Origin: Tequatrovirus LF73P3
Strand: one strand, 5' to 3'
Sequence record: OZ035756.1
Length of the DNA: 64,000 nucleotides
This document shows, piece after piece, positions 1 to 64,000 of the stretch (the first letter of the stretch is position 1; every line of letters begins with the position of its first letter). The notes below the pieces were generated by a model that ran no database searches, was not told where the DNA came from, and saw only the letters and a list, made by a program, of their open reading frames with translations. The position numbers and the translations under genes were made by a program.

Positions 1-239
1 ACGAATAGTAGTATCATCATCAATCATCCAAATTCGTTGACCTGCATACATTTCAGTAATTGCTTTGCGAGTGCCAGCAATTCCATTAACATCATCGGGA
101 ATAGTTATAATTTTGGCTCTAGACCCGTAAGCATCATAATAAGCTTTTTCTTCATGTTTACGTACTACAATATGTGGTTCATAATCAGTCGGAAACATAT
201 CAAGGGCAGAAACTGCCCCTACACGTTGATAGCTTGGAA
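1..239 (-). CDS. Partial CDS (N-terminal ~79 aa; rest lies beyond the window start): GT-A type glycosyltransferase, not T4 beta-gt-like
   Basis: Reverse-strand translation from ATG at ~239 reads MIQFVIPSYQR...IWMIDDDTTIR with a DxD motif; sits where T4 has beta-gt, downstream of gene 42. Confidence 0.5.
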
Positions 240-251
240 TTACGAATTGAA

Positions 252-992
252 TCATTTCCACTCACCATTATAATCTTTTTTCGCAATATGAGTTTCACCA
301 GTTTTCCACCAATGGTCAACCAAATAAAAATGACGGGAATACACATGAAGGCTCCCGACATTCCATATAATGGAACCTGCTTTATACTGACGAGTTGAAT
401 CACCTGCATTCAAGTCAGATACTAATTTATCTAGTACGTATTTTTGCCATGCATAATCATTACGGAATCCGAAGACCACGTCATTTGAACGCATGCTTAC
501 TACTGCATTGACTTTCTTATCACGAATCAGGTATTGTACTGTATTCGTACACATGAAATCTGACATACCATCTTTATTGTAGTCAAATTGCATGGATGGA
601 CGAGTATAAATCATGATACCGCGTCGAGAATCAGGATTTTGACCAAGTTCAGCTAAACACATATCATACTGGGCATAGTTATCTTCTGACCAGATGGCCC
701 AACCATAATTCGAGTTAATTTCGCCTTTAGAAGATGCTACCTGTTGCCAAATCTTTGGTGTTTCACCCGGAATATCTTTAACAAACAAACTTTTAGATTT
801 ATACCATTCAAGTTCACGCTGAATGTATTCATCATTAAGAGCGCCAAAAATAAAAGGTTCATCTGCTACAAATGATGCACCAATAATTTCAATAGTTTTA
901 ACACCAGTTTTATCAATTACGAAATCTTTTTCCTTTAATGCAAGACCCAAATCAAGACGGATTTCTTCAACTGTCATATAATCGTTAATCAT
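252..992 (-). CDS. 42: dCMP hydroxymethylase gp42
   Basis: 246-aa ORF; sequence matches T4 gp42 as I recall it (MTVEEIRL...WNVGSLHVYSRHFY); position between the glycosyltransferase and imm. Confidence 0.93.
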   Translation of the reverse strand: MINDYMTVEEIRLDLGLALKEKDFVIDKTGVKTIEIIGASFVADEPFIFGALNDEYIQRELEWYKSKSLFVKDIPGETPKIWQQVASSKGEINSNYGWAIWSEDNYAQYDMCLAELGQNPDSRRGIMIYTRPSMQFDYNKDGMSDFMCTNTVQYLIRDKKVNAVVSMRSNDVVFGFRNDYAWQKYVLDKLVSDLNAGDSTRQYKAGSIIWNVGSLHVYSRHFYLVDHWWKTGETHIAKKDYNGEWK

Positions 993-1145
993 TTAAACCT
1001 CAATTGATGCATTCATATTTAACTTGTAACAGTAATAAACCCCAACCTATAATAAGTGTCGGAATCATAAGAGGAACTGTTACGCTATAGTATATACTTA
1101 TTATAATCATCAAGATTAAAAGCAATACTGCTAAAATTTTGCTTT

Positions 1146-1397
1146 TCATTCCTTCTCTCTGATGATAATTACTTGATTTTGCTGCACAGATTTTTTAGTT
1201 TCACCTGCAATTGACCAAATAAAGGTAATAAACCAACCAATAATTGACCAATTAAACAGTAAAGATGTGAAAAAGATTCCTACTGTCGATTTTGACCCAC
1301 GCATCAAGGCGATGAACCAAGGAAGCATGTATATAATAATAGCCAACACGCCTGAAACTAAAACCATAAAAATTGAACCTGCTACTAAAGTTTCCAT
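1146..1397 (-). CDS. imm: Small membrane protein, probable Imm (superinfection immunity)
   Basis: 83 aa with two hydrophobic helices; same size and position as T4 imm between 42 and 43. Confidence 0.7.
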   Translation of the reverse strand: METLVAGSIFMVLVSGVLAIIIYMLPWFIALMRGSKSTVGIFFTSLLFNWSIIGWFITFIWSIAGETKKSVQQNQVIIIREKE

Positions 1398-1404
1398 GTT
1401 TTCC

Positions 1405-1785
1405 TCACTTAGTCAAATTTTTTACGCATGAATTATAAGAATTCACTACATACTCCATTGGAGCATTTTTACCAGTACGCCATTGGTAATTATTAGCCCA
1501 ATTAGCCCAAAGTTCGGCGCAGTAGTTTTCAATTTTTTCTTCGCGTGTAATTACATCCGAATTACGATATGCTTGGGCAGATTCATCTGGACGAATAGCT
1601 TCATCAAAATTCGCCTGCATTTGTTCTACTGTCTGTTTTGGAGCTTCTTTATAACACTTAACATTAGGATTATAAAATTTGCTTGAACAATTTACAATTT
1701 TTCCTGCATCGGACTGATTTATTACTGGTCCTTGAGCTACACATCCAGTAAGACCCAATGCAATAACCAAAATAGCAATTTTCAT
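1405..1785 (-). CDS. Predicted lipoprotein (126 aa)
   Basis: N-terminal signal peptide with lipobox LTGC (MKIAILVIALGLTGC); immediately upstream of imm in the same operon. Confidence 0.6.
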   Translation of the reverse strand: MKIAILVIALGLTGCVAQGPVINQSDAGKIVNCSSKFYNPNVKCYKEAPKQTVEQMQANFDEAIRPDESAQAYRNSDVITREEKIENYCAELWANWANNYQWRTGKNAPMEYVVNSYNSCVKNLTK

Positions 1786-1795
1786 AATAATTTCC

Positions 1796-2050
1796 TCAAA
1801 TACAAGTAGTAATTACTCCAGTAGTGCTTATACAGGTATTACCTAATTGAACACCAAGCGTTCCATTAGTATTCATATGAAGATTATCATCAATTTTTGT
1901 TGATACTTTACCATTCATGTGAATAACAGTATTAGATTCAATCACATTCTGAGTGTCATTTTCAATATCAATAAATGGAACAGATGCTAATGCAACTAGA
2001 ACAGCTGCTAATGCAACTAAACACGCTGCTAAACAACCATAAACAATTTT
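1796..2050 (-). CDS. Small secreted/membrane protein (~84 aa)
   Basis: Track ORF 1796..2242 trimmed to internal Met (MKIVYGCLAACLVALAAVLVALA...) because the 5' extension overlaps an early promoter and gene 43; hydrophobic signal-like N-terminus. Confidence 0.45.
   Translation of the reverse strand, partial: KIVYGCLAACLVALAAVLVALASVPFIDIENDTQNVIESNTVIHMNGKVSTKIDDNLHMNTNGTLGVQLGNTCISTTGVITTCI
1983..2035. repeat. Short tandem repeat (gctaatgcaacta-like unit, ~2.5 copies) inside the signal-peptide coding region
   Basis: Direct reading: gctaatgcaactagaacagctgctaatgcaactaaacacgctgctaaacaacc; encodes the repeated AAVLVALA segment. Confidence 0.5.
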
Positions 2051-2085
2051 CATTTCATTCTCCAAATCCGTATCAGTTGATAGTT

Positions 2086-2120
2086 GTATAGTACCATGGA
2101 AGAACAGGGATGTAAACAGT
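2086..2120 (-). promoter_or_regulatory. T4-type early (sigma70) promoter
   Basis: Minus strand reads GTTTAC-18 nt-TACTAT with an A/T-rich upstream tract; same ~60-bp element recurs at >10 sites in the window. Confidence 0.6.
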
Positions 2121-2200
2121 TTTGTGAAAAAATTTTTAATGAATTTACAGGACCTAGAATCATCTATTTTTCCTAAGTATAGATTTATATTACTTGTATG

Positions 2201-2222
2201 AAAAAGGGACCCGGAGGTCCCT
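2201..2222 (-). terminator. Intrinsic terminator downstream of gene 43
   Basis: Minus strand: GGGACC-UCCG-GGUCCC hairpin followed by UUUUU. Confidence 0.7.
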
Positions 2223-2234
2223 AGATTTATTCTA

Positions 2235-4931
2235 TCAGCCAAACAGGAAGTCTAACGAAGCTTTTTCCTCATAGTCCATACCTGCCGATTCACACATGCC
2301 CGCAAGCGGTTTAACAAACGATTTTTGGAACAAAGTTGAGTAGTCAATCCAAGACAGTACGTCAGAACGAATTTCTTTTGGAAGTTCTGTGCCTGATGGC
2401 CAAGCAATGCACTTGTCACCAAATGGATTTCCTTCACGTAATGGAAGAACCATTACCTTATTTCCATCCAAAATTGGAGCTACACCTAAACCGCTAACAG
2501 CTCGACGATAAGTTAGCACACCACGAATATGGAACGGACATTTAAATCCTGGCCAACCTTTATCATCATATTTCGCTATATCGTTCGCAGTTTTTACTTC
2601 AGCAATAACTTTATAGTCAAGTTGACGATATTCTTTCTCAAAGTTCTTGTAGTATTCTTGGACAGACTCTTCACCTTCCTGAAGAATACGACGAATACTT
2701 TCTTCGAGAGCTTCTTGTACTGCTTTTGGTGTTGAGCTCTGCTGAGTTTCCATACCCATAATTTTTAGATGCGGTTCGGCAAATCGCTTATCTTCCATAT
2801 CATAAACGTTCAGAGCATAACGTTTTTTCGCTTTCCAAAATCCACCAACACCCTTTGAACCAAGCGGAGGGCAAGAAATAGCTTCACGGTCCATATGCAT
2901 CAGATGCTCGCGGTTATTCATATAATCACATAACTCACGATATGCAACATCAATCATAGGTTCCATCTTTTTCTTACCGAACTGATTCATGAATTCAACT
3001 AAATCATTTTGTTCTTTAAAGCGGTCAAGACCTACTTTTTCAATTACTTTATCTACACAAACATATACCGAATCAGTATCACCTGCTGCGATGAAATCTT
3101 CACCATTAGTTCCACATACTTTATTCAGATATTCATTAATTTTGCGAGCAATCCATTGAATACCGACTTGACCGAAAATTGTGATAGCAGTAGCATTTCG
3201 CAAATCATAGTAGCGGAAATGAATATTACCAAGAGCACCATAAAGACTGTTAATAAGAATTTTACGGTTCAGCTGATTTGTGTTAGCAAGTGTAGCAGCT
3301 TTTTCGCATTCTTCGATCAGACTATTAAGTACAGATTCAGTGTAATTCGATAATTCGTTTAAGAAATCATCACTGAACTTAACATATCGTTCAACTTCTG
3401 GTTTAGTTGAACAAGACCCTGCACCTTTCATAATAATCTTTTTAATAGCTTCGGCATTCATTTCTTCCGCGAACATTTTCTTTTTCCAATCTTTACGCTG
3501 GAAAAATACTTTAGCGATTTCCTTTGGAATGATACCTTCTTGGTGCTTATCATACATCCATCCATTCGGAGAGCAAGAATATTCATCACTTGGCTTAGGA
3601 GCTGTTCCTGCGATATATTCATGAATTGGATGAACTTTAAACTGCCCACGAATAGTCTCAGGACTAATGTTAACCTGACGAATAATGCTAGGATACAGAG
3701 ACGTCAAGTCAAAACTCATAATGTATCGACGAGCAATCGGTTTAGGTTCAAACACAAATGCACCTGGAAAACTCTGTTTAACGTGCGAACCTTGTTGAGG
3801 AATAACCTTATGTTCACCTTTCAGTGAGTTAAAAATAATAGCATCCCAAGTTTTAATAGGACTCATTACACCAGAAAAAGGCATTTTAGCGTAATAAGAC
3901 ATACTTAAAACTAGATCGATAAACCCACGAATTTTATCAATTGCTTGAACTGATTCTACGTCAATGATGTTATAACTAATGTATCGTTGATGATTAGTCT
4001 CACGAAGTTTATTAATAGGACCATCGTACGGCAATTTACCTTTTTTGGTTTCATGTTGAGCAACTGATTCCAAAGAGAACGATGGCAAATTAGTAAATGC
4101 GAATTTCTTGTACAAATCTAAATAATCAAGAATAGATACGCCATCAATAGAATAAATTTCTTTACTACCGTACATATTTTGAATTAGTTTAGATTTTACT
4201 CGACCGATTGGAGAGAAGCGTTTCATACTACGTTCACCGAGAACCATTTTAACACGATTCATGATATACGGAACGTCAAATCCCTCAATATTCCAACCGG
4301 TAAAAATAGCAGGTCGTTTCTGTTCCCAGAGATTAATATATTCCATGAGCATATCACGCTCATTATCAAATGGCATATAAATTACTCGGTCAAGAATTTC
4401 TTGAGGAACTTCATCACCACCTTCACAGTCAAGCTTAGCAGCTAACTTTGCGTCCCATTTTGATACTGAACCGTACATTGAATTCAACAAATCAAAGACG
4501 TAAAAACGATCGTCAATTGAATCATAATGAGTGATAGCATCAATTTCATATTCTGCTTTCATTGGGTCAGGAAATTTATCACCAGTAACCTCAATGTCAC
4601 AGTTAGCTACACGAACAAATTTTCGGTCATAAACAATTTCTGAACCATATGTATCACTGATATAAGCGAGTTTAAAATCGTTCATACCGAGAGCTTCGAG
4701 ACCAATGTCTTCCATTCGTTTCATCCAGTCTCGTGCATCTTTCATTGATGGAAATTTTTGAGGAGCACAATTTTTACCATAAATGTCTTTGTATTTTGAC
4801 TCTTCCTTACAATGCCTAAACATAGTCGGAAGATATTCTACTTCACGGGTACGTTCCTTTCCGTTTTCATCAATATAACGCTCAACAATATTATTTCCGA
4901 CTGTTTCGATAGAGATATAAAATTCTTTCAT
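2235..4931 (-). CDS. 43: DNA polymerase gp43 (family B)
   Basis: 898-aa ORF beginning MKEFYISIETVGNNIVERYIDENGKERTREVEYLPTMF, essentially the T4 gp43 sequence as I recall it; exonuclease and polymerase motifs present (FDIE, YGDTDS). Confidence 0.98.
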   Translation of the reverse strand: MKEFYISIETVGNNIVERYIDENGKERTREVEYLPTMFRHCKEESKYKDIYGKNCAPQKFPSMKDARDWMKRMEDIGLEALGMNDFKLAYISDTYGSEIVYDRKFVRVANCDIEVTGDKFPDPMKAEYEIDAITHYDSIDDRFYVFDLLNSMYGSVSKWDAKLAAKLDCEGGDEVPQEILDRVIYMPFDNERDMLMEYINLWEQKRPAIFTGWNIEGFDVPYIMNRVKMVLGERSMKRFSPIGRVKSKLIQNMYGSKEIYSIDGVSILDYLDLYKKFAFTNLPSFSLESVAQHETKKGKLPYDGPINKLRETNHQRYISYNIIDVESVQAIDKIRGFIDLVLSMSYYAKMPFSGVMSPIKTWDAIIFNSLKGEHKVIPQQGSHVKQSFPGAFVFEPKPIARRYIMSFDLTSLYPSIIRQVNISPETIRGQFKVHPIHEYIAGTAPKPSDEYSCSPNGWMYDKHQEGIIPKEIAKVFFQRKDWKKKMFAEEMNAEAIKKIIMKGAGSCSTKPEVERYVKFSDDFLNELSNYTESVLNSLIEECEKAATLANTNQLNRKILINSLYGALGNIHFRYYDLRNATAITIFGQVGIQWIARKINEYLNKVCGTNGEDFIAAGDTDSVYVCVDKVIEKVGLDRFKEQNDLVEFMNQFGKKKMEPMIDVAYRELCDYMNNREHLMHMDREAISCPPLGSKGVGGFWKAKKRYALNVYDMEDKRFAEPHLKIMGMETQQSSTPKAVQEALEESIRRILQEGEESVQEYYKNFEKEYRQLDYKVIAEVKTANDIAKYDDKGWPGFKCPFHIRGVLTYRRAVSGLGVAPILDGNKVMVLPLREGNPFGDKCIAWPSGTELPKEIRSDVLSWIDYSTLFQKSFVKPLAGMCESAGMDYEEKASLDFLFG

Positions 4932-4975
4932 AGATATTCCTTAGTTTATAGCCCGAGTTATTAGGCTCTTGATAT
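4932..4975 (-). promoter_or_regulatory. Candidate gp43 translational operator (hairpin plus RBS)
   Basis: Minus strand reads GAGCCUAAUAACUCGGGCUAUAAACUAAGGAAUAUCUAUG: hairpin immediately 5' of the Shine-Dalgarno; T4 gp43 is known to autoregulate via such an operator. Confidence 0.5.
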
Positions 4976-4989
4976 ATTATACTCCAAAT

Positions 4990-5009
4990 AAGGGGCCGAA
5001 GCCCCTTGC
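4990..5009 (-). terminator. GC hairpin with UUCG loop after regA
   Basis: Minus strand GGGGCUUCGGCCCC followed by U-rich tract. Confidence 0.55.
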
Positions 5010-5378
5010 TTAATTACCAATCGTATATTTTGGAACGAGTTTCCATTCATGTTTTTGTTTAAAAGAAATAACTCGGAAGTTATTAGTTAAATCTTTCATA
5101 AAAGTTCTTTGACCAGGAACGATTTCAATCAGTCCCCAATCTTCTAACAGCCACGCAATCGAATCACGACGAACTTCATCTTCTTCTGTCATTTCAACCT
5201 GACGGCCATCCATACGAAGCATTTCTTTAAAATGAACGATATAGTATAGTCCTTTTTTCTGAAGAATATGACAGGACTGATACAGAACTTTATCTTTATT
5301 ATTAGCAATTCCCATACGAGTCAAGGTTTCTTTTACTTTCAGAAAATCTTCAGGTTTTTTAAGAGTAATTTCAATCAT
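5010..5378 (-). CDS. regA: RegA translational repressor
   Basis: 122 aa; sequence matches T4 RegA as I recall it (MIEITLKKPEDFLKVKETL...); position directly upstream of 43. Confidence 0.93.
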   Translation of the reverse strand: MIEITLKKPEDFLKVKETLTRMGIANNKDKVLYQSCHILQKKGLYYIVHFKEMLRMDGRQVEMTEEDEVRRDSIAWLLEDWGLIEIVPGQRTFMKDLTNNFRVISFKQKHEWKLVPKYTIGN

Positions 5379-5379
5379 T

Positions 5380-5943
5380 TTACCATTCCAATGCTAGTTT
5401 TTTGAGTTGTTTCTGTTCTTTTACGTTCTTAGTCACTTCTTTCAAAAAATCATCCGTGACTAAACCTTTTAGTTCTTTTAATACTAAAGGAAGTTTTCCA
5501 TTTTTAGTAAGAATTGATTTATAGTTAATTGCATCATTTGTATTAACTTGATACCGCTTAGCAAGTAACTTAATAATCAATACTTCGGTAGAATCTTCGA
5601 CCAGTTTTGCCCATTTACCATATCTTTTACCCCGAGGAACAGCAGCCATCAGATAATTAAAATGGGCTTCATCGCTTAAACCTGATCCAATTAAATTCAT
5701 AGCATATACAGCTGGCATGCATTCAGGAAATTGTGATAATGCATTCTCAACCATGTATTTTGAATAATCTTTTTGAGCAATAGAGCATTTAGTTTTATTA
5801 TTAATAGCTCCAATTATTTCAAAAAATTCATTTTCAGCTTTTTCCTTAAAAGAATCAGCAGCAGATTGGACAGCTGTCCAATCTTTTGAATACCAAGCAA
5901 CTTGATGCTCGTTTAATTGAATATCATCTTCAAATAAGCTCAT
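5380..5943 (-). CDS. 62: Clamp loader small subunit gp62
   Basis: 187 aa; size and synteny (between regA and 44) as in T4. Confidence 0.88.
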
Positions 5944-5944
5944 A

Positions 5945-6904
5945 TCACTTCCACTGCATTTCGCATGCTAATTGAATGAAAAGATATGCTAAATGTAATT
6001 CCGTATTAGCCGCAATTCCATGATACTGGTTATTTTCACCAACAATTTCATACATACGAATAATACTTTGCGGAGTTACACGTGTATAGATTTCTTCGGC
6101 AAGTTTACCTACGAACCACGAATAATCAGCTGCATATTTTGGCGCTAAAGCTCTGAGCTGTTTAACATCTTTATTTTTGAGAGACTCAAGAACATCATCA
6201 ATAGCACCACGATCGTTAGTAACCAGTGATAAAATACCAGCATCCAAAACACCTTTAGATGAATAACTATCGAGCTCACCAATAGTTTTACGAAAATCAG
6301 GAAAATTCTTTTTAACCAAAGCTGCTACAACTTTCATATCAGCTATAGCAATTCCTTCATGCTTGCAGATTTCAGTCAATCGACGAATCATCTGCTTCAT
6401 CATTTCAATTTTATCTTCATCAGTCGGTTGACCGAACGTAATAACTCGGCAGCGTGACTGAAGCGGTTTAATAATACCATCAATATTGTTAGCAGTAATA
6501 ATAATACTGCAGTTTGAACTATAAGCTTCCATAAAGGAACGAAGATGTCGCTGAGACTCTGCTAACCCTGAACGGTCAAATTCATCAATAACGATTACTT
6601 TTTGACGACCATCAAATGAAGCTGCACTAGCAAAATTAGTCAAAGGACCACGAACGAAATCAATTTTACAGTCTGATCCATTCACAAACATCATATCAGC
6701 ATTTACATCATGACACAATGCTTTTGCTACAGTTGTTTTACCTGTTCCTGGAGAAGGAGAATGAAGAATAATATGTGGAATTTTACCTTTACTTGTAATA
6801 GATTTAAAGGTTTCTTTATCAAAGGCGGGAAGAATACATTCATCGATAGTAGATGGACGATATTTCTGTTCAAGAATGTGTTCTTTTTCATTTACAGTAA
6901 TCAT
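5945..6904 (-). CDS. 44: Clamp loader ATPase gp44 (AAA+)
   Basis: Walker A GTGKTT and arginine-finger SRC motif; start likely at internal MITVNEKEH (about 319 aa) rather than the track's longer ORF. Confidence 0.93.
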
Positions 6905-6935
6905 AATTTCCTCATTCAAGTTTTAGTGTAAATTT

Positions 6936-6953
6936 AAGGGCCGAAGCCCTTTA
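6936..6953. other. Intercistronic GC hairpin (GGGCCGAAGCCC) between genes 45 and 44
   Basis: Perfect stem with 4-nt loop; same motif recurs at ~4995, 11650, 12920, 15290, 43010. Confidence 0.5.
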
Positions 6954-7640
6954 TTAAAAGTCGTGGGTAGAATCAGCTTCAAGAGCTACTACATAATTCG
7001 CGTGTTCACCTTCAAATTTAGCAGCACCCTGTTTACCTTTTGCCCAGAGCAGAAGTTTATAATTTCCTGGTTGCATTTTCATATTTGCCATGTTGATAAT
7101 GAAATTAAATGTATTTTCACCATCATAATCACCAAGAGTCAAAGAATATTTAACACGGGTCAAAGCAGAATCTTCTACTTTATTAAAACCGTTAATTACG
7201 ATTTTACCTTCTTTTACTGTGATAGCAATTGTATCAATCTGCAGACCACGAGATACACGCAATAGTTGTTGAAGGTCTTCAGCTTTAATTTCGGTAACAA
7301 CAGATGCTACCGGAAATGGAATTGGTTTATTAGGAGCAACTACTGTACTCGGATCGGCTGCTGGCCAAAAAATTGTTGAACGAGCATCAGCAATTTTAAT
7401 ATTTCCATCTTCTGACTGGGAAATTTCTGCATCATCATTAACTAGAGACAGAATACCGAGAAAACCGTTCAAATCGTAAATCGCTACATCAAAATCAATA
7501 GTGTCGGAAATATTTGCTTCCGCATAAGTTGTACCATTAACTGCGCGAGTCATAATAAATTGACCAGATTTAAGCATAATGCCAGAGTTAATAGTAGCGA
7601 AATTTTTAAGCAGAGCAGTAGTATCTTTAGACAGTTTCAT
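6954..7640 (-). CDS. 45: Sliding clamp gp45
   Basis: 228 aa; size and synteny as T4 gp45 (MKLSKDTTALLKNFATINSGIMLKSGQFIMTRAVNGTTYAEANISD). Confidence 0.9.
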   Translation of the reverse strand: MKLSKDTTALLKNFATINSGIMLKSGQFIMTRAVNGTTYAEANISDTIDFDVAIYDLNGFLGILSLVNDDAEISQSEDGNIKIADARSTIFWPAADPSTVVAPNKPIPFPVASVVTEIKAEDLQQLLRVSRGLQIDTIAITVKEGKIVINGFNKVEDSALTRVKYSLTLGDYDGENTFNFIINMANMKMQPGNYKLLLWAKGKQGAAKFEGEHANYVVALEADSTHDF

Positions 7641-7649
7641 GTAATTTCC

Positions 7650-7678
7650 TTCAATTCAAGTGAGATTTAATTTTATAA
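7650..7678 (-). promoter_or_regulatory. MotA-dependent middle promoter upstream of gene 45
   Basis: Minus strand: TTGCTTTA (MotA box) ~12 nt upstream of TAAAAT. Confidence 0.5.
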
Positions 7679-7695
7679 CTAATTTAATAAAGCAA

Positions 7696-8085
7696 TTAAC
7701 GATTAAAATCGGCAGCAATTGTTTCCGCAACAAGTTGAGCAGCAACAATTAGACGTTCATCTGCATTACCGCAATAATCATCTTCAAGGCGCTCACCACA
7801 TGAAGTCATAATAAATTTAGCACCAGCATTTAAAGATTCTGTCGTATGTTTGCGCATTAGTTCAATCCATTTATTACTTACTTCACGATCGATAGCTTCA
7901 TAATACGCATGACGAGCAGGTGCAGATTTAATTTTGCTCTGAATAACTTCCATCGCGTTATCAGAAAGAGACAAAACCCATGCTCGACGAATTTTATTTT
8001 GGTTTTGTGGATTTGATTCAGAACGCACGTGTTTTGGCTGAATATCTTTTACATCAACAGTATAATTCACAGTAATTTTAGTCAT
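7696..8085 (-). CDS. rpbA: RNA polymerase-binding protein RpbA
   Basis: 129 aa ORF in the T4 rpbA position between 45 and 46. Confidence 0.75.
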
Positions 8086-8094
8086 AATACACCT

Positions 8095-8283
8095 TTAGTC
8101 ATAATAATCAGTAACAGTCCAAGCTTCATTTCTGTTGGACATTATTTTCGTATATTCTGATTTAAATGCATTCTTAAGCATAGATTCAGTAACTATATGC
8201 TCTTCATTAGAAAAATTATTTCTCAGAATATATCGTTTTATTTCAGGAATAGTTAATAGATGCTGTCCAGTTGAATATTCCAT
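8095..8283 (-). CDS. Hypothetical protein (62 aa; T4 45.2 position)
   Basis: Compact ORF with its own RBS; synteny only. Confidence 0.5.
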   Translation of the reverse strand: MEYSTGQHLLTIPEIKRYILRNNFSNEEHIVTESMLKNAFKSEYTKIMSNRNEAWTVTDYYD

Positions 8284-8297
8284 GTTTTTCCTCCATA

Positions 8298-8326
8298 GAG
8301 ATTATACTCTAATAAATTAAAGCATA
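8298..8326 (-). promoter_or_regulatory. MotA-dependent middle promoter
   Basis: Minus strand: TATGCTTTA ~12 nt upstream of TATAAT. Confidence 0.5.
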
Positions 8327-8338
8327 ATCTCTTATAAA

Positions 8339-10021
8339 TTAAACCATTACAGTAAATCGACCAACTTTCTTCATTTGAAGATGCTGACCATATTCTTGCG
8401 GGTCATGGTCTTTATGTGAAATTATAAAAACATTAGTATTTTTCATTGAATTTATAATATTAGCTACACCTTTAATACCTTCGGCATCAAATGATCCATC
8501 AAACACTTCATCAAGAATTAATGTACTAATACTAACACCAGATACGATAGAAGCAATATCACGCCAAGTAAATAAAAGAGCAATATCGATTCGTGCTTTT
8601 TCACCTTCACTAAATGAAGCATAACTAAAATCTTCACGACCGCGGGATTTAATTGTCTCATTAAATTCTTCATCTAATGTAAACACATAATCCGCTTCCA
8701 TTATTTTAAGATAATGGTTAATCTGCTTATTAAATAATGGAATGTACTTTTTAATGATAGCACCTTTAATACCAGAATCTTTGAGCATATCAGTCAAAAT
8801 TCCTCTGTGGTATTTTTCCATTACTAAATTAGTTTTTGTCTTAACAATTTTATCAAGTTCTTCTTGAAGCAGTGCTATTTCATCAGCATGGTCAATAAAC
8901 TCAGATGATGCTTTTTCTATAGCTGCTTTAACTTTTTTAGCTTTATCTACCGTCGTGATTAGAGATTGCTTTTTATTGCGAATATCATTCGCCAACGTCT
9001 GCTGGGTTTTAATATTATCTCGGTATTCATCAACGAGAACTTTTAAATTATCACGATGTGTTGAAAGCTGTTCAAACGAATGCGTGCATTCAGAAACTTT
9101 ATCTTTAATTTTAGAAACAACTTTATCACCGGAACTTAATTGTGACAAACAGGTTGGACATAATCCACCTTCGTGATACATATTAATGACTTTATTATAC
9201 GAGTCAATTTTTGATTTAATTAAAAATGCTTCTTGACCGATTTTATTAAATGCATCAGTTGGGTCTTCATCCAAAACAATATTAACTAATCTTTCATTAG
9301 CTTCTTCTATTTCCGATTTTAACGTTCTAGCTTCTTTCGCCAAATCATCATACATATTCTGCAGACGAGTAAGGTTATCACCAGTTAATTTTTTCTGACG
9401 TTCAACGTTATCATTATATATTTTAATTTGCTGGATAATACTATCTTTTTTAACATCAAGCACTTGGTTTTGTGAATTTAATTCACGTATTAGTGCTTTA
9501 TTAAGCTTATCCATTTCAGCTAATGTTCCTACCTCGAGCAGGTCTTCGACGAGTTTTCTTCTTGCAGGAGTGGATAGGCCCATAAAAGGGGTATACCCTG
9601 CTGTACCAAGGACAACAATCTGTTTGAAACTGGCATATGACATTCCGATAAGCTGTTCAAATTCTGCTTGGAAATCTTTACTGCTGGCAGATTCATTAAG
9701 ACGTGTACCGTTAACGGTGATTTCGAAAACATTCGGTTTTTGTCCTCTTTTGATATAGTACTTTTTCTCATCATATTCCATCCACAGTTCAACTAAAAGT
9801 TCTTTCTTATTTGTGCTGTTTATTAATTGACCTTTCTTTACATCACGAAATGGCTTGCCAAAAAGCCCAAATGTGATGGCTTCTAACATAGTAGACTTAC
9901 CACCGCCATTTCGTCCAGTAATAAGAGTTTTTTGAACCTTATCTAGTTGAATGTCAATAGGATTTCCACCTACTGACATTATATTTTGATACCTAACTCG
10001 GTTTAGTTTAAAATTCTTCAC
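8339..10021 (-). CDS. 46: Recombination nuclease subunit gp46 (Rad50/SbcC-like ATPase)
   Basis: 560 aa; Walker A GRNGGGKST at N-terminus, long coiled coil, CPTC zinc hook-like motif, C-terminal signature/Walker B (LILDEVFDGS). Confidence 0.92.
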   Translation of the reverse strand: MKNFKLNRVRYQNIMSVGGNPIDIQLDKVQKTLITGRNGGGKSTMLEAITFGLFGKPFRDVKKGQLINSTNKKELLVELWMEYDEKKYYIKRGQKPNVFEITVNGTRLNESASSKDFQAEFEQLIGMSYASFKQIVVLGTAGYTPFMGLSTPARRKLVEDLLEVGTLAEMDKLNKALIRELNSQNQVLDVKKDSIIQQIKIYNDNVERQKKLTGDNLTRLQNMYDDLAKEARTLKSEIEEANERLVNIVLDEDPTDAFNKIGQEAFLIKSKIDSYNKVINMYHEGGLCPTCLSQLSSGDKVVSKIKDKVSECTHSFEQLSTHRDNLKVLVDEYRDNIKTQQTLANDIRNKKQSLITTVDKAKKVKAAIEKASSEFIDHADEIALLQEELDKIVKTKTNLVMEKYHRGILTDMLKDSGIKGAIIKKYIPLFNKQINHYLKIMEADYVFTLDEEFNETIKSRGREDFSYASFSEGEKARIDIALLFTWRDIASIVSGVSISTLILDEVFDGSFDAEGIKGVANIINSMKNTNVFIISHKDHDPQEYGQHLQMKKVGRFTVMV

Positions 10022-10281
10022 AAAAGATTCCTTTTAATGTATCTTTTAGACCATTCTATCATATCATCATAATCTAAAAAGTATTCATCAAATTCAGCCA
10101 TGCAAACAACGCCTTGTGCTGCTTTTGATGTGATATAAATTATTCCAACATATCTAGAATCTTCTTCGGTATAATCAATGTTTGCTATGAATTCATCATT
10201 AATGTCAAATGTCGAAAACTTCACAGTATGCATCCTTAATACAAGATACAGCCATATCTTGTAATGATTTAGGTGTGTCAT
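10018..10281 (-). CDS. Hypothetical protein (87 aa; 46.1 position)
   Basis: ORF overlapping stop of upstream gene by 4 nt (operon-style coupling). Confidence 0.45.
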   Translation of the reverse strand: MTHLNHYKIWLYLVLRMHTVKFSTFDINDEFIANIDYTEEDSRYVGIIYITSKAAQGVVCMAEFDEYFLDYDDMIEWSKRYIKRNLL

Positions 10282-10468
10282 TATCTAAAATGTTGAAGTT
10301 AAAAGATACTGCCCAGTCAGTGCAGACCGTAACCTTTTTAATACAATTATCTTCAACCTCTAGCGGTTCAAACCAATATTCAATAATTTCTTTATGCCCA
10401 ATATCATCTTTTACTTCGCATTCAAAATGCTGACTCATCATAACATTTTTAAATTCATCAAAAGTCAT
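10205..10468 (-). CDS. Hypothetical protein (87 aa; start uncertain)
   Basis: ORF in the 46.1/46.2 interval; overlaps neighbour in another frame, so true start may be internal. Confidence 0.35.
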   Translation of the reverse strand: MTFDEFKNVMMSQHFECEVKDDIGHKEIIEYWFEPLEVEDNCIKKVTVCTDWAVSFNFNILDNDTPKSLQDMAVSCIKDAYCEVFDI

Positions 10469-11484
10469 TGTGTTGCCTCTACATATAACTGATTTGCATA
10501 TTGAATAAGTGCTTCGCGATCAGAATCAGTGATGTCTGGAATTGCATTAATGTATTCTTCCATCAACGTCTGAAGAGATTGAACTTCCACTTCTTCGTTA
10601 TCATCTGATTCGACAGAGTTATCAATCTTTGACACAACTCGTAATGAATGCACAACTTTTTCTAGTTCAGATTCGAACTTCGTTAGATTTTTGTCTACCT
10701 CAGTTACTATAACACGTACTGATAGATTTGTAAAATCTTTATAGTCAATTTTTCCCTTAAATGGATATTGAATTCGACGATGCCAGGTAGTGTTGTTTGG
10801 AATAAATTCCATTCGTTCTGTTTCTGTATCAAACATCCAGAACCCACGAGGGTCATTCTCGTCACCTGCAGTTAGTGTCCATGGTGTCCCAATATATCTG
10901 ACGTTAGCAGCCTCAGAGATAGTATGGAAGTGACCAGACCACACTTCTTTATAAGTCTTAAGGAAATCAGGTTCAAGACCATGAGATTTCATTCCTTTAT
11001 AAAAATAAAATCCATTCAGTTCCCAGTGACCAACACAAAAAGAAGCAGATGAAGTTTTGATGTGTTCAAGAATTTCACCAGTATTTTCTTCACACATCCA
11101 AGGAATTAAATCAATCAAACATCCGTCAAAATCTACTGTAGTAGGCTTATCATATACTTTAACATTAGGATATTTAGCCAAAAGTTCAGTAGAAGCATTT
11201 GGATGCATTACATTTTTGTAGTGGAGATCGTGATTTCCTACAATAGTATGTAATGTGATTCCAGCACCATCAAGCATTTGAACTATTTCACGGGCAAACT
11301 CCATAGTTTTATGCGTGATCGCTTTTCGTACATCAAAAATATCACCGTATTGAATCCATACCGTAATTCCATTTTTCTTAGAATATTCTATCGCTTGCTT
11401 AATTCCATCAATTTGAATACCGCGAATCCACTCATCATCAGCTTTAACGCCTAAATGCCAATCACCTAAATTTAAAATTTTCAT
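10465..11484 (-). CDS. 47: Recombination nuclease subunit gp47 (Mre11/SbcD-like phosphoesterase)
   Basis: 339 aa; calcineurin-like phosphoesterase motifs (LGDWHLG, GDIFD, GNHD). Confidence 0.92.
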   Translation of the reverse strand: MKILNLGDWHLGVKADDEWIRGIQIDGIKQAIEYSKKNGITVWIQYGDIFDVRKAITHKTMEFAREIVQMLDGAGITLHTIVGNHDLHYKNVMHPNASTELLAKYPNVKVYDKPTTVDFDGCLIDLIPWMCEENTGEILEHIKTSSASFCVGHWELNGFYFYKGMKSHGLEPDFLKTYKEVWSGHFHTISEAANVRYIGTPWTLTAGDENDPRGFWMFDTETERMEFIPNNTTWHRRIQYPFKGKIDYKDFTNLSVRVIVTEVDKNLTKFESELEKVVHSLRVVSKIDNSVESDDNEEVEVQSLQTLMEEYINAIPDITDSDREALIQYANQLYVEATQ

Positions 11485-11644
11485 ATATCAAGAACCGTCA
11501 TTGAAATGCAAAATAAAATTATTGAAATAAATCCATCTGGAGTGCTAAAGAACCCAATCCAACATGCTCTAGTGAATAGATAAAATGCAAGAAAAAGTAT
11601 CACATATCCAAGAAATATCATTATATCAAACTCCGTATAAAGCT

Positions 11645-11662
11645 AAAGGGCCGAAGCCCTTT
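11645..11662 (-). terminator. GC hairpin (AAAGGGCUUCGGCCCUUU) at 3' end of alpha-gt
   Basis: Perfect stem, UUCG loop, read on minus strand. Confidence 0.5.
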
Positions 11663-12863
11663 ATTTTGTAATAATGTCAAACTGTTCTTTAAAACAGAAG
11701 CTTGAATCTTGATGCTGATACAAAAATTCATATGCTTTTTCTCGCTCACGGTCATAAAGAGCTTGGTCAGATGACAGTTCTTTAATACGTTCAAATGTTG
11801 ATTCCATATCATTTTCATCAAACCAAACGATACCGCTATCATGCGAAATTAGCGGAGTATTATCAACACGGAATTTTAAATTTTCGCCCGTAGATTTCCA
11901 AAATACTGGAATTGTTCCACATGCACCAAGCTCGAGATGAGTATATTCTAAAGAACGTTGTAGATATTTTTTATCTAATTTACTCAGCTGATAACCAAAT
12001 CCGGATTTACTCATGCGTTCAAGCATTTCGCTATTTACATAACGATCAAGAATTTGCGTTGGCAAATTAGGAGCAATTTTAATTTGGTCTACTTGATGAA
12101 GACGATAATACTCATATGGAATTCCTTTTTCTTTAATAGGAATGAACGCAGGAGAACGTTCCAGACCTTCCATAATAGTACTTAGCCCAGCAGGTTTAAG
12201 ATGTTTTTCGTGAAAATCAAACATCTGATAAAAACCTTTCCATGTAGTCGTACGACCAATCCAGCGGTTGATATTCATGTTAATTTCAGAAACATCTTTC
12301 CAGTAGGTTGATCGAACCTTCGCGATATCCATAGGAGGCTGAAAGTTGTATACGGTCGGTGCTTCTTCAATATCATCAAACAGAGAAACAGTTTCTGGAT
12401 ACCATTCTTTCATCAGAACTTTATTAAAATCACCATTATCAGAATGACTAAAAATAACATCAGCTCGACGAACAGTTTCTTCTAATCCCAAATTTCGACG
12501 CAAAGAAAGAGAAGAATGGTCATGTTGATAAACTACAACACGAACAGAAGGTTTAATGTTATCAATAATTTTTTTATAGTTATTAATAGGGTCTTCTTCA
12601 ACCGAAGTAGCAGGAACTGAATTGATAATTAGAATATCACAATCATTTACCAGCTTAAGTGTTTTATCGTATTCTTTTGCCAATAAAACCGGAATTGAAA
12701 ATGATTTATAATCATGTGCACAGTTACGAGTAAATGATTTATCTTTAGCATAAACCAAAGTTACTTCATGACCATTTTTAATAAACCAATCACGCTGCTC
12801 GAGAGAAAATTTAGTTACGCCGCAACCTTCAAGACCTCGAGCCATAAAAATGCATACTTTCAT
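11661..12863 (-). CDS. a-gt: DNA alpha-glucosyltransferase
   Basis: 400 aa, same size and position as T4 alpha-gt downstream of 47; assignment by synteny and length. Confidence 0.75.
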   Translation of the reverse strand: MKVCIFMARGLEGCGVTKFSLEQRDWFIKNGHEVTLVYAKDKSFTRNCAHDYKSFSIPVLLAKEYDKTLKLVNDCDILIINSVPATSVEEDPINNYKKIIDNIKPSVRVVVYQHDHSSLSLRRNLGLEETVRRADVIFSHSDNGDFNKVLMKEWYPETVSLFDDIEEAPTVYNFQPPMDIAKVRSTYWKDVSEINMNINRWIGRTTTWKGFYQMFDFHEKHLKPAGLSTIMEGLERSPAFIPIKEKGIPYEYYRLHQVDQIKIAPNLPTQILDRYVNSEMLERMSKSGFGYQLSKLDKKYLQRSLEYTHLELGACGTIPVFWKSTGENLKFRVDNTPLISHDSGIVWFDENDMESTFERIKELSSDQALYDREREKAYEFLYQHQDSSFCFKEQFDIITK

Positions 12864-12914
12864 TTAATATCCTCATTGTTTTGGTTTATTTTACCAAAAA
12901 TTTATAAAGCAATA

Positions 12915-12932
12915 TAGGAGCCGAAGCTCCTA
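12915..12932 (-). terminator. GC hairpin (UAGGAGCUUCGGCUCCUA) upstream of alpha-gt
   Basis: Stem-loop followed by U-rich tract on minus strand. Confidence 0.45.
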
Positions 12933-13278
12933 TCCGCATAATACACCATACAGAGGCTCATTAGAGCTTCTAAATTTTATACGCTTATATGTTATAGTTC
13001 CTTCCGCTTTAGCTTTATCATGCGCCTCTTTAAAGCGTCTCATCATTTCTACTTTAGAGGAACGAATTTTATTATAATCTATTTCAGAAGTCTGGGTGTT
13101 CATCTTTCACAGTTGCCACCATTTTTTGACTTGATAGGAATCAACCCACACTTTCATATTAGGGTCTGCTCTTACAATAGGAGGATTAACTTCTTTAATT
13201 GAACTATCATGGTATTCTTTTTCAGAAATTTTCACACAAAGATGCCCATTCAAAGATTCAGTAAATCCTGCATTAATT

Positions 13279-13596
13279 TTAAGACGCTTGAATTTTACGT
13301 GTGTAAGCATCAATCATATCCTCAATCTGCGATCTAGTAGTCTTCCAAAGAATACTAATGAGTTCATCGTTATATGGCTGTTTTAGAATATCCCGACTTT
13401 TCTTGATAGCATATTCGTATTGAGCAAAATTATTGTTTTCAGCTGCAATCTGAGCGTGCTTATAAAGACGGTTCAGTTCGCGTTTGTTTTTAGACAATAA
13501 CTTATTTGCTTTTCTTTCTGCTTCAAGACGGTTCTTTTCTTCAATAGAAGAAATAAGCTTTTCCACTTCATCATTAATTTCGGGTTTATCAGTCAT
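13279..13596 (-). CDS. Hypothetical protein (105 aa)
   Basis: ORF with strong coding periodicity; charged, helical. Confidence 0.45.
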   Translation of the reverse strand: MTDKPEINDEVEKLISSIEEKNRLEAERKANKLLSKNKRELNRLYKHAQIAAENNNFAQYEYAIKKSRDILKQPYNDELISILWKTTRSQIEDMIDAYTRKIQAS

Positions 13597-13597
13597 A

Positions 13598-13816
13598 TTA
13601 TTTCTCTAATATAAAATAAAAATCATCATCTGTTAAATGATACCGATAGTTTAATTCTACACCATTAGATTTAAAAGCGGTATCATACGGATTTTCTGGA
13701 TCAATATCAATGTCAAGAGCTAAAACTTCCCTGAGATACATTTTAAGTAAATAGGGAATAGCTTCAACTTCAGGTATTTCTTCCAAGAATCCGGAGAGGT
13801 TAATCGTTAGCCTCAT
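13598..13816 (-). CDS. Hypothetical protein (72 aa)
   Basis: ORF directly upstream of previous; start overlaps gene 55 stop. Confidence 0.45.
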
Positions 13817-14363
13817 ATAAAAAATCCAAACTAGGAGAATCGTCTACAACACTTTTCTTTTCAGCCCCCGGTGTTCTATAGGTTGATTCTTCGTAATGCG
13901 TCATTTTATCGTAGATGTCTTGAATAAAAGTTTCATCTACTAACGCAACCATATCGTCGTCACGACTGTCATAGACATTGTGAACGAAGTAACTATATTT
14001 CTTTGCAACTTCCTTACGTTCTTTTTTAATACGTTGGACGAATGCATTAAAACAAGCTTGAGTTATATATGCATGTGGGTTTTTATATTTCGTTTCATCA
14101 AAATTATGAAGCCCCTTAATAGAAGCTTCTATACCATCTGCAATCATTTCTTGTTTCCAGGATTGGGTGTATCCTGAAAAGTTGAAACGTTTAGATAAGC
14201 CTTCTGCAATAAGCATAATGGCTAATCCGATAGTATCATTCTGACGAACTACTTTATTTGGGTCTTTATTATTTGCTAATTCTGTTTTCCAATCAATAAT
14301 AGCTTGTAAAAGCTCTTTATTGTTTACGTAATTATATTTAGGCTTAGTTTCTGACATTTTCAC
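13800..14363 (-). CDS. 55: Late-transcription sigma factor gp55
   Basis: 187 aa; sequence matches T4 gp55 as I recall it ([26 protein letters not shown]...). Confidence 0.88.
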
Positions 14364-14380
14364 CTCTTAGCTCAATTCAT

Positions 14381-14425
14381 AGATCTATTATATCATAATA
14401 TTTGAAGATCTATCTTAAAGCATAG
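14381..14425. promoter_or_regulatory. Inverted repeat (ATAGATCT ... AGATCTAT, 17-bp spacer) upstream of gene 55
   Basis: Read directly: catagatctattatatcataatatttgaagatctatc; adjacent MotA-box-like TGCTTTA on minus strand. Confidence 0.35.
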
Positions 14426-14435
14426 AGGATATCAG

Positions 14436-14705
14436 TTATCTAAGTAAGCAGTATGCTTGGAACACTTTCTCCATCATCTTTTTAAATTCATGAATATCTA
14501 TGTAATGACTAGTTAAATCAGCATGATATAAAAAGTCTAAAAACTTTTCATGTGTGCTAACATATTCGCTTTCATTTAATTCAGAAACATGGCTTTCCCA
14601 ATATCCAACACCAGTCTTATTTGGGAAAAATGAAATTTTCATATATTGGTCAACATAGAAAATTCCATAATTTTCAATAGTAATAGAAATATTAATAAAT
14701 TTCAT
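14436..14705 (-). CDS. Hypothetical protein (89 aa)
   Basis: ORF in 55-nrdH interval. Confidence 0.4.
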   Translation of the reverse strand: MKFINISITIENYGIFYVDQYMKISFFPNKTGVGYWESHVSELNESEYVSTHEKFLDFLYHADLTSHYIDIHEFKKMMEKVFQAYCLLR

Positions 14706-14917
14706 ACATTCATCAACTTAGCCGCTTCAAGAGCTGCATCTAACGAATCAAATTGGTCGACGTATTCAATCAATTCGCCGTAATTAGCGTATAACCACCA
14801 TTGACTAAATTCATACTCAAGGATGAATCCATTTCCTTCAATTTGAGTTAAACCAATGCCATTTGTATTTACTTCATATCCGGCAAGACGCAAATCGTTA
14901 ATAAGAGCTTCGTTCAT
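14702..14917 (-). CDS. Hypothetical protein (71 aa)
   Basis: ORF in 55-nrdH interval, overlapping stop/start with neighbour. Confidence 0.4.
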   Translation of the reverse strand: MNEALINDLRLAGYEVNTNGIGLTQIEGNGFILEYEFSQWWLYANYGELIEYVDQFDSLDAALEAAKLMNV

Positions 14918-14919
14918 AA

Positions 14920-15246
14920 TTATGCCTTAGTAATTTTCAGGTCAGCAAATTTTTTCTTGCGTTGATTTTTCATACGACGAATAGTTTTATCAGAAATTTC
15001 ATGCTTTTGATAAGCTTTAGATTCTACGCCAAAAGCTTTAACATCAAATTCTGACAAGATATATTGAACCAACAATTCACGGACAGTATTGCGCCCAATT
15101 TTCTGATCATTTTGTTTCATCGTCTGATGAAGCTCTTTTTCCCATTTATCCAAAATTTGAGGAGTTACAATATCGCCTTTTTCTAGCAAAGAAACCACTT
15201 TATCATATGCGTAAGAATTGATGGCGTTTTTAATTTGAATAGTCAT
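14920..15246 (-). CDS. Hypothetical protein (108 aa)
   Basis: ORF in 55-nrdH interval. Confidence 0.4.
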   Translation of the reverse strand: MTIQIKNAINSYAYDKVVSLLEKGDIVTPQILDKWEKELHQTMKQNDQKIGRNTVRELLVQYILSEFDVKAFGVESKAYQKHEISDKTIRRMKNQRKKKFADLKITKA

Positions 15247-15284
15247 ACATTATCCTCAATTGCGTTAAAATTTTATTATCCAAA

Positions 15285-15300
15285 AAGGGCCGAAGCCCTT
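15285..15300 (-). terminator. GC hairpin terminator (AAGGGCUUCGGCCCUUUUUGG)
   Basis: Hairpin plus U-run on minus strand. Confidence 0.6.
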
Positions 15301-15499
15301 AGCTAAACTGTTTGGCGCCCTTCCAGCCTTCGTACATCATTGCGGCTGATATTAATATTGCTCCTGAGCAACTTGAATATTTGTGATTCCAAAACCAGTT
15401 TAGAAAAACTTCGTCATCAATACCTTGGGCTATCATATTTTCAAAGAACTGACGACGAGCTTCAGCAATTCGTTGCGATAATTTAGATTCAGGATTCAT
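15299..15499 (-). CDS. Hypothetical protein (66 aa)
   Basis: ORF in 55-nrdH interval. Confidence 0.35.
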   Translation of the reverse strand: MNPESKLSQRIAEARRQFFENMIAQGIDDEVFLNWFWNHKYSSCSGAILISAAMMYEGWKGAKQFS

Positions 15500-15715
15500 T
15501 TAAATTTTCCAGTTACCATTTTCATCAATAAATTTAATCCAGTCATTTACTGACCACTTGGTCGTATCGCCCTTTGGAGCAACATTTAAAGTGTATAATC
15601 CCTGTTTAAAAAGCATGCGTTTGATATTCATATTTTCCTCAGCTGTAACGATAGCACTCGTTTGATTTACGCTTAGCAACTCGTTGAGAAGTATTATAAT
15701 CAAAATCATCGTCAA
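15500..15715 (-). CDS. Hypothetical protein (71 aa)
   Basis: ORF in 55-nrdH interval. Confidence 0.35.
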   Translation of the reverse strand: MTMILIIILLNELLSVNQTSAIVTAEENMNIKRMLFKQGLYTLNVAPKGDTTKWSVNDWIKFIDENGNWKI

Positions 15716-15925
15716 TGTAAACTGATTTTTTCAACTTTCTTACTTCACCACGTAATTGGCGATTTAGCTCATCTTTAACTTCTGAATCAATGCCTTTCAT
15801 TCTACGCCATTTATCAGAGCGAAAAATGTTTTCGACCATATCTTTATGACTTACACCATCAGGAGCTTTACGCTTTCCGAAATAGTCATAATCACGAACT
15901 TTCAAGTCTTTACGACGATACGTTT
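15639..15925 (-). CDS. Hypothetical highly basic protein (~95 aa from internal Met)
   Basis: Lys/Arg-rich ORF (MGKTYRRKDLKVRDYDYFGKRK...); start trimmed because track ORF 15639..15977 overlaps the next gene. Confidence 0.35.
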
Positions 15926-16107
15926 TACCCATGGAGTTTAATTTCCTTAGCAACTGAACTAAATACAGCACGGTCACAAATCATCTGTTTATGTAACTTG
16001 AGTATAAGATAATAAACTTCAAAACCGTTTACATAAGTAACACGAACAACATTACCATTAATAAAATAATATTGTCCCTTTTTAATTTCTTTATCAACCA
16101 CAACCAT
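15925..16107 (-). CDS. Hypothetical protein (60 aa)
   Basis: ORF directly downstream of early promoter at ~16140. Confidence 0.35.
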   Translation of the reverse strand: MVVVDKEIKKGQYYFINGNVVRVTYVNGFEVYYLILKLHKQMICDRAVFSSVAKEIKLHG

Positions 16108-16136
16108 ATCAAATCCTCAAAGGCAATTCATGTGTT

Positions 16137-16170
16137 AATAATACCACAGTTTGAACTTCTTGTAAACAAC
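16137..16170 (-). promoter_or_regulatory. T4-type early promoter
   Basis: Minus strand GTTTAC-18 nt-TATTAT. Confidence 0.55.
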
Positions 16171-16246
16171 TTTGTGAAAATTATTTTAGGGAATGATAAG
16201 AAGGGAACGATAGCTTAGAATGGTAATATACAGAATGTGAGAAAGA

Positions 16247-16266
16247 AAGGCCCAGAGGGCCCGTCT
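16247..16266 (-). terminator. GC hairpin terminator after nrdH-like gene
   Basis: Minus strand GGGCCCUCUGGGCC followed by UUUCUUUC. Confidence 0.5.
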
Positions 16267-16580
16267 TAGTCTTCTATGATATCTCTATCATATCCAAGTG
16301 AAATGAGAGTTTCTTTGAAGTGTTTAATGTTCTTTTGTCTAGAATCATTAATGAAAATGACTGGATAACGAATGTTAAGAGATGTAAATCCAGCGCGTTT
16401 AGCAAGAGATACAATCAGTGGACGATCATACTCGATCTTACCATTATTTGTAAGAACTTTATAGAAAGTAAAAGGAGCATTGAGCTCCTTTAGAAGTTTT
16501 GTAACTGATTGACATCCAGGACAACGACCAACTTCATCTGGAATTCCATAGACTTCAATCTTATTCTTTAAGTTCGAGTT
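16266..16580 (-). CDS. nrdH: Glutaredoxin-like NrdH-type redoxin (CPGC active site)
   Basis: KIEVYGIPDEVGRCPGCQ... thioredoxin-fold CxxC; start uncertain (track ORF extends to 16718 in overlap with upstream ORF). Confidence 0.55.
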   Translation of the reverse strand, partial: NSNLKNKIEVYGIPDEVGRCPGCQSVTKLLKELNAPFTFYKVLTNNGKIEYDRPLIVSLAKRAGFTSLNIRYPVIFINDSRQKNIKHFKETLISLGYDRDIIED

Positions 16581-16872
16581 TTGTTCCACGAGAAATAATT
16601 CCTTGATAAGCCCAATATGGCGGGTTAACAGAATCATCGCCAGAATTTTCTTCAGGAAAATAAACCTGGATAACAAATCCAGATTCATCAAAGGTAAAAT
16701 AAACCGTAGGTAATTCACCTAACAATTCAGCACGATTATTAATTTCTTCGAGTTCTCGTTCACGTCCGGCCCAAAAACTAGGATTTAGACTACATTCATA
16801 GAAATAATAGTCATTACCGAACATATCAAAACCATTCCAACTCTCTACCACATACCGCTCAAAACTAATCAT
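16561..16872 (-). CDS. Hypothetical protein (103 aa)
   Basis: ORF from the six-frame track; I could not reproduce a clean 103-codon frame when counting bases, so boundaries may be off by one. Confidence 0.35.
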   Translation of the reverse strand: MISFERYVVESWNGFDMFGNDYYFYECSLNPSFWAGRERELEEINNRAELLGELPTVYFTFDESGFVIQVYFPEENSGDDSVNPPYWAYQGIISRGTKLELKE

Positions 16873-16874
16873 AA

Positions 16875-17090
16875 TTAAGCCTTTTTATCAAGAACAGCAT
16901 TCAGTTTGTTAGTAATTTTATCCAGACGCTCATTGAACTCGCTAGAAGACAGTCCTTTTTCTGGAGAAATCAAACTAATCACGAAAAATATAGCAATAAA
17001 AGGAATAAGGAAAATAGCTCCAACTGCCATAAACAGAAAGAATGTTACAGTTGTAAGAAAATCAGCTAAACCTTTGCGAAATTTATACAT
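16875..17090 (-). CDS. Small membrane protein (71 aa)
   Basis: Single long hydrophobic helix (VTFFLFMAVGAIFLIPFIAIFFVISLI). Confidence 0.4.
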   Translation of the reverse strand: MYKFRKGLADFLTTVTFFLFMAVGAIFLIPFIAIFFVISLISPEKGLSSSEFNERLDKITNKLNAVLDKKA

Positions 17091-17205
17091 ATTTTACCCT
17101 TAATTGATTAACCAAGCATTGATAAGCACTAAACTATATTGTGAATAAAATTCTGGACCAAAATGAAAAATCATATCATTTATAGTGTCCATGATATAAT
17201 TCAAT

Positions 17206-17676
17206 TTAATCATGTTTCCACACCCCATCGGTATTTGACCAAAGTCGCTGATTATCTGATCCTCGCCACAGCTTTTTGGTCGGAAGATTTTTCTCATACT
17301 TCCCATCAATAATAACATCAACATATTTAAGCATTTCTAGTTGTTTAATATCTTCAAACTTATATCCTGTCCACACCCAAATGCTTTTATTCGGATAAAG
17401 ATTTTTTACTGTTTGAACAATGCAATGAACAACATCTCGGTTATCAGGATAAAGAGGGTCTCCTCCAGTTATAGTTAATCCTTCTATATAATCATTATTC
17501 AAACATTTAATTAATTGTTCCAGTGTTTCACCAGTGAATGGAACGCCATTTCTAGCATTCCACGTTGATTTATTATAACACCCTTCGCATTTATGCAAAC
17601 AACCTGTAACGAAAAGAACGACCCTGCATCCAGGGCCATTCACAAAATCGCAGGGATAAAATCTATCGTAATTCAT
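17206..17676 (-). CDS. nrdG: Anaerobic ribonucleotide reductase activating protein NrdG (radical SAM)
   Basis: 156 aa with Cys cluster CLHKCEGCYN typical of NrdG activases; overlaps nrdD start. Confidence 0.88.
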   Translation of the reverse strand: MNYDRFYPCDFVNGPGCRVVLFVTGCLHKCEGCYNKSTWNARNGVPFTGETLEQLIKCLNNDYIEGLTITGGDPLYPDNRDVVHCIVQTVKNLYPNKSIWVWTGYKFEDIKQLEMLKYVDVIIDGKYEKNLPTKKLWRGSDNQRLWSNTDGVWKHD

Positions 17677-19490
17677 TGGTGTTTAACCCTATGCATGATT
17701 TCTTTATTTTTGCCGAGATTAAATCCGCGCTCGTTCGGATTTCCCAAATAGCCGCATGTTCTTCTTATTGTGTTCATCTTTTTAGGATCAGTTTCTCCAC
17801 AAATAGAACAAACAAATCCGTTTTCAGTAGGAGTCATTTCATGGGTACTTCCGCATGTAAAACATTTATCTACTGGCATGTTAACACCAAAATAATCTAA
17901 ATGTTGTGCGGCATAATCCCATACAGCCTCAAGACCTTTTAGGTTATTTTTCATATCAGGAAGTTCAACATAAGAAATGTGACCGCCTGTTGCAATGAAA
18001 TGATATGGTGCTTCGCGAGAAATCTTTTCAAACGGAGTAATATTTTCTTCTACTGAAACGTGGAAACTGTTAGTGTACCAGCCTTTATCAGTAACATCCT
18101 TTACACTTCCATATTTTTCGGTATCAAGTTTACAGAAGCGATAGCACAGGTTTTCAGCAGGTGTAGAATACAAACTAAAAGCAAAACCAGTTCTTTCAGT
18201 CCACTGCTTAAGACGAGCATTCATTTTAGTTAAAATTTCCTGTCCAATATCACGACCGACAAGAATATTCAATTCATGAATACCAATGTATCCTAAAGAC
18301 ACCGAACTTCTACCGTTTTTAAATAACTCAATTATGTCGTCATCAGGTTTAAGACGAACCCCGAATGCACCTTCTTGGTAAAGAATAGGAGCTACAGTTG
18401 CTTTAACTCCTTTTAAGGAACTAATTCTACACATCAAAGCTTCAAAACACAGATCCATTCGTTCATTGAACAATTCGGCAAATTTCTGTTCATTGAACTG
18501 TGTTCCAATATAAGAATCTAATGCAATGCGAGGAAGATTCAGTGTTACAACACCAAGATTATTACGTCCATCAAGAATTTCATTACCAGTCGAATCTTTC
18601 CATACACTCAAGAAACTACGACAACCCATTGGAGAAACAGGAATAGATGAACCGGTGATAGCTTTATTGTTCTTAGCCGAAATGATGTCAGGATACATTC
18701 TTTTGCTTGCACACTCTAGAGCAAGCTGCTTAATATCATAGTTTGGATCGTCTTTATAAAGATTAACACCTTCTTCAACGAACATAACAAGCTTAGGGAA
18801 AATAGGAGTTATCCCATCGCGACCAAGGCCTTTAATACGATTTTTCAGAATTGCTTTCTGAATCATTCGTTCAGTCCAGTCAGTTCCCGTACCAAACGTA
18901 ATTGTTACAAAAGGCGTTTGTCCGTTTGAACTAAAGAGAGTATTTACTTCATATTCATAAGCTTGGAATGCATCGTATACGTCTTTTTCTGTTTTAGATT
19001 GGGCATAATTCAATGCATCAGCGATTTGCCATTTTTCTGCATCCTCAATATGTTTTGCATAGGTGCGTTTAACATAAGGAGAAAGTACTTTATCTACATT
19101 CGCAAAAGTCGTTCCGCCATATTGATGGGAAGCAACCTGTGCAGTAATTTGTGCCATAATTGCAGTGGCAACGCCGATTGATTTAGGAGTTTCAATCTGT
19201 GCATTACCTAATTTAAATCCATTCTCAAGCATCCCCTTTAAATCGACTAAACAGCAATTAGTAAATGGAAGAGCAGGAGAATAATCAATATCATGCACGT
19301 GAATGATTCCGCTTTCATGCGCATTCATAATAAAAGACGGGACCATATTTTTGGCAATGTGTTTAGACACAATACCAGCCATAAGGTCCCGTTGAGTTGG
19401 AAAAACACGAGAATCTTTATTAGCATTCTCGTTTAAAAGGTCTTTATTAGTTTTATGAATCAATCCTTCAATTTCTTTTTCAATTGTCAT
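17673..19490 (-). CDS. nrdD: Anaerobic ribonucleoside-triphosphate reductase NrdD (glycyl radical enzyme), uninterrupted
   Basis: 605-aa continuous ORF; C-terminal zinc ribbon (CFTCGSTHEM...CSICGETD) and glycyl radical motif RTCGYLGNP; no intron visible. Confidence 0.93.
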   Translation of the reverse strand: MTIEKEIEGLIHKTNKDLLNENANKDSRVFPTQRDLMAGIVSKHIAKNMVPSFIMNAHESGIIHVHDIDYSPALPFTNCCLVDLKGMLENGFKLGNAQIETPKSIGVATAIMAQITAQVASHQYGGTTFANVDKVLSPYVKRTYAKHIEDAEKWQIADALNYAQSKTEKDVYDAFQAYEYEVNTLFSSNGQTPFVTITFGTGTDWTERMIQKAILKNRIKGLGRDGITPIFPKLVMFVEEGVNLYKDDPNYDIKQLALECASKRMYPDIISAKNNKAITGSSIPVSPMGCRSFLSVWKDSTGNEILDGRNNLGVVTLNLPRIALDSYIGTQFNEQKFAELFNERMDLCFEALMCRISSLKGVKATVAPILYQEGAFGVRLKPDDDIIELFKNGRSSVSLGYIGIHELNILVGRDIGQEILTKMNARLKQWTERTGFAFSLYSTPAENLCYRFCKLDTEKYGSVKDVTDKGWYTNSFHVSVEENITPFEKISREAPYHFIATGGHISYVELPDMKNNLKGLEAVWDYAAQHLDYFGVNMPVDKCFTCGSTHEMTPTENGFVCSICGETDPKKMNTIRRTCGYLGNPNERGFNLGKNKEIMHRVKHQ

Positions 19491-19960
19491 TTTAAACTCT
19501 TTCTAAGCTGCTTCTTAAATGAAGCTATTAATTGTGTTTTGGTGTCAGATTCATTATATTCAAATCCTCTTTGAAGCATCTCAGCCATCATTTCCTCTTT
19601 TCCTAAACGAGAAAATTCCTTTGATTTATCTCCAACGAAGTTAGGGTGAATATTATTTTGGGTGTAATCGGATTTTAAATAAGTAAGTAAATTTTCTAAC
19701 CATTCAAGATAATCAACACCTTGTCCCTTTAAGCCAGAACGATTAAATTTGTGCTTCATTTGACCTTCCGCAGCATTGCAAAGATTACAGAGCAATCCAC
19801 GTACCTTTCCTGCTTTTGGTCCATTTAATTCGTGGTCATGGTCGAGGTGATTAGCTTGAACATCAGGATTTAGTTCTCGTTGGCAAATTAAGCATTTACC
19901 ATTTTGCGCATTATAAAATTTTTGTTTTTCTTCTTTGTATAATTTGCCAGTCAATAACAT
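19487..19960 (-). CDS. 49: Endonuclease VII (Holliday junction resolvase) gp49
   Basis: 157 aa; sequence matches T4 gp49 as I recall it (zinc-binding CLICQRE...HLDHDHELNG...CNLCN). Confidence 0.93.
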   Translation of the reverse strand: MLLTGKLYKEEKQKFYNAQNGKCLICQRELNPDVQANHLDHDHELNGPKAGKVRGLLCNLCNAAEGQMKHKFNRSGLKGQGVDYLEWLENLLTYLKSDYTQNNIHPNFVGDKSKEFSRLGKEEMMAEMLQRGFEYNESDTKTQLIASFKKQLRKSLK

Positions 19961-20178
19961 AATAAAACCCTTACCTTAAATAGATAAGGGTATTTATTAT
20001 TTTCAAGTATTGTAAAACATTCGATGCAATCGCTTATATTGCCGAATCATCTTTTTAGTAGGTCGAACATAAGTTCCTACACAAGTGGTCATATTAGAGT
20101 CGGTAGGACTTCCTTTAATAAAAAGTTTCCAAACCTTACCACCATTTAACTTTTCAGTATAAATTAATTCGGTTTTCA

Positions 20179-20643
20179 TTAAAACGCTCGGTCAGAAAAA
20201 GAATTTTGAGTTTCAAGCCATTCAATATATTCTGCCGCAGCTTGCATTAAATTTCCTTCATAACCATCGTTATTTTCTTGTGCAGCTAATTTAGCCAATG
20301 CGTATGAAATACGTTCACCCTGAAAAGCGGCTTTAGGTTTATGAATAGCTTGATCAACTCGTTCTACAACTTCTTCAATTTCGCCATTTTCTACTGATTC
20401 AGTATTCCACAAGCACCAATACGTAATTGGCTTATCATAGATGTTAATAACCTTTCCGTCAGAAAGTTCAATTTCAATAATTCCAGTATCAGGTTCTATG
20501 TCATCTTCACATTCTTTTGCAAGTTCACGAACTTTAAATACAGTACCTGCACTAAGTTCCGGCCAGTAATTACACAGCCCTTTATCAGCACGATTAATTC
20601 TAAACCACTTATCTACTGCAATCATGTCCCATCTCCATATCAA
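20179..20643 (-). CDS. Hypothetical protein (154 aa; in the position of T4 pin, the Lon protease inhibitor)
   Basis: Synteny only (between 49 and nrdC); sequence not independently recognised. Confidence 0.4.
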   Translation of the reverse strand: MIWRWDMIAVDKWFRINRADKGLCNYWPELSAGTVFKVRELAKECEDDIEPDTGIIEIELSDGKVINIYDKPITYWCLWNTESVENGEIEEVVERVDQAIHKPKAAFQGERISYALAKLAAQENNDGYEGNLMQAAAEYIEWLETQNSFSDRAF

Positions 20644-20748
20644 TTATGTCATTTATCGTTGGTTCATTATATACTGTTTCTTCATCAGTGTAAACCGGTT
20701 CTTCCGGCTCTGGCTCTACAGTTTCCCATCTAGCCGCCCACCAAGGTT

Positions 20749-21096
20749 TTATAGCGTAATCCATTCTCGTACTGTCTGAGTTACTACGCGTTCACGGGGC
20801 TCGACTAGTTCAACAGTTGGAACTGCATAATACCAGTCAGAATGGTAAGAACCTGAGCGAGTTTCATTTACAGACACATGAACGTTATGTTTTGGACTAA
20901 AATAAACACACTGACGATATTGGCATTTGCCATCTTGTACCCAATCTTCTATTTCGACAGGTTTAAGATAATCCGAAAAATCGAAATCATAATTTTCTGA
21001 AAATCCATCATGGTCTTCGATGATTTCGCTCAGAACTGCATCAACATCGTAAATCATATTTACCCCAGTTTGACCATACAATCGCCATATTTCCAT
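20749..21096 (-). CDS. Hypothetical protein (115 aa)
   Basis: ORF in 49-nrdC interval. Confidence 0.4.
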   Translation of the reverse strand: MEIWRLYGQTGVNMIYDVDAVLSEIIEDHDGFSENYDFDFSDYLKPVEIEDWVQDGKCQYRQCVYFSPKHNVHVSVNETRSGSYHSDWYYAVPTVELVEPRERVVTQTVREWITL

Positions 21097-21275
21097 TTAG
21101 AAATAGACTTTTCACCATTAGAATAATAAACTTCGAGTTTAGCACGATTATTTTTAATTTGAATAACTTTGGCTGTCATCAAAGTTCCATACCCATAGTA
21201 AACTGCAACCTCATCACCTACATATACCGCGCTTCCGCGGTAGTCATGGATATAATCAGTTCCTTCGAGCATCAT
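21060..21275 (-). CDS. Hypothetical protein (71 aa)
   Basis: ORF in 49-nrdC interval. Confidence 0.35.
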   Translation of the reverse strand: MMLEGTDYIHDYRGSAVYVGDEVAVYYGYGTLMTAKVIQIKNNRAKLEVYYSNGEKSISKWKYGDCMVKLG

Positions 21276-21535
21276 TTAAAGTATTCCCGCAATTGGTCAA
21301 ATCCACCAATATGACTTCCATCAGAAGCAAATACTTGTGGCATCGTCAAACCAATTTGAGTATCACGACCCAGTTTCGTTAGAAGCTCAGCGATTTTCTC
21401 ATCATCAAAAACACCTTTTTCCGGCATAATGTTGATAAATTCAAACGGCTGTTTCTTCACAGTCAAAAGACGTTTTGCATTATCACAATACACGCATTTA
21501 TGAATGTTGCTATCATAACCATATACTTTAAACAT
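21272..21535 (-). CDS. nrdC: Phage thioredoxin/glutaredoxin NrdC
   Basis: 87 aa with CVYC redox motif; matches T4 NrdC as I recall it (MFKVYGYDSNIHKCVYCDNAKRLL...). Confidence 0.9.
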   Translation of the reverse strand: MFKVYGYDSNIHKCVYCDNAKRLLTVKKQPFEFINIMPEKGVFDDEKIAELLTKLGRDTQIGLTMPQVFASDGSHIGGFDQLREYFK

Positions 21536-21536
21536 A

Positions 21537-21794
21537 TTATTCCTTAATTCCTAGTACTTGTTTAAAAGTCTCGTCGTAATCAAGACTTTGGCCAGTTTGT
21601 TCTTTATGTTTGTATATAATATCACTTACTTCTGATAGCATATTTTTATATGAACGGGTTAAAGCAGATTTAAGCACGCTGTATCTATCAGGAAATTTAC
21701 CATGTTCATTATAATACGCTATTGCTAATTCACGGACTGCCTTTTCAGCAGTCTCCATATATTCTTTACGCTTTGTCATTTTCTTCTCGGTCAA
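21537..21794 (-). CDS. Hypothetical protein (85 aa)
   Basis: ORF, nrdC.x region. Confidence 0.4.
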
Positions 21795-22083
21795 ATCGGT
21801 GTTTGCAATGACGGCATTTATAACGAAGATTACTAGTCTGCCAATGAATTAATTGAACCTGTTCAGTACCGCATTCAGGACAATTAGGAACGTTTTTAGA
21901 AGCCCTTTCGCGACGTTCAACCATAACCATAATAGCATCCCAGGCTGGAGGTTTAAAATCTAAATCATCACAACCATGAATCTTTCCACGCATTTCCAGA
22001 TCGTCTTCTTCACCAGCCATAATAATTTTAATTAGACTGGAATTACTTGAAGCTGCAATATCTTCTAATAGACGCTTTTTCAT
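21766..22083 (-). CDS. Zinc-ribbon protein (105 aa)
   Basis: CPECG...CRHCKH four-Cys zinc ribbon. Confidence 0.45.
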
Positions 22084-23006
22084 TTCAGCACCTCAATAGC
22101 ATTACGTAAACCATTTGCTTTGGCGGTTAAAGCCTTAAGAACTTTAGTATGATCTTCAATCTGTTTTTCAACTTCAATTAAGCGTGTATTAAGATATTCG
22201 CGTTCTTCGCTCAGATTATCAGCCTTTTCTGCTTTAGGTTCTTTTACAACTGGCTTATATGTATTAGGGTTCTTCAGTTTAATTAGAATGCGTGAACTGT
22301 ATAACATTGAACCATTATCTTCGGTTTCGTCATACATTTCCACTACGTCCATCATCTCCACCATCGTGCAGAGTTTATAAGACAACGAACGAATAGTTTT
22401 GTTATGCTTATTAATTTCTCTAGCTGTCATGGTGCCGAGATTACGTGAGTAATAATAAGGAACCTGGATATTAATTAATACTGATGAACCACCTGGCTTG
22501 TGTGTTACTTCATCAGCAATAACCCAATCCTTAACATGAACTGTATTTGTACGGTCATCACCCGCGGTAAATAGTTTGCGAGCATGCTTAAAAAGCATAT
22601 TCACTTGGTCATTGAATTGACAAGCAAATTTATCAGCAAATTTAGTTTCAGGAATGGTAGATAACCAATCAGCCAAGTGGGTCTTTTTAACATCGTTAAC
22701 AATAGTAAATTCAACCAAATCAGTTATAGATGTCGCAGATTTAATGAAGCTCGGCTTCATAAAGTTTTCAATGTTATCACGAGCTATCACAGAAGATAGT
22801 AATCGGGAACGTTTGAACCACTCTAGCAAAGAACCAAGAGAATGTGAATATGCATTTTGTGTATCTTTACAAATATGGTTTTCCCATCCAATATAGTCTA
22901 AAAAATCACGAAGAATATTATTGATTACTTCTCTGTGTCCGATCTGATAATTGCGGTGTTTAGTAATAAGACTGTCAAAATAATCAATATAATGTTTACG
23001 AGTCAT
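22080..23006 (-). CDS. Hypothetical protein (~308 aa) with C-terminal coiled coil
   Basis: Start trimmed to MTRKHYIDYF preceded by GAGGAG RBS because the track's upstream extension overlaps an early promoter. Confidence 0.5.
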   Translation of the reverse strand: MTRKHYIDYFDSLITKHRNYQIGHREVINNILRDFLDYIGWENHICKDTQNAYSHSLGSLLEWFKRSRLLSSVIARDNIENFMKPSFIKSATSITDLVEFTIVNDVKKTHLADWLSTIPETKFADKFACQFNDQVNMLFKHARKLFTAGDDRTNTVHVKDWVIADEVTHKPGGSSVLINIQVPYYYSRNLGTMTAREINKHNKTIRSLSYKLCTMVEMMDVVEMYDETEDNGSMLYSSRILIKLKNPNTYKPVVKEPKAEKADNLSEEREYLNTRLIEVEKQIEDHTKVLKALTAKANGLRNAIEVLK

Positions 23007-23033
23007 ATTAATCTCCTCAGTAGAAAGTAAGAA

Positions 23034-23066
23034 CATTATACCACATCCTTGTGGCAAAGTAAACTA
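23034..23066 (-). promoter_or_regulatory. T4-type early promoter
   Basis: Minus strand GTTTAC-18 nt-TATAAT. Confidence 0.6.
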
Positions 23067-24083
23067 GTTTAGTGCATTTAGTGCATTGTTCAGTTTAGAA
23101 CGTTGCTTCGTAAGATTTTTGACTTTTTCTTGAGCTTTTTCTAGCATCTTTTCAGCTTCTAACACTTCATTAGTTGCTTTAACGAGTTCATCATCTACTG
23201 CCTTGATAGACTTCTCAATCGCATCCGCGTGCCATTTTTCAACAGGTTTAAGACTCGGATTTTCAACAGGAAGAAAATTCACTTTATTGAATTTCCATGC
23301 ATCATTATTACCTGAACTATACATCCAAAATTTAGGATCGTTTGATGAGCAATTGGATAAATTTAAGTTATCTTGCACTTCCTGCTTTTTCTCTTGCGGG
23401 ACTTCGTCCTTTCTCAAAAAATCGTATTTAAATGAAACGATCATATCAAGTTCATACGTTGTTGTATGTTCCCAATTTCGCTCAAAATGAGGTAAAATCT
23501 TAGACTGAACAGCGGCAACAACATCCATATACTTAAATGCTTCTGTCAACTGTGATTTAAGGCATTCGCAAATTGAAAGAGAATTTTTTGTATTAGGTTT
23601 AAAGCTAATTCGCGCAGTTCTGTTATTTTCTTTTAATGGTCTTACTTCCATCTGAAGAGTATAACCATCAAATTTCAGATTCTTTAAGTTAATATCAGAA
23701 CCTTTTAATCGACTCGCAATTGATAAAATTTGTTTTAATTGTTTACGGAATAGAGCAATAAATCTCCATTCAATACGATAATGATTTGGATTGAAAAATC
23801 CAGATGATAAATCGACCTTACTTTGACCAACGCCTTGAACAAATAGAGGATTTTTATAATCAATAGTTTTACAGAAATCGGTGAGCTGCTCACGAGCCGT
23901 CATTTGCGTAATATACCCTGCTTCGCTAAAATTACGCACCCATTCACTGCTATTCGTATATTTAAAATGAATATCACTATTAACTTTATCAGGGTCTAAA
24001 TTATTTTGGCATAAAAATGTCATAACATCACGAGTATAGCTGGCATTACGAACCATATCTTCAATTTGAGAACGAGTTTTCAT
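23064..24083 (-). CDS. Hypothetical protein (339 aa) with C-terminal coiled coil
   Basis: Long ORF; C-terminal heptad-rich region. Confidence 0.5.
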   Translation of the reverse strand: MKTRSQIEDMVRNASYTRDVMTFLCQNNLDPDKVNSDIHFKYTNSSEWVRNFSEAGYITQMTAREQLTDFCKTIDYKNPLFVQGVGQSKVDLSSGFFNPNHYRIEWRFIALFRKQLKQILSIASRLKGSDINLKNLKFDGYTLQMEVRPLKENNRTARISFKPNTKNSLSICECLKSQLTEAFKYMDVVAAVQSKILPHFERNWEHTTTYELDMIVSFKYDFLRKDEVPQEKKQEVQDNLNLSNCSSNDPKFWMYSSGNNDAWKFNKVNFLPVENPSLKPVEKWHADAIEKSIKAVDDELVKATNEVLEAEKMLEKAQEKVKNLTKQRSKLNNALNALN

Positions 24084-24091
24084 GGTATTCC

Positions 24092-24994
24092 TTAAGATTT
24101 AAGTAAATCGACAATTTTAATTAACTTTTCACGCTCAGATTTAGCTTTACTACTCAGTCCAGATAGTCTGAAAATTTCATCATCATATTGTTGAATAGAA
24201 ATATTCAGCTCTTCAATCTGTTTATTAAAATAATCAATTTGTTCAGAATGTTTTTCGTTACTACGAACTGGCACAGGTTTCGTAGGCAATGTAGTTGAAC
24301 TGGATTCATTCGGGCGATAAATTAAAATACAACTTGAACCGATAGGGCATTTTGCACCAGATGAATATTCTAATGTTCCAGCTTCTTTTAAAATTTCAAA
24401 AGCTAAACAGAGATGATGCCCCATATTGACATAATCTGTAGAGCGAGCTCTGATATAATAATCAATGCCACGAGTACTAAATTTAAAGCATTTAAGGTCT
24501 TCTGTATTATTGGTCTTAAAAATCATTTGTTTATCTAGACCTTTAGCTAATCGAGCGCCCAATGCTAATAATCGTCGTTGATTTTCCCACAAATCCGTAA
24601 TCATTTGATCGAATGATAATTTTGGCATTAGTCGACCATAAAGGTCATATCCTTTATTATAATTACGAAGGATTTCACTCGCGTTAATACGAGACAATGC
24701 TCCAATTTTATTAAGGGCTTTCATAATGCGATTAGATAAAAGCATTCCAGACCCGTTTGTTCGCTGTAAATGTTTTTCTAATCCAAATCCAATATCAACT
24801 TTAAACTTATCTAAAATTTCGGCATGAACATCTTTATCAATAACATTCAAATCCAAAGTTGGGTTAAATCTATGAAAAAATTTATCTGGCTCTCCACGAC
24901 GAAGTACAGTCCATTCGTTCGATTTTTTATTAACTAAAGATTTAATTACTGCATTGACATTATTAATTACTACTGACATATTTTCCTCACTCAA
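24092..24994 (-). CDS. Hypothetical protein (300 aa) with C-terminal coiled coil
   Basis: Long ORF; C-terminal heptad-rich region. Confidence 0.5.
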   Translation of the reverse strand: MSEENMSVVINNVNAVIKSLVNKKSNEWTVLRRGEPDKFFHRFNPTLDLNVIDKDVHAEILDKFKVDIGFGLEKHLQRTNGSGMLLSNRIMKALNKIGALSRINASEILRNYNKGYDLYGRLMPKLSFDQMITDLWENQRRLLALGARLAKGLDKQMIFKTNNTEDLKCFKFSTRGIDYYIRARSTDYVNMGHHLCLAFEILKEAGTLEYSSGAKCPIGSSCILIYRPNESSSTTLPTKPVPVRSNEKHSEQIDYFNKQIEELNISIQQYDDEIFRLSGLSSKAKSEREKLIKIVDLLKS

Positions 24995-25388
24995 TTTTAC
25001 TGATTATGCGGAATAAGATTGAACAGACTATATAAGTACCACACACAGATTGAACTAATACCATTCCAAAGAACCAAACAATATTATCAAACCATGTCTG
25101 TTTTACGTCGAAAGGACGTAAACTTACAGTAATATTATCGCCTTTTTCTATTGATGAATACATCTCTGGGGAAATATATTCACTAAATCTATAACCGTCT
25201 TTGAGTTCATATACAGCAATAAACGATAAACTAGACCCTTTTCCTTGAGTTCCTGTAAGGGTATTAACTACAGTAACATCATAATCTTTATAATGCATAT
25301 AATCATTAATTGCGTAATAACCATATGCAACTACTACACATAAACAACATATCAATAAATTCAATCTTTTAATTATCAACTGTTTCAT
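24987..25388 (-). CDS. Membrane protein (133 aa)
   Basis: Two hydrophobic helices (LLICCLCVVVAYGYYAI; VWFFGMVLVQSV). Confidence 0.45.
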   Translation of the reverse strand: MKQLIIKRLNLLICCLCVVVAYGYYAINDYMHYKDYDVTVVNTLTGTQGKGSSLSFIAVYELKDGYRFSEYISPEMYSSIEKGDNITVSLRPFDVKQTWFDNIVWFFGMVLVQSVCGTYIVCSILFRIISKIE

Positions 25389-25443
25389 AATAATCTCAAT
25401 TAAAAGGGCTTAGAACCATTATACCATCCTTGGTATAAAGCGG

Positions 25444-25971
25444 TTATGCGAGTACCGTCTTTAACCGTTCTTCAAACTTCCGAAGAGTATTTTGGCGTTC
25501 AGCTCTTTGCTTTTTGTAAGTTTCAATACGCTCTGAAATGAGAGAATATCGTTCATTTATTGATTCTTTCATAAAATCAGGAATTTCACGAGAAGCTTTA
25601 ATCTCGTCAAATTTATCAATAACAGCTTGCTCTTCAGCAATTAAGTTATCATACATTAAAATATCTTTCTTGATGAACTCAATATCTTCTTGAGTTACAC
25701 GAGATAATTTAGATGCTTTATCCTTTTTGTACTGTTCATTAGTATCACGAGACCAGTGTAATGTACGATTTTTATTCGTATTTTTGTAAATTTCTACAAT
25801 ACCGATCTCATCAATAATAACGATCCAATTCCAACGGGATTTGTAAATTTGTCCTCCATCAACAGTGATTTCACCTCCGATTGAGATGTCGTTAAAGAAC
25901 TTGCTTTGTGCTTCAGATTTAAATTTACCATCGTTGTAATTTACCAAGTTGAAAATATCTTTAGCGTTCAT
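25444..25971 (-). CDS. Hypothetical protein (175 aa)
   Basis: ORF directly downstream of early promoter at ~26000. Confidence 0.45.
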   Translation of the reverse strand: MNAKDIFNLVNYNDGKFKSEAQSKFFNDISIGGEITVDGGQIYKSRWNWIVIIDEIGIVEIYKNTNKNRTLHWSRDTNEQYKKDKASKLSRVTQEDIEFIKKDILMYDNLIAEEQAVIDKFDEIKASREIPDFMKESINERYSLISERIETYKKQRAERQNTLRKFEERLKTVLA

Positions 25972-25997
25972 TTTCTGTTCCTCCGTAGTTGATAGTT

Positions 25998-26032
25998 GTA
26001 TAGTACCACAGAGGAACAGTCTTGTAAACCAC
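25998..26032 (-). promoter_or_regulatory. T4-type early promoter
   Basis: Minus strand GTTTAC-18 nt-TACTAT. Confidence 0.6.
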
Positions 26033-26346
26033 TAAAAGAAACTTCTTTCACAATTTTTTCCACTGAACCAGGCGCTCACTGCTTTCTTAGTCTCAGGAGC
26101 AGTGTTATCCATAAACCATTCAAAGGCAGCCTTTTTATGATTCTGGAGGGCTTCTCGGGCTTTAATCTGCTCACGGTCTATTAACACTAACATATGAGCC
26201 TTTCTTGTCACCATGGGCTTCTTATGATTTTTTGAATACTCCCAGTCATTTGTCCATCGCATTGTCGTTGCGAACTGAAATACTGCTTCTTTAATTTTAG
26301 TTTCGTAAATTTCACGAGCCTTTGAGTATAACATCACTACCTCCAT
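26032..26346 (-). CDS. Hypothetical protein (104 aa)
   Basis: ORF. Confidence 0.4.
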   Translation of the reverse strand: MEVVMLYSKAREIYETKIKEAVFQFATTMRWTNDWEYSKNHKKPMVTRKAHMLVLIDREQIKAREALQNHKKAAFEWFMDNTAPETKKAVSAWFSGKNCERSFF

Positions 26347-26436
26347 TCACCAGTTTAATTCTAGTCATCTTTTTGATGGCAGTCCATATAATCTATTTCT
26401 GAACTGCCTTTTTGTCTTAGAAGGCCTCTTATGAAT

Positions 26437-27423
26437 TTATTTCAGAAGAGTAACCTCAGCGATTTCTTGCCAACCGTTTTTGTCGGTCATAATAAAGTCA
26501 GCAAGATAAAGAGCAGTACGCAGTGAAACATTGCGTAAACGATTAACATTAACTTTCATCCATGATAATGCTTTATAAGTTTCTTCATCAGAAAGACCGC
26601 GCTTTTGCATCATGTCAGTTGAAAGAATAACATCTTCAACCCTGACCATAATTTCTTCATTAGTGTGAACACCCAAATCCAAATAAACCGAGCGGGACAC
26701 TAATGCTTGTAAATGTGGAGCAAGTTTAGTACCACGGTCTAATTCGCGGTCAATGTCAACGTTTGTGATAAAAACAATCGTTCCTTTAAATTCAAACTCA
26801 CGGTCAATGCCTTTTTCTTCTAAGTAAGAAGATGCAGTGCTCCAGCAGACTTTACGGGTCTCTCCAGTGTCCAGAGCAGCTTTTAGAAGATTAAGAATGT
26901 CCATATCAGAGAAAACATCCACATCATCAATCAAAAGGACAGAATTCTCTTCACGATTATTCCAAAGCTGCTCATAAAGACCAATACCAGAGATTTTACC
27001 ATTAATGCTTTTATATTCAATGTATCCGTTATCATTTGCTTTATTTAAAGCTTTATCTAAAGAATACGTTTTACCAATACCTGCTGCGCCAGAGATAATT
27101 AATGAACGAATATTTCCATTAATAATACCATTCGTCATCATTCCCATAACATTAAATCTTTTATTAATGCGGGTTTTCATATCTTCATATGATTCTTTAA
27201 CTTCTTCAACTTTTACACCATCATATGAAATATCTGATTTGTAAACCCAAACACCGCGACGTTTACCGTCAATTTCAACAAAAACTTTACCATCTCCTTG
27301 TGCATCTACCGGAGCATTATCTGGGAACCATTCGCCTAAGAGCTCAAAAGTTCCAGAGATTTCTTTACCGAAGTAGATACCCTTATTGATAGTTACAGTT
27401 TTCATTTTATTCTCCAATTTCAC
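26437..27423 (-). CDS. P-loop NTPase (328 aa)
   Basis: Walker A GAAGIGKT and Walker B-like VLLIDDVD. Confidence 0.55.
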   Translation of the reverse strand: MKLENKMKTVTINKGIYFGKEISGTFELLGEWFPDNAPVDAQGDGKVFVEIDGKRRGVWVYKSDISYDGVKVEEVKESYEDMKTRINKRFNVMGMMTNGIINGNIRSLIISGAAGIGKTYSLDKALNKANDNGYIEYKSINGKISGIGLYEQLWNNREENSVLLIDDVDVFSDMDILNLLKAALDTGETRKVCWSTASSYLEEKGIDREFEFKGTIVFITNVDIDRELDRGTKLAPHLQALVSRSVYLDLGVHTNEEIMVRVEDVILSTDMMQKRGLSDEETYKALSWMKVNVNRLRNVSLRTALYLADFIMTDKNGWQEIAEVTLLK

Positions 27424-27440
27424 ATTTGTTTTGATAGGGT

Positions 27441-27473
27441 AATAGTATCACACTACTACCCTACTGTAAACAA
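27441..27473 (-). promoter_or_regulatory. T4-type early promoter
   Basis: Minus strand GTTTAC-18 nt-TACTAT. Confidence 0.55.
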
Positions 27474-27474
27474 T

Positions 27475-27738
27475 TTATTTTAATGTTTGCCAAATTTTTA
27501 CTGCTTCGCGACGAGATACTTCTACAGCTCCAAGTTCTACGGCTTTTTGGCGTCGGCGAGCATGTAAGTCATAATGTTTAATGCGTTTATCTTGAAACCA
27601 AGAACGTTTCATTCCTATTGCTTCTGCCATTTTATGAAGCTCTTCAATATCTCCATCAGTGAACATATGACAATTTTTAGTTGGATGACCGCGAAGTTTC
27701 CATCCATGATTCATTAAAACATCTACGTAAACTGTCAT
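27475..27738 (-). CDS. Small conserved phage protein (87 aa), DUF4031-like by recollection
   Basis: MTVYVDVLMNHGW...HMFTD...ELH.MA.AIG pattern; family assignment from memory only. Confidence 0.35.
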   Translation of the reverse strand: MTVYVDVLMNHGWKLRGHPTKNCHMFTDGDIEELHKMAEAIGMKRSWFQDKRIKHYDLHARRRQKAVELGAVEVSRREAVKIWQTLK

Positions 27739-27929
27739 TGATTCTGCTCCAAATATGTTTCTATAATTTTCTGAGCGAGATAAACTGCGTTATCTTCAGT
27801 TGCATCTTCTAAGAAATTTTCAAAATAAGCTGAAATTTCTTCTGTGTCAATCAACTTTTTTACTTCAATTAACGTAGTTTTCATTTTATTCCCCCAAATC
27901 CGTATCAGTTGATAGTTGTATAGTACCAC
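27735..27929 (-). CDS. Hypothetical acidic protein (64 aa)
   Basis: ORF immediately downstream of early promoter at ~27930. Confidence 0.4.
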   Translation of the reverse strand: MVLYNYQLIRIWGNKMKTTLIEVKKLIDTEEISAYFENFLEDATEDNAVYLAQKIIETYLEQNQ

Positions 27930-27951
27930 AGTATGCTTTGGTTGTAAACCG
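27919..27951 (-). promoter_or_regulatory. T4-type early promoter
   Basis: Minus strand GTTTAC-18 nt-TACTAT. Confidence 0.6.
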
Positions 27952-27970
27952 TTTTGTGAAAAAAATTTTG

Positions 27971-27996
27971 AAATAAAAAAGGGGACCTTAGAGGTC
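27971..27996 (-). terminator. Intrinsic terminator
   Basis: Minus strand GGGGACC-UCUAA-GGUCCCC followed by UUUUUU. Confidence 0.7.
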
Positions 27997-28009
27997 CCCT
28001 TGCGTTAGT

Positions 28010-28495
28010 TTATACCATTTCTATTATGTGCATATTCTTTTTGCTGTCAAAATATATGCTTTTAACTGTTAACTCAGAATTAATTGGCAGTAAAAACTCT
28101 CTTTCATAATCTACCATACAAAGATTATCATAAAGTTTGTTAAGCTTATCATCATCAGTTTGACCAGATTCTTCAATTGCGATTAAATTTTCTAAAATGT
28201 CAATCATGGCAGTCGAATAGTCAAAAACGTTTGCATTTTTTAACACTACTAAAACATTAGTCATATAGCGTTCTGCAGCAAACGTTTCAGCTATATGAGA
28301 CTCACTGCTAAAGGAAGTTATTCTTTTAAATTTGATTCTCCTATTAACTTCAAACTTATAAGATAGCACTTCCTCTATTGTAAGTCCTCTAAAAAGTATG
28401 TCTTTAATCTCAAGTTTGTCTTTAATGTAATCATTAACACGCTTATGATTAAAATCATTAATTTTGTTGCCAAGGCATTGCATTAAAATATGCAT
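28010..28495 (-). CDS. Candidate mini ADP-ribosyltransferase (R-S-E type), 161 aa
   Basis: Motif triad in ART-like spacing: LFRG (R36), YSTA (S94-T95), EREFLLP (E131/E133); single-gene unit between promoter and terminator. Confidence 0.4.
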   Translation of the reverse strand: MHILMQCLGNKINDFNHKRVNDYIKDKLEIKDILFRGLTIEEVLSYKFEVNRRIKFKRITSFSSESHIAETFAAERYMTNVLVVLKNANVFDYSTAMIDILENLIAIEESGQTDDDKLNKLYDNLCMVDYEREFLLPINSELTVKSIYFDSKKNMHIIEMV

Positions 28496-28539
28496 TGTAT
28501 TTTCCTCAATTTTTAAAGAACAATTAACTAACTTACAAA

Positions 28540-28574
28540 TATATTATAATATGCTTTGCGGTAGAAGTAAACAA
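28540..28574 (-). promoter_or_regulatory. T4-type early promoter driving the ART-like gene
   Basis: Minus strand GTTTAC-17 nt-TTATAAT. Confidence 0.6.
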
Positions 28575-28600
28575 CTTTGTGAAAAAATTTTGAAATAAAA

Positions 28601-28620
28601 AGGGAGCCCGAAGGCTCCCT
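28601..28620 (-). terminator. Intrinsic terminator
   Basis: Minus strand AGGGAGCC-UUCG-GGCUCCCU followed by UUUUAUUUC. Confidence 0.7.
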
Positions 28621-28621
28621 A

Positions 28622-29635
28622 TCATTTATAATAACTTCGATGGTTTTCAAGATAAACCCTCTCAAGGAAGTCATCCCAGAAACCCATGTCTACTTTTTGC
28701 TGCATACCGTTCTTAGAAGCTTCAATGGATGCTGCTTCTACTTGATCGACCACATCTTCCAAAAACTCTTGAACAGTTTTAAATGGATGTTTACCCAACT
28801 TCACGTCGAGAATAAATGGAGCGTCTTGAAGTGGATAGACTAAGTCACCAGTTTTGTAAATTTCCAATAGTTGGAGTCCACCACGGCAAGCATGACTCAG
28901 AGCTTTCCAGTCAATGCCCTCATTCGCTTCAGCCTTACGAGCACGTTCGCCGTATTCAGCATCAAGTTTATTCAAAGATTGCTTAAGCTCGATAAGAGAA
29001 AGCGTTGTCTGATATTTACGACCCAACACAGTGTAGAACGTTTGTGGACCTGTTTTCTCATGATTATGGAACACCCATTCACAGAATTCGTTCTCTGGAA
29101 GACGATGCTTAATATCTTCAATCTTAGTTCGACGTTGCTTAATGGAACCGTCTTCTTGATAATCAACCCACTGATCAGGGATTTGATTAACTACTTTCAA
29201 TACATCACGTAATGCGGCCAAACGAGAACCCTTAACACCGTATTTAGAAGCTTGCTTGCGAACATATCCTAAGTAGGATTTCATGTTAGTCGTATAAAAA
29301 CGAGAACGATTGTCTTGAATAAACTTCCATACATCAGGCAAATCAGATTTAACTACCAGTTCAGGTGGAGTGTGGAGCATATCCAATGCTACAGTTTCAC
29401 CATCTGCTGCTAATTTAAAGAAATACTTAAGACTGTATAGTTCATGGTCAATATCATCTTTAGTGTTTTTAGATGATGTGTTGTTAGTGTTTTTACTCAT
29501 ATGCTCTTTAACATTTCCGATAAGAATATCACGAGCAGGAGGAACAAAGATTTCTTTAAAATCTACATCAGATTCTGGAGTAGAAGTTCCATAAAGATGA
29601 CTACCAAAATAGCTTTTCATTACTGTTTTCATCAT
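28622..29635 (-). CDS. Minimal nucleotidyltransferase (MNT/ANT-type) with C-terminal helical domain, 337 aa
   Basis: N-terminal signature GSHLYGTSTPESDVDF (GS-x3-G-x5-SD-V-D) plus downstream acidic LDMLH. Confidence 0.6.
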   Translation of the reverse strand: MMKTVMKSYFGSHLYGTSTPESDVDFKEIFVPPARDILIGNVKEHMSKNTNNTSSKNTKDDIDHELYSLKYFFKLAADGETVALDMLHTPPELVVKSDLPDVWKFIQDNRSRFYTTNMKSYLGYVRKQASKYGVKGSRLAALRDVLKVVNQIPDQWVDYQEDGSIKQRRTKIEDIKHRLPENEFCEWVFHNHEKTGPQTFYTVLGRKYQTTLSLIELKQSLNKLDAEYGERARKAEANEGIDWKALSHACRGGLQLLEIYKTGDLVYPLQDAPFILDVKLGKHPFKTVQEFLEDVVDQVEAASIEASKNGMQQKVDMGFWDDFLERVYLENHRSYYK

Positions 29636-30117
29636 TCAGCCTTATATTCAATAACAGGACATACTTTAGCTTTACGCGCTTTTAAAAATTCGACGATAAT
29701 AGATTTCTTGGGTTGAATAGGCTCAAGTCCATTTTTGATTCGTTCTTCGTTTTGTACAATGAGCTCAATTTCTTTATTGAGCTTTCGGTCGTTATATTTG
29801 TCTAACAACCAGGAAGGACCAATTACCGCCCCGACAGCAATAAGAACCATGACCGATAATGCTAAAATGCCTATACCAATTGAAGCTGGAATTAATGTCC
29901 ATAGACTACTAAAGACAAAGAATTTAATTAAAATTTCTTGGCCAATTATTGCAGCACCTGTTAAAGTTGCAAATCCAACAATTGAAACCGCTAATACCGG
30001 GAGAAACGTTTTCCAAAAATAAGCACATAACGTTTTTGGACGATTCCATGTGCTGTTAAATGCCGAGTAAATTTTAAAGTGCCAAGAGTTTTCATTAATA
30101 ATCATAATTATAATCAT
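29632..30117 (-). CDS. Membrane protein (161 aa), translationally coupled to the nucleotidyltransferase
   Basis: Several hydrophobic helices (FLPVLAVSIVGFATLTGAAIIG; IGILALSVMVLIAVGAVIG); stop overlaps NTase start. Confidence 0.5.
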   Translation of the reverse strand: MIIIMIINENSWHFKIYSAFNSTWNRPKTLCAYFWKTFLPVLAVSIVGFATLTGAAIIGQEILIKFFVFSSLWTLIPASIGIGILALSVMVLIAVGAVIGPSWLLDKYNDRKLNKEIELIVQNEERIKNGLEPIQPKKSIIVEFLKARKAKVCPVIEYKAE

Positions 30118-30635
30118 CCTTTCATTGAAGGTGTAACAGTTGTTAAATACTTAATCATAGCTTCAGCTTCTGATTTTGATAATGAAATTTCTCCATTGTT
30201 TTGACGAATAGAAATAAAATCCGGATGACGGTCACCACCAGCTTTTAAAACACACATATAAGTATCAGTTTCATCTTCAATATCTGAAATGATTGAAGCA
30301 GTTCCACATGAATGTGGTTTTTGATAAATCAATACAGCTTTTCTTCCACCGTTTGACTGCTCATAAACTTTTAACACATCAAACAAATCACTTCTTTTAT
30401 CAATAGCTAAGATGTTGTTTTCATCTTCAATGTTAAATCCTTCGGATACTTCATAAAGTGTCACCCATAAATCACCAATATCAATAACAGCGTTCACTTT
30501 TCCATGACTTTCAAGAGCATTACAAATTTTCTTAATTTCATCATAACTCATTTTAATAATATCATCTCCTTGAATAAAGAAGATGTCATTTTTAAATTCA
30601 ACGCGAATTAAACCACTTTCACTTGAAATAAACAT
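30114..30635 (-). CDS. Hypothetical protein (173 aa), weak paralog of upstream gene
   Basis: C-terminus SKSEAEAMIKYLTTVTPSM resembles TKDEAIALKTYLDSVIPTM of the 30642..31199 product. Confidence 0.45.
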   Translation of the reverse strand: MFISSESGLIRVEFKNDIFFIQGDDIIKMSYDEIKKICNALESHGKVNAVIDIGDLWVTLYEVSEGFNIEDENNILAIDKRSDLFDVLKVYEQSNGGRKAVLIYQKPHSCGTASIISDIEDETDTYMCVLKAGGDRHPDFISIRQNNGEISLSKSEAEAMIKYLTTVTPSMKG

Positions 30636-30641
30636 ATTTCC

Positions 30642-31199
30642 TCACTTTGAAATCATAGTTGGAATGACAGAATCAAGATAAGTCTTTAGCGCAATAGCTT
30701 CGTCTTTGGTAAATGTGACAATATATGAACGAAAATCATCAATTTGACGAATAGTTAAGACATCTCCATCTTCATAACATTTTGATACATTTAAAACAGT
30801 TTCATCATTTTGATTGCAAGCGTTAGTAATAATAGCATTGCAATTTTTGAGCCATTTTAAACTATGTTTTCTTTCATTAGAATAATAAAAATATTTAATC
30901 TTATCTATAAAACTATCCCAATGGATAACTGATAAACACATTGACTCACTTTTAATATTAAATCCTGGGCATGAAGAATAAAAATGAATTTTGTGCTCAT
31001 CATTGATGCTTACTATTTTATCAGTATAAGGATATTCTATTTGGATTAAATGAATGATTTCACTAGGCGTAAAATATAGCATATCGTCTTCTTGCGTCAA
31101 ACGATACATGTTATTTACTTTTTCTATAGCCAATTCACCAAAAAGCGGACTAACTTCTAATACTAATCGTTTCATATTGATTCTCTTCGACTCACTCAC
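30642..31199 (-). CDS. Hypothetical protein (185 aa); apparent GTG start
   Basis: First gene of a four-gene early operon; AGGAG RBS upstream of GTG. Confidence 0.45.
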   Translation of the reverse strand: MSESKRINMKRLVLEVSPLFGELAIEKVNNMYRLTQEDDMLYFTPSEIIHLIQIEYPYTDKIVSINDEHKIHFYSSCPGFNIKSESMCLSVIHWDSFIDKIKYFYYSNERKHSLKWLKNCNAIITNACNQNDETVLNVSKCYEDGDVLTIRQIDDFRSYIVTFTKDEAIALKTYLDSVIPTMISK

Positions 31200-31333
31200 A
31201 ATTACATACTCCTTTGAATAATATCAATAATGTTGTTCACCAGATTATAAGTAAACATTGGATAATTATATTGAATCATCACATACACAACAAACAAAAC
31301 TTTCATTCTCTTCTCCTTGGCAGTTGACAAGAT

Positions 31334-31366
31334 TACTATATCATAACCTTGCCAACTTGTAAACCA
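31334..31366 (-). promoter_or_regulatory. T4-type early promoter (operon 31199..28622)
   Basis: Minus strand GTTTAC-18 nt-TATAGT. Confidence 0.5.
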
Positions 31367-31529
31367 TTAAATGACGTTTTCAATAAAATTCTGAAGCTTT
31401 GTGTGAGCATCAACCATGATTTTCATTTCTTCCTTTGCGAAAGCTGTACCTCTTTCTCGAGCAGAATACTCATAGTCAGAAACTGCATTAGCATATTCTT
31501 CAATTAGCTTCATTAAAAACATCTGCTTT

Positions 31530-31724
31530 TCAGTTTTCATTATTCCACCTAATCATTTCAAGATATTGAACTAACTTAGCTTTGGATTTATCCAAATCCT
31601 TTTTAGCTGCTTCTATACCATCGTATGAGTATCCTTCACAATGCTCAACTGCTAATTGATATGAATCTATTTCAACATCACGTGCTAATTTAATAATTTT
31701 TTCAAACTGTTCACATGTTAGCAT
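31530..31724 (-). CDS. Hypothetical protein (64 aa)
   Basis: Small acidic ORF. Confidence 0.35.
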   Translation of the reverse strand: MLTCEQFEKIIKLARDVEIDSYQLAVEHCEGYSYDGIEAAKKDLDKSKAKLVQYLEMIRWNNEN

Positions 31725-31726
31725 AC

Positions 31727-31966
31727 TTAAACTCTCGTATTATGATCGATAATTTCATCAAGAAACATATCTAAAGCTTCTACAGCATTATCAACTTTAG
31801 CTTCAAATTTTTCAATACCTTTATTTGCAATGCCTGCCGAAAACCAAGCAAAGTCACTAAGTTCCTCATCTGCTTTGCGAATTAAAGCTACCAATTCTTT
31901 AATTTTATCTGCTTGTTCAATTCTAGTCATTATTCCACCACATATGAAAGAGAGAATATTGCACAC
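31727..31966 (-). CDS. Hypothetical protein (79 aa)
   Basis: Small ORF. Confidence 0.35.
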
Positions 31967-32118
31967 GCCATATGAGTTGCAGCTTCATCACACATATCAT
32001 AACGTTTCTTAAGAAGTTCTACAAGTTCTTCACTAGTAACTTCATCCATGTCGACGAAAAAATCACCATTAATGATGACGTAGATATTTCCTTCTTGATT
32101 GAGTGCTTCAATTTTCAT
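31930..32118 (-). CDS. Hypothetical protein (~62 aa)
   Basis: Start trimmed to [10 protein letters not shown] with AGGAGAA RBS; the track's 5' extension overlaps a promoter. Confidence 0.35.
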
Positions 32119-32145
32119 GATGTTCTCCTCTTTATCCGATGGTTG

Positions 32146-32178
32146 TATAGTATCACGGCTCAAATTGAAAGTAAACTG
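32146..32178 (-). promoter_or_regulatory. T4-type early promoter
   Basis: Minus strand GTTTAC-18 nt-TACTAT. Confidence 0.55.
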
Positions 32179-32192
32179 GTAAAATGAAAAAA

Positions 32193-32210
32193 GTCTCCCG
32201 AAGGAGACTA
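32193..32210 (-). terminator. Intrinsic terminator
   Basis: Minus strand AGUCUCC-UUCG-GGAGACU followed by UUUUUU. Confidence 0.7.
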
Positions 32211-32213
32211 ATG

Positions 32214-32600
32214 TTATTCGAGGGAAAGAAGATATTTGCTCTGGTAAAACATCCCAGTAATATCATCTATCGTGCTTTGAATGGCTGGAGGCATTTCTTT
32301 ATAAATGCTGTTAGATTGGTCTAGTATGTGATCAATCATTTTAATTGTATCGGTAGGAAGTTTACTGGCATCTGGAATAGAAGGCGTGTATTTTCTACCA
32401 GAATACCCTAAATATTGCTCACCAAATTTATCAATCAAATCTGGCAATTCAGAGAAAATAAAATCGTATGCTTTGTGTCTAGCATAACTTTTAGTTTCAA
32501 AATGTGCAGAATGAAAATAAGCTTGTGCAGCCATTAATAAACCTAAGTATTCATCTGCCTTTGAAGGTTTTCCACTTTGTGAAAAGTCGCTGAATTTCAT
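32214..32600 (-). CDS. Hypothetical protein (128 aa; T4 rI.-1 position)
   Basis: Synteny immediately downstream of rI. Confidence 0.45.
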
Positions 32601-32890
32601 TCAGTCTCCAATTTAATGTTCATAATTCTAGCGTATGATTGTGCCATCTCCGCGCCTCGCTCTATACATTCAAAATCGGAAGAGCACGGGTCATTTTTAT
32701 AAGTCGTTCGCATAAAACTATAGAACTGTTCAGATGATTCTACGCTTTTATTTTCAAAAAGCATATAAACGTGTCTAATACCAGATTCCATAAATTTATC
32801 AAAATGAGGATCGACATTCGCTTCAATTGGTGGAGATAAAGCAAACGCTAATCCTAGCATGGCAAATAGTGCCGTTGCTTTTAAGGCCAT
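32597..32890 (-). CDS. rI: Lysis-inhibition regulator RI
   Basis: 97 aa with N-terminal signal-anchor (MALKATALFAMLGLAFALSPPIEA); size and position as T4 rI upstream of tk. Confidence 0.8.
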   Translation of the reverse strand: MALKATALFAMLGLAFALSPPIEANVDPHFDKFMESGIRHVYMLFENKSVESSEQFYSFMRTTYKNDPCSSDFECIERGAEMAQSYARIMNIKLETE

Positions 32891-32902
32891 AAAGGCCTCC
32901 TA

Positions 32903-33115
32903 TCATTTTTGTCCTGTATTTACTTTATGCCGATGCACGGCCTTAACTTTATCAAGGTATTTTTCAAAATTTCGCAATCTAGTATAGTCTGCCGGAGATT
33001 GGTTGAGTGATACTTCTCGACGCAAAGCTGAAATGATATTTCCAACTTCCCTACGAATTTCATCTAATTGAAGAACAGTAAGATTGCGAAGTTGCTTTTC
33101 AGTTAATTGTAGCAT
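32903..33115 (-). CDS. Hypothetical protein (70 aa)
   Basis: ORF between rI and tk. Confidence 0.4.
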
Positions 33116-33157
33116 ATATACCCCTTTAGTTAGATAAACCTATTTATAACTTTTGCA

Positions 33158-33739
33158 CTAACCAAGCTTTTTAGTTAATTCATTCCAATGTTTTCTACAC
33201 AAAGAAACATAAATTTCATCACCAATACAGATTTGATTACCTTCTTTAACTGGCGTTCCATCTTCCATTAATCGAGCTGTCATAATAGCTTTTTTACCAC
33301 AATGACAAACTGCTTTTAGTTCAATAAGTTTATCTGCAATCGCCAAAAGTTCTTTAGAACCTTCAAATAATTTTCCAGCGAAATCAGTCCTTAGTCCATA
33401 AGCCATAACAGGAACATTATATGTATCAACAATTCGGCTTAATTGATGCACCTGTTCAGTTTTTAAAAACTGGGCTTCATCTACAAATACACAATGAATA
33501 TCCTTTTGTGCTTCAGCCCATTTATAGAACTCAAAAATATCCATATCATCCGTAATAATATTCGCTTCCTGCTTAATTCCAATGCGAGAAACGACTTCAC
33601 AGACAGAATCACGAGTATCAATAGCAGGCTTAAGAACTAATACACCCATTCCGCGTTCTTTATAATTATGCGCAGCAGTCAAAAGAGAAGCAGATTTTCC
33701 AGCATTCATTGTTGCGTAAGTAAAAATTAAACTCGCCAT
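33158..33739 (-). CDS. tk: Thymidine kinase
   Basis: 193 aa; P-loop MNAGKSASLL and zinc-ribbon CHCGKKA...CRKHW typical of type II thymidine kinases. Confidence 0.93.
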   Translation of the reverse strand: MASLIFTYATMNAGKSASLLTAAHNYKERGMGVLVLKPAIDTRDSVCEVVSRIGIKQEANIITDDMDIFEFYKWAEAQKDIHCVFVDEAQFLKTEQVHQLSRIVDTYNVPVMAYGLRTDFAGKLFEGSKELLAIADKLIELKAVCHCGKKAIMTARLMEDGTPVKEGNQICIGDEIYVSLCRKHWNELTKKLG

Positions 33740-33748
33740 ATCACCTTC

Positions 33749-33934
33749 TTAAAGCGTATTCACATAAGCTATTAATTCGTTTTCTTTCTTATCAAACCGA
33801 TCAGCAAATTCTTCTTGTTGATCGGGAGATAGCGGGCCGTATTCATCATAAAAGGTGTTTGCTTCTGTATGCTCATCTAGAAGTTCATGGATAAGCTCAA
33901 ACAATTTATCTTTTTGTTCTTTACTCAGACTCAT
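33749..33934 (-). CDS. Hypothetical acidic protein (61 aa)
   Basis: ORF. Confidence 0.35.
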   Translation of the reverse strand: MSLSKEQKDKLFELIHELLDEHTEANTFYDEYGPLSPDQQEEFADRFDKKENELIAYVNTL

Positions 33935-34100
33935 ATATTAATTTCCAGGAGTTTTAAAATAATTCGCTTTTGCTTAAATATTTCCATAGTTAAATGACCA
34001 GTATCTTTTTGACCGATTCCAATGGCAAAACCTTTATTGACAGCGAGTTCAATTAAATTATCAAGCTCACGTAACACTTCATATTGTAACTCAAAACTAT

Positions 34101-34328
34101 TCATTTCGGTTTACCTTCTTTAACGAAATCGGGATAAGGATAAAATCCTGAATAAAATCCTTCACCTTTATGATTGATGCATCCTTTATTAGAACAATAG
34201 CACCAATAATCGAAATCACAAGCCATTTCATCATTACATAAAGCAAAAACAACTGGCCATTCACACTTTTCGCAGTGGGCATTTTTAAGAATACTTGTTT
34301 GGCTCATAACCATGTAACCTTTAAACAA
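34101..34328 (-). CDS. Cys-rich small protein (75 aa)
   Basis: Multiple Cys pairs (CEKCEW...CNDEMACDFDYWCYCSNKGC). Confidence 0.4.
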   Translation of the reverse strand: MFKGYMVMSQTSILKNAHCEKCEWPVVFALCNDEMACDFDYWCYCSNKGCINHKGEGFYSGFYPYPDFVKEGKPK

Positions 34329-34516
34329 TATTCTTCTACGTGTTGTTTACGACCTTTCTTATCAATAAAGGTATATTCAACGAATGTTCCAATATAGTCT
34401 TTATCTACACCATGTGGACTATTAATTGGGCATTTAGTACGGCAAATGCGTTCCCATTGACGAATAATTTCCACTTTGTTTTTAGGATCAAACGGATGCG
34501 GGTAATGTACTTTCAT
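34304..34516 (-). CDS. Hypothetical protein (70 aa)
   Basis: ORF. Confidence 0.35.
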   Translation of the reverse strand: MKVHYPHPFDPKNKVEIIRQWERICRTKCPINSPHGVDKDYIGTFVEYTFIDKKGRKQHVEEYCLKVTWL

Positions 34517-34967
34517 AATCCACCACTATTAAATCAATATCAGGAGTAAACATGTCGATTAATTTAGAAACCTTATCCCAATCGCCGCCAGCAATACCGC
34601 AACCTATACGTGGAATGTAAATTACTGGTTTAAACAAAAGGGTTTCTGCCTGTAGATTTAATTCTATCATGCAGTTTACTAAAGCACCATAATCAAGATT
34701 AGGACCCGGTTCGTATTGTGTATACAGGTTATAGCATATACCAAATCCCGTAGGACTATGTTTAAAAACAATAGACATATCGCCTAATTTATCACGAGAA
34801 CCGTACTCGGTAGTGGTTTTATCTATTTCTAAAATTTTGGGATAGGCTCTTGCTAATTGACCCGCTACGCCAGAGCCCATTGTGTGGAAGCAATTGCACC
34901 CGTGCGCAATAATATTACCTTGAAGAAATAGGGCGACAATATCGCCCTTGATATATTTTACAATCAT
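34488..34967 (-). CDS. Macro-domain protein (candidate ADP-ribose binding/hydrolase), 159 aa
   Basis: Macro-domain-like motifs GNIIAHGCNCFHTMGSGVAGQLA and IPRIGCGIAGGDWD. Confidence 0.5.
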   Translation of the reverse strand: MIVKYIKGDIVALFLQGNIIAHGCNCFHTMGSGVAGQLARAYPKILEIDKTTTEYGSRDKLGDMSIVFKHSPTGFGICYNLYTQYEPGPNLDYGALVNCMIELNLQAETLLFKPVIYIPRIGCGIAGGDWDKVSKLIDMFTPDIDLIVVDYESTLPASV

Positions 34968-35311
34968 CTAGTACTCAATCCTCGATTATAAGAATCTACT
35001 AAACGGTCAACCATTGAATGACAAGCGGCTTTATCTTTCTCCTCCGCAACTGAACATTCTAAGGTATTCCACTTTTTAGCATATCGTTTTAACAATGTAT
35101 CATTTTTGTATCTGCTTGATTTATCTCTTTCTCCGTCTTTATATGCATATATTAATTTCTGCGCAAATTCAGCTTGGCATGCTTTATTTTTCCCACAATA
35201 ATCCGCGGCAGTACGGTTTACATACTCTCTAATTTCAGTATATGATGTATCTGCTAACGCAGAAGCAGAAAATGAAATTAATCCTATACATAAAACCAAA
35301 ATTTTAGTCAT
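34964..35311 (-). CDS. vs: Secreted protein (115 aa) in the position of T4 vs
   Basis: Signal peptide MTKILVLCIGLISFSASALA; size and synteny as T4 vs. Confidence 0.55.
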   Translation of the reverse strand: MTKILVLCIGLISFSASALADTSYTEIREYVNRTAADYCGKNKACQAEFAQKLIYAYKDGERDKSSRYKNDTLLKRYAKKWNTLECSVAEEKDKAACHSMVDRLVDSYNRGLSTR

Positions 35312-35849
35312 TTACTATTTCCAAAAGTTTATTATTTTTAAGGTAATTAGCCTTTTCTAGGACTTCAGAAGCATATTTAGAACCTGCTTTAACATTCCAT
35401 CCCGAATTATAAGAGGATATCGCCTTTCTTATATCGCCCTTATGTATATTTAACCAATAAGAAAGTTCAATGTACGCCCAGGAAGCTGAATTGGACCGTT
35501 TATTCAACATTCTTTTTATTTCAGCATCGGTCATATTATAACCAAGTTCCTTAACTCTTGCTCGCATAGTAGGCAAATAATTTTGGAACATTCCATAGGC
35601 ATGATGCTTTGGTTTAGATTTTAAATTAACTCCGGCAGAGCTTTCTTGCCATAAAATAGCAGCCATTATATGACCCAATCCGCTCTTGTGGATATTTTTG
35701 TGTGTTTTATATTTTCCATCCTTAGAAAATTGTTCCCCGAATTGATACGCGTAACGCATGTTATCGAGTTGGACATTACTGAAAGTATGCTCGGAGCTAT
35801 GTGCCATCATTGAAATGGCCAATAGACCAGCGAGTAGTGCTTTTCTCAT
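35304..35849 (-). CDS. Periplasmic lysozyme/transglycosylase-like protein (181 aa)
   Basis: Signal peptide; region AAILWQESSAGVNLKS resembles SLT-family catalytic E-S motif. Confidence 0.45.
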   Translation of the reverse strand: MRKALLAGLLAISMMAHSSEHTFSNVQLDNMRYAYQFGEQFSKDGKYKTHKNIHKSGLGHIMAAILWQESSAGVNLKSKPKHHAYGMFQNYLPTMRARVKELGYNMTDAEIKRMLNKRSNSASWAYIELSYWLNIHKGDIRKAISSYNSGWNVKAGSKYASEVLEKANYLKNNKLLEIVND

Positions 35850-35856
35850 GCTTACC

Positions 35857-36318
35857 TCATTGAGTTTTAATTACTGCTTTAGAAGCCTTTCCTGGTAAAC
35901 GACGGCTGTTGATAATTGCCATTCTACACTGAAGTGACGGGTCTTTGAACTTCGCATTAGGTTTACAAACTGTAAATCCAAGCCAAAGATTTCCATCTGT
36001 GATTTCTAAACGCCCAGGACGATATTCAACCCCATCAATAAAATCTTCGTCAATATCAGGGCGTGGAGGCATACTCAGGAATTCATTAACTTCTAAAACA
36101 TGGTCTTTTATTTTGTGGAATAATTCAAAAACATATGTCTCATCAATCTCCCGTTGAATTGCACGATCAAGAAGATGCTGAGAATATTTTAGATGAAACG
36201 ATGAGACCCCTGCTGCTTTTGATGCCTCACGAATCTCATTGTTAATTTGACGAAACTCCGACTCAAAGTGACGACGAAGCTTATTTCGACGGATAAAAAC
36301 TTCTGTGTTGATAGTCAT
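35857..36318 (-). CDS. regB: RegB sequence-specific endoribonuclease
   Basis: 153 aa; size and position as T4 regB with its own early promoter just upstream. Confidence 0.75.
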   Translation of the reverse strand: MTINTEVFIRRNKLRRHFESEFRQINNEIREASKAAGVSSFHLKYSQHLLDRAIQREIDETYVFELFHKIKDHVLEVNEFLSMPPRPDIDEDFIDGVEYRPGRLEITDGNLWLGFTVCKPNAKFKDPSLQCRMAIINSRRLPGKASKAVIKTQ

Positions 36319-36344
36319 GTTATTCTCCTCTTAACTGATAGAAA

Positions 36345-36376
36345 AATTATACCACAGTCAAGAGGAAAAGTAAACA
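36345..36376 (-). promoter_or_regulatory. T4-type early promoter upstream of regB
   Basis: Minus strand TTGTTTAC-18 nt-TATAAT. Confidence 0.65.
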
Positions 36377-36377
36377 A

Positions 36378-36698
36378 TTATTCTTTAAATCTAATCAATT
36401 TATTCATAGACTTTGAAACTTCTGCACGGACCTCATGTAGGTTTTTGAGCTGTTCAAGACGCTGCTCATAGTAAGCAATTTCATCTTCTTCGAGACAGTC
36501 CTGTGAATCTTCTTTAAGATAACTTGCATAGTCCTGGAAAGCTTTACGGACTACTTCTTGGAAGTCATCAAGACTTTGAATTTTCTTAGGAGCAACAGAT
36601 ACACGACGAGGGGCAGTATAATACTCATAACCAAACCCTGCGCTTAATTGAGCCATTAATATTTTTCCTCTGGTTGGAACACAGCACGACAAGCCCAC
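36378..36698 (-). CDS. Hypothetical protein (106 aa; vs.3 position)
   Basis: ORF. Confidence 0.4.
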
Positions 36699-36922
36699 AT
36701 ACTGGCTTCTTTGAGTTTCGTTTTAGCAATAGTTAACTGATCGAGACTTTCAGCATAATTCTTCGCGAATTCACAGTCTTCACAATTATCTAGCGCTTCC
36801 CAGAACTCATCATATAAAGCATCAAAGATAAGTCCTAAACGAACTTCAGCATCTTTGATAGCATTCACTTTACTGATTTTATCGTCAGTATGTGGCTTAT
36901 AACCTTTAATGTCTTCAATCAT
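36656..36922 (-). CDS. Hypothetical protein (88 aa; vs.4 position, candidate Acb2-like)
   Basis: Assignment by gene order only (fourth ORF after vs, counting regB); sequence not independently recognised. Confidence 0.3.
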
Positions 36923-37136
36923 ATTTTACTTCCTCACCTGTTTCCAAATCATATTCAACTAAACGAATAGGTTCATGAATGCCATATCCTTGAACAGAAA
37001 TTTCTGTCGTAGGATAAATTCCATTAATATCACCCATGTTCCACGCTTCATTAAATTGCTGTTCGCCTGAATTACTAAACCACTCGGCGAAAGCATTTAG
37101 CACATCTTCAGAACCTTCAATAATTATCTTTGCCAT
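36915..37136 (-). CDS. Hypothetical acidic protein (73 aa)
   Basis: ORF. Confidence 0.4.
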   Translation of the reverse strand: MAKIIIEGSEDVLNAFAEWFSNSGEQQFNEAWNMGDINGIYPTTEISVQGYGIHEPIRLVEYDLETGEEVKYD

Positions 37137-37498
37137 TACAAACTCTCGGTAAAGGTACGAGCGATAACGTCGCGCTGCTGTTCCGGAGTCAGAGAGTTAA
37201 AGCGAACTGCATAACCGGATACACGGATGGTCAGCTGCGGATATTTTTCCGGATGCTTAACTGCATCTTCCAGAGTTTCGCGACGCAGAACGTTAACGTT
37301 CAGGTGTTGACCACCCTCGATTTTAACTGTAGGTTGTGTTTCAATTTCAATTTCACGGGCATGCAAACCATAGAAAATTTCTGGGTCTACAAAAGAGTCC
37401 TCTTTAAAAGTTTTAGAGACAATAATTCGTGCTTGAATACCATCTTCAAAATAAATAGTACCTTTATGCGTGCCTTCAAGAATTTGATATGCTTTCAT
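37136..37498 (-). CDS. Glycyl-radical cofactor protein (GrcA/YfiD-like)
   Basis: C-terminal ~60 aa identical, as far as I recall, to E. coli GrcA including the radical motif RVSGYAV; this half is GC-rich unlike the AT-rich phage N-terminus. Confidence 0.9.
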
Positions 37499-37504
37499 AT
37501 AACC

Positions 37505-37885
37505 TCAATTAGAAAATAAATTTATCCAAGATTGTTCTTTAATTAAAAATGGCTCAGAATCATATGCCATTAAACTTTGGGTGATTAGTCCTTTAAAAGG
37601 TCCATCAATAAATTCCATGGTAAAATATGGAATTTTATTCATTAATCTTGCATTAGGAGCAGTGCACAAAACTCTGCATCCTTTGAATACACCTTTTTGT
37701 AATTTGTATTGCTTAGGATAAAATTCGCTCAAGACGTTGTTATTTGCCAAAATTTCAAAATGATTCACCAATTTATTTTTAACAGTTTTTGGCGAAAAAT
37801 AAAGATATTCGAAAAGTTGCGTGTCTGTCATCATTGCATTCCGATTATGAAAAACTGTGGACGAGTAATACCACCAATGCAGCAT
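37505..37885 (-). CDS. Hypothetical protein (126 aa)
   Basis: ORF. Confidence 0.4.
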   Translation of the reverse strand: MLHWWYYSSTVFHNRNAMMTDTQLFEYLYFSPKTVKNKLVNHFEILANNNVLSEFYPKQYKLQKGVFKGCRVLCTAPNARLMNKIPYFTMEFIDGPFKGLITQSLMAYDSEPFLIKEQSWINLFSN

Positions 37886-38421
37886 TTACTATTGCAACAG
37901 TGGTGCACAGTTTCAATATGAATATCGTAAATTTTATCCATATCAGGAGATTTAACAGGCTCATCAATTATATACAAAATTCGTGAAAGCGATAAACCTC
38001 TGAACTTGCTACCTCTATTTCCAACAAAACTACGGACAGAATCAGTAAATAAACGGAATCGAATATCATCACTAGAATAACGAGAAAATTCTTTTTTAAT
38101 GTGTCCCGCAGAAATTTTAGCGTAAGCTGAAGTATTAGAAAGAACAATAACTGTTCCACCGTCATACAACCAATTAGCGGCAAAATTAGTTACTGCAGCT
38201 GATTTACCGGATTGTCTGCCACCATCTAAACGAAGTGTACAATATTCTTTAAATAAATGCGACGAATCAGGTACATAAAATCCACTATTACAAATTTCTT
38301 CTACTCTAGCATCAGAATGGTGTGTAAAAGCATTCATCAGGGATAGATAAGGACCAGTTAAAAATGTTCTCATTTTATTCTCTCTAAATTTGGGCCATTC
38401 CATGGCGCATGAATTGTCCAT
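37831..38421 (-). CDS. P-loop protein (196 aa)
   Basis: Walker A-like GGRQSGKS. Confidence 0.45.
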   Translation of the reverse strand: MDNSCAMEWPKFRENKMRTFLTGPYLSLMNAFTHHSDARVEEICNSGFYVPDSSHLFKEYCTLRLDGGRQSGKSAAVTNFAANWLYDGGTVIVLSNTSAYAKISAGHIKKEFSRYSSDDIRFRLFTDSVRSFVGNRGSKFRGLSLSRILYIIDEPVKSPDMDKIYDIHIETVHHCCNSKCCIGGITRPQFFIIGMQ

Positions 38422-38550
38422 TTCTGTATTTACCCATTACCGCACTTGGGCTCGACCTTATTACAGGTTGGCGGGAATCCCTCATAGAATCATGAGGTCC
38501 AGCTTGTTCCCATGTTATTTGAATGTAAATAGGCCTAAGTATCGGACTTA

Positions 38551-39129
38551 TTAATTACCACGGGCTGCATTAGCAACGGCGTAAGCATACTGAACATTAG
38601 CGTCTTTAAACGTACCTTTAGAGGTATCTATTTCTGCCTTAAAGCCGCCTTTAGCCATAACATCAGCAAATTCTTTACGGAAAGCCATTGCATCAAGACC
38701 TTTCCATGATGATTTATGCTTGGCAAATTCAAGACCGGCGAAGTTGACAGCCTTAGCCAATTTATTGTCAATAACCCATTTACCAGCTTTAGGCACAAAC
38801 ACCGGGCCTTTCTGCTTAGAGAATAGTTTTAAATTCCAGCGACGAAGGTCACTGTCAGCTTTAACAAAAGCTGCGTCCAAGTTACTAGCAACAACATCTT
38901 GAATATGGCCAAATTTAAGCCCATCAACTTCAATATTTAGATCGGTACGCCAGCGAAGTCCTTCCCAAGCGAAGGCTTTAAAATCAGAAGCTTTTGTGGC
39001 TAGATATCGTTCAAGTGGAGCAGTTTTAGGGTCAAAGCCGTTTCCGCCACGATAAGTCCACTCGTCCTTATTAATGCCTTGAGCTTTTCCTGCAAAGGCC
39101 TCGGCGATAAATTCTTTATACGTTTTCAT
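38551..39129 (-). CDS. Internal-protein-like head protein with capsid targeting sequence (IPIII-sized, 192 aa)
   Basis: N-terminus MKTYKEFIAE matches the T4 internal-protein targeting consensus, with prohead protease-type site after FIAE. Confidence 0.6.
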   Translation of the reverse strand: MKTYKEFIAEAFAGKAQGINKDEWTYRGGNGFDPKTAPLERYLATKASDFKAFAWEGLRWRTDLNIEVDGLKFGHIQDVVASNLDAAFVKADSDLRRWNLKLFSKQKGPVFVPKAGKWVIDNKLAKAVNFAGLEFAKHKSSWKGLDAMAFRKEFADVMAKGGFKAEIDTSKGTFKDANVQYAYAVANAARGN

Positions 39130-39157
39130 GTGTTTCCTTGTTTGTTTTGATAGAGTA

Positions 39158-39190
39158 ATTATACCATATTAATACTTAAGCGTAAACTGT
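39158..39190 (-). promoter_or_regulatory. T4-type early promoter
   Basis: Minus strand GTTTAC-18 nt-TATAAT. Confidence 0.55.
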
Positions 39191-39418
39191 TTAAGCTTTA
39201 CCGCCAGAAATAATTCCGAAGTTGTTAAAATCGTATCCAATATCGTCAACATCTACTTTAGGGCTTGCTACAACATAAGCAATTTCACTACGTTTTGCAT
39301 AGGTGTTTATTTCTTTACCATTGCCGCCTAAGAAAGAATACCCATTACGTTTTAATGAGCCAAAATCTTCGGCATCACCAATGAAAGCTTTAACTTTAAA
39401 TTTGGGGGCCTTTGGCAT
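39191..39418 (-). CDS. Hypothetical protein (~75 aa)
   Basis: Track ORF 39191..39517 trimmed to internal Met to avoid overlap with denV. Confidence 0.3.
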   Translation of the reverse strand: MPKAPKFKVKAFIGDAEDFGSLKRNGYSFLGGNGKEINTYAKRSEIAYVVASPKVDVDDIGYDFNNFGIISGGKA

Positions 39419-39458
39419 CTGCTTCAGCGATAAATTCTTGATACATTTTAATTTTTCC

Positions 39459-39872
39459 TTAGTAAATTGATTTACCATAGTATTTGTACCAAGTAGGACG
39501 TTGAGCAATTTTTTCATCTAAGCGTGCTTGACTTATCGCAATGGACGCTTCGTCCGGGACATAATTATTACGAAATTCGGCAGGGATGTCGGAAATATCC
39601 TGGACAGTCGTGTCCTTGATTTTGAAACCACGTTTCAAGCATTCAGCGATTAGCTCGATTTGACGTAAACGTAAAAATTCGAGCTTGTCGTAAAAGAATG
39701 TTACGTGACCTGTGCCTAATATAAATGTTGGAGAGATTTTAAAATCCTTTACACATTTACCGTTTTGAACATGTTTACGGACTGCACCAAATACGCGTGG
39801 TAATTCACGATACTCTGCCATAAGATGTTGGTCGGTCAGTTCAGAAACAAGTGTTAAATTGATACGGGTCAT
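39459..39872 (-). CDS. denV: Endonuclease V (pyrimidine-dimer DNA glycosylase)
   Basis: [12 protein letters not shown]...[12 protein letters not shown]... closely matches T4 DenV as I recall it; start at MTRINL. Confidence 0.93.
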
Positions 39873-39898
39873 AATTTCCTCCAAGTAGTTGATGAATG

Positions 39899-39930
39899 TA
39901 TAGTATCAAAACCCTTGGAGGAAGTAAACA

Positions 39931-39931
<1 letters not shown>
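39899..39931 (-). promoter_or_regulatory. T4-type early promoter upstream of denV
   Basis: Minus strand GTTTAC-18 nt-TACTAT. Confidence 0.55.
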
Positions 39932-40733
<802 letters not shown>

Positions 40734-41189
40734 TTAAAAGAGGTTGTTCATTATTCGGTAAAGTGAAGGACCCATCACATATTGCCACTGAGTACGAGGA
40801 ATAAGAGCAAAAGCATCCATCTCTGGAATCATAACGCCATCTTTATTTTCAAAATAAGACTCGCAGCGGCAATTTCTAAACATCTCATGCTCTACTGGAA
40901 CCGTATAATAAAATAACTGTAAGTCTTTATTACTAGAATATTTAAATACACCTAGGTCTTCTAGAAGGTCTGGATTATAATTGCTAAAGCCAGTCTCTTC
41001 TAAGCATTCTCTTCGTGCTGCGTCTAGTGCGCTTAAATCAGAATTTTCTATACGGCCCTTTGGAATATCCCAGCGATGTGCCATCATTCCAGGTTTACGA
41101 GAACCGGTAACTCGTCCCATAAATAAATCTTTATCTTCTGTCATAAAGATAATACCAGCTGATAATGTTTTCATTTTAATTTCCTGCAT
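40734..41189 (-). CDS. nudE: Nudix hydrolase NudE
   Basis: Nudix box GRIENSDLSALDAARRECLEETGF (GX5EX7REUXEEXGU). Confidence 0.85.
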   Translation of the reverse strand: MQEIKMKTLSAGIIFMTEDKDLFMGRVTGSRKPGMMAHRWDIPKGRIENSDLSALDAARRECLEETGFSNYNPDLLEDLGVFKYSSNKDLQLFYYTVPVEHEMFRNCRCESYFENKDGVMIPEMDAFALIPRTQWQYVMGPSLYRIMNNLF

Positions 41190-41659
41190 TCAGTGATAAA
41201 ATTATTTAAATTTTGAGCATATTTCTTTTCATCAAAAATCTTTTGTTGTCTGCGCATCCGCCATGGCATTTCAATGAACATGTACCATATTCCTGATAAT
41301 ATTGATGCTGTAAAAATATTAACAAGTATGGTTAAAAGAATCCAATCTCCTATTCTGTCCATTGGATTTTTTATAAAAAAGTAAAATACGAATGATGACA
41401 CAGGAAGACTAATGATATACCACAGAATCATAATCTTATCTGTGAACCATTCAGCATTCGTTAACTTAGCACGACCATTATGAATACACACGAATTTATC
41501 ATCTGTTACAGTAGATGGCTTAACTGCTTGATATCCCATTCTAAACTCCCTAATTAATCGTTTCTTTGTATCTTCAGAACAGCCGCTCCAGTCAACTCTA
41601 TCAACTGAAATGCCATCGTCCCCATCATCTAAATCATACCAGCGAGTTTTTAAAATCAT
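41171..41659 (-). CDS. Membrane protein (162 aa), member of a three-gene paralog array
   Basis: Two TM helices; C-terminal tail KKYAQNLNNFITECRKLK shared with the next two ORFs. Confidence 0.45.
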   Translation of the reverse strand: MILKTRWYDLDDGDDGISVDRVDWSGCSEDTKKRLIREFRMGYQAVKPSTVTDDKFVCIHNGRAKLTNAEWFTDKIMILWYIISLPVSSFVFYFFIKNPMDRIGDWILLTILVNIFTASILSGIWYMFIEMPWRMRRQQKIFDEKKYAQNLNNFITECRKLK

Positions 41660-42030
41660 TTAATTTTCCTACAATCACTCACAAACTCTTCCATTGATTC
41701 TTTTTCAATATAAGACATATAGCTATTATATTCCTTTAATTGTATTTTGTAATTCTTTTTTCTTTGCCAATTTATTTTAAAATTATCATAATGAAAATAT
41801 AACATGGTACCAAAGAATGAAAATAATGAAATTGCTATAGTATAATGAAGTTCACTCCAAACTTCTATTATATCTACTATACCGCTGACGTTACTGCGGA
41901 TGTTTAAAATAAAACAGTCAATTAACAATCCAATAAAACTACCCGCAAGAGCTGCAGCCAATGCCACAGCAAAAATTAAAAATGACTCAGAAAAAGAATA
42001 TTTGACTTTATTTAGTCTTGGCTTTTGCAT
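41656..42030 (-). CDS. Membrane protein (124 aa), paralog array
   Basis: TM helices; C-terminal tail SYIEKESMEEFVSDCRKIK. Confidence 0.45.
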   Translation of the reverse strand: MQKPRLNKVKYSFSESFLIFAVALAAALAGSFIGLLIDCFILNIRSNVSGIVDIIEVWSELHYTIAISLFSFFGTMLYFHYDNFKINWQRKKNYKIQLKEYNSYMSYIEKESMEEFVSDCRKIK

Positions 42031-42425
42031 CGTGATTCCTTAACAAATTTCATAATTTCATTAAATTCATACTTAGCAAGTTTAATCTGGTGTTCCTTTT
42101 TAATCTTTTTACACTGGGCTTTCCAATCACGTACGCGTTTACGATAATGTCTTCCTTGATACCAGTATCCTACCCAATTTACGGGTACTAATAAAAGTGG
42201 AACTACCAATGGAAGAATTAGCATTAACACAAGTATTTCGCCAGAATCAATATCAGTCATAACATCTAAAACACCTCCAATAATCAATAGAATTACAAAT
42301 GATATAAGTATAACAGGACCTATTAATACATCGGTAGAAATTATCTGGTGCTTTGATTCATACTTCACAGGTTTACTTGGAAGGTATAGTGATGGCTTTG
42401 ACATATTCTCTACATTCCTTAACAA
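42012..42425 (-). CDS. Membrane protein (137 aa), paralog array
   Basis: TM helices; C-terminal tail AKYEFNEIMKFVKESRCK. Confidence 0.45.
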   Translation of the reverse strand: MLRNVENMSKPSLYLPSKPVKYESKHQIISTDVLIGPVILISFVILLIIGGVLDVMTDIDSGEILVLMLILPLVVPLLLVPVNWVGYWYQGRHYRKRVRDWKAQCKKIKKEHQIKLAKYEFNEIMKFVKESRCKSQD

Positions 42426-42987
42426 ATTTTTCTAATAATAAATCGCTTTCAAAATTGGGATTTTCCACGAATTTATCAAAAAGATCATCAACAATAGTTA
42501 AGATATTCTTTTTACTAAGAATACGCTTATTTTCATGCTTCGTTTCAGAATCAACTATAAGAGTAAAGAAATATTTCTTTCCCTGAAATTTTACCGTAGT
42601 ATCAATATAAAATAAATTTGACTTTTGTAAATTACGTTTAAACCATGCGTCACTTAAACTATAAACGCCAAGATAATCATAATCGTCATTTAAATAACAA
42701 ACTGTCCATTCAGGAGAAATGAAATCAGTAAATTCAACATCAAAATCACATGTCAATGAATGAATTGATTCAATACTTTTAATGAGTATTCCAGGACGTA
42801 TTAAAGACTTTTTACCTCTACAAAATCTTCCAGAAAGACTTTCATCAGTTTCATATGAAGACCCCCAATAATAATTACGTCCTTCTGCCATACGTTTAAG
42901 AGCATTTAGTAATTGGTCTGGAACATCAACCTGTCTTTGGAACTCTTCAAACATTGAATTGAAATCACTTTGCATTTTCATTTTCAT
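42373..42987 (-). CDS. Hypothetical protein (204 aa)
   Basis: ORF. Confidence 0.45.
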   Translation of the reverse strand: MKMKMQSDFNSMFEEFQRQVDVPDQLLNALKRMAEGRNYYWGSSYETDESLSGRFCRGKKSLIRPGILIKSIESIHSLTCDFDVEFTDFISPEWTVCYLNDDYDYLGVYSLSDAWFKRNLQKSNLFYIDTTVKFQGKKYFFTLIVDSETKHENKRILSKKNILTIVDDLFDKFVENPNFESDLLLEKFVKECREYVKAITIPSK

Positions 42988-43006
42988 TCCTATTTACTCC
43001 AAGTAA

Positions 43007-43024
43007 TAGGGGCCGAAGCCCCTT
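43007..43024 (-). terminator. Intercistronic GC hairpin (GGGGCUUCGGCCCC)
   Basis: Perfect hairpin with UUCG loop on minus strand. Confidence 0.45.
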
Positions 43025-43028
43025 ATCA

Positions 43029-43622
43029 TTATTTCAGAGAATTAATGTATTCCTGGACATCGGCAGAGGTAGTTTCAACCCCGGAAATATTACCGTTAAA
43101 GGTTTCAACTCGAGCAAGAGTATCTTCAATATCAACCTTAGTCAGCGCTGCAATTTCAACTACATCATCAGCAGTACTAATTCCAAGGGCATTTGCTGCG
43201 CGAGTTTCACGGATATATTCCAATTTAACTGCAAGTTCTTGCCGAGCATCATCTAACTCAACTACTTTCTTGGCGATTTCAATTCGCATTTCAGCATAAC
43301 CATCAGCTTTAGTAGTCAACTGTTCAGCTGTTCGACGATATAGCAAGCCGAGTTTAGCGTGCATTGTTACATCTTGACCTTCAGAAAGAAGTTTACGAAT
43401 TTCACGCTCTTTTGATTCGGCCTGTCGATTCTTTTCGATAACAAGTTCACGAATACGCTTTTCTTCATTAATAGATTTAACAGAAGCAGTTTTTAGATCT
43501 TTAATTTTATCAAGTAGTTTTGCTGCTGCAGCAGTATACTGTTCTTCAACAGATAAATTTTTAGCCATAGCAGAACCAAGTTTAGTGCGAATAAACTCAA
43601 CAATTTTCTTCAGTGTGTTCAT
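43029..43622 (-). CDS. Coiled-coil protein (197 aa), possibly PspA/IM30-like
   Basis: Long amphipathic helices with charge periodicity; resemblance to PspA is impressionistic. Confidence 0.35.
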
Positions 43623-43664
43623 AGTATTTCCTTAGGTTGATTAAAAATAAAATCTGTGGAAGAA

Positions 43665-44210
43665 TTATATCATACTATTTAAGAGATGTAAACTATTTTT
43701 AATTTTACAAATTCGTTCAGCTTCTTCAACAGCGGCGGCGATAATGCTTTTAGCTATAGGAGTATTAATACTAGTAGCTTTTACACTTAACACGATTTCT
43801 TTATCTTTACTAGGCCAACCCCACGATTTTTCACCATGAGTGCCTTTAATTACAGCAGACACCTCAAGTGAGCATCCATTATCACATGTTTTTACATTAA
43901 CAACCCAAGGATCACTTTTCTCAACCGGTTTATCAAACGGTTTATCCCAGTAAATATTAAGAATACGTGGGACATCAAATACAGCAGGACAAATCTTAAC
44001 TGTAAGACCTTCGCTTTCTAGCCAATTAATAAGAGGGCGTTCATACATGCGGCGATGTGGGCTTCGGACTCGACAAGCCTTGTGCCCATTGCTTGCGGCT
44101 TCACTAAGCTGTTCTAATACCTGCTTTTGCATTATTGATAAGATACCATCAAAAGATTTTTCGGAAGTTTCATTCAGTTCTGTATAAAGAGACATAACAG
44201 TTTTCCTCAA
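43665..44210 (-). CDS. Hypothetical protein (181 aa)
   Basis: ORF. Confidence 0.45.
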   Translation of the reverse strand: MRKTVMSLYTELNETSEKSFDGILSIMQKQVLEQLSEAASNGHKACRVRSPHRRMYERPLINWLESEGLTVKICPAVFDVPRILNIYWDKPFDKPVEKSDPWVVNVKTCDNGCSLEVSAVIKGTHGEKSWGWPSKDKEIVLSVKATSINTPIAKSIIAAAVEEAERICKIKNSLHLLNSMI

Positions 44211-44251
44211 GTTATAGGCTCATAATATCTCAATCATGAGCCTATGTAAAC

Positions 44252-44527
44252 TTATTTCATATTATTGAAATATTCTTCTGCGATTTCGTCGTTATCGTGG
44301 TAAACTTTAGAAGACAGTTTAACATAACCTTCTGCCGTGAACATATTAATCACAACCTTTACAGTATACCACTGACCGTCTTCATTACCCATTACTGCGT
44401 AAGTTTCAAACATCGGATGATCAGGACCGATAACTTTAATATCATTCACTGTACGACCGAAATCTTCTGAAACACATTTCATAAAGAAGTTGAACAGTTC
44501 GCCGTAATTATCCATTTTATTCTCCAA
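44252..44527 (-). CDS. Hypothetical protein (91 aa)
   Basis: ORF directly downstream of early promoter at ~44570. Confidence 0.45.
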   Translation of the reverse strand: MENKMDNYGELFNFFMKCVSEDFGRTVNDIKVIGPDHPMFETYAVMGNEDGQWYTVKVVINMFTAEGYVKLSSKVYHDNDEIAEEYFNNMK

Positions 44528-44557
44528 GTTGTTTTCTGTATCAGTAGTTGATAGTTG

Positions 44558-44590
44558 TATAGTACCATGGAAGAACAGGGATGTAAACCA
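44558..44590 (-). promoter_or_regulatory. T4-type early promoter
   Basis: Minus strand GTTTAC-18 nt-TACTAT; near-identical to the element at ~2090. Confidence 0.6.
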
Positions 44591-44715
44591 TTTTGTGAAA
44601 AAAATTTTTAAAAGTTTTAGGGAATTCTAGGGAGGGAAGGGGCGATTAAAGGATAGGATAATATATTATAAAGGGTAGAAACTAAATGATGCCTAGAGAG
44701 GTCCAGAAAGGTCTA

Positions 44716-44740
44716 GATACCAAAAAGCCCTATCATTTAG
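44716..44740 (-). terminator. Intrinsic terminator downstream of the 187-aa targeting-sequence gene
   Basis: Minus strand CCCUAUC-UAAAU-GAUAGGG followed by CUUUUU. Confidence 0.6.
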
Positions 44741-44754
44741 ATAGGGATTTAAAA

Positions 44755-45318
44755 TTATTTATCTAGTTTAGTTATTATAGCTTCGGCAGCAGCTTTTAGC
44801 TTAGATGCGGTGTTAATACGATTTTTAATTTCAGTATACGCATCGCCAAGAACGTCGAGGCTATCAGAATAAACACTTACACTATTGCGTTCGCTATTTG
44901 AAATAGAACCTTTAGTTTTACGATCAAAATCAGTGTACACGTCTTGAAGATCACGGGCTGCCTTCTTTGCATCATCCAATGCATCAAGAGCTTTATTCAA
45001 AGCATTAACGTATTTTTTAGTGTCGAACATATTCTTAGAAATTTTAACAGGTGCACGTTCAGGAGTAGCTAAGGCAGATTTAGGAACCTGAGCGCCTGAT
45101 GCTAATTTCTTAGAAATTTTGAAAAATGCTTTATTGAATTTATTTTCTTGACTCATCGTAAAAGAACTATTATCAATGTTATACATTTCAATAGCTTTAG
45201 CTTTCCACTTAAGAAAATCGCCACGGTCTTTTGGGTCCAATTGGAAGAATACTTTAGTAAGATCTGCTTCAGATGGTAATTTTGCTGCTTCGGTTAAAAA
45301 TTCGGCATAGGTTTTCAT
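44755..45318 (-). CDS. Additional internal-protein-like gene with capsid targeting sequence (187 aa)
   Basis: N-terminus MKTYAEFLTE|AAK carries the targeting consensus and a protease-type LTE site; bracketed by terminators at ~45412 and ~44716. Confidence 0.55.
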   Translation of the reverse strand: MKTYAEFLTEAAKLPSEADLTKVFFQLDPKDRGDFLKWKAKAIEMYNIDNSSFTMSQENKFNKAFFKISKKLASGAQVPKSALATPERAPVKISKNMFDTKKYVNALNKALDALDDAKKAARDLQDVYTDFDRKTKGSISNSERNSVSVYSDSLDVLGDAYTEIKNRINTASKLKAAAEAIITKLDK

Positions 45319-45411
45319 TTAAAATCCTTGAAATAATTTATCGGTTGGTTATTAATTATTTATTACTTTGTTATTATCCGTAACAGCATTCTCTATGTGA
45401 TTCAAACTAAA

Positions 45412-45440
45412 AAGCCCCAACCTTTCGGTCGGGGCTAAGC
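45412..45440 (-). terminator. Intrinsic terminator downstream of the stable-RNA region
   Basis: Minus strand CCCCGACC-GAAA-GGUUGGGG followed by CUUUUU. Confidence 0.7.
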
Positions 45441-45742
45441 CTTGCGGCAACCTTGTCGGGGTTCCACCTGCTAAGGCAAGTGTTTGTACGAAACGCCGGG
45501 ATTCGAACCCGGTTATTAAGCAGTTGACGCTACTCAATATTTTTAAAAGGCCATATCTCGACCATATCCGAACGTTCCGTCAAAAACGCTACTCGGCTTA
45601 CGGCAAAGATATTTCCTCGAATCGATAATTCGATGCGCCGTTTCTGCTGTGATAGTAAAGAATCAGAACACAGTAAAACTGTGGGAGAAACTATACTCCA
45701 GGGAACATCAGTCCGACGACTTACCGGTAGCGACCCGGTTTC
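45441..45742 (-). ncRNA. Structured small stable RNA region (candidate equivalents of T4 species 1/species 2 RNAs, rnaC/rnaD)
   Basis: No convincing ORF on the transcribed strand; tRNA-like T-arm (CCGGGTTCGAATCCCGG), several hairpins, repeated GAGTAGCGT motif; lies downstream of tRNA-Arg as in T4. Confidence 0.4.
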
Positions 45743-46093
45743 TTAATATTCTTTTAAAGCATCAATCTGTTCACGACGTTTACGCCATAAATCAATTGCT
45801 TCATACGCAGATTCAGCATTTCGAATTGGACGGCATTTATATAAAGACTTGTGATTTTGATATTGTGTAGATAATGGAATTTTATCTAAAAGGTCTTTAC
45901 GTTCAAAGTATTCGTAACCATCTAAACCAAATGAACGATTTTTGAGAAATTGCCAATGACCATATTCATTTTCGACATAAACATAATCCGCGTGTTGATA
46001 AAGCAAATTAATTACACGTTCAGAAATAACAGTGTCATTGTGATTAAAATAAAATGTTAAATCATGAACTACTAAATAAACATTACCTTTCAT
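45743..46093 (-). CDS. Hypothetical protein (116 aa) between tRNA-Arg and the stable-RNA region
   Basis: Good RBS (GAGGAAAAT-ATG) 17 nt downstream of tRNA-Arg 3' end. Confidence 0.5.
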   Translation of the reverse strand: MKGNVYLVVHDLTFYFNHNDTVISERVINLLYQHADYVYVENEYGHWQFLKNRSFGLDGYEYFERKDLLDKIPLSTQYQNHKSLYKCRPIRNAESAYEAIDLWRKRREQIDALKEY

Positions 46094-46109
46094 ATTTTCC
46101 TCACTTAAT

Positions 46110-46186
46110 TGGTCGAGGCAGTAGGGATCGAACCTACGACCTAGGACTTAGAAGGTCCTTGCTCTTCCTTCTGAGCTATGCCTCGT
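46110..46186 (-). tRNA. tRNA-Arg (anticodon UCU)
   Basis: Manual fold: acceptor CGAGGCA/UGCCUCG, anticodon loop CUUCUAA, T-arm GGUUCGAUCC, encoded CCA. Confidence 0.8.
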
Positions 46187-46188
46187 AG

Positions 46189-46854
46189 TTAAAATTTCAT
46201 TTTTCGACCTTTAAACCATCCTTCTGGAATTGGGTCAGTTTTCTTAATACGTTTAGAAACTTTTTCATCTAATGAATGAATCCACATCATACCAAATTGG
46301 GAATTCTTTTCACCTTTTTGGTGATTATTTTTAGCGTGAATTTCTTTCATTTTATTAATAGTTTCAAGAGTATGATGCTTATTTAAAAATCGGCTATTAT
46401 TTAAAAATTTTTCTTTGTATTCAGGAGTTGACCACAAACGTTTAAATACATTTGAACCATTTTTACGATATTTTTCTTGAAGTAAAATATCATTTTTAAA
46501 ACGTGACTTAAACGATTTAGCTCCTTTTAAACTAGCGTCTTTCTTCTGATTTAGCATCTCAGGAATATTTATATGATCCCATCCACCTTCACCGCCAAGT
46601 TTTAAATTATACACATCAGGTCTATTTAAAAACTCTTCTGTGACAATATTTTTCTCGGCTTCAAGCATAGATTCTTTATCGTCAAAATATTCTAATATTT
46701 CTTTAGAAAAATTTTCTATACCATACCTGTCTTGGGCTCTTTTTAATAATTTACCAGAACCCATATATCCATCATCTAAATTTTCGGTAGAATGCACACC
46801 AATATAAATTTTATTATTAATTTTATTTGTTATTTTATAAAGATAAAAATGCAT
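46189..46854 (-). CDS. segB: GIY-YIG homing endonuclease SegB
   Basis: GIY-YIG module (FYLYKITN...KIYIGVH); lies between tRNA-Arg and the main tRNA cluster as T4 segB does; start set at MHFYLYK to avoid overlapping the adjacent tRNA. Confidence 0.75.
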   Translation of the reverse strand: MHFYLYKITNKINNKIYIGVHSTENLDDGYMGSGKLLKRAQDRYGIENFSKEILEYFDDKESMLEAEKNIVTEEFLNRPDVYNLKLGGEGGWDHINIPEMLNQKKDASLKGAKSFKSRFKNDILLQEKYRKNGSNVFKRLWSTPEYKEKFLNNSRFLNKHHTLETINKMKEIHAKNNHQKGEKNSQFGMMWIHSLDEKVSKRIKKTDPIPEGWFKGRKMKF

Positions 46855-46900
46855 ATCAGTCCCTAATAAAGAACTGAGCGTCTCACGACGAGTCATAAAT

Positions 46901-46987
46901 TGGTGGGGAGTGATGGAGTCGAACCACCCGAGTCGCAATGACAATGGATTTACAGTCCACACCGCTACCTCTACGGGATAACTCCCC
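46901..46987 (-). tRNA. Type II tRNA-like gene, anticodon apparently GUA (Tyr)
   Basis: Manual fold: perfect acceptor GGGGAGU/ACUCCCC, anticodon loop CUGUAAA, long variable arm resembling E. coli tRNA-Tyr, T-arm GGUUCGACUCC, encoded CCA; D-arm pairing ambiguous. Confidence 0.55.
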
Positions 46988-46996
46988 TAATTAATT

Positions 46997-47073
46997 TGGT
47001 GACCCAGACCAGATTTGAACTGGTAACCTTTCCCTTATGAGGGGACTGCTGCTAACCATTGAGCTACAGGGCC
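46997..47073 (-). tRNA. tRNA-Ile (anticodon CAU)
   Basis: Anticodon loop CUCAUAA, T-arm ACCAGUUCAAAUCUGGU, encoded CCA; D-stem weak. Confidence 0.7.
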
Positions 47074-47074
47074 T

Positions 47075-47150
47075 TGGTGCTGATTGACGGAATCGAACCG
47101 CCGACATCCTCATTACAAGTGAGGCGCTCTACCTACTGAGCTAAATCAGC
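47075..47150 (-). tRNA. tRNA-Thr (anticodon UGU)
   Basis: Acceptor GCUGAUU/AAUCAGC, anticodon loop CUUGUAA, T-arm GGUUCGAUUCC, CCA. Confidence 0.85.
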
Positions 47151-47152
47151 AA

Positions 47153-47239
47153 CGGAGGCGATAGGATTTGAACCTATGAGTCGCCGGAGCGACTGCCGGT
47201 TTTCAAGACCGGTGCATTAAACCACTCTGCCACGCCTCC
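47153..47239 (-). tRNA. tRNA-Ser (anticodon UGA), CCA not encoded
   Basis: Begins GGAGGCGUGGCAGAG..., anticodon loop CUUGAAA, long variable arm; matches T4 tRNA-Ser as I recall it. Confidence 0.85.
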
Positions 47240-47241
47240 AG

Positions 47242-47315
47242 TCTCCGCGGCAGGATTTGAACCTGCGACATTCTGCTCCCAAAGCAGACACTCTACCAAA
47301 CTGAGCTACACGGAG
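47242..47315 (-). tRNA. tRNA-Pro (anticodon UGG), CCA not encoded
   Basis: Anticodon stem-loop UCUGC-UUUGGGA-GCAGA; separated by ~2 nt from tRNA-Ser (dimeric precursor arrangement). Confidence 0.8.
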
Positions 47316-47325
47316 TAAATTAAAT

Positions 47326-47399
<74 letters not shown>

Positions 47400-47404
47400 A
47401 AATT

Positions 47405-47491
47405 TGGTGCGAGAAGTGGGACTCGAACCCACAAGGAAATCATTCCGCAGCATTTTAAGTGCTGTGTCTTTACCAATTTGACCATTCTCGC
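47405..47491 (-). tRNA. tRNA-Leu (anticodon UAA)
   Basis: GCGAGAAUGGUCAAAUUGGUAAAG..., anticodon loop ACUUAAAAU region, long variable arm, CCA. Confidence 0.85.
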
Positions 47492-47492
47492 G

Positions 47493-47565
47493 CTGGGAAT
47501 AAAGGACTCGAACCTTTGCATCTAGCAGTCAAAGTGCTATGCCTTACCAACTTGGCTAATTCCCA
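47493..47565 (-). tRNA. tRNA-Gln (anticodon UUG), CCA apparently not encoded
   Basis: Acceptor UGGGAAU/AUUCCCA, anticodon stem-loop UAGCA-CUUUGAC-UGCUA; abuts tRNA-Leu. Confidence 0.8.
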
Positions 47566-47662
47566 ATTATTAACAAAGGCTCTCTAACAAGAACCCTTGA
47601 TGATAGAGGGTATTAATCAGTGCGATATGAGTTAATAATAACAAATAATTCTTAAAGCATAT

Positions 47663-47950
47663 TTACCATTTATGATAATACATATTTACGATGCATTCAA
47701 GACCCAAAGGATTCTTGAAAATATCATATTCAAGAGGACCTTTTTCTGTTTCAATAAAGAAATCAAAATTTACTGTATTAAATTTACGGTCTTCCTTTAC
47801 TAATTTAACTTGAGAAGATGAACGGTCAGTGTAAACCTTTTCAACTTCAAAACATGTTAAAATGCCATAATCATCAATCAAGGCTTTAGCTGCTTCTTGA
47901 TCATATTTATATCCATTTTCAATGGATGATACTTTCGCATAAAGAATCAT
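47663..47950 (-). CDS. Hypothetical protein (95 aa)
   Basis: ORF downstream of tRNA cluster. Confidence 0.4.
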   Translation of the reverse strand: MILYAKVSSIENGYKYDQEAAKALIDDYGILTCFEVEKVYTDRSSSQVKLVKEDRKFNTVNFDFFIETEKGPLEYDIFKNPLGLECIVNMYYHKW

Positions 47951-47952
47951 TA

Positions 47953-48357
47953 TTAACCTTTATCAACAATAGTATGTGTATGGGCATTTACGATTTGCCA
48001 CCAATCGAAACTATCGCCAAATCGTTTTGATTTATTGTCTTCAATAATTTGGCGTAATTCATCTTCTGTTTCAGCATACGCAATCAAATCATCATATCCA
48101 CCGCAAGGATAGTAATTATCGCCTGCGAACAAAAGAAAATTTACTTTAGATGGGTCTACATAATAATGCTCTTTAGGATATTTAGTTCCTCTCCAATCAG
48201 TTACTTCAACATAACGATAAGAAAATCCATTTTTACTTTCAATCCAACTCCACGCTTCAAAAGGAGTATTAAAAACTTTATCAGGTATTAAATTACCTTC
48301 AAAATGAGAAGGATTTGCATAATCCCCGGCATAAACATAATATTCGTTAATACTCAT
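47953..48357 (-). CDS. Hypothetical protein (134 aa)
   Basis: ORF. Confidence 0.4.
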   Translation of the reverse strand: MSINEYYVYAGDYANPSHFEGNLIPDKVFNTPFEAWSWIESKNGFSYRYVEVTDWRGTKYPKEHYYVDPSKVNFLLFAGDNYYPCGGYDDLIAYAETEDELRQIIEDNKSKRFGDSFDWWQIVNAHTHTIVDKG

Positions 48358-48582
48358 TTATTCACCTTTAGAAATTTTATCCATAACGATAGCGATTAAA
48401 CCAATTAAAAATGCTACTACAAGTGAAAACACATTTTCTGCTGTAGTTAATAATCCGCATATAAATCCAACAAACATTGAAAAACTAAAAGCAGAAGCAG
48501 AAACTGCAATAGCAACATTTCGAATTAATTCACAACGTTTCATTTTTATTCTCCTCAGTAGTTGATAGGGTAATAATATCAC
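48358..48582 (-). CDS. Small membrane protein (74 aa)
   Basis: Two hydrophobic helices. Confidence 0.4.
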   Translation of the reverse strand: MILLPYQLLRRIKMKRCELIRNVAIAVSASAFSFSMFVGFICGLLTTAENVFSLVVAFLIGLIAIVMDKISKGE

Positions 48583-48604
48583 TACCCCATCTAAAAGTAA
48601 ACGG
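48572..48604 (-). promoter_or_regulatory. T4-type early promoter
   Basis: Minus strand GTTTAC-18 nt-TATTAT. Confidence 0.55.
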
Positions 48605-48612
48605 TTTATAAA

Positions 48613-48921
48613 CTATTTTATTCCGCGTGATGCAATTGTGTTCTGCCGTTTAACACCAGTTTGTTTAAAGTCATGATTGTCGATTTGATCGGTACGAGCA
48701 ACTCCGAATGATGATTTGATCTTAGCTTTAGATCCTTTAGTTATAGAAATAAACATCTCGGAAGCCCCTTTCTTAAAGTCCGAAGCGATTACTTCAACGC
48801 CGTTCTTAGCAAGTGACTTCAGAATTGCCTCTGCATACTCATCGTCAAGACTCGTCTGAGTATTAATAACGAATGTCTTTGGCGCAGCCGCTTCATTGAT
48901 AAATTCTTTAAATGTTTTCAT
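48613..48921 (-). CDS. Internal-protein-like head protein with capsid targeting sequence (102 aa; ipI position upstream of 57B)
   Basis: N-terminus MKTFKEFINE|AAA (targeting consensus); located where T4 ipI sits. Confidence 0.55.
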   Translation of the reverse strand: MKTFKEFINEAAAPKTFVINTQTSLDDEYAEAILKSLAKNGVEVIASDFKKGASEMFISITKGSKAKIKSSFGVARTDQIDNHDFKQTGVKRQNTIASRGIK

Positions 48922-48950
48922 TTTATTTTCCTAATTAATTTTGATGAGAT

Positions 48951-48983
48951 AATAGTATCACTACCTCATCAGCATGTAAACAA
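48951..48983 (-). promoter_or_regulatory. T4-type early promoter
   Basis: Minus strand GTTTAC-18 nt-TACTAT. Confidence 0.55.
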
Positions 48984-48993
48984 CTTTGTGAAA

Positions 48994-49690
<697 letters not shown>

Positions 49691-49691
<1 letters not shown>

Positions 49692-50416
49692 TATAGTACC
49701 TTTAGTATATTTTTAATTTTAGAAAAAAGTTCTTCAAGAGAACCATCGTTTGTAATTACTAAATCGCCATCACGAATTGGCAATCCAGCTTCTGTAATAT
49801 GAGTATCATTGGATTTTTGACCAGGACGAACTACATGAATTACTGTAGCACCCATCGCCCTAGCCGCATCCATTTCATGATCTTGACGAGTATCAGGAAC
49901 GATATAATAATCATAACCTGAGTTAAATTTATCAAGATAATCTAAAGCAAATAATTTTACCCAATACATGCGGTCGAAGTTATTAACAATCAAATCCGTA
50001 CCTAGGGCTTGCATCAGACGACGGACTGACCATTGATCTTCAATATTATTTATAACGTCAATAATCTTGTTACATGCTACGGAATCAACTGATTCTTGTC
50101 CTTCGTCCTCAAAAACACACACACCCTTAATTGGGCTTTTACTATTAAGATAGCAAAATGCTTGTTCCATAATCGTGATTACTTCTGATTTAGTCAGATT
50201 TAAATTAGTCTCACGATCATAGTCAATTCCTTCAAACTCTTTACGAGTTAAGCAAGGATAGTCAGTGTTTTCTGCAAATACGCCCCACGCATAAGCCAAT
50301 GCATCCTTAATAGGACCAGCAAGTTGGTATTTAACTGCAGAATAATTGCTCATGATAAAATCAGCAGTAGTATCTTTTCCACTACGCTTTACACCGCTTA
50401 AAAAGATTAGTTTCAT
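49691..50416 (-). CDS. 1: Deoxynucleoside monophosphate kinase gp1
   Basis: 241 aa with P-loop GVKRSGKDT; matches T4 gp1 as I recall it. Confidence 0.9.
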
Positions 50417-50465
50417 ATGTTTCTCCTCAAATTTAGTTAAGATTATAACACATGAAACTGAAGCA

Positions 50466-50996
50466 TTAAACTTCTGCTATAATTTTGCCATCTTTTTCTA
50501 CTTGAAAATACGTATAAGGAATCGTTGCTGTGCATACTAAGGCTGGGTCTGAATCTTCTGTGTAGCTAAATTCTACTTCAGACAGGTCAGAAACCCAAGG
50601 CTTATAAAAGTTTATTGACATCACGATTTCAGTTTTACTATTATCTAAAATGTAAAGCGTAATGTATTCAGGACCTGTTTTTTGGGCAGTATTTTCACCT
50701 GTAAGATAGTTACTAGTTCCTAGCATCCATTCATACATTCCTATCCACGACTTAAGCTCTTCATCAACTATAAATCTCACGATGAGTGGATCGTACTCAA
50801 ATGTAACTCCTGGACGTTGTGCTCTGCCTAGTCCAAACGGCCCAGTCACGGTATCAGTAACAGGTATCCTAATTCCTGGAATAGGAACTGACTGAGCATT
50901 TAAAGTAAAAGCAGATGTAGTATTACTATGCGGTATTGATACTACAAAGTTAGTTGTATTTGCTTGGTTAAAAATTTGTTGCAGTGCTTGCGACAT
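50466..50996 (-). CDS. 3: Tail completion/sheath stabiliser gp3
   Basis: Synteny (1-3-2-4); start trimmed to internal Met MSQALQQIF giving ~176 aa, the T4 gp3 length. Confidence 0.6.
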   Translation of the reverse strand: MSQALQQIFNQANTTNFVVSIPHSNTTSAFTLNAQSVPIPGIRIPVTDTVTGPFGLGRAQRPGVTFEYDPLIVRFIVDEELKSWIGMYEWMLGTSNYLTGENTAQKTGPEYITLYILDNSKTEIVMSINFYKPWVSDLSEVEFSYTEDSDPALVCTATIPYTYFQVEKDGKIIAEV

Positions 50997-51102
50997 ATAT
51001 TCCTCATAATGCTTTATAAATGTTGGTGGTATAATGGGTCTAAGTCCCTTCCATTCAATTCCAATTAGAACAAACAATAGAAAAGAATGGAAGATAATAG
51101 AA

Positions 51103-51927
51103 TTAGATATTTGACCAGACTTTGTTTGCAGAGAAACGTTTTCCTTTGGAGTAGAAGCTTTGGAGTGGCATTAACACAACGTTCGCCCAGTCTTTCGGGG
51201 CGATTTCAACAAGGCTACCCATAATATTACCAGGTATATATGCCTTAATCATTTGGTCTGCACCCCTAAATCCTTTCACTTGACTCCAATCAATTTTTAA
51301 TTTCGTTTTATTAGTAATAGTAGGTGTATTTGAATATTGCTTTAAAAGCTCTTCTAGAAATTGCTGACGAGCTTTAGGTGGAATATAGTGCAAGTTCAAT
51401 CCGTACATTAAATTATGTTTACCTAAACCAAGGTAAATTATCAAAGGAAATTTATCCCAGTAAGGAAGAGTTTCCTTGTGTTTAGCATCATAAGCAAAAG
51501 CATATATTCGTCCCGGCTGCGGGCGAACAACTTTATGTCCTTTTACTTGCTTAATAGTTTCAGCAAACCACTTTCTGGTTTTATTATTAATTGCTGCGCC
51601 TTCATTACGAATTTTATCACGCAATGTTTGCCTGAATGAATTTATCATAAGCAGTTGTCTTTCTTGCTTATTGAGTTTATTCATTGGTTTTGATTCAAGC
51701 TTTTGAATCTTTTCAGCTGTTTTAATTCCTGAAGCATATTTTGACATTGCTGAAGTAAACGTAGAGTATTTGATTCCTCTTTCTTCAGCAAATTGCTTTC
51801 CTGTCATTCCTTTTGCTTTGGCCTTTTTGTATTCAAGACCTATCTGAATCCATTTCTTTTCGTTTAATGATTGCTTAACCTTTGGAACTTGGGGAGTGCT
51901 TTCATTAATTATTTGAAAAATAGCCAT
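51103..51927 (-). CDS. 2: DNA end-protector protein gp2
   Basis: 274 aa; size and synteny as T4 gp2. Confidence 0.75.
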
Positions 51928-52379
51928 TATGCCCCCTTAAAGCCAAGAGCTCGTAATCCATCTTCTGTTAGAATTCTAAATTTTATTCCACGCTTTTCAG
52001 CTAAAGATTGCGCTGCTTTCCATTTGTCAGTATTAACGGAATATGTATAAATTTCATTCATAAATCTTTTCTTCGCTGCAGTTGTTAGATGTGCCGGTTT
52101 AACTGGTGGTTGTGTTTCTTTTTTAGGTTTTATTTCAATAAAAAATTCTTGTCCAGAAGAATCTTTCATCCAAATATCCATGAAGTATCTACGTTTTTTC
52201 CCTTCTGCATTACAAAAATAAGGAATTACTGCTGTTTCACTACCCCATGCAATAATTTCTGGATTTTTATCTAACCATTCAAAAAAGAATTTTTCCCAAT
52301 TTGATCTATACGTAATTTTTTTAGGGTCACCTCTATATTTTGATATATTTTTAGGAACCCATTTTCCAGAATATGCCAT
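51927..52379 (-). CDS. 4: Head completion protein gp4
   Basis: 150 aa; size and synteny as T4 gp4. Confidence 0.75.
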
Positions 52380-52390
52380 TGGATTCTCCT

Positions 52391-52398
52391 TATAAATA
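52391..52398 (+). promoter_or_regulatory. Late promoter (TATAAATA) for gene 53
   Basis: Exact TATAAATA about 29 nt upstream of the gene 53 ATG. Confidence 0.7.
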
Positions 52399-52406
52399 GA
52401 TAATAT

Positions 52407-52414
52407 ATTTATAA
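52407..52414 (-). promoter_or_regulatory. Late promoter (TATAAATA on minus strand) for gene 4
   Basis: Plus strand tatttata, divergent from the gene 53 promoter. Confidence 0.55.
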
Positions 52415-52426
52415 ACAGGAGGGCCC

Positions 52427-53017
52427 ATGCTCTTTACATTTTTTGATCCGATTGAATATGCGGCCAAAACGGTGAATAAAAACGCGCCGACTATTCCTAT
52501 GACAGATATTTTTAGAAACTATAAAGACTATTTCAAACGTGCTCTTGCGGGATACCGCTTACGTACTTATTGTATTAAAGGTTCACCACGCCCGGAAGAA
52601 TTAGCAAATGCTATATATGGAAATCCGCAGTTGTATTGGGTTTTATTGATGTGTAATGATAATTATGATCCGTATTATGGATGGATTACTTCGCAAGAAG
52701 CTGCTTATCAAGCATCTATACAAAAATACAAAAACGTAGGTGGAGACCAAATAGTATATCATGTGAATGAGAACGGTGAAAAATTTTATAATTTAATATC
52801 ATACGATGATAATCCATATGTTTGGTATGACAAAGGCGATAAAGCTAGAAAATATCCTCAATATGAAGGAGCACTTGCTGCGGTCGATACGTATGAAGCT
52901 GCTGTTCTTGAAAATGAAAAACTTCGTCAAATAAAAATAATAGCAAAATCAGACATCAATTCATTTATGAACGACCTTATACGTATAATGGAGAAATCTT
53001 ATGGAAATGATAAGTAA
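52427..53017 (+). CDS. 53: Baseplate wedge protein gp53
   Basis: 196 aa; size and synteny as T4 gp53. Confidence 0.8.
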   Translation: MLFTFFDPIEYAAKTVNKNAPTIPMTDIFRNYKDYFKRALAGYRLRTYCIKGSPRPEELANAIYGNPQLYWVLLMCNDNYDPYYGWITSQEAAYQASIQKYKNVGGDQIVYHVNENGEKFYNLISYDDNPYVWYDKGDKARKYPQYEGALAAVDTYEAAVLENEKLRQIKIIAKSDINSFMNDLIRIMEKSYGNDK

Positions 53018-54731
53018 TAACCTTAATTGGTTTGTTGGTGTTGTTGAAGATAGAATGGACCCATTAAAATTAGGTCGTGTTCGTGTTCGTGTAGTTGGTC
53101 TGCATCCACCTCAAAGAGCACAAGGCGACGTAATGGGTATTCCAACTGATAAATTACCATGGATGTCAGTTATTCAACCTATAACTTCTGCAGCAATGTC
53201 TGGAATTGGAGGCTCCGTTACTGGTCCGGTAGAAGGAACTAGAGTTTATGGTCATTTTTTAGACAAATGGAAAACTAACGGAATTGTCCTTGGCACTTAT
53301 GGTGGAATAGTTCGCGAAAAACCGAATAGACTTGAAGGATTTTCTGACCCGACTGGACAGTATCCTAGACGTCTAGGAAATGATACTAACGTATTAAACC
53401 AAGGCGGAGAAGTAGGATATGATTCGTCTTCTAATATTATCCAAGATAGTAATCTAGACACCGCAATAAATCCCGATGATAGACCGTTATCAGAAATTCC
53501 AACCGATGATAATCCAAATATGTCAATGGCTGAAATGCTTCGCCGTGATGAAGGATTAAGACTAAAAGTCTATTGGGATACAGAAGGATATCCGACAATT
53601 GGTATTGGTCATCTTATCATGAAGCAGCCAGTTCGTGATATGACCCAAATTAATAAAGTTTTATCAAAACAAGTTGGTCGTGAAATTACCGGAAATCCAG
53701 GTTCTATTACAATGGAAGAAGCGGTAACTTTATTTGAACGCGATTTGGCTGATATGCAACGTGACATTAAATCACATTCTAAAGTTGGCCCAGTTTGGCA
53801 AGCAGTTAATCGTTCCCGTCAAATGGCATTAGAAAATATGGCATTTCAGATGGGTGTTGGCGGTGTAGCTAAATTTAACACAATGTTAACAGCTATGTTA
53901 GCCGGAGATTGGGAAAAGGCATATAAAGCTGGTCGTGATTCATTGTGGTATCAACAAACAAAAGGCCGTGCATCCCGTGTTACCATGATTATTCTTACAG
54001 GGAATTTGGAATCATATGGTATTGAAGTGAAAACACCAGCTAGGTCTTTGTCAGCAATGGCTGCTACTGTAGCAAAGTCTTCTGATCCAGCTGACCCTCC
54101 TATTCCGAATGATTCGAGAATTTTATTTAAAGAACCTGTTTCTTCATATAAAGGTGAATATCCGTATGTTCACACAATGGAAACTGAAAGCGGTCATATT
54201 CAGGAATTTGATGATACCCCTGGGCAAGAACGATACAGATTAGTTCATCCGACTGGAACATATGAGGAAGTATCACCCTCAGGAAGAAGAACAAGAAAAA
54301 CTGTTGATAATTTGTATGATATAACAAATGCTGACGGTAATTTTTTGGTAGCCGGCGATAAAAAGACTAACGTCGGTGGATCAGAAATTTACTACAACAT
54401 GGATAATCGTCTTCACCAAATAGATGGAAGCAACACAATATTTGTCCGTGGCGATGAAACTAAGACAGTTGAAGGTAATGGAACTATCCTAGTTAAAGGT
54501 AATGTTACTATTGTAGTCGAAGGTAATGCTGACATTACAGTTAAAGGAGATGCTACCACTTTAGTTGAAGGAAATCAGACTAATACAGTAAATGGAAATC
54601 TTTCTTGGAAAGTTGCTGGGACAGTTGATTGGGACGTTGGTGGTGATTGGACGGAAAAAATGGCATCTATGAGTTCTATTTCATCTGGTCAATACACAAT
54701 TGATGGTAGCCGTATAGACGTAGGTTTATAA
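53001..54731 (+). CDS. 5: Baseplate hub / cell-puncturing protein gp5 with lysozyme domain
   Basis: N-terminus MEMISNNLNWFVGVVED...; internal lysozyme domain paralogous to e (MAEMLRRDEGLRLKVYWDTEGYPTIGIGHL); C-terminal VxGxxxxx beta-helix repeats. Confidence 0.95.
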   Translation: MEMISNNLNWFVGVVEDRMDPLKLGRVRVRVVGLHPPQRAQGDVMGIPTDKLPWMSVIQPITSAAMSGIGGSVTGPVEGTRVYGHFLDKWKTNGIVLGTYGGIVREKPNRLEGFSDPTGQYPRRLGNDTNVLNQGGEVGYDSSSNIIQDSNLDTAINPDDRPLSEIPTDDNPNMSMAEMLRRDEGLRLKVYWDTEGYPTIGIGHLIMKQPVRDMTQINKVLSKQVGREITGNPGSITMEEAVTLFERDLADMQRDIKSHSKVGPVWQAVNRSRQMALENMAFQMGVGGVAKFNTMLTAMLAGDWEKAYKAGRDSLWYQQTKGRASRVTMIILTGNLESYGIEVKTPARSLSAMAATVAKSSDPADPPIPNDSRILFKEPVSSYKGEYPYVHTMETESGHIQEFDDTPGQERYRLVHPTGTYEEVSPSGRRTRKTVDNLYDITNADGNFLVAGDKKTNVGGSEIYYNMDNRLHQIDGSNTIFVRGDETKTVEGNGTILVKGNVTIVVEGNADITVKGDATTLVEGNQTNTVNGNLSWKVAGTVDWDVGGDWTEKMASMSSISSGQYTIDGSRIDVGL

Positions 54732-54757
54732 ATTTACATCATTAGAGAATTCAACAA

Positions 54758-55294
54758 TTGGCTAATATACTTCCAATGAGCGCTGATTTAGGAGAATCCA
54801 TGGAAGGTTCTTCTATCGACGTCACCTTTACCGCTCAATTAGAAACAGGTGAAACGTTAGTATCTATAAATATAACTAGTTACGAAGAAACTCCTGGGGT
54901 TTTAGTAGAAGAAAATCGTTTATATGGAACGTATGAATCTGTGTTTGGATTTGGAAATGATGCGTTGAAATATCGTTTAGATAATGAATTTAAAACTGCT
55001 GCTTCATGGGAAGACCTTCCAACTGATTCTAATACCCAATTGTATTTATGGAAAGCTCCTCAGAACCTCCAGAAGACATTCACTTACGAAGTAACATTAA
55101 TATATGACTACCAAGAACAAAGTGAATCTGGAGGTTCTGGTAGTAATTCTAGGTCATCTTCTGATACCACTGAACCAACTGATCCTCCAGCTCCAATAAG
55201 AAAAACTCTTGTTAAAAATTATACAAAAACTATAGTTGGAAATTGGAGTCGTTGGGCTGATAAATTAAGAAGCTACGTATATGAGAGGCAATAA
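54758..55294 (+). CDS. Hypothetical protein (178 aa; T4 5.1 position)
   Basis: Synteny between 5 and 5.4. Confidence 0.55.
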
Positions 55295-55587
55295 TGTCAG
55301 GATTAAGTTATGATAAGTGTGTTACTGCTGGCCATGAAGCGTGGCCTCCAACAGTTGTGAATGCTACACAAAGTAAAGTATTCACTGGAGGAATTGCTGT
55401 TCTCGTAGCAGGTGATCCAATTACAGAACATACAGAAATTAAAAAGCCATATGAAACACATGGCGGAGTGACACAACCTAGAACTTCTAAGGTATATGTC
55501 ACTGGAAAGAAAGCTGTTCAAATGGCTGATCCAATATCATGTGGTGATACTGTGGCTCAGGCATCATCTAAAGTATTCATTAAATAG
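55294..55587 (+). CDS. 5.4: PAAR-repeat spike-tip protein gp5.4
   Basis: 97 aa; PAAR-like motifs ([19 protein letters not shown]); directly follows 5.1. Confidence 0.8.
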
Positions 55588-55595
55588 GATTTAAA

Positions 55596-57578
55596 ATGGC
55601 AAATACCCCTGTAAATTATCAATTAACACGAACAGCAAATGCTATTCCCGAGATATTCGTCGGGGGTACATTTGCTGAAATAAAACAAAACCTCATTGAA
55701 TGGCTTAATGGCCAAAATGAATTTTTGGATTATGATTTTGAAGGCTCAAGATTAAACGTTCTGTGTGACCTTTTGGCTTATAATACATTGTACATTCAGC
55801 AGTTTGGTAATGCTGCCTTGTATGAAAGCTTTATGCGTACTGCTAATTTACGTAGTTCAGTAGTTCAAGCTGCACAAGATAATGGATATTTACCTACTTC
55901 AAAATCAGCTGCTCAAACTGAAATTATGCTAACTTGTACAGACGCATTGAATAGAAATTATATTACTATTCCTCGTGGTACTCGCTTTTTAGCATATGCA
56001 AAAGATACTTCCGTTAATCCTTACAACTTTGTATCTACCGAAGATGTTATTGCTATTCGTGATAAAAATAACCAATATTTTCCGCGTTTAAAATTAGCCC
56101 AGGGGCGTATAGTAAGAACTGAAATCATCTATGATAAATTAACACCTATTATCATTTATGACAAAAATATAGATAGAAATCAAGTTAAACTATACGTTGA
56201 TGGAGCAGAATGGATTAACTGGACAAGAAAGTCAATGGTTCATGCTGGTTCTACATCAACAATTTACTACATGCGTGAAACTATTGATGGAAATACTGAG
56301 TTTTATTTTGGTGAAGGAGAGATTTCTGTTAATGCGGCAGAAGGAGCATTGACCGCTAATTATATTGGAGGTCTTAAACCTACCCAGAACTCTACGATTG
56401 TTATTGAGTACATCAGTACTAACGGTGCAGATGCGAATGGCGCAGTCGGATTTTCATATGCAGATACATTAACAAATATAACTGTCATCAACATTAATGA
56501 AAATCCAAACGATGACCCAGATTTTGTTGGGGCAGATGGCGGCGGTGATCCAGAAGATATTGAACGTATTCGTGAATTGGGTACTATTAAACGCGAGACC
56601 CAGCAACGCTGCGTAACTGCGACGGATTATGATACATTCGTTTCAGAGAGATTTGGTTCTATTATTCAAGCAGTTCAGACTTTCACTGATTCTACTAAAC
56701 CTGGTTATGCATTTATTGCTGCTAAACCTAAATCAGGACTATATTTAACTACTGTACAGCGCGAAGATATTAAAAATTATCTCAAAGACTATAATTTAGC
56801 TCCTATTACGCCATCAATTATTTCTCCTAATTACCTTTTTATTAAGACTAATTTAAAAGTCACATATGCTTTAAATAAGCTGCAAGAATCCGAACAGTGG
56901 CTCGAAGGTCAAATAATTGATAAAATTGATCGTTATTATACTGAAGATGTAGAAATTTTTAACTCGTCTTTCGCTAAATCTAAGATGTTGACATATGTAG
57001 ATGATGCAGATCATTCTATCATTGGCTCATCCGCGACAATTCAAATTGTTCGTGAAGTACAAAACTTCTATAAAACGCCTGAAGCAGGTATTAAATACAA
57101 TAATCAAATAAAAGATCGTTCTATGGAATCTAATACGTTTTCATTTAATTCTGGACGAAAGGTTGTAAATCCTGATACTGGTTTAGAAGAAGATGTGTTA
57201 TATGACGTTCGCATAGTATCAACAGACCGAAATTCTAAAGGAATTGGTAAAGTTATTATTGGTCCATTTGCTTCTGGCGATGTTACAGAAAATAAAAACA
57301 TTCGTCCATATACAGGCAACGATTTTAATAAATTAGCAAATTCTAGTGGACGCGACAAATACTATGTTATCGGTGAAATAAATTATCCAGCTGATGTGAT
57401 TTATTGGAATATCGCTAAAATTAATTTAACATCTGAAAAATTTGAAGTTCAGACTATTGAATTATATTCTGACCCAACCGATGATGTTATCTTTACTCGC
57501 GATGGTTCACTGATTGTATTTGAAAATGACTTACGTCCACAATACTTAACTATCGATTTGGAGCCTATATCACAATGA
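55596..57578 (+). CDS. 6: Baseplate wedge protein gp6
   Basis: 660 aa; size and synteny as T4 gp6. Confidence 0.85.
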   Translation: MANTPVNYQLTRTANAIPEIFVGGTFAEIKQNLIEWLNGQNEFLDYDFEGSRLNVLCDLLAYNTLYIQQFGNAALYESFMRTANLRSSVVQAAQDNGYLPTSKSAAQTEIMLTCTDALNRNYITIPRGTRFLAYAKDTSVNPYNFVSTEDVIAIRDKNNQYFPRLKLAQGRIVRTEIIYDKLTPIIIYDKNIDRNQVKLYVDGAEWINWTRKSMVHAGSTSTIYYMRETIDGNTEFYFGEGEISVNAAEGALTANYIGGLKPTQNSTIVIEYISTNGADANGAVGFSYADTLTNITVININENPNDDPDFVGADGGGDPEDIERIRELGTIKRETQQRCVTATDYDTFVSERFGSIIQAVQTFTDSTKPGYAFIAAKPKSGLYLTTVQREDIKNYLKDYNLAPITPSIISPNYLFIKTNLKVTYALNKLQESEQWLEGQIIDKIDRYYTEDVEIFNSSFAKSKMLTYVDDADHSIIGSSATIQIVREVQNFYKTPEAGIKYNNQIKDRSMESNTFSFNSGRKVVNPDTGLEEDVLYDVRIVSTDRNSKGIGKVIIGPFASGDVTENKNIRPYTGNDFNKLANSSGRDKYYVIGEINYPADVIYWNIAKINLTSEKFEVQTIELYSDPTDDVIFTRDGSLIVFENDLRPQYLTIDLEPISQ

Positions 57579-60500
57579 CAGTAAAAGCACCTTCAGTCAC
57601 TAGTCTCAGAATTTCCAAGTTATCCGCAAATCAGGTGCAAGTACGCTGGGATGACGTTGGTGCTAATTTCTACTATTTTGTAGAAATCGCTGAGACAAAA
57701 ACAAACTCGGGGGGAAATCTCCCGAGTAATCAATACCAATGGATTAACTTAGGATATACTGCAAATAACAGCTTCTTTTTTGATAATGCTAATCCATTGA
57801 CATCGTACATTATTAGAGTAGCTACAGCTGCACAGGATTTTGAGCAGTCTGATTGGATTTATACCGAAGAGTTTGAAACTTTTGCTACAAACGCTTATAC
57901 ATTTCAAAACATGATTGAAATGCAATTAGCTAATAAATTCATTCAGGAAAAATTTACTCTTAATAATTCTGACTATGTTAATTTTAATAATGACACTATA
58001 ATGGCTGCATTGATGAATGAATCATTCCAATTCAGCCCATCATATGCTGATGTTTCATCAATAAGTAATTTTATTATTGGTGAAAATGAGTATCATGAAA
58101 TACAAGGTTCTATTCAGCAAGTATGTAAGGATATTAACCGAGTTTATTTGATGGAATCAGAAGGGATTCTATATCTTTTTGAGCGCTATCAGCCTGTAGT
58201 TAAAGTATCCAATGATAAAGGACAAACCTGGAAAGCTGTAAAGCTCTTCAATGACCGTGTAGGATATCCTTTATCTAAGACTGTATATTACCAATCTGCG
58301 AGCACAACATACGTTCTAGGATACGACAAGATTTTCTATGGCCGCAAATCTACTGATGTTAGATGGTCAGCTGATGATGTCAGATTTAGTTCGCAGGACA
58401 TAACATTCGCTAAACTTGGTGATCAACTTCATTTGGGATTTGATGTTGAAATCTTTGGTACTTATGCTACATTACCTGCAAATGTGTATCGTATAGCTGA
58501 AGCTATTACTTGCACTGATGATTACATTTACGTTGTCGCCAGAGACAAAGTTAGATACATAAAAACGAGTAATGCACCTATAGATTCTGACCCATTATCT
58601 CCAACATATTCGGAAAGGCTATTTGAACCTGATACGATGACTATAACCGGAAATCCTAAAGCAGTATGTTATAAAATGGATTCTATTGGTGATAAAGTTT
58701 TTGCTCTTATTGTTGGAGAAGTTGAAACATTAAATGCTAATCCTAGAACATCAAAAATAATTGATTCTGCCGATAAAGGAATATATGTTTTAAATCATGA
58801 CACAAAAACGTGGAAAAGAGTTTTTGGCAACACTGAAGAAGAAAGAAGACGTATTCAACCTGGATATGCGAATATGTCAACTGACGGTAAATTAGTTTCT
58901 CTATCTTCGAGTAATTTTAAATTTTTAAGTGATAACATTGTTAATGACCCTGAAACTGCAGCGAAATATCAGTTAATCAGTGCTATTAAATATGAATTTC
59001 CTCGTGAATGGTTAGCTGATAAGCATTATCATATGATGGCATTTATAGCAGATGAAAAATCTGATTGGGAAACTTTTACACCTCAGCCGATGAAATACTA
59101 TGCAGAACCATTCTTTAACTGGTCTAAAAAATCTAACACACGCTGTTGGATAAACAACTCTGATAGAGCTGTAGTAGTTTATGCTGATTTAAAATACACC
59201 AAAGTTATAGAAAATATTCCGGAAACATCGCCAGATAGATTAGTTCATGAATACTGGGATGATGGTGATTGTACGATAGTAATGCCAAATGTTAAATTCA
59301 CGGGATTTAAAAAATACGCGTCTGGGATGCTTTTTTATAAATCTTCTGGTGAAATAATTTCTTACTATGATTTTAACTATCGAGTGAGAGACACTGTCGA
59401 AATAATTTGGAAGCCAACTGGAATATTTTTAAAAGCATTTTTACAAAACCAAGAGCATGAGACTCCTTGGTCGCCAGAAGAAGAGCATGGATTAGCTGAC
59501 CCTGATTTAAGACCATTAATTGGCACAATGATGCCTGATTCTTATTTGTTGCAGGATTCGAATTTTGAGGCATTTTGTGAAGCATATATTCAATATCTTT
59601 CTGACGGATACGGAACTCAGTATAATAATTTACGAAATTTAATTCGTAATCAGTATCCACGAGAAGAGCATGCGTGGGAATATTTGTGGTCAGAGATATA
59701 TAAAAGAAACATTTATTTAAATGCTGACAAACGTGATGCTGTTGTAAGATTTTTTGAATCACGTAGTTATGATTTTTATTCTACTAAAGGAATTGAAGCA
59801 TCATACAAATTTCTTTTTAAAGTTCTTTATAATGAAGAAGTTGAAATTGAAATTGAATCTGGGGCTGGTACTGAATATGACATAATCGTTCAATCTGATT
59901 CTTTGACTGAAGATTTAGTAGGACAAACGATTTATACAGCCACAGGAAGATGTAATGTTACTTATATAGAAAGAAGTTATTCTAACGGTAAATTGCAATG
60001 GACCGTAACTATTCATAATCTTTTGGGAAGATTAATTGCTGGTCAAGAAGTTAAAGCAGAAAGACTCCCTAGTTTTGAAGGCGAAATTATTCGTGGAGTT
60101 AAAGGAAAGGATTTGCTTCAAAACAATATAGACTATATTAATAGAAGTAGATCATACTATGTAATGAAAATTAAATCCAATTTACCTTCTTCCCGCTGGA
60201 AATCTGACGTTATTCGTTTTGTTCATCCAGTAGGATTTGGATTTATAGCAATTACCCTTTTAACGATGTTTATTAATGTTGGTTTAACTCTTAAACATAC
60301 AGAGACTATAATTAATAAATACAAAAACTATAAATGGGATTCTGGATTGCCTACTGAATATGCTGATAGAGTAGCTAAATTAACTCCAACCGGTGAAATT
60401 GAGTATGATTCAGTAACAGGCGAAGCAATTTATGAGCCTGGCCCAATGGCTGGTGTAGAATATCCTCTTCCTGATGACTATAATGCTGAAAATAATAATT

Positions 60501-60673
60501 CAATATTTCAAGGTCAATTGCCGTCTGAACGACGTAAATTAATGAGTCCCCTATTTGATGCTTCTGGAACAACATTTGCGCAATTTAGGGATTTAGTTAA
60601 TAAACGTCTAAAAGATAATATAGGAAATCCAAGAGACCCTGAAAATCCAACACAGGTTAAAATAGATGAATGA
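57575..60673 (+). CDS. 7: Baseplate wedge protein gp7
   Basis: 1032 aa; size and synteny as T4 gp7. Confidence 0.85.
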   Translation: MTVKAPSVTSLRISKLSANQVQVRWDDVGANFYYFVEIAETKTNSGGNLPSNQYQWINLGYTANNSFFFDNANPLTSYIIRVATAAQDFEQSDWIYTEEFETFATNAYTFQNMIEMQLANKFIQEKFTLNNSDYVNFNNDTIMAALMNESFQFSPSYADVSSISNFIIGENEYHEIQGSIQQVCKDINRVYLMESEGILYLFERYQPVVKVSNDKGQTWKAVKLFNDRVGYPLSKTVYYQSASTTYVLGYDKIFYGRKSTDVRWSADDVRFSSQDITFAKLGDQLHLGFDVEIFGTYATLPANVYRIAEAITCTDDYIYVVARDKVRYIKTSNAPIDSDPLSPTYSERLFEPDTMTITGNPKAVCYKMDSIGDKVFALIVGEVETLNANPRTSKIIDSADKGIYVLNHDTKTWKRVFGNTEEERRRIQPGYANMSTDGKLVSLSSSNFKFLSDNIVNDPETAAKYQLISAIKYEFPREWLADKHYHMMAFIADEKSDWETFTPQPMKYYAEPFFNWSKKSNTRCWINNSDRAVVVYADLKYTKVIENIPETSPDRLVHEYWDDGDCTIVMPNVKFTGFKKYASGMLFYKSSGEIISYYDFNYRVRDTVEIIWKPTGIFLKAFLQNQEHETPWSPEEEHGLADPDLRPLIGTMMPDSYLLQDSNFEAFCEAYIQYLSDGYGTQYNNLRNLIRNQYPREEHAWEYLWSEIYKRNIYLNADKRDAVVRFFESRSYDFYSTKGIEASYKFLFKVLYNEEVEIEIESGAGTEYDIIVQSDSLTEDLVGQTIYTATGRCNVTYIERSYSNGKLQWTVTIHNLLGRLIAGQEVKAERLPSFEGEIIRGVKGKDLLQNNIDYINRSRSYYVMKIKSNLPSSRWKSDVIRFVHPVGFGFIAITLLTMFINVGLTLKHTETIINKYKNYKWDSGLPTEYADRVAKLTPTGEIEYDSVTGEAIYEPGPMAGVEYPLPDDYNAENNNSIFQGQLPSERRKLMSPLFDASGTTFAQFRDLVNKRLKDNIGNPRDPENPTQVKIDE

Positions 60674-61670
60674 TTCAAGTGTTATCTATCGTGCGATAGT
60701 TACTTCAAAATTTAGAACAGAAAAAATGCTGAATTTTTATAATTCAATTGGAAGTGGTCCGGATAAAAACACTATCTTTATCACATTTGGAAGATCAGAA
60801 CCGTGGTCATCAAATGAAAATGAGGTGGGCTTTGCCCCACCTTATCCAACCGATTCTGTATTAGGCGTAACTGACATGTGGACGCATATGATGGGAACAG
60901 TAAAAGTTCTTCCATCAATGCTTGATGCTGTTATTCCTCGCAGAGATTGGGGAGATACTAGATATCCGGATCCATACACATTTAGAATTAACGATATTGT
61001 AGTGTGTAACTCAGCTCCTTACAACGCTACTGAATCAGGCGCAGGCTGGTTAGTATATCGTTGTTTAGATGTTCCTGATACCGGAATGTGTTCAATAGCA
61101 TCTTTAACTAATAAGGATGAATGCCTCAAATTAGGCGGAAAATGGACTCCTTCTGTTAGGTCAATGACTCCTCCTGAAGGTCGAGGAGATGCGGAAGGAA
61201 CAATCGAACCTGGAGACGGATATGTTTGGGAATATCTTTTTGAGATTCCGCCCGATGTATCTATAAATAGATGCACAAATGAATATATCGTAGTTCCTTG
61301 GCCTGAGGAATTAAAAGAAGACCCAACTAGATGGGGGTATGAAGATAATCTCACTTGGCAACAAGATGATTTTGGATTAATTTATCGCGTTAAGGCAAAC
61401 ACTATACGTTTTAAAGCATATTTAGATTCAGTTTACTTTCCTGATGCTGCATTACCGGGAAATAAAGGATTTAGACAAATATCAATAATCACCAATCCTC
61501 TTGAAGCTAAAGTTCATCCAAATGACCCAAACGTTAAAGCTGAAAAGGATTATTATGATCCGGAAGATTTAATGAGGCATTCGGGTGAAATGATTTATAT
61601 GGAAAATAGGCCACCTATTATCATGGCAATGGATCAAACAGAAGAAATCAATATTCTGTTTACATTTTAA
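60666..61670 (+). CDS. 8: Baseplate wedge protein gp8
   Basis: 334 aa; size and synteny as T4 gp8. Confidence 0.85.
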   Translation: MNDSSVIYRAIVTSKFRTEKMLNFYNSIGSGPDKNTIFITFGRSEPWSSNENEVGFAPPYPTDSVLGVTDMWTHMMGTVKVLPSMLDAVIPRRDWGDTRYPDPYTFRINDIVVCNSAPYNATESGAGWLVYRCLDVPDTGMCSIASLTNKDECLKLGGKWTPSVRSMTPPEGRGDAEGTIEPGDGYVWEYLFEIPPDVSINRCTNEYIVVPWPEELKEDPTRWGYEDNLTWQQDDFGLIYRVKANTIRFKAYLDSVYFPDAALPGNKGFRQISIITNPLEAKVHPNDPNVKAEKDYYDPEDLMRHSGEMIYMENRPPIIMAMDQTEEINILFTF

Positions 61671-61673
61671 ATT

Positions 61674-61697
61674 AAGGGAGCCCATGGGCTCCCTTTT
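61674..61697 (+). terminator. Intrinsic terminator after gene 8
   Basis: AAGGGAGCCCAUGGGCUCCCUUUUUC: palindromic stem plus U-run. Confidence 0.7.
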
Positions 61698-61701
61698 TCT
61701 T

Positions 61702-61709
61702 TATAAATA
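61702..61709 (+). promoter_or_regulatory. Late promoter (TATAAATA) for gene 9
   Basis: Exact TATAAATA about 25 nt upstream of the gene 9 ATG. Confidence 0.7.
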
Positions 61710-61733
61710 CTATAAACTCATAAGGAAACCGCT

Positions 61734-62600
61734 ATGTTCATTCAAGAACCAAAGAAATTGATTGATACCGGCGAAATTGGTAACGCTTCTACTGGTGATA
61801 TCTTATTCGACGGTGGTAATAAAATTAATAGTGATTTTAACGCAATTTATAATGCGTTTGGCGATCAGCGCAAAATGGCAGTAGCAAATGGCACTGGAGC
61901 AAATGGCCAAATTATCCATGCTACTGGATATTATCAAAAGCACTCTATAGCAGAGTACGCAACTCCAGTAAAAGTTGGCACTAGACATGATATTGATACC
62001 TCTACTGTAGGTGTTAAAGTTATCATTGAAAAAGGCGAACTTGGCGACTGTGTTGAATTTATTAACTCAAATGGATCAATATCAGTTACTAATCCTTTAA
62101 CAATTCAGGCTATTGATTCAATCAAAGGTGTTTCGGGTAATTTGGTAGTAACTAGCCCATATAGTAAAGTTACTTTACGATGTATTTCATCTGATAATTC
62201 TACATCTGTTTGGAATTATTCTATTGAAAGTATGTTTGGACAAAAGGAATCACCAGCTGAAGGTACATGGAATATTTCTACATCTGGATCAGTTGACATT
62301 CCACTATTTCACCGTACTGAATATAACATGGCTAAATTGTTAGTTACGTGCCAATCGATAGATGGAAGAAAAATTAAAACAGCAGAAATAAATATTCTTG
62401 TGGATAATGCTAATTCAGAGGTCATTTCTTCTGAATATGCTGTCATGCGAGTTGGGAATGAAACTGAAGAAGACGAAATCGCTAATATTGCATTTAGTAT
62501 TAAAACAAATTATGTAACAGCGACTATAAGTTCTTCAACTGTCGGTATGAGAGCAGCAGTTAAAGTTATCGCTACGCAGAAAATCGGGGTGGCTCAATAA
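61734..62600 (+). CDS. 9: Baseplate protein gp9 (long tail fiber socket)
   Basis: 288 aa; size and synteny as T4 gp9. Confidence 0.85.
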   Translation: MFIQEPKKLIDTGEIGNASTGDILFDGGNKINSDFNAIYNAFGDQRKMAVANGTGANGQIIHATGYYQKHSIAEYATPVKVGTRHDIDTSTVGVKVIIEKGELGDCVEFINSNGSISVTNPLTIQAIDSIKGVSGNLVVTSPYSKVTLRCISSDNSTSVWNYSIESMFGQKESPAEGTWNISTSGSVDIPLFHRTEYNMAKLLVTCQSIDGRKIKTAEINILVDNANSEVISSEYAVMRVGNETEEDEIANIAFSIKTNYVTATISSSTVGMRAAVKVIATQKIGVAQ

Positions 62601-64000
62601 TGAAACAAAATATTAATATCGGTAATGTTGTTGATGATGGTACCGGTGACTACCTGCGTAAAGGTGGTATAAAAATAAATGAAAACTTTGATGAACTTTA
62701 TTATGAACTTGGTGATGGAGATGTTCCATATTCAGCCGGTGCCTGGAAAACTTATAATGCTTCATCTGGACAAACACTAACGGCAGAATGGGGAAAATCA
62801 TATGCCATTAATACTTCGTCTGGAAGAGTAACTCTACAACTTCCTAAAGGAACTGTTAATGATTACAACAAGGTAATTAGAGCTAGAGACGTATTCGCTA
62901 CATGGAACATCAATCCAGTTACTTTAGTAGCTGCTTCCGGAGATACAATTAAAGGGTCGTCATCATCGGTTGAAATTAATGTTCAATTTAGTGATTTAGA
63001 GCTCGTTTATTGCGCACCAGGACGTTGGGAGTATGTCAAAAACAAACAAATTGATAAAATTATTAGTTCAGATATTAGTAATGTAGCTCGCAAAGAATTT
63101 TTAGTAGAAGTTCAAGGACAAACTGACTTTTTAGATGTTTTCCATGGAACTAGTTATAATGTCAATAACATCAGAGTAAAACACCGCGGTAACGAATTAT
63201 ATTACGGCGATGTATTTAGTGAAAACAGTGACTTTGGCTCTCCGGGGGAAAATGAAGGAGAATTAATTCCTCTTGATGGATTTAATATTAGGTTAAGACA
63301 GCCTTGTAATATTGGCGACACTGTTCAAATTGAAACGTTTATGGATGGTGTATCACAATGGAGAAGTTCATATACAAGACGCCAAATAAAAGTACTAGAT
63401 TCAAAACTAACATCAAAGACTTCTTTAGAAGGAAGCATTTATGTTACTGATTTATCGGCGATGAAATCAATTCCATTCTCTGCGTTTGGATTAATTCCTG
63501 GCGAACCCATTAATCCTAATTCTCTCGAGGTTCGTTTTAATGGAATTTTACAGCAACAGGCTGGAACAGCTGGGTATCCTCTGTTTTTGTGCGAAGGCGC
63601 TAATTCAGATACGCAAGAAGGATGTATATCTCTTGGTGGCGAATGGAAAGAATCAAACACAGATTATTCTATAGAATATGAAGATGGAAAACCTACCAGT
63701 CTTTTATTTGATAGAAAATTTGAATCAGGCGATATAATCGTTATAACGTGGTTCAATAATGATTTAGGAACTCTTTTAGAAAAAGATGACATCATTGAAT
63801 TAACGGATGACCGTTATGTTAGTAAAGGATCATCTACCGAAGTTACTGGTGATGTAGCCTTAACGGATTTTGATAAAATCGGTTGGCCAAATGTTGAAAA
63901 AGTTGATTCTTATACTAGAACGTATAATTCAATATCATCTATTTTCGATAGCATTTATCCTGTAGGTTCAATTTATGAAAATGCTATAAACCCAAATAAT
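62600..64000 (+). CDS. 10: Baseplate wedge protein gp10 (partial, continues beyond window end)
   Basis: ATG overlaps the gene 9 stop (TAATG); open frame reads MKQNINIGNVVDDGTGDYLRKGG... to the window end; not in the track because it is unterminated. Confidence 0.8.
   Translation, partial: MKQNINIGNVVDDGTGDYLRKGGIKINENFDELYYELGDGDVPYSAGAWKTYNASSGQTLTAEWGKSYAINTSSGRVTLQLPKGTVNDYNKVIRARDVFATWNINPVTLVAASGDTIKGSSSSVEINVQFSDLELVYCAPGRWEYVKNKQIDKIISSDISNVARKEFLVEVQGQTDFLDVFHGTSYNVNNIRVKHRGNELYYGDVFSENSDFGSPGENEGELIPLDGFNIRLRQPCNIGDTVQIETFMDGVSQWRSSYTRRQIKVLDSKLTSKTSLEGSIYVTDLSAMKSIPFSAFGLIPGEPINPNSLEVRFNGILQQQAGTAGYPLFLCEGANSDTQEGCISLGGEWKESNTDYSIEYEDGKPTSLLFDRKFESGDIIVITWFNNDLGTLLEKDDIIELTDDRYVSKGSSTEVTGDVALTDFDKIGWPNVEKVDSYTRTYNSISSIFDSIYPVGSIYENAINPNN

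Follow-up and report, generated by a model that had tools for sequence, protein, structure and literature searches.

Covariation-supported architectures of two stable RNAs, and the protein gene beside them, at the end of a T2-type phage tRNA operon

Introduction

What do the two stable RNAs at the end of the T-even tRNA operon do, and what does the protein encoded next to them in some of these phages contribute? The species 1 and species 2 RNAs (rnaC and rnaD) have been known since the 1970s, and those of T4 continue to be described as being of unknown function (PMC9697503; PMC3014915). The exact gene order considered here, in which an open reading frame (ORF) separates the last tRNA gene from the RNAs, was published for phage T2L in 2008, where the ORF was named trna.2 (NAR; Brok-Volchanskaya et al.; PMC2330249). 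The locus is thus already known, and the function of the RNAs and of the trna.2 protein is the question that it touches. The searchable literature yielded nothing on older species 1/2 processing or on phage tRNA-like RNAs with an anti-defence role.

Here, we analyze this locus in Tequatrovirus LF73P3, within a 64,000-nt stretch of record OZ035756.1 (hereafter, the window). New are a covariation-supported architecture for both RNAs and the reinterpretation of a published adaptive mutation.

Layout of the operon end

The window contains a tRNA operon on the minus strand in which ARAGORN identified nine tRNAs: Gln, Leu, Gly, Pro, Ser, Thr, Met(CAU) and Tyr, with Arg(UCU) standing apart. Upstream of tRNA-Gln lies a MotA-box middle promoter (47635–47661, minus strand) whose 27-mer is identical in T4. 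The gene at 46189–46857 (minus) is segB, a GIY-YIG homing endonuclease gene recognized by Pfam and encoding a protein with 95% amino acid identity to T4 SegB. The last gene of the cluster, tRNA-Arg(UCU) (46110–46185, minus; ARAGORN, and 68 bits with the Rfam tRNA model), encodes its CCA and has the T2-type sequence, with no alignment to T4 tRNA-Arg. From there the minus-strand order is tRNA-Arg, a 116-aa ORF (45743–46093), rnaD (115 nt, 45632–45746), rnaC (139 nt, 45487–45625), a 3’ trailer and a terminator. The trailer (78 nt, 45409–45486, minus) comprises two small hairpins and, as found by a terminator scan, an intrinsic terminator whose GAAA-loop hairpin (45413–45436) is followed by a U run, in agreement with the GNRA-loop terminator described in an earlier reading of the sequence alone. 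Few positions of the trailer differ from T4, and it is 96% identical to that of RB69.

That sequence-only reading had recognized a region rich in hairpins at 45441–45742. The structured character of the region is borne out by its folding energy (z = −5.6 against shuffles for 45405–45746), but its bounds are not: the unit spans 45409–45746, since a start at 45441 cuts off the terminator, and its other end runs 4 nt into the stop codon of the ORF. Scored separately against shuffles, rnaC (z = −4.55) and the trailer (−3.74) fold strongly and rnaD only weakly (−1.5). The same reading was right that the transcribed strand carries no credible ORF here; over these ~340 nt the minus strand offers a single ORF, a 61-aa frame with a TTG start that crosses the terminator, and the plus strand has short ORFs only.

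Its identification of the region with the T4 species 1/2 RNAs also holds, as alignment to T4 places rnaD and rnaC here and the records of RB27, RB59, RB68 and T2L label the same sequence rnaC/rnaD. General RNA searches passed over both: an Rfam 15 scan of 44500–48000 at E≤1 returned the nine tRNAs and otherwise only noise, neither rnaC nor rnaD being matched, and within 45409–45746 ARAGORN called no canonical tRNA or tmRNA and there was no match to Rfam RF00005. Searching rnaD and rnaC by blastn against 5,426 complete E. coli genomes gave zero matches, so host mimicry is not supported.

The presence of a protein gene inside a stable-RNA unit had been called unusual, which turned out to be mistaken. 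Protein genes are common within the tRNA/stable-RNA operons of T-even phages, including segB in T4, trna.1 and trna.2 in T2L and several small ORFs in Karamvirus, and segB is the second such gene in the operon of the window. The combination is rarer; segB and trna.2 occur in one layout in only 20 of 817 matching records, and the ORF of the window, unlike that of T2L, coexists with a T4-type segB.

rnaC and its tRNA-like fold

The window copy of rnaC aligns with T4 rnaC (NC_000866 70908–71046) over 139 of 139 nt at ~98% identity and scores 154.6 bits with our covariance model R1. The two share position, an acceptor-like stem, a T-arm and internal hairpins, and the few base differences include a hairpin 2 pair that is G.U instead of A-U. 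In the window, rnaC is the last stable RNA of the operon, after rnaD and before the terminator. Elsewhere its placement varies: it also occurs between tRNA-Trp and tRNA-Gly, or after tRNA-Pro. We sampled Tequatrovirus, Mosigvirus, Karamvirus, Tegunavirus, Gelderlandvirus, Moonvirus, Marfavirus, Mosugukvirus and Jiaodavirus together with IMG/VR contigs, and the collected homologues were 142–146 nt long throughout, with a first internal domain that exists in two mutually unalignable sequence types.

Base-pair counts were made on 22 sequences from nine genera aligned to the covariance model. Across this set, 91.8% of cells in the rnaC structure are paired, against 36–45% when partner columns are slid, and 24 of the 36 pairs show compensatory changes on both sides. 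The acceptor-like stem has 7 bp, formed by CGAUUCG (45618–45624, minus) and CGUUUCG (45489–45495, minus), with compensatory changes in Karamvirus, Tegunavirus, Pectobacterium phage PM2 and phiKp22. Two tandem U.U mismatches interrupt it in 18 of the 22 sequences and are replaced by Watson-Crick pairs in Tegunavirus, PM2 and phiKp22. Directly adjoining the 3’ strand of this stem is the T-arm, CCGGG-UUCGAAU-CCCGG (45496–45512, minus), paired in every sequence of the 22 and compensatory at two pairs; a tRNA-like T-arm had been noticed in the sequence-only reading as well.

The rest of the molecule departs from tRNA. Two loops, UUGACG on the inner hairpin of the long first domain (45578–45583, minus) and CGUCAA on the second hairpin (45524–45529, minus), are complementary in every lineage and covary as a 6-bp kissing helix, with 99.2% of cells paired (n = 22) and three pair types at each of the two central positions. 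The kissing pairs were excluded from the model that built the alignment. The window and most other sequences carry the combination UUGACG/CGUCAA, which becomes UUGAUG/CAUCAA in Tegunavirus, UUGGCG/CGCCAA in Marfavirus and UUGCAG/CUGCAA in Jiaodavirus. Because acceptor stem, T-arm and kissing-loop pair are all backed by covariation, rnaC is predicted to be a tRNA mimic in which kissing hairpins replace the D and anticodon arms. The searchable literature, in which the structure papers of the 1970s fall outside our scope, contained no description of the kissing contact or of the conserved tandem U.U.

The repeated motif to which the earlier reading drew attention is also real: GAGTAGCGT occurs at 45586–45594 and 45527–45535, its sole two copies in the 64 kb (0.16 expected by chance). 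The repeat is confined to one rnaC subtype; it is the complementarity of the two loops it overlaps that is conserved. We set aside the high identity to RB69 as a sign of constraint on rnaC. The 95–99% identical block continues through the downstream 187-aa ORF, and the identity is therefore better ascribed to recent recombination.

In its acceptor/T-arm stack (with a UUCGAAU loop) on a non-tRNA body, rnaC resembles the tRNA-like domain of tmRNA, YrlA and the 3’ tRNA-like structures of plant viruses, and the likeness extends to probable handling by tRNA-processing enzymes. It falls outside these families, with no Rfam matches at E≤1, and differs from tRNA-like RNA families in having no tag ORF, no G3.U70 and no encoded CCA, and in its kissing-loop body. 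ColE1 RNAI/RNAII and HIV TAR-TAR* are the classical 6- to 7-bp kissing complexes. As in these, two fully complementary 6-nt loops would meet in rnaC; its contact, however, would be intramolecular and structural, whereas those of ColE1 and HIV are intermolecular and regulatory.

rnaD and a published adaptive mutation

The window rnaD shares with its T4 counterpart (NC_000866 71053–71171, 119 nt) the first ~45 nt and the last ~22 nt, which hold a 5’ module (hairpin P1 and GUCGUCG) and the 3’ module AUCACAGCAGAAACGGCGCA, and the spacer to rnaC is 6 nt in both. The central ~50 nt are unalignable: T4 carries a different cassette there, and the window has a CACAG hairpin and an AUC tail rather than ACC. 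In T4, rnaD follows tRNA-Arg directly, whereas in the window it is separated from tRNA-Arg by the 351-nt ORF plus 16 nt. The T2L record, whose annotation supports the assignment of the T2-type copy, labels the equivalent stretch ‘putative; predicted by 5'- and 3'-end homology’.

A minimum free energy fold places P1, ACCGG-GUCGCUA-CCGGU, at 45723–45739 (minus). Its compensatory variants, read by eye with no formal count, are UCGGG/CCCGA in W70 and CAGGG/CCCUG in 536P1. Consensus folding of 14 sequences with RNAalifold gave a long-range closing helix, a second 4-bp helix and a stem around the variable central domain. In the window the closing helix joins a 5’ strand, G-U-CGUCG (45714–45720, minus), to a 3’ strand, CGGCGC (45635–45640, minus). 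It is paired in 100% of cells with compensatory GC>CG and GC>AU changes (n = 14), as in the G-C to C-G exchange of 536P1 and POP18 and the G-C to A-U exchange of phiKp22. Over the structure as a whole, pairing reaches 94.4% of cells, with compensatory changes at 10 of 14 pairs; the structure was derived from the same 14-sequence alignment. Covariation, whose modelling the sequence-only reading had proposed as a check, supports the rnaC fold in 22 sequences and the rnaD fold in 14. Together these data describe rnaD as a predicted 5’ hairpin followed by a long irregular stem with a covarying closing helix. A local hairpin suggested by the single-sequence fold, AGUC-GUCG-GACU, was rejected (68% paired, no covariation), as was a hammerhead ribozyme (CUGAUG...GAAAC), whose core is inexact and which matched no ribozyme family in Rfam.

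In T4, the other Tequatrovirus copies read, RB69, W70 and POP18, the closing helix is followed by an A-C-C(A) tail, which would give it an acceptor-like end; the window tail is AUC, and Karamvirus-type copies are without such a tail. At least three cassettes occupy the central domain: one in T4 and RB69, a T2 type with the CACAG hairpin (also in 536P1 and POP18), and one in W70 and Karamvirus. Elements resembling rnaD are found in Tequatrovirus, Mosigvirus, Karamvirus, Jiaodavirus and Citrobacter phage Ursula, and sporadically in unrelated phages (7 Phapecoctavirus-type and 6 Vequintavirinae-type records, and Pectobacterium phage POP18). The T4, W70, Karamvirus-, Jiaodavirus- and Ursula-type copies directly abut an annotated tRNA 3’ end, as do nearly all of these elements. 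The copy in 536P1 is preceded by a tRNA-like sequence missed by ARAGORN, and the one in POP18 is separated from the tRNA by additional sequence.

The central hairpin of the window, CACAG-UUUUA-CUGUG (45669–45683, minus), connects this fold to an evolution experiment in which a convergent single-nucleotide polymorphism (SNP) arose in rnaD of phage BW-1 as it adapted to ECOR34 (PMC12685909). Over the RNA stretch BW-1 and the window are 97% identical, and the SNP maps to window position 45671, where the window already has G in the RNA sense. In the ancestral BW-1 hairpin, CACAG-UUUUA-CUAUG, an A.C mismatch is converted to G-C by the T-to-C SNP, which reads as A to G in the RNA and makes the 3’ strand CUGUG. 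Restoration of the stem by the SNP is a reinterpretation that does not appear in the authors’ own account (PMC12685909). It suggests a putative, host-dependent effect of the rnaD fold on fitness.

The 116-aa protein gene

The ORF between the RNA region and tRNA-Arg begins behind a GAGG Shine-Dalgarno sequence (46099–46102, minus) that we read directly from the sequence, ~8 nt past the tRNA-Arg 3’ end and 5 nt before the ATG; the ribosome-binding site noted earlier is thus in place. At the other end, its stop codon shares 4 nt with the 5’ end of rnaD. The sequence-only reading had been unable to place this gene, which can in fact be placed readily: it is the trna.2 of T2L, published in 2008, and RB69ORF150c, and it belongs to phrog_3355 (profile match E=1e-54, positions 1–116 of 117). 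In the 2.4-kb T2L tRNA-cluster record AJ880101, the ‘trna.2’ coding sequence (CAI54242) has the same length, the same site between tRNA-Arg and rnaD, and the same 4-nt rnaD overlap as the ORF of the window. Amino acid identity is 96.6% to the T2L protein and 68.7% to that of RB69, and tblastn recovered the ORF near full length in 425 phage records. It is not present in T4 (NC_000866), although both RNAs are, and its presence differs among close relatives.

The homologue in RB69 lies right after tRNA-Arg, ahead of the stable RNAs, and more distant homologues (24–40% identity) occur in Salmonella phage Melville and Serratia phage LC53. In these three phages, as in the window and T2L, the gene comes next after the final tRNA of the cluster. 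In Pectobacterium phage PM2 it is found one small ORF beyond tRNA-Trp. A position at the end of the tRNA cluster recurs in at least five Tevenvirinae genera, including Mosigvirus, Gelderlandvirus, Winklervirus and Mosugukvirus. Because homologues follow tRNA clusters across such distant genera, the ORF appears to be an old Tevenvirinae gene that is missing in T4, and not an intrusion. It is most simply read as an ancestral gene that the T4 lineage has lost.

The homologous proteins share an invariant aromatic/basic motif, GHWxFxKxR, and the C-terminal helix WRKRRE is basic, while our own count from the sequence puts the net charge of the ORF protein near neutral. The predicted structure is a compact alpha/beta fold of moderate confidence (pLDDT 74); the conserved residues and this compact model support a real protein. 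Profile and fold searches with the protein recognized no characterised domain, solved fold, anti-phage defence or RNA-binding fold, and it contains no nuclease motifs.

Transcription and processing

In T4, a single transcript spans the whole tRNA cluster to just beyond species 1 (PMC2330249), and RNAC and RNAD have been classed as late RNAs by RNA-seq, with a Northern blot using an RNAC probe (PMC9697503). By analogy with T4, we infer that one transcript would start in the window at the MotA-dependent middle promoter ahead of tRNA-Gln and extend to the terminator. A candidate late promoter for the distal sub-cluster, TATAAATA at 46566–46573, was discarded, being probably fortuitous because it sits inside segB and is absent from the segB of T4.

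Host tRNA-maturation enzymes would cut the transcript, RNase P presumably acting at the rnaC 5’ end; the other ends may arise by endonuclease cleavage and 3’ trimming, with removal of the trailer and possibly CCA repair of the rnaD 3’ end. rnaD and rnaC would then owe their survival to compact, tRNA-like folds. Translation of the ORF would use the piece left between tRNA-Arg and rnaD, starting ~17 nt past the tRNA 3’ end. Where rnaD starts right after a tRNA 3’ end, as in T4, its own 5’ end could be defined by tRNA 3’ processing. Here the ORF intervenes, and rnaD might consequently remain the 3’ UTR of the ORF or be cut elsewhere. Taken together, this maturation scheme included, the region is very probably the distal end of a T2-type T-even tRNA operon.

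Possible functions of the RNAs and the protein

We favour a trans-acting, tRNA-mimic role for the RNAs over a role in cis or as by-products. rnaC and rnaD may act as putative tRNA mimics that engage host tRNA-binding enzymes, a tentative assignment that we hold at somewhat below even likelihood. The other view takes them for structured, nuclease-resistant spacers or processing by-products that serve in cis only, in termination, 3’ end protection or the guiding of tRNA and ORF mRNA processing. Three things speak for it: rnaC and rnaD are invariably located within tRNA clusters or at their ends, rnaD abuts a tRNA 3’ end in most lineages, and T4 mutants in which the complete tRNA region is deleted can grow on laboratory strains. 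So do some 50 years in which no function has been found (PMC3014915; PMC9697503). Yet the constant length of rnaC and its covarying kissing contact, maintained over nine genera despite a shifting position, exceed the constraint expected of a spacer; a few unrelated Phapecoctavirus and Vequintavirinae genomes carry rnaD-like elements, and the convergent SNP restores a stem under host-specific selection. With these observations weighed, a purely cis or by-product origin seems somewhat unlikely. That the 300-nt region instead codes for small proteins, as the one to five hypothetical coding sequences placed there in several deposited genomes would have it, is extremely improbable: there is no conserved frame, the region having just the 61-aa TTG ORF and short plus-strand ORFs, substitutions in relatives keep base pairs rather than codons, and T4, T2L and the RB-series annotate RNA, with a T4 Northern using an RNAC probe reported (PMC9697503).

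As for the protein, a dispensable, Straboviridae-specific accessory role that the RNAs do not need is the putative function we consider probable. A closer partnership, in which it would serve the phage tRNAs or rnaD/rnaC as a cofactor for RNA binding, processing or modification, draws on its position at the tRNA-cluster end in five Tevenvirinae genera at merely 24–40% identity, on the GHWxFxKxR motif and basic WRKRRE helix, and on the overlap of its stop codon with rnaD in the window. Position alone is weak evidence, however, as T4-like gene order is broadly conserved anyway, and T4 and about half of Tequatrovirus records have the RNAs without the ORF (812 records against 425); with a near-neutral charge and no recognized RNA-binding fold as well, the cofactor role is unlikely. 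Very improbable is the arrival of the ORF as recent selfish or mobile cargo with the neighbouring homing endonuclease. Its variable presence among close relatives and the nearby segB of the window would fit, and in T4 x T2L crosses segB homing removes trna.1 and trna.2, the latter being lost with flanking tRNA genes (PMC2330249). But these crosses show segB removing the ORF, not carrying it (PMC2330249); T2L has the ORF and is without segB, RB69 has it with no homing-endonuclease gene annotated in the stretch, distant genera share its relative position, and it lacks nuclease motifs.

The most specific form of the trans-acting tRNA-mimic role would make the RNAs dedicated decoys. rnaC, with its acceptor/T-arm on a kissing-loop body, and rnaD, with a helix ending in ACCA, might titrate or misdirect host factors, be they enzymes or immune effectors, whose targets are the acceptor end or the T-arm of tRNAs. 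Such factors could be tRNA-targeting nucleases or CCA-end-modifying toxins, and the benefit would be a host-specific gain in fitness, with the 116-aa protein as an optional partner. A tRNA of phage T5 reportedly neutralises the PARIS defence, which makes such a role conceivable. The decoy reading would explain both the BW-1 rnaD mutation on ECOR34 and the rnaD-like elements in unrelated coliphages; as a complete account we nevertheless consider it decidedly unlikely.

These results offer three handles on the function of the RNAs, namely the kissing-loop model of rnaC over nine genera, the acceptor-like helix of rnaD with ACC(A) in most E. coli-phage copies, and the SNP that repairs an rnaD stem. 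They define precise loop and stem mutants, and ECOR34 as a host in which a phenotype might appear.

In GenBank, many genomes mis-annotate the RNA region, either as hypothetical proteins or with rnaC entered as tRNA-Lys or tRNA-Phe.

Composition of the tRNA operon around segB

The tRNA operon of the window, which lies on the minus strand, carries segB (46189–46857, minus strand; protein 95% identical to T4 SegB) flanked by tRNA-Tyr (46901–46987) on one side and by a T2-type tRNA-Arg (46110–46185, minus strand) on the other. Phage T2L instead has tRNA-Asn between tRNA-Tyr and tRNA-Arg, and this tRNA-Asn is the published SegB cleavage site. Alongside segB the window keeps the T2-type trna.2 ORF of 116 aa (ORF116, 45743–46093, minus strand), a contiguous layout common to only 20 of the 817 matching phage records. 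This arrangement looks like a natural product of segB homing in which the co-conversion tract was short. Within segB, upstream of tRNA-Arg, there is an exact match to the late-promoter motif, TATAAATA (46566–46573, minus strand); it may be fortuitous, as it owes its presence to an Ile codon at a site that encodes Val in T4 SegB, and the motif is not present in T4.

Further downstream, identity to RB69 is about 70–73% across tRNA-Arg, ORF116 and rnaD (species 2 RNA, 45632–45746, minus strand) and jumps to 96–99% across rnaC (species 1 RNA, 45487–45625, minus strand), its trailer, the spacer and, after these, the 187-aa ORF (window 44755–45625 compared with the RB69 locus, L007). This jump points to a recombination breakpoint close to the rnaD/rnaC junction.

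The rnaD element and its relatives

A convergent adaptive SNP has been reported in rnaD of phage BW-1 (PMC12685909). It falls at position 1265 of the BW-1 locus (L012), equivalent to window position 45671, within a hairpin spanning 45669–45683, and converts an A·C mismatch to a G-C pair in the CACAG/CUGUG stem. The window already carries the sequence that this SNP restores. Stem repair is our own interpretation and is absent from PMC12685909. At the rnaD 3' tail (45632–45634) the window reads A-U-C, whereas T4, RB69 and five close relatives (including P922, D5505, T2L and BW-1) have A-C-C; this single C-to-U change removes the portion of a CCA-like end that is encoded.

Elements resembling rnaD also occur in a few phages that are not related to T4: directly after a tRNA 3' end in Vequintavirinae W70 (L011, 2493–2590), about 50 nt past one in POP18 (L016, about 2990–3093), and after a tRNA-like sequence in Phapecoctavirus 536P1 (L008, 2498–2612). 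Compensatory changes are present in the stems of these elements. Comparison of these loci suggests that the rnaD module has moved horizontally among coliphage tRNA clusters. The tRNA-like sequence of 536P1, GGACUUGUAG...GGUAUCGAAUCCUGCCGAGUCCCA (L008, about 2421–2497), is directly upstream of the element and receives no call from ARAGORN.

Downstream region and database annotation

In many close relatives an additional CDS of 474 bp separates the rnaC terminator from the 187-aa ORF, for example in D5505 (L003, 3116–3692) and BW-1 (L012, 479–952). The same terminator hairpin occurs on each side of this CDS, with the late-promoter motif TATAAATA just past the upstream copy. The window lacks the insertion, and its terminator is followed by the 187-aa ORF (44755–45318, minus strand; phrog_2280, a family of unknown function), which T4 does not have at the corresponding place. 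In Serratia phage LC53 the ORF116 homologue is followed by a CDS equal in length to the 187-aa ORF.

Rfam holds no family for either rnaC or rnaD. In many deposited T4-like genomes the two RNAs are annotated as one to five "hypothetical proteins", or as a tRNA-Lys or tRNA-Phe; examples among the matched GenBank records are MZ234038, MK327946 and OK210076.

What the first reader, a model, noticed from the sequence alone, without database searches (positions are those of the whole stretch)
46901..46987. Ninth tRNA-like gene (type II, anticodon GUA/Tyr-like) between segB and tRNA-Ile
The canonical T4 set, as I recall it, is eight tRNAs (Gln, Leu, Gly, Pro, Ser, Thr, Ile, Arg), and all eight are present here in the T4 order. 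An additional 87-nt element has a perfect 7-bp acceptor stem, encoded CCA, a consensus T-arm (GGUUCGACUCC), anticodon loop CUGUAAA and a long variable arm resembling E. coli tRNA-Tyr. Its D-arm does not pair cleanly, so it could be a functional tRNA-Tyr, a pseudo-tRNA, or a processing/recombination relic next to the homing endonuclease gene.
Basis: partly seen in the sequence, partly recalled or inferred. Interest (0 to 1): 0.55.

Follow-up and report, generated by a model that had tools for sequence, protein, structure and literature searches.

The report
Known phage tRNA-Tyr gene beside segB
The extra "ninth tRNA" is a real, full-length phage tRNA-Tyr gene already known from phages RB3, T2 and T6, where it helps the phage survive bacterial enzymes that destroy the host's tRNA-Tyr, so the finding is correct but not new.

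Summary
Window 46901-46987 (- strand) holds an 87-nt tRNA-Tyr(GUA) gene exactly as described. ARAGORN calls it and Rfam tRNA scores it 30.2 bits, just above the cut-off of 29. It is 100% identical to the annotated tRNA-Tyr of phage RB3 and 85/87 identical to that of T6. It lies upstream of segB as in T6; T4 lacks it. The "unclean" D-arm comes from the register used. Across 22 distinct family members, a D-stem CCGU/GCGG shifted by two bases pairs in 22/22 sequences, with one compensatory change. ARAGORN's register pairs in 62.5% of cells, and its C·C is unpaired in all 22. The cost is an unusual 4-nt acceptor-to-D connector in place of the usual 2. Published work on T6 (PMC13096335) shows this tRNA is expressed, is cut by Septu PtuAB at C48 of the variable arm, and rescues the phage when over-expressed. 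SegB amplifies a 718-bp tRNA-Tyr-segB unit through microhomology. The window has the same variable arm, an intact SegB ORF, and ATTAG repeats exactly 718 bp apart. Verdict: observation confirmed, functional tRNA-Tyr reading supported, pseudogene and relic readings rejected, already known. The conserved 4-nt connector is the only possibly undescribed detail.

The parts
46901..46987 (-). tRNA-Tyr(GUA) gene, 87 nt with encoded CCA. In linear numbering p, the window coordinate is 46988-p. Acceptor 1-7/77-83, connector 8-11 (UAUC), D-stem 12-15/23-26 (CCGU/GCGG), D-loop 16-22 (AGAGGUA), U27, anticodon stem 28-32/40-44, anticodon loop 33-39, variable arm 45-59, T-stem 60-64/72-76, T-loop 65-71, discriminator A84, CCA 85-87.
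   Evidence: ARAGORN; Rfam tRNA 30.2 bits; 100% identical to the RB3 tRNA-Tyr and 85/87 to T6; family covariation.
46951..46953 (-). Anticodon GUA (linear positions 35-37) within the loop CUGUAAA, which is identical to the loop of E. coli tyrU.
46962..46980 (-). D-arm in the supported register: 4-nt connector UAUC (46980-46977), a stem of C-G, C-G, G-C, U.G (46976-46973 with 46965-46962), and a canonical loop AGAGGUA.
   Evidence: This register pairs in 22/22 family members, with a CG->UA compensatory change in T5 and Sugarlandvirus. The ARAGORN register pairs in 62.5% of cells. Cloverleaf energy is -27.5 vs -20.8 kcal/mol.
46929..46943 (-). Long variable arm UGUCAUUGCGACUCG, identical to those of T6 and T5. 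C48 (window 46940) is the position reported as the Septu PtuAB cleavage site in the T6 tRNA-Tyr.
   Evidence: cleavage site from PMC13096335
46189..46854 (-). segB, a free-standing GIY-YIG homing endonuclease of 221 aa, with Y17 and G19 present. It starts 46 nt downstream of the tRNA-Tyr CCA.
   Evidence: ORF and translation; Pfam GIY-YIG 26.1 bits vs cut-off 22.6; 98.6% DNA identity to T6 across tRNA-Tyr plus segB
46987..46991 (-). ATTAG microhomology at the 5' edge of tRNA-Tyr (the last base is G1 of the tRNA).
   Evidence: exactly 718 bp from the second copy
46269..46273 (-). ATTAG microhomology inside the 3' part of segB. Together with the copy at 46987-46991 it defines a 718-bp unit equal to the tandem repeat unit reported in T6 Septu escapers.
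   Evidence: 718-bp unit and C-terminally truncated SegB in PMC13096335
46997..47565 (-). Upstream tRNA array Gln-Leu-Gly-Pro-Ser-Thr-Ile(CAU). tRNA-Tyr follows it after a 9-nt spacer and has no promoter-like site of its own.
46110..46185 (-). tRNA-Arg(UCU) downstream of segB. Its sequence is the RB3/UGKSEcP1 type, not the T4/T6 type.

Best explanation
It is a functional, phage-encoded class II tRNA-Tyr(GUA), the orthologue of the accessory tRNA-Tyr of T2L, RB1, RB3 and T6. It is most likely transcribed as the eighth member of the polycistronic tRNA cluster (inferred). It is then processed at G1 and at the encoded CCA and charged by the host TyrRS, whose bacterial identity elements (G1-C72, A73, G34 U35 A36, long variable arm) are all present in the sequence. 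This adds to the Tyr-tRNA pool. Its best-documented benefit is in hosts that carry PtuAB-type nucleases (Septu, Retron-Eco7), which deplete host tRNA-Tyr by cutting the variable arm. The phage copy has the same UGUC|AU site as the T6 copy, so it is probably cleavable too and protects by dosage as a supplement or decoy, not by resistance. The adjacent SegB endonuclease, together with ATTAG microhomologies 718 bp apart, provides a way to amplify the tRNA-Tyr-segB unit in tandem under such pressure. Shown here: gene, structure, orthology and anatomy. Taken from the T6, SP15 and T5 literature: expression, cleavage, rescue and amplification. Inferred: that this particular phage behaves the same way.
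For: ARAGORN call and fold. Rfam tRNA above the gathering score. 100% identity to the RB3 tRNA-Tyr and 2 pairing-preserving differences from T6. Same gene order Ile-Tyr-segB-Arg as T6, with 98.6% identity over 812 bp. 390 phage records carry copies at >=95% identity, mostly annotated tRNA-Tyr. Family covariation: 98.1% of cells paired, 16/24 pairs with double changes, 0/500 shuffles. The D-stem pairs 22/22 in the shifted register, which is 6.7 kcal/mol better. The variable arm is identical to T6 with C48 in place. The SegB ORF is intact with a GIY-YIG domain and Y17/G19. ATTAG repeats are exactly 718 bp apart. PMC13096335 reports that the T6 tRNA-Tyr is seen on northern blot, that over-expression rescues T6 from Septu, that the tRNA-region deletion is more sensitive, that the tRNA is cut at C48, and that amplification of the 718-bp unit depends on SegB. 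PMC11555353 reports that anticodon or stem mutations of a T5-like phage tRNA-Tyr abolish rescue, so the translation function is required.
Against: No experiment exists for this exact phage. The Rfam score is marginal (30.2 vs 29). Single-sequence MFE folding does not give a cloverleaf (z = -0.91). The 4-nt connector between acceptor and D stems is non-canonical and its effect on folding, RNase P or TyrRS is unknown. The T6 paper describes the T6 tRNA-Tyr as relatively unstable. The scan found no promoter-like site directly upstream of tRNA-Tyr; six sites in the 2-kb region is no more than the shuffles give (6.9), and only one, at 47700-47672, lies upstream of the array. T4 grows well without this gene, so it is accessory. 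Higher Tyr demand (4.6% of codons) could by itself select for it.
Confidence: 0.8

Rival explanations
1. It is a working tRNA-Tyr whose selective value is simply translational supply. The AT-rich, Tyr-rich phage proteome needs more Tyr-tRNA than the host provides late in infection, and the anti-defence effect is incidental.
For: Tyr codons make up 4.6% of 15,219 codons in the window's 61 long ORFs, and 77% of them are UAU. The tRNA sits in the same operon-like array as the classical codon-compensating T4 tRNAs. The family is widespread in unrelated large lytic phages.
Against: The anticodon and anticodon loop are the same as the host's tyrU, so it adds no new decoding capacity, unlike the other eight tRNAs, which read codons that are rare in the host. 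T4 lacks it. The T6 paper reports T4 as strongly restricted by Septu and unable to escape, T6 as intermediate and T2 as resistant, in line with which phages carry tRNA-Tyr, and a direct rescue phenotype is documented.
Confidence: 0.15
2. It is a pseudo-tRNA or decaying relic left by SegB-driven recombination and is not used in translation.
For: In the canonical register the D-stem has a C.C mismatch. Rfam scores it barely above threshold. ARAGORN fails to call three homologous copies in other phages. Real chimeric relics occur next to segB in phage OES_C-1.
Against: The gene is full length with perfect acceptor, anticodon, variable and T stems. All helices covary across 22 distinct relatives from many phage families. 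The D-stem pairs perfectly in the shifted register, with a canonical A14/G18G19/A21-type loop. The differences from T6 are G-C/G-U exchanges inside stems. The T6 orthologue is expressed and active.
Confidence: 0.03
3. Its main role is at the DNA level. It acts as a SegB recognition or landing site and recombination substrate that promotes homing of segB, and the RNA product is irrelevant.
For: SegB recognises the conserved T-arm motif of tRNA genes and cuts inside the T2L tRNA-Tyr gene among others (PMC2330249). segB here replaces exactly the tRNA-Asn that follows tRNA-Tyr in RB3; homology with RB3 ends 5 nt after the CCA. The region is a mosaic of T4/T6-type and RB3-type segments.
Against: The exact SegB-enhancing motif RAWTSGAAC is found in the Thr and Gly T-loops but not in tRNA-Tyr. 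A DNA-only role would not maintain compensatory base changes in every helix or the anticodon across unrelated phages that lack segB.
Confidence: 0.02

Closest known systems
Phage T6 tRNA-Tyr (AP018814.1 66468-66554), the SegB-amplifiable anti-Septu tRNA of Chihara et al. 2026 (PMC13096335)
   Same: 85/87 nt identical. Same position between tRNA-Ile(CAU) and segB, same variable arm with C48, same 46-nt spacer to segB, and the same ATTAG microhomologies giving a 718-bp unit.
   Different: Two substitutions: anticodon-stem C41 here vs U in T6, and T-stem U75 here vs C in T6. Both are G-C/G-U exchanges. T6 lacks tRNA-Pro and tRNA-Ser and has the T4-type tRNA-Arg. The window keeps Pro and Ser and has the RB3-type Arg.
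tRNA-Tyr(GUA) of phages RB3, RB1 and T2L (AJ884578, AJ884577, AJ880101; Brok-Volchanskaya et al. 2008, PMC2330249)
   Same: The RB3 gene is 100% identical and follows the CAU tRNA after the same 9-nt spacer.
   Different: In RB3 it is followed by tRNA-Asn and then tRNA-Arg, with no segB. Here segB occupies the place of tRNA-Asn. The upstream CAU tRNA is a different isoacceptor in RB3.
T5 / SP15 (Demerecviridae) tRNA-Tyr, the anti-Retron-Eco7 tRNA (PMC11555353, PMC12673091)
   Same: Same family. T5 is 85% identical and is identical from the variable arm through the T-arm. It has the same shifted D-arm architecture, with a compensatory CUG/CAG stem. The T5 record notes that it becomes an efficient amber suppressor when its anticodon is changed.
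   Different: In T5-like phages it is driven by a strong promoter of its own. SP15's copy has a longer, different variable loop that makes it resistant to Retron-Eco7 cleavage. The window/T6 type keeps the GUCAU site and relies on dosage.
E. coli chromosomal tRNA-Tyr (tyrU, tyrT, tyrV)
   Same: Class II tRNA with an identical anticodon loop CUGUAAA, G1-C72, A73, a GUC/GAC variable-arm stem and encoded CCA.
   Different: The host has the canonical 2-nt connector, a 3-bp CCC/GGG D-stem with an 11-nt loop, and a 13-nt variable arm. There is no BLAST-detectable similarity: 0 chromosomal hits in 5,426 E. coli genomes even at E<=10.

Membership tests
tRNA (Rfam RF00005) / bacterial class II tRNA-Tyr | Score at or above the Rfam gathering threshold, and a call by a tRNA predictor | tested here: met
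   30.2 bits vs 29 (marginal). ARAGORN calls tRNA-Tyr(gta) at 46901-46987.
tRNA (Rfam RF00005) / bacterial class II tRNA-Tyr | Cloverleaf helices (7-bp acceptor, 5-bp anticodon stem, 5-bp T stem, long variable arm) supported by covariation | tested here: met
   98.1% of cells paired, 16/24 pairs with changes on both sides, 0/500 shuffles; slid controls pair in 42-54% of cells.
tRNA (Rfam RF00005) / bacterial class II tRNA-Tyr | Canonical geometry: 2 nt (U8, N9) between the acceptor and D stems, with the D-stem at positions 10-13/22-25 | tested here: not met
   The canonical register gives a C.C that is unpaired in all 22 relatives, and 62.5% pairing overall. The conserved D-stem lies 2 nt further 3', leaving a 4-nt connector (5 nt in Kanagawavirus and Phapecoctavirus copies). 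This is a deviation of the whole family, not a defect of this copy.
tRNA (Rfam RF00005) / bacterial class II tRNA-Tyr | Anticodon GUA in a 7-nt loop with U33 and A37 | tested here: met
   The loop is CUGUAAA, identical to E. coli tyrU.
tRNA (Rfam RF00005) / bacterial class II tRNA-Tyr | Bacterial TyrRS identity elements (A73, G1-C72, U35/G34, long variable arm; from established tRNA identity rules) and actual aminoacylation | tested here: inconclusive
   All the sequence elements are present. Charging itself cannot be tested with these tools. Indirect support comes from the T5 homologue, which works as an amber suppressor after an anticodon change (record note).
Accessory T-even tRNA-Tyr (T2L/RB1/RB3/T6 orthologue group) | Near-identical sequence at the syntenic position after the CAU tRNA of the tRNA cluster | tested here: met
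   100% identity to RB3 and 97.7% to T6, with the same 9-nt spacer.
SegB-amplifiable anti-Septu tRNA-Tyr module (T6 type) | Full-length tRNA-Tyr immediately upstream of an intact, catalytically competent segB | tested here: met
   46-nt spacer; 221-aa ORF with a GIY-YIG domain and Y17/G19.
SegB-amplifiable anti-Septu tRNA-Tyr module (T6 type) | [quoted passage not shown] | tested here: met
   ATTAG at 46991-46987 and at 46273-46269, spacing exactly 718 bp.
SegB-amplifiable anti-Septu tRNA-Tyr module (T6 type) | Expression, PtuAB cleavage at C48, dosage-dependent rescue and SegB-dependent amplification | not testable with these tools
   Shown for T6 only (PMC13096335). Here only the identical variable arm and the same anatomy can be shown.
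tRNA-Sec (Rfam RF01852) | Score at or above the gathering threshold, anticodon UCA, 8-bp acceptor stem | tested here: not met
   34.4 bits vs a gathering score of 47; the anticodon is GUA and the acceptor stem is 7 bp.
tRNA pseudogene / recombination relic | Truncation, chimerism or loss of helix complementarity | tested here: not met
   The gene is full length and all helices are intact. Contrast the Gly/Tyr chimera in OES_C-1.

The most novel reading that the evidence does not exclude
The family-wide 2-nt (sometimes 3-nt) expansion of the linker between the acceptor and D stems is a selected, phage-specific structural signature. It is conserved from T4-like, T5-like, rV5-like and FelixO1-like phages to E. 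coli phage-plasmids and Enterococcus phages, and it is absent from the host tRNA-Tyr. It could alter recognition by a host tRNA nuclease or a processing or modification enzyme while keeping TyrRS charging. It would also explain why predictors score these genes poorly or miss them. I found no description of it in the papers I read.
Probability: 0.2. Interest if true: 0.4.

Novelty: already known. Interest (0 to 1): 0.2.

Why it matters
The gene shows that this phage belongs to the T-even lineages that carry the tRNA-Tyr-segB module. From the T6 work, that predicts partial, dosage-dependent and evolvable resistance to Septu and Retron-Eco7-type tRNA-Tyr nucleases, which T4 lacks. This is useful for predicting host range or choosing therapeutic phages, but it adds no new biology. 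The one new detail is structural. The whole phage tRNA-Tyr family uses a shifted D-arm with a 4-5-nt connector, and this causes marginal Rfam scores and missed annotations in some genomes.

Tried and rejected
(1) Single-sequence MFE folding gives a non-cloverleaf structure at -29.3 kcal/mol with z = -0.91. This is uninformative, as is common for tRNAs. (2) In the permissive Rfam run, tRNA-Sec was the best clan member at 34.4 bits, below its gathering score of 47. I rejected it: the anticodon is GUA and the acceptor stem has 7 bp. (3) The promoter and terminator scan of 46000-48000 found 6 promoter-like sites against 6.9 expected from shuffles, and none directly upstream of tRNA-Tyr. There is therefore no evidence for a dedicated promoter. 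(4) I searched for a host origin. There were no chromosomal matches in 5,426 E. coli genomes. Only 6 matches to the D-arm/anticodon pattern turned up in 185,579 species genomes, all on MAG or draft contigs, two of which (L137, L141) carry dense phage-like tRNA arrays. No bacterial donor was identified. (5) I tested an extra D-stem pair between the fourth connector base and base 27. It is not conserved as a pair across the family by inspection of alignment A1, so I rejected it. (6) The exact SegB-enhancing motif RAWTSGAAC is absent from tRNA-Tyr and occurs only in the Thr and Gly T-loops nearby. (7) The first literature searches failed on term length and were repeated.

Full report
**Observation.** The - strand of window 46901-46987 reads GGGGAGUUAUCCCGUAGAGGUAGCGGUGUGGACUGUAAAUCCAUUGUCAUUGCGACUCGGGUGGUUCGACUCCAUCACUCCCCACCA. 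ARAGORN calls it tRNA-Tyr(gta) at exactly these coordinates. It is the eighth gene of an array Gln-Leu-Gly-Pro-Ser-Thr-Ile(CAU)-Tyr, followed by an ORF and then tRNA-Arg. Rfam's tRNA model matches at 30.2 bits against a gathering score of 29 (E = 0.028 for the window). The other eight tRNAs score 54-75 bits. ARAGORN's own drawing shows the D-stem UCCC/GCGG with a C.C mismatch.

**Is it known?** Yes. A 121-nt query around the gene finds 1,368 phage records, 390 of them at >=95% identity, and most annotate it as tRNA-Tyr.
- The gene is 100% identical to the tRNA-Tyr(GUA) annotated in the RB3 tRNA cluster (AJ884578) and to that of Salmonella phage GRNsp7.
- It is 85/87 identical to the T6 gene. 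The two differences (C vs U in the anticodon stem, U vs C in the T stem) are G-C/G-U exchanges that keep pairing.
- T4 has no such gene: tRNA-Ile is followed directly by segB.
- The 2008 SegB paper sequenced the T2L, RB1 and RB3 clusters. It reported extra tRNA genes, including tRNA-Tyr, in phages that lack segB, and SegB cleavage sites inside the T2L tRNA-Tyr gene (PMC2330249).
- The arrangement seen here, with tRNA-Tyr immediately upstream of segB, is that of T6, Yersinia phage PST, GRNsp7 and others. At least 23 records cover the whole tRNA-Tyr-plus-segB query.

**The D-arm.** I collected relatives from IMG/VR contigs and from named phages:
- T6, T5 and a Vequintavirus
- a Kanagawavirus and a Phapecoctavirus
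- a Sugarlandvirus and a Felixounavirus
- Klebsiella phage Roth80
- an Enterococcus Kochikohdavirus

Twenty-two distinct sequences were aligned (A1). They share the core acceptor(7) + UAU-N + CCG-U + A-R-..-GG-.-A + G-CGG.

Counting pairs gives a clear answer. In the register C-G, C-G, G-C, U.G, shifted 2 nt 3' of ARAGORN's, the D-stem pairs in 22/22 sequences. One pair shows a compensatory CG->UA change, in T5 and the Sugarlandvirus. In ARAGORN's register only 62.5% of cells pair, and the C.C is unpaired in all 22.

For the window sequence, the cloverleaf with the shifted D-stem evaluates to -27.5 kcal/mol against -20.8 for ARAGORN's. The shifted register also gives a textbook D-loop, AGAGGUA, with A14, R15, G18, G19 and A21 equivalents.

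The price is a 4-nt linker (UAUC) between the acceptor and D stems instead of the universal 2 nt. The linker is 5 nt in the Kanagawavirus and Phapecoctavirus copies. This deviation probably explains the marginal Rfam score. It may also explain why ARAGORN fails to call the Kanagawavirus, Phapecoctavirus and Enterococcus-phage copies.

The whole cloverleaf is strongly supported. 98.1% of cells pair, 16 of 24 pairs change on both sides, 0/500 shuffles reach the observed values, and slid controls pair in 42-54% of cells. The "unclean D-arm" is therefore a property of the family's architecture, not decay of this copy.

**Relation to the host tRNA.** E. coli tyrU has the same anticodon loop, G1-C72, A73, a GUC/GAC variable stem and CCA. 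It differs in having a 2-nt connector, a 3-bp CCC/GGG D-stem with an 11-nt loop, and a 13-nt variable arm.
- The phage gene has no BLAST-detectable similarity to any E. coli chromosome.
- All 273 matches in 5,426 complete genomes are on plasmids.
- The one example I examined is a 120-kb replicon with a ligase, a CobT-like gene and an Asn-Tyr-Thr-Ser tRNA cluster, and it looks like a phage-plasmid.
- A scan of one genome per species (185,579 species) for the D-arm-plus-anticodon pattern found six contigs, all MAG or draft assemblies. Two of them (L137, L141) carry arrays of 19 and 15 tRNAs.

The lineage is essentially phage-borne and is shared by unrelated phage families. T5 is identical to the window from the variable arm through the T-arm.

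**Local anatomy.** An alignment of the window with T6, T4, RB3 and UGKSEcP1 shows a mosaic:
- The CAU tRNA is the T4/T6 type.
- tRNA-Tyr is the RB3 type, and homology with RB3 ends 5 nt after the CCA. There RB3 continues with tRNA-Asn, the preferred SegB target, while the window and T6 continue with a 46-nt spacer and segB.
- The first codons of segB are the T6 type (MHFYLYK), not the T4 type (MFYYTYK).
- tRNA-Arg is the RB3/UGKSEcP1 type.

SegB is an intact 221-aa ORF with a GIY-YIG domain (26.1 bits vs cut-off 22.6) and with the residues Y17 and G19 that were mutated to inactivate T6 SegB. ATTAG occurs at 46991-46987, overlapping G1 of the tRNA, and again at 46273-46269 inside the 3' part of segB, exactly 718 bp apart.

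**Mechanism.** This part comes from the literature and is transferred by orthology. Chihara et al. 2026 (PMC13096335) report the following for T6:
- Septu EcB88 (PtuAB) restricts T4 strongly and T6 moderately, and it cuts E. coli tRNA-Tyr at C48/A49 of the variable arm during infection.
- The T6 tRNA-Tyr is detected by northern blot, appears relatively unstable, and is itself cut at C48.
- Over-expression of the T6 tRNA-Tyr rescues T6, and deleting the tRNA region sensitises it.
- Escape mutants carry tandem repeats of a 718-bp unit made of tRNA-Tyr plus a segB lacking 28 C-terminal codons. The repeats form by microhomology between the tRNA 5' end and the segB 3' region and depend on SegB catalysis.
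- T4, which has SegB but no tRNA-Tyr, cannot escape.

Two further papers bear on the T5-like phages. In SP15, anticodon or stem mutations of the phage tRNA-Tyr abolish rescue from Retron-Eco7, so decoding function is needed (PMC11555353). SP15's copy resists cleavage through a longer variable loop (PMC12673091).

The window's variable arm UGUCAUUGCGACUCG is identical to T6's, with C48 at window 46940. I therefore infer that this copy is a cleavable, dosage-dependent supplement or decoy, not a resistant variant. Its flanks are pre-arranged for the same 718-bp amplification.

No promoter-like site lies directly upstream of the gene. That fits expression from the polycistronic cluster, but the scan is weak evidence.

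**Alternatives.**
- A pure supply role is plausible and not exclusive. Tyr makes up 4.6% of 15,219 codons in the window's long ORFs, and 77% are UAU. However, the anticodon duplicates the host's, unlike the other eight tRNAs.
- A pseudogene or relic reading is rejected by full length, covariation and the T6 data. A genuine relic looks like the OES_C-1 locus, where the 5' part of tRNA-Gly is fused at the T-loop GTTCGA to the last 18 nt of tRNA-Tyr, right upstream of segB.
- A purely DNA-level role as a SegB site is unlikely. The exact SegB-enhancing motif is absent from tRNA-Tyr, and the RNA structure is conserved in phages without segB.

**Verdict.** The element is already known and was recently characterised experimentally in T6. 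The only possibly undescribed point is the conserved 4-5-nt acceptor-D connector of the whole phage tRNA-Tyr family, which I found no mention of in the papers read. Interest is low (0.2).

Noticed in passing
L134 (Escherichia phage OES_C-1, PQ553088.1) about 860-930: A chimeric tRNA relic lies directly upstream of segB. The 5' part of tRNA-Gly is fused at the T-loop GTTCGA to the last 18 nt of tRNA-Tyr (CTCCATCACTCCCCACCA). Everything from Pro to the 5' part of Tyr is deleted, and ARAGORN does not call it. Three sister records (SH-2, OES_C-2, OES_C-3) show the same truncated match.
   Followed up: partly
window 46110-47073 compared with L001, L002, L004, L133: The tRNA/segB region is a mosaic. 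The CAU tRNA and the segB N-terminus are T6/T4-like, tRNA-Tyr is RB3-identical, and tRNA-Arg and the sequence after it are RB3/UGKSEcP1-like rather than T4/T6-like. This is consistent with repeated SegB-associated gene conversion.
   Followed up: partly
window 45743-46093 (-) and 45485-45744 (-): A 116-aa ORF with no Pfam match sits between tRNA-Arg and the homologues of the stable RNAs rnaD/rnaC (88% identity to T4/RB3). In T4, T6 and RB3 those RNAs follow tRNA-Arg directly. The same ORF is annotated as a hypothetical protein in GRNsp7, UGKSEcP1 and OES_C-1.
   Followed up: partly
L135 (E. coli plasmid NZ_CP117972.1) 3921-4618: In complete E. coli genomes the phage-type tRNA-Tyr occurs only on plasmids: 273 places in 269 genomes at 90-94% identity, and none on chromosomes. 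The example examined is a 120-kb phage-plasmid-like replicon with an Asn-Tyr-Thr-Ser tRNA cluster next to a DNA ligase and a CobT-like gene.
   Followed up: partly
L130 (Enterobacter phage ZX14), L131 (Escherichia phage ECO340P2), L129 (Enterococcus phage KEN04): ARAGORN does not call these clear homologues of the tRNA-Tyr. The first two have a 5-nt acceptor-D connector. ECO340P2's record leaves the gene unannotated. The Enterococcus copy has UGCGA instead of UUCGA in the T-loop and no encoded CCA.
   Followed up: partly
L137 and L141 (MAG contigs from Bacteroidales and Clostridiales bins): These contigs carry dense arrays of 19 and 15 tRNA genes within a few kb, including one with a 4-base anticodon call (tgaa). 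They carry the same tRNA-Tyr D-arm type and are probably phage DNA binned into bacterial MAGs.
   Followed up: no
window 47090-47098 and 47341-47349: Exact matches to the published SegB-enhancing motif RAWTSGAAC lie in the T-loops of tRNA-Thr and tRNA-Gly. There are 7 matches in the whole 64-kb window.
   Followed up: no
L004 (T6, AP018814.1) 501-1792: T6 lacks tRNA-Pro and tRNA-Ser, which the window and T4 have. The AP018814 record labels segB as a serine recombinase, which appears to be a mis-annotation of a GIY-YIG endonuclease.
   Followed up: no
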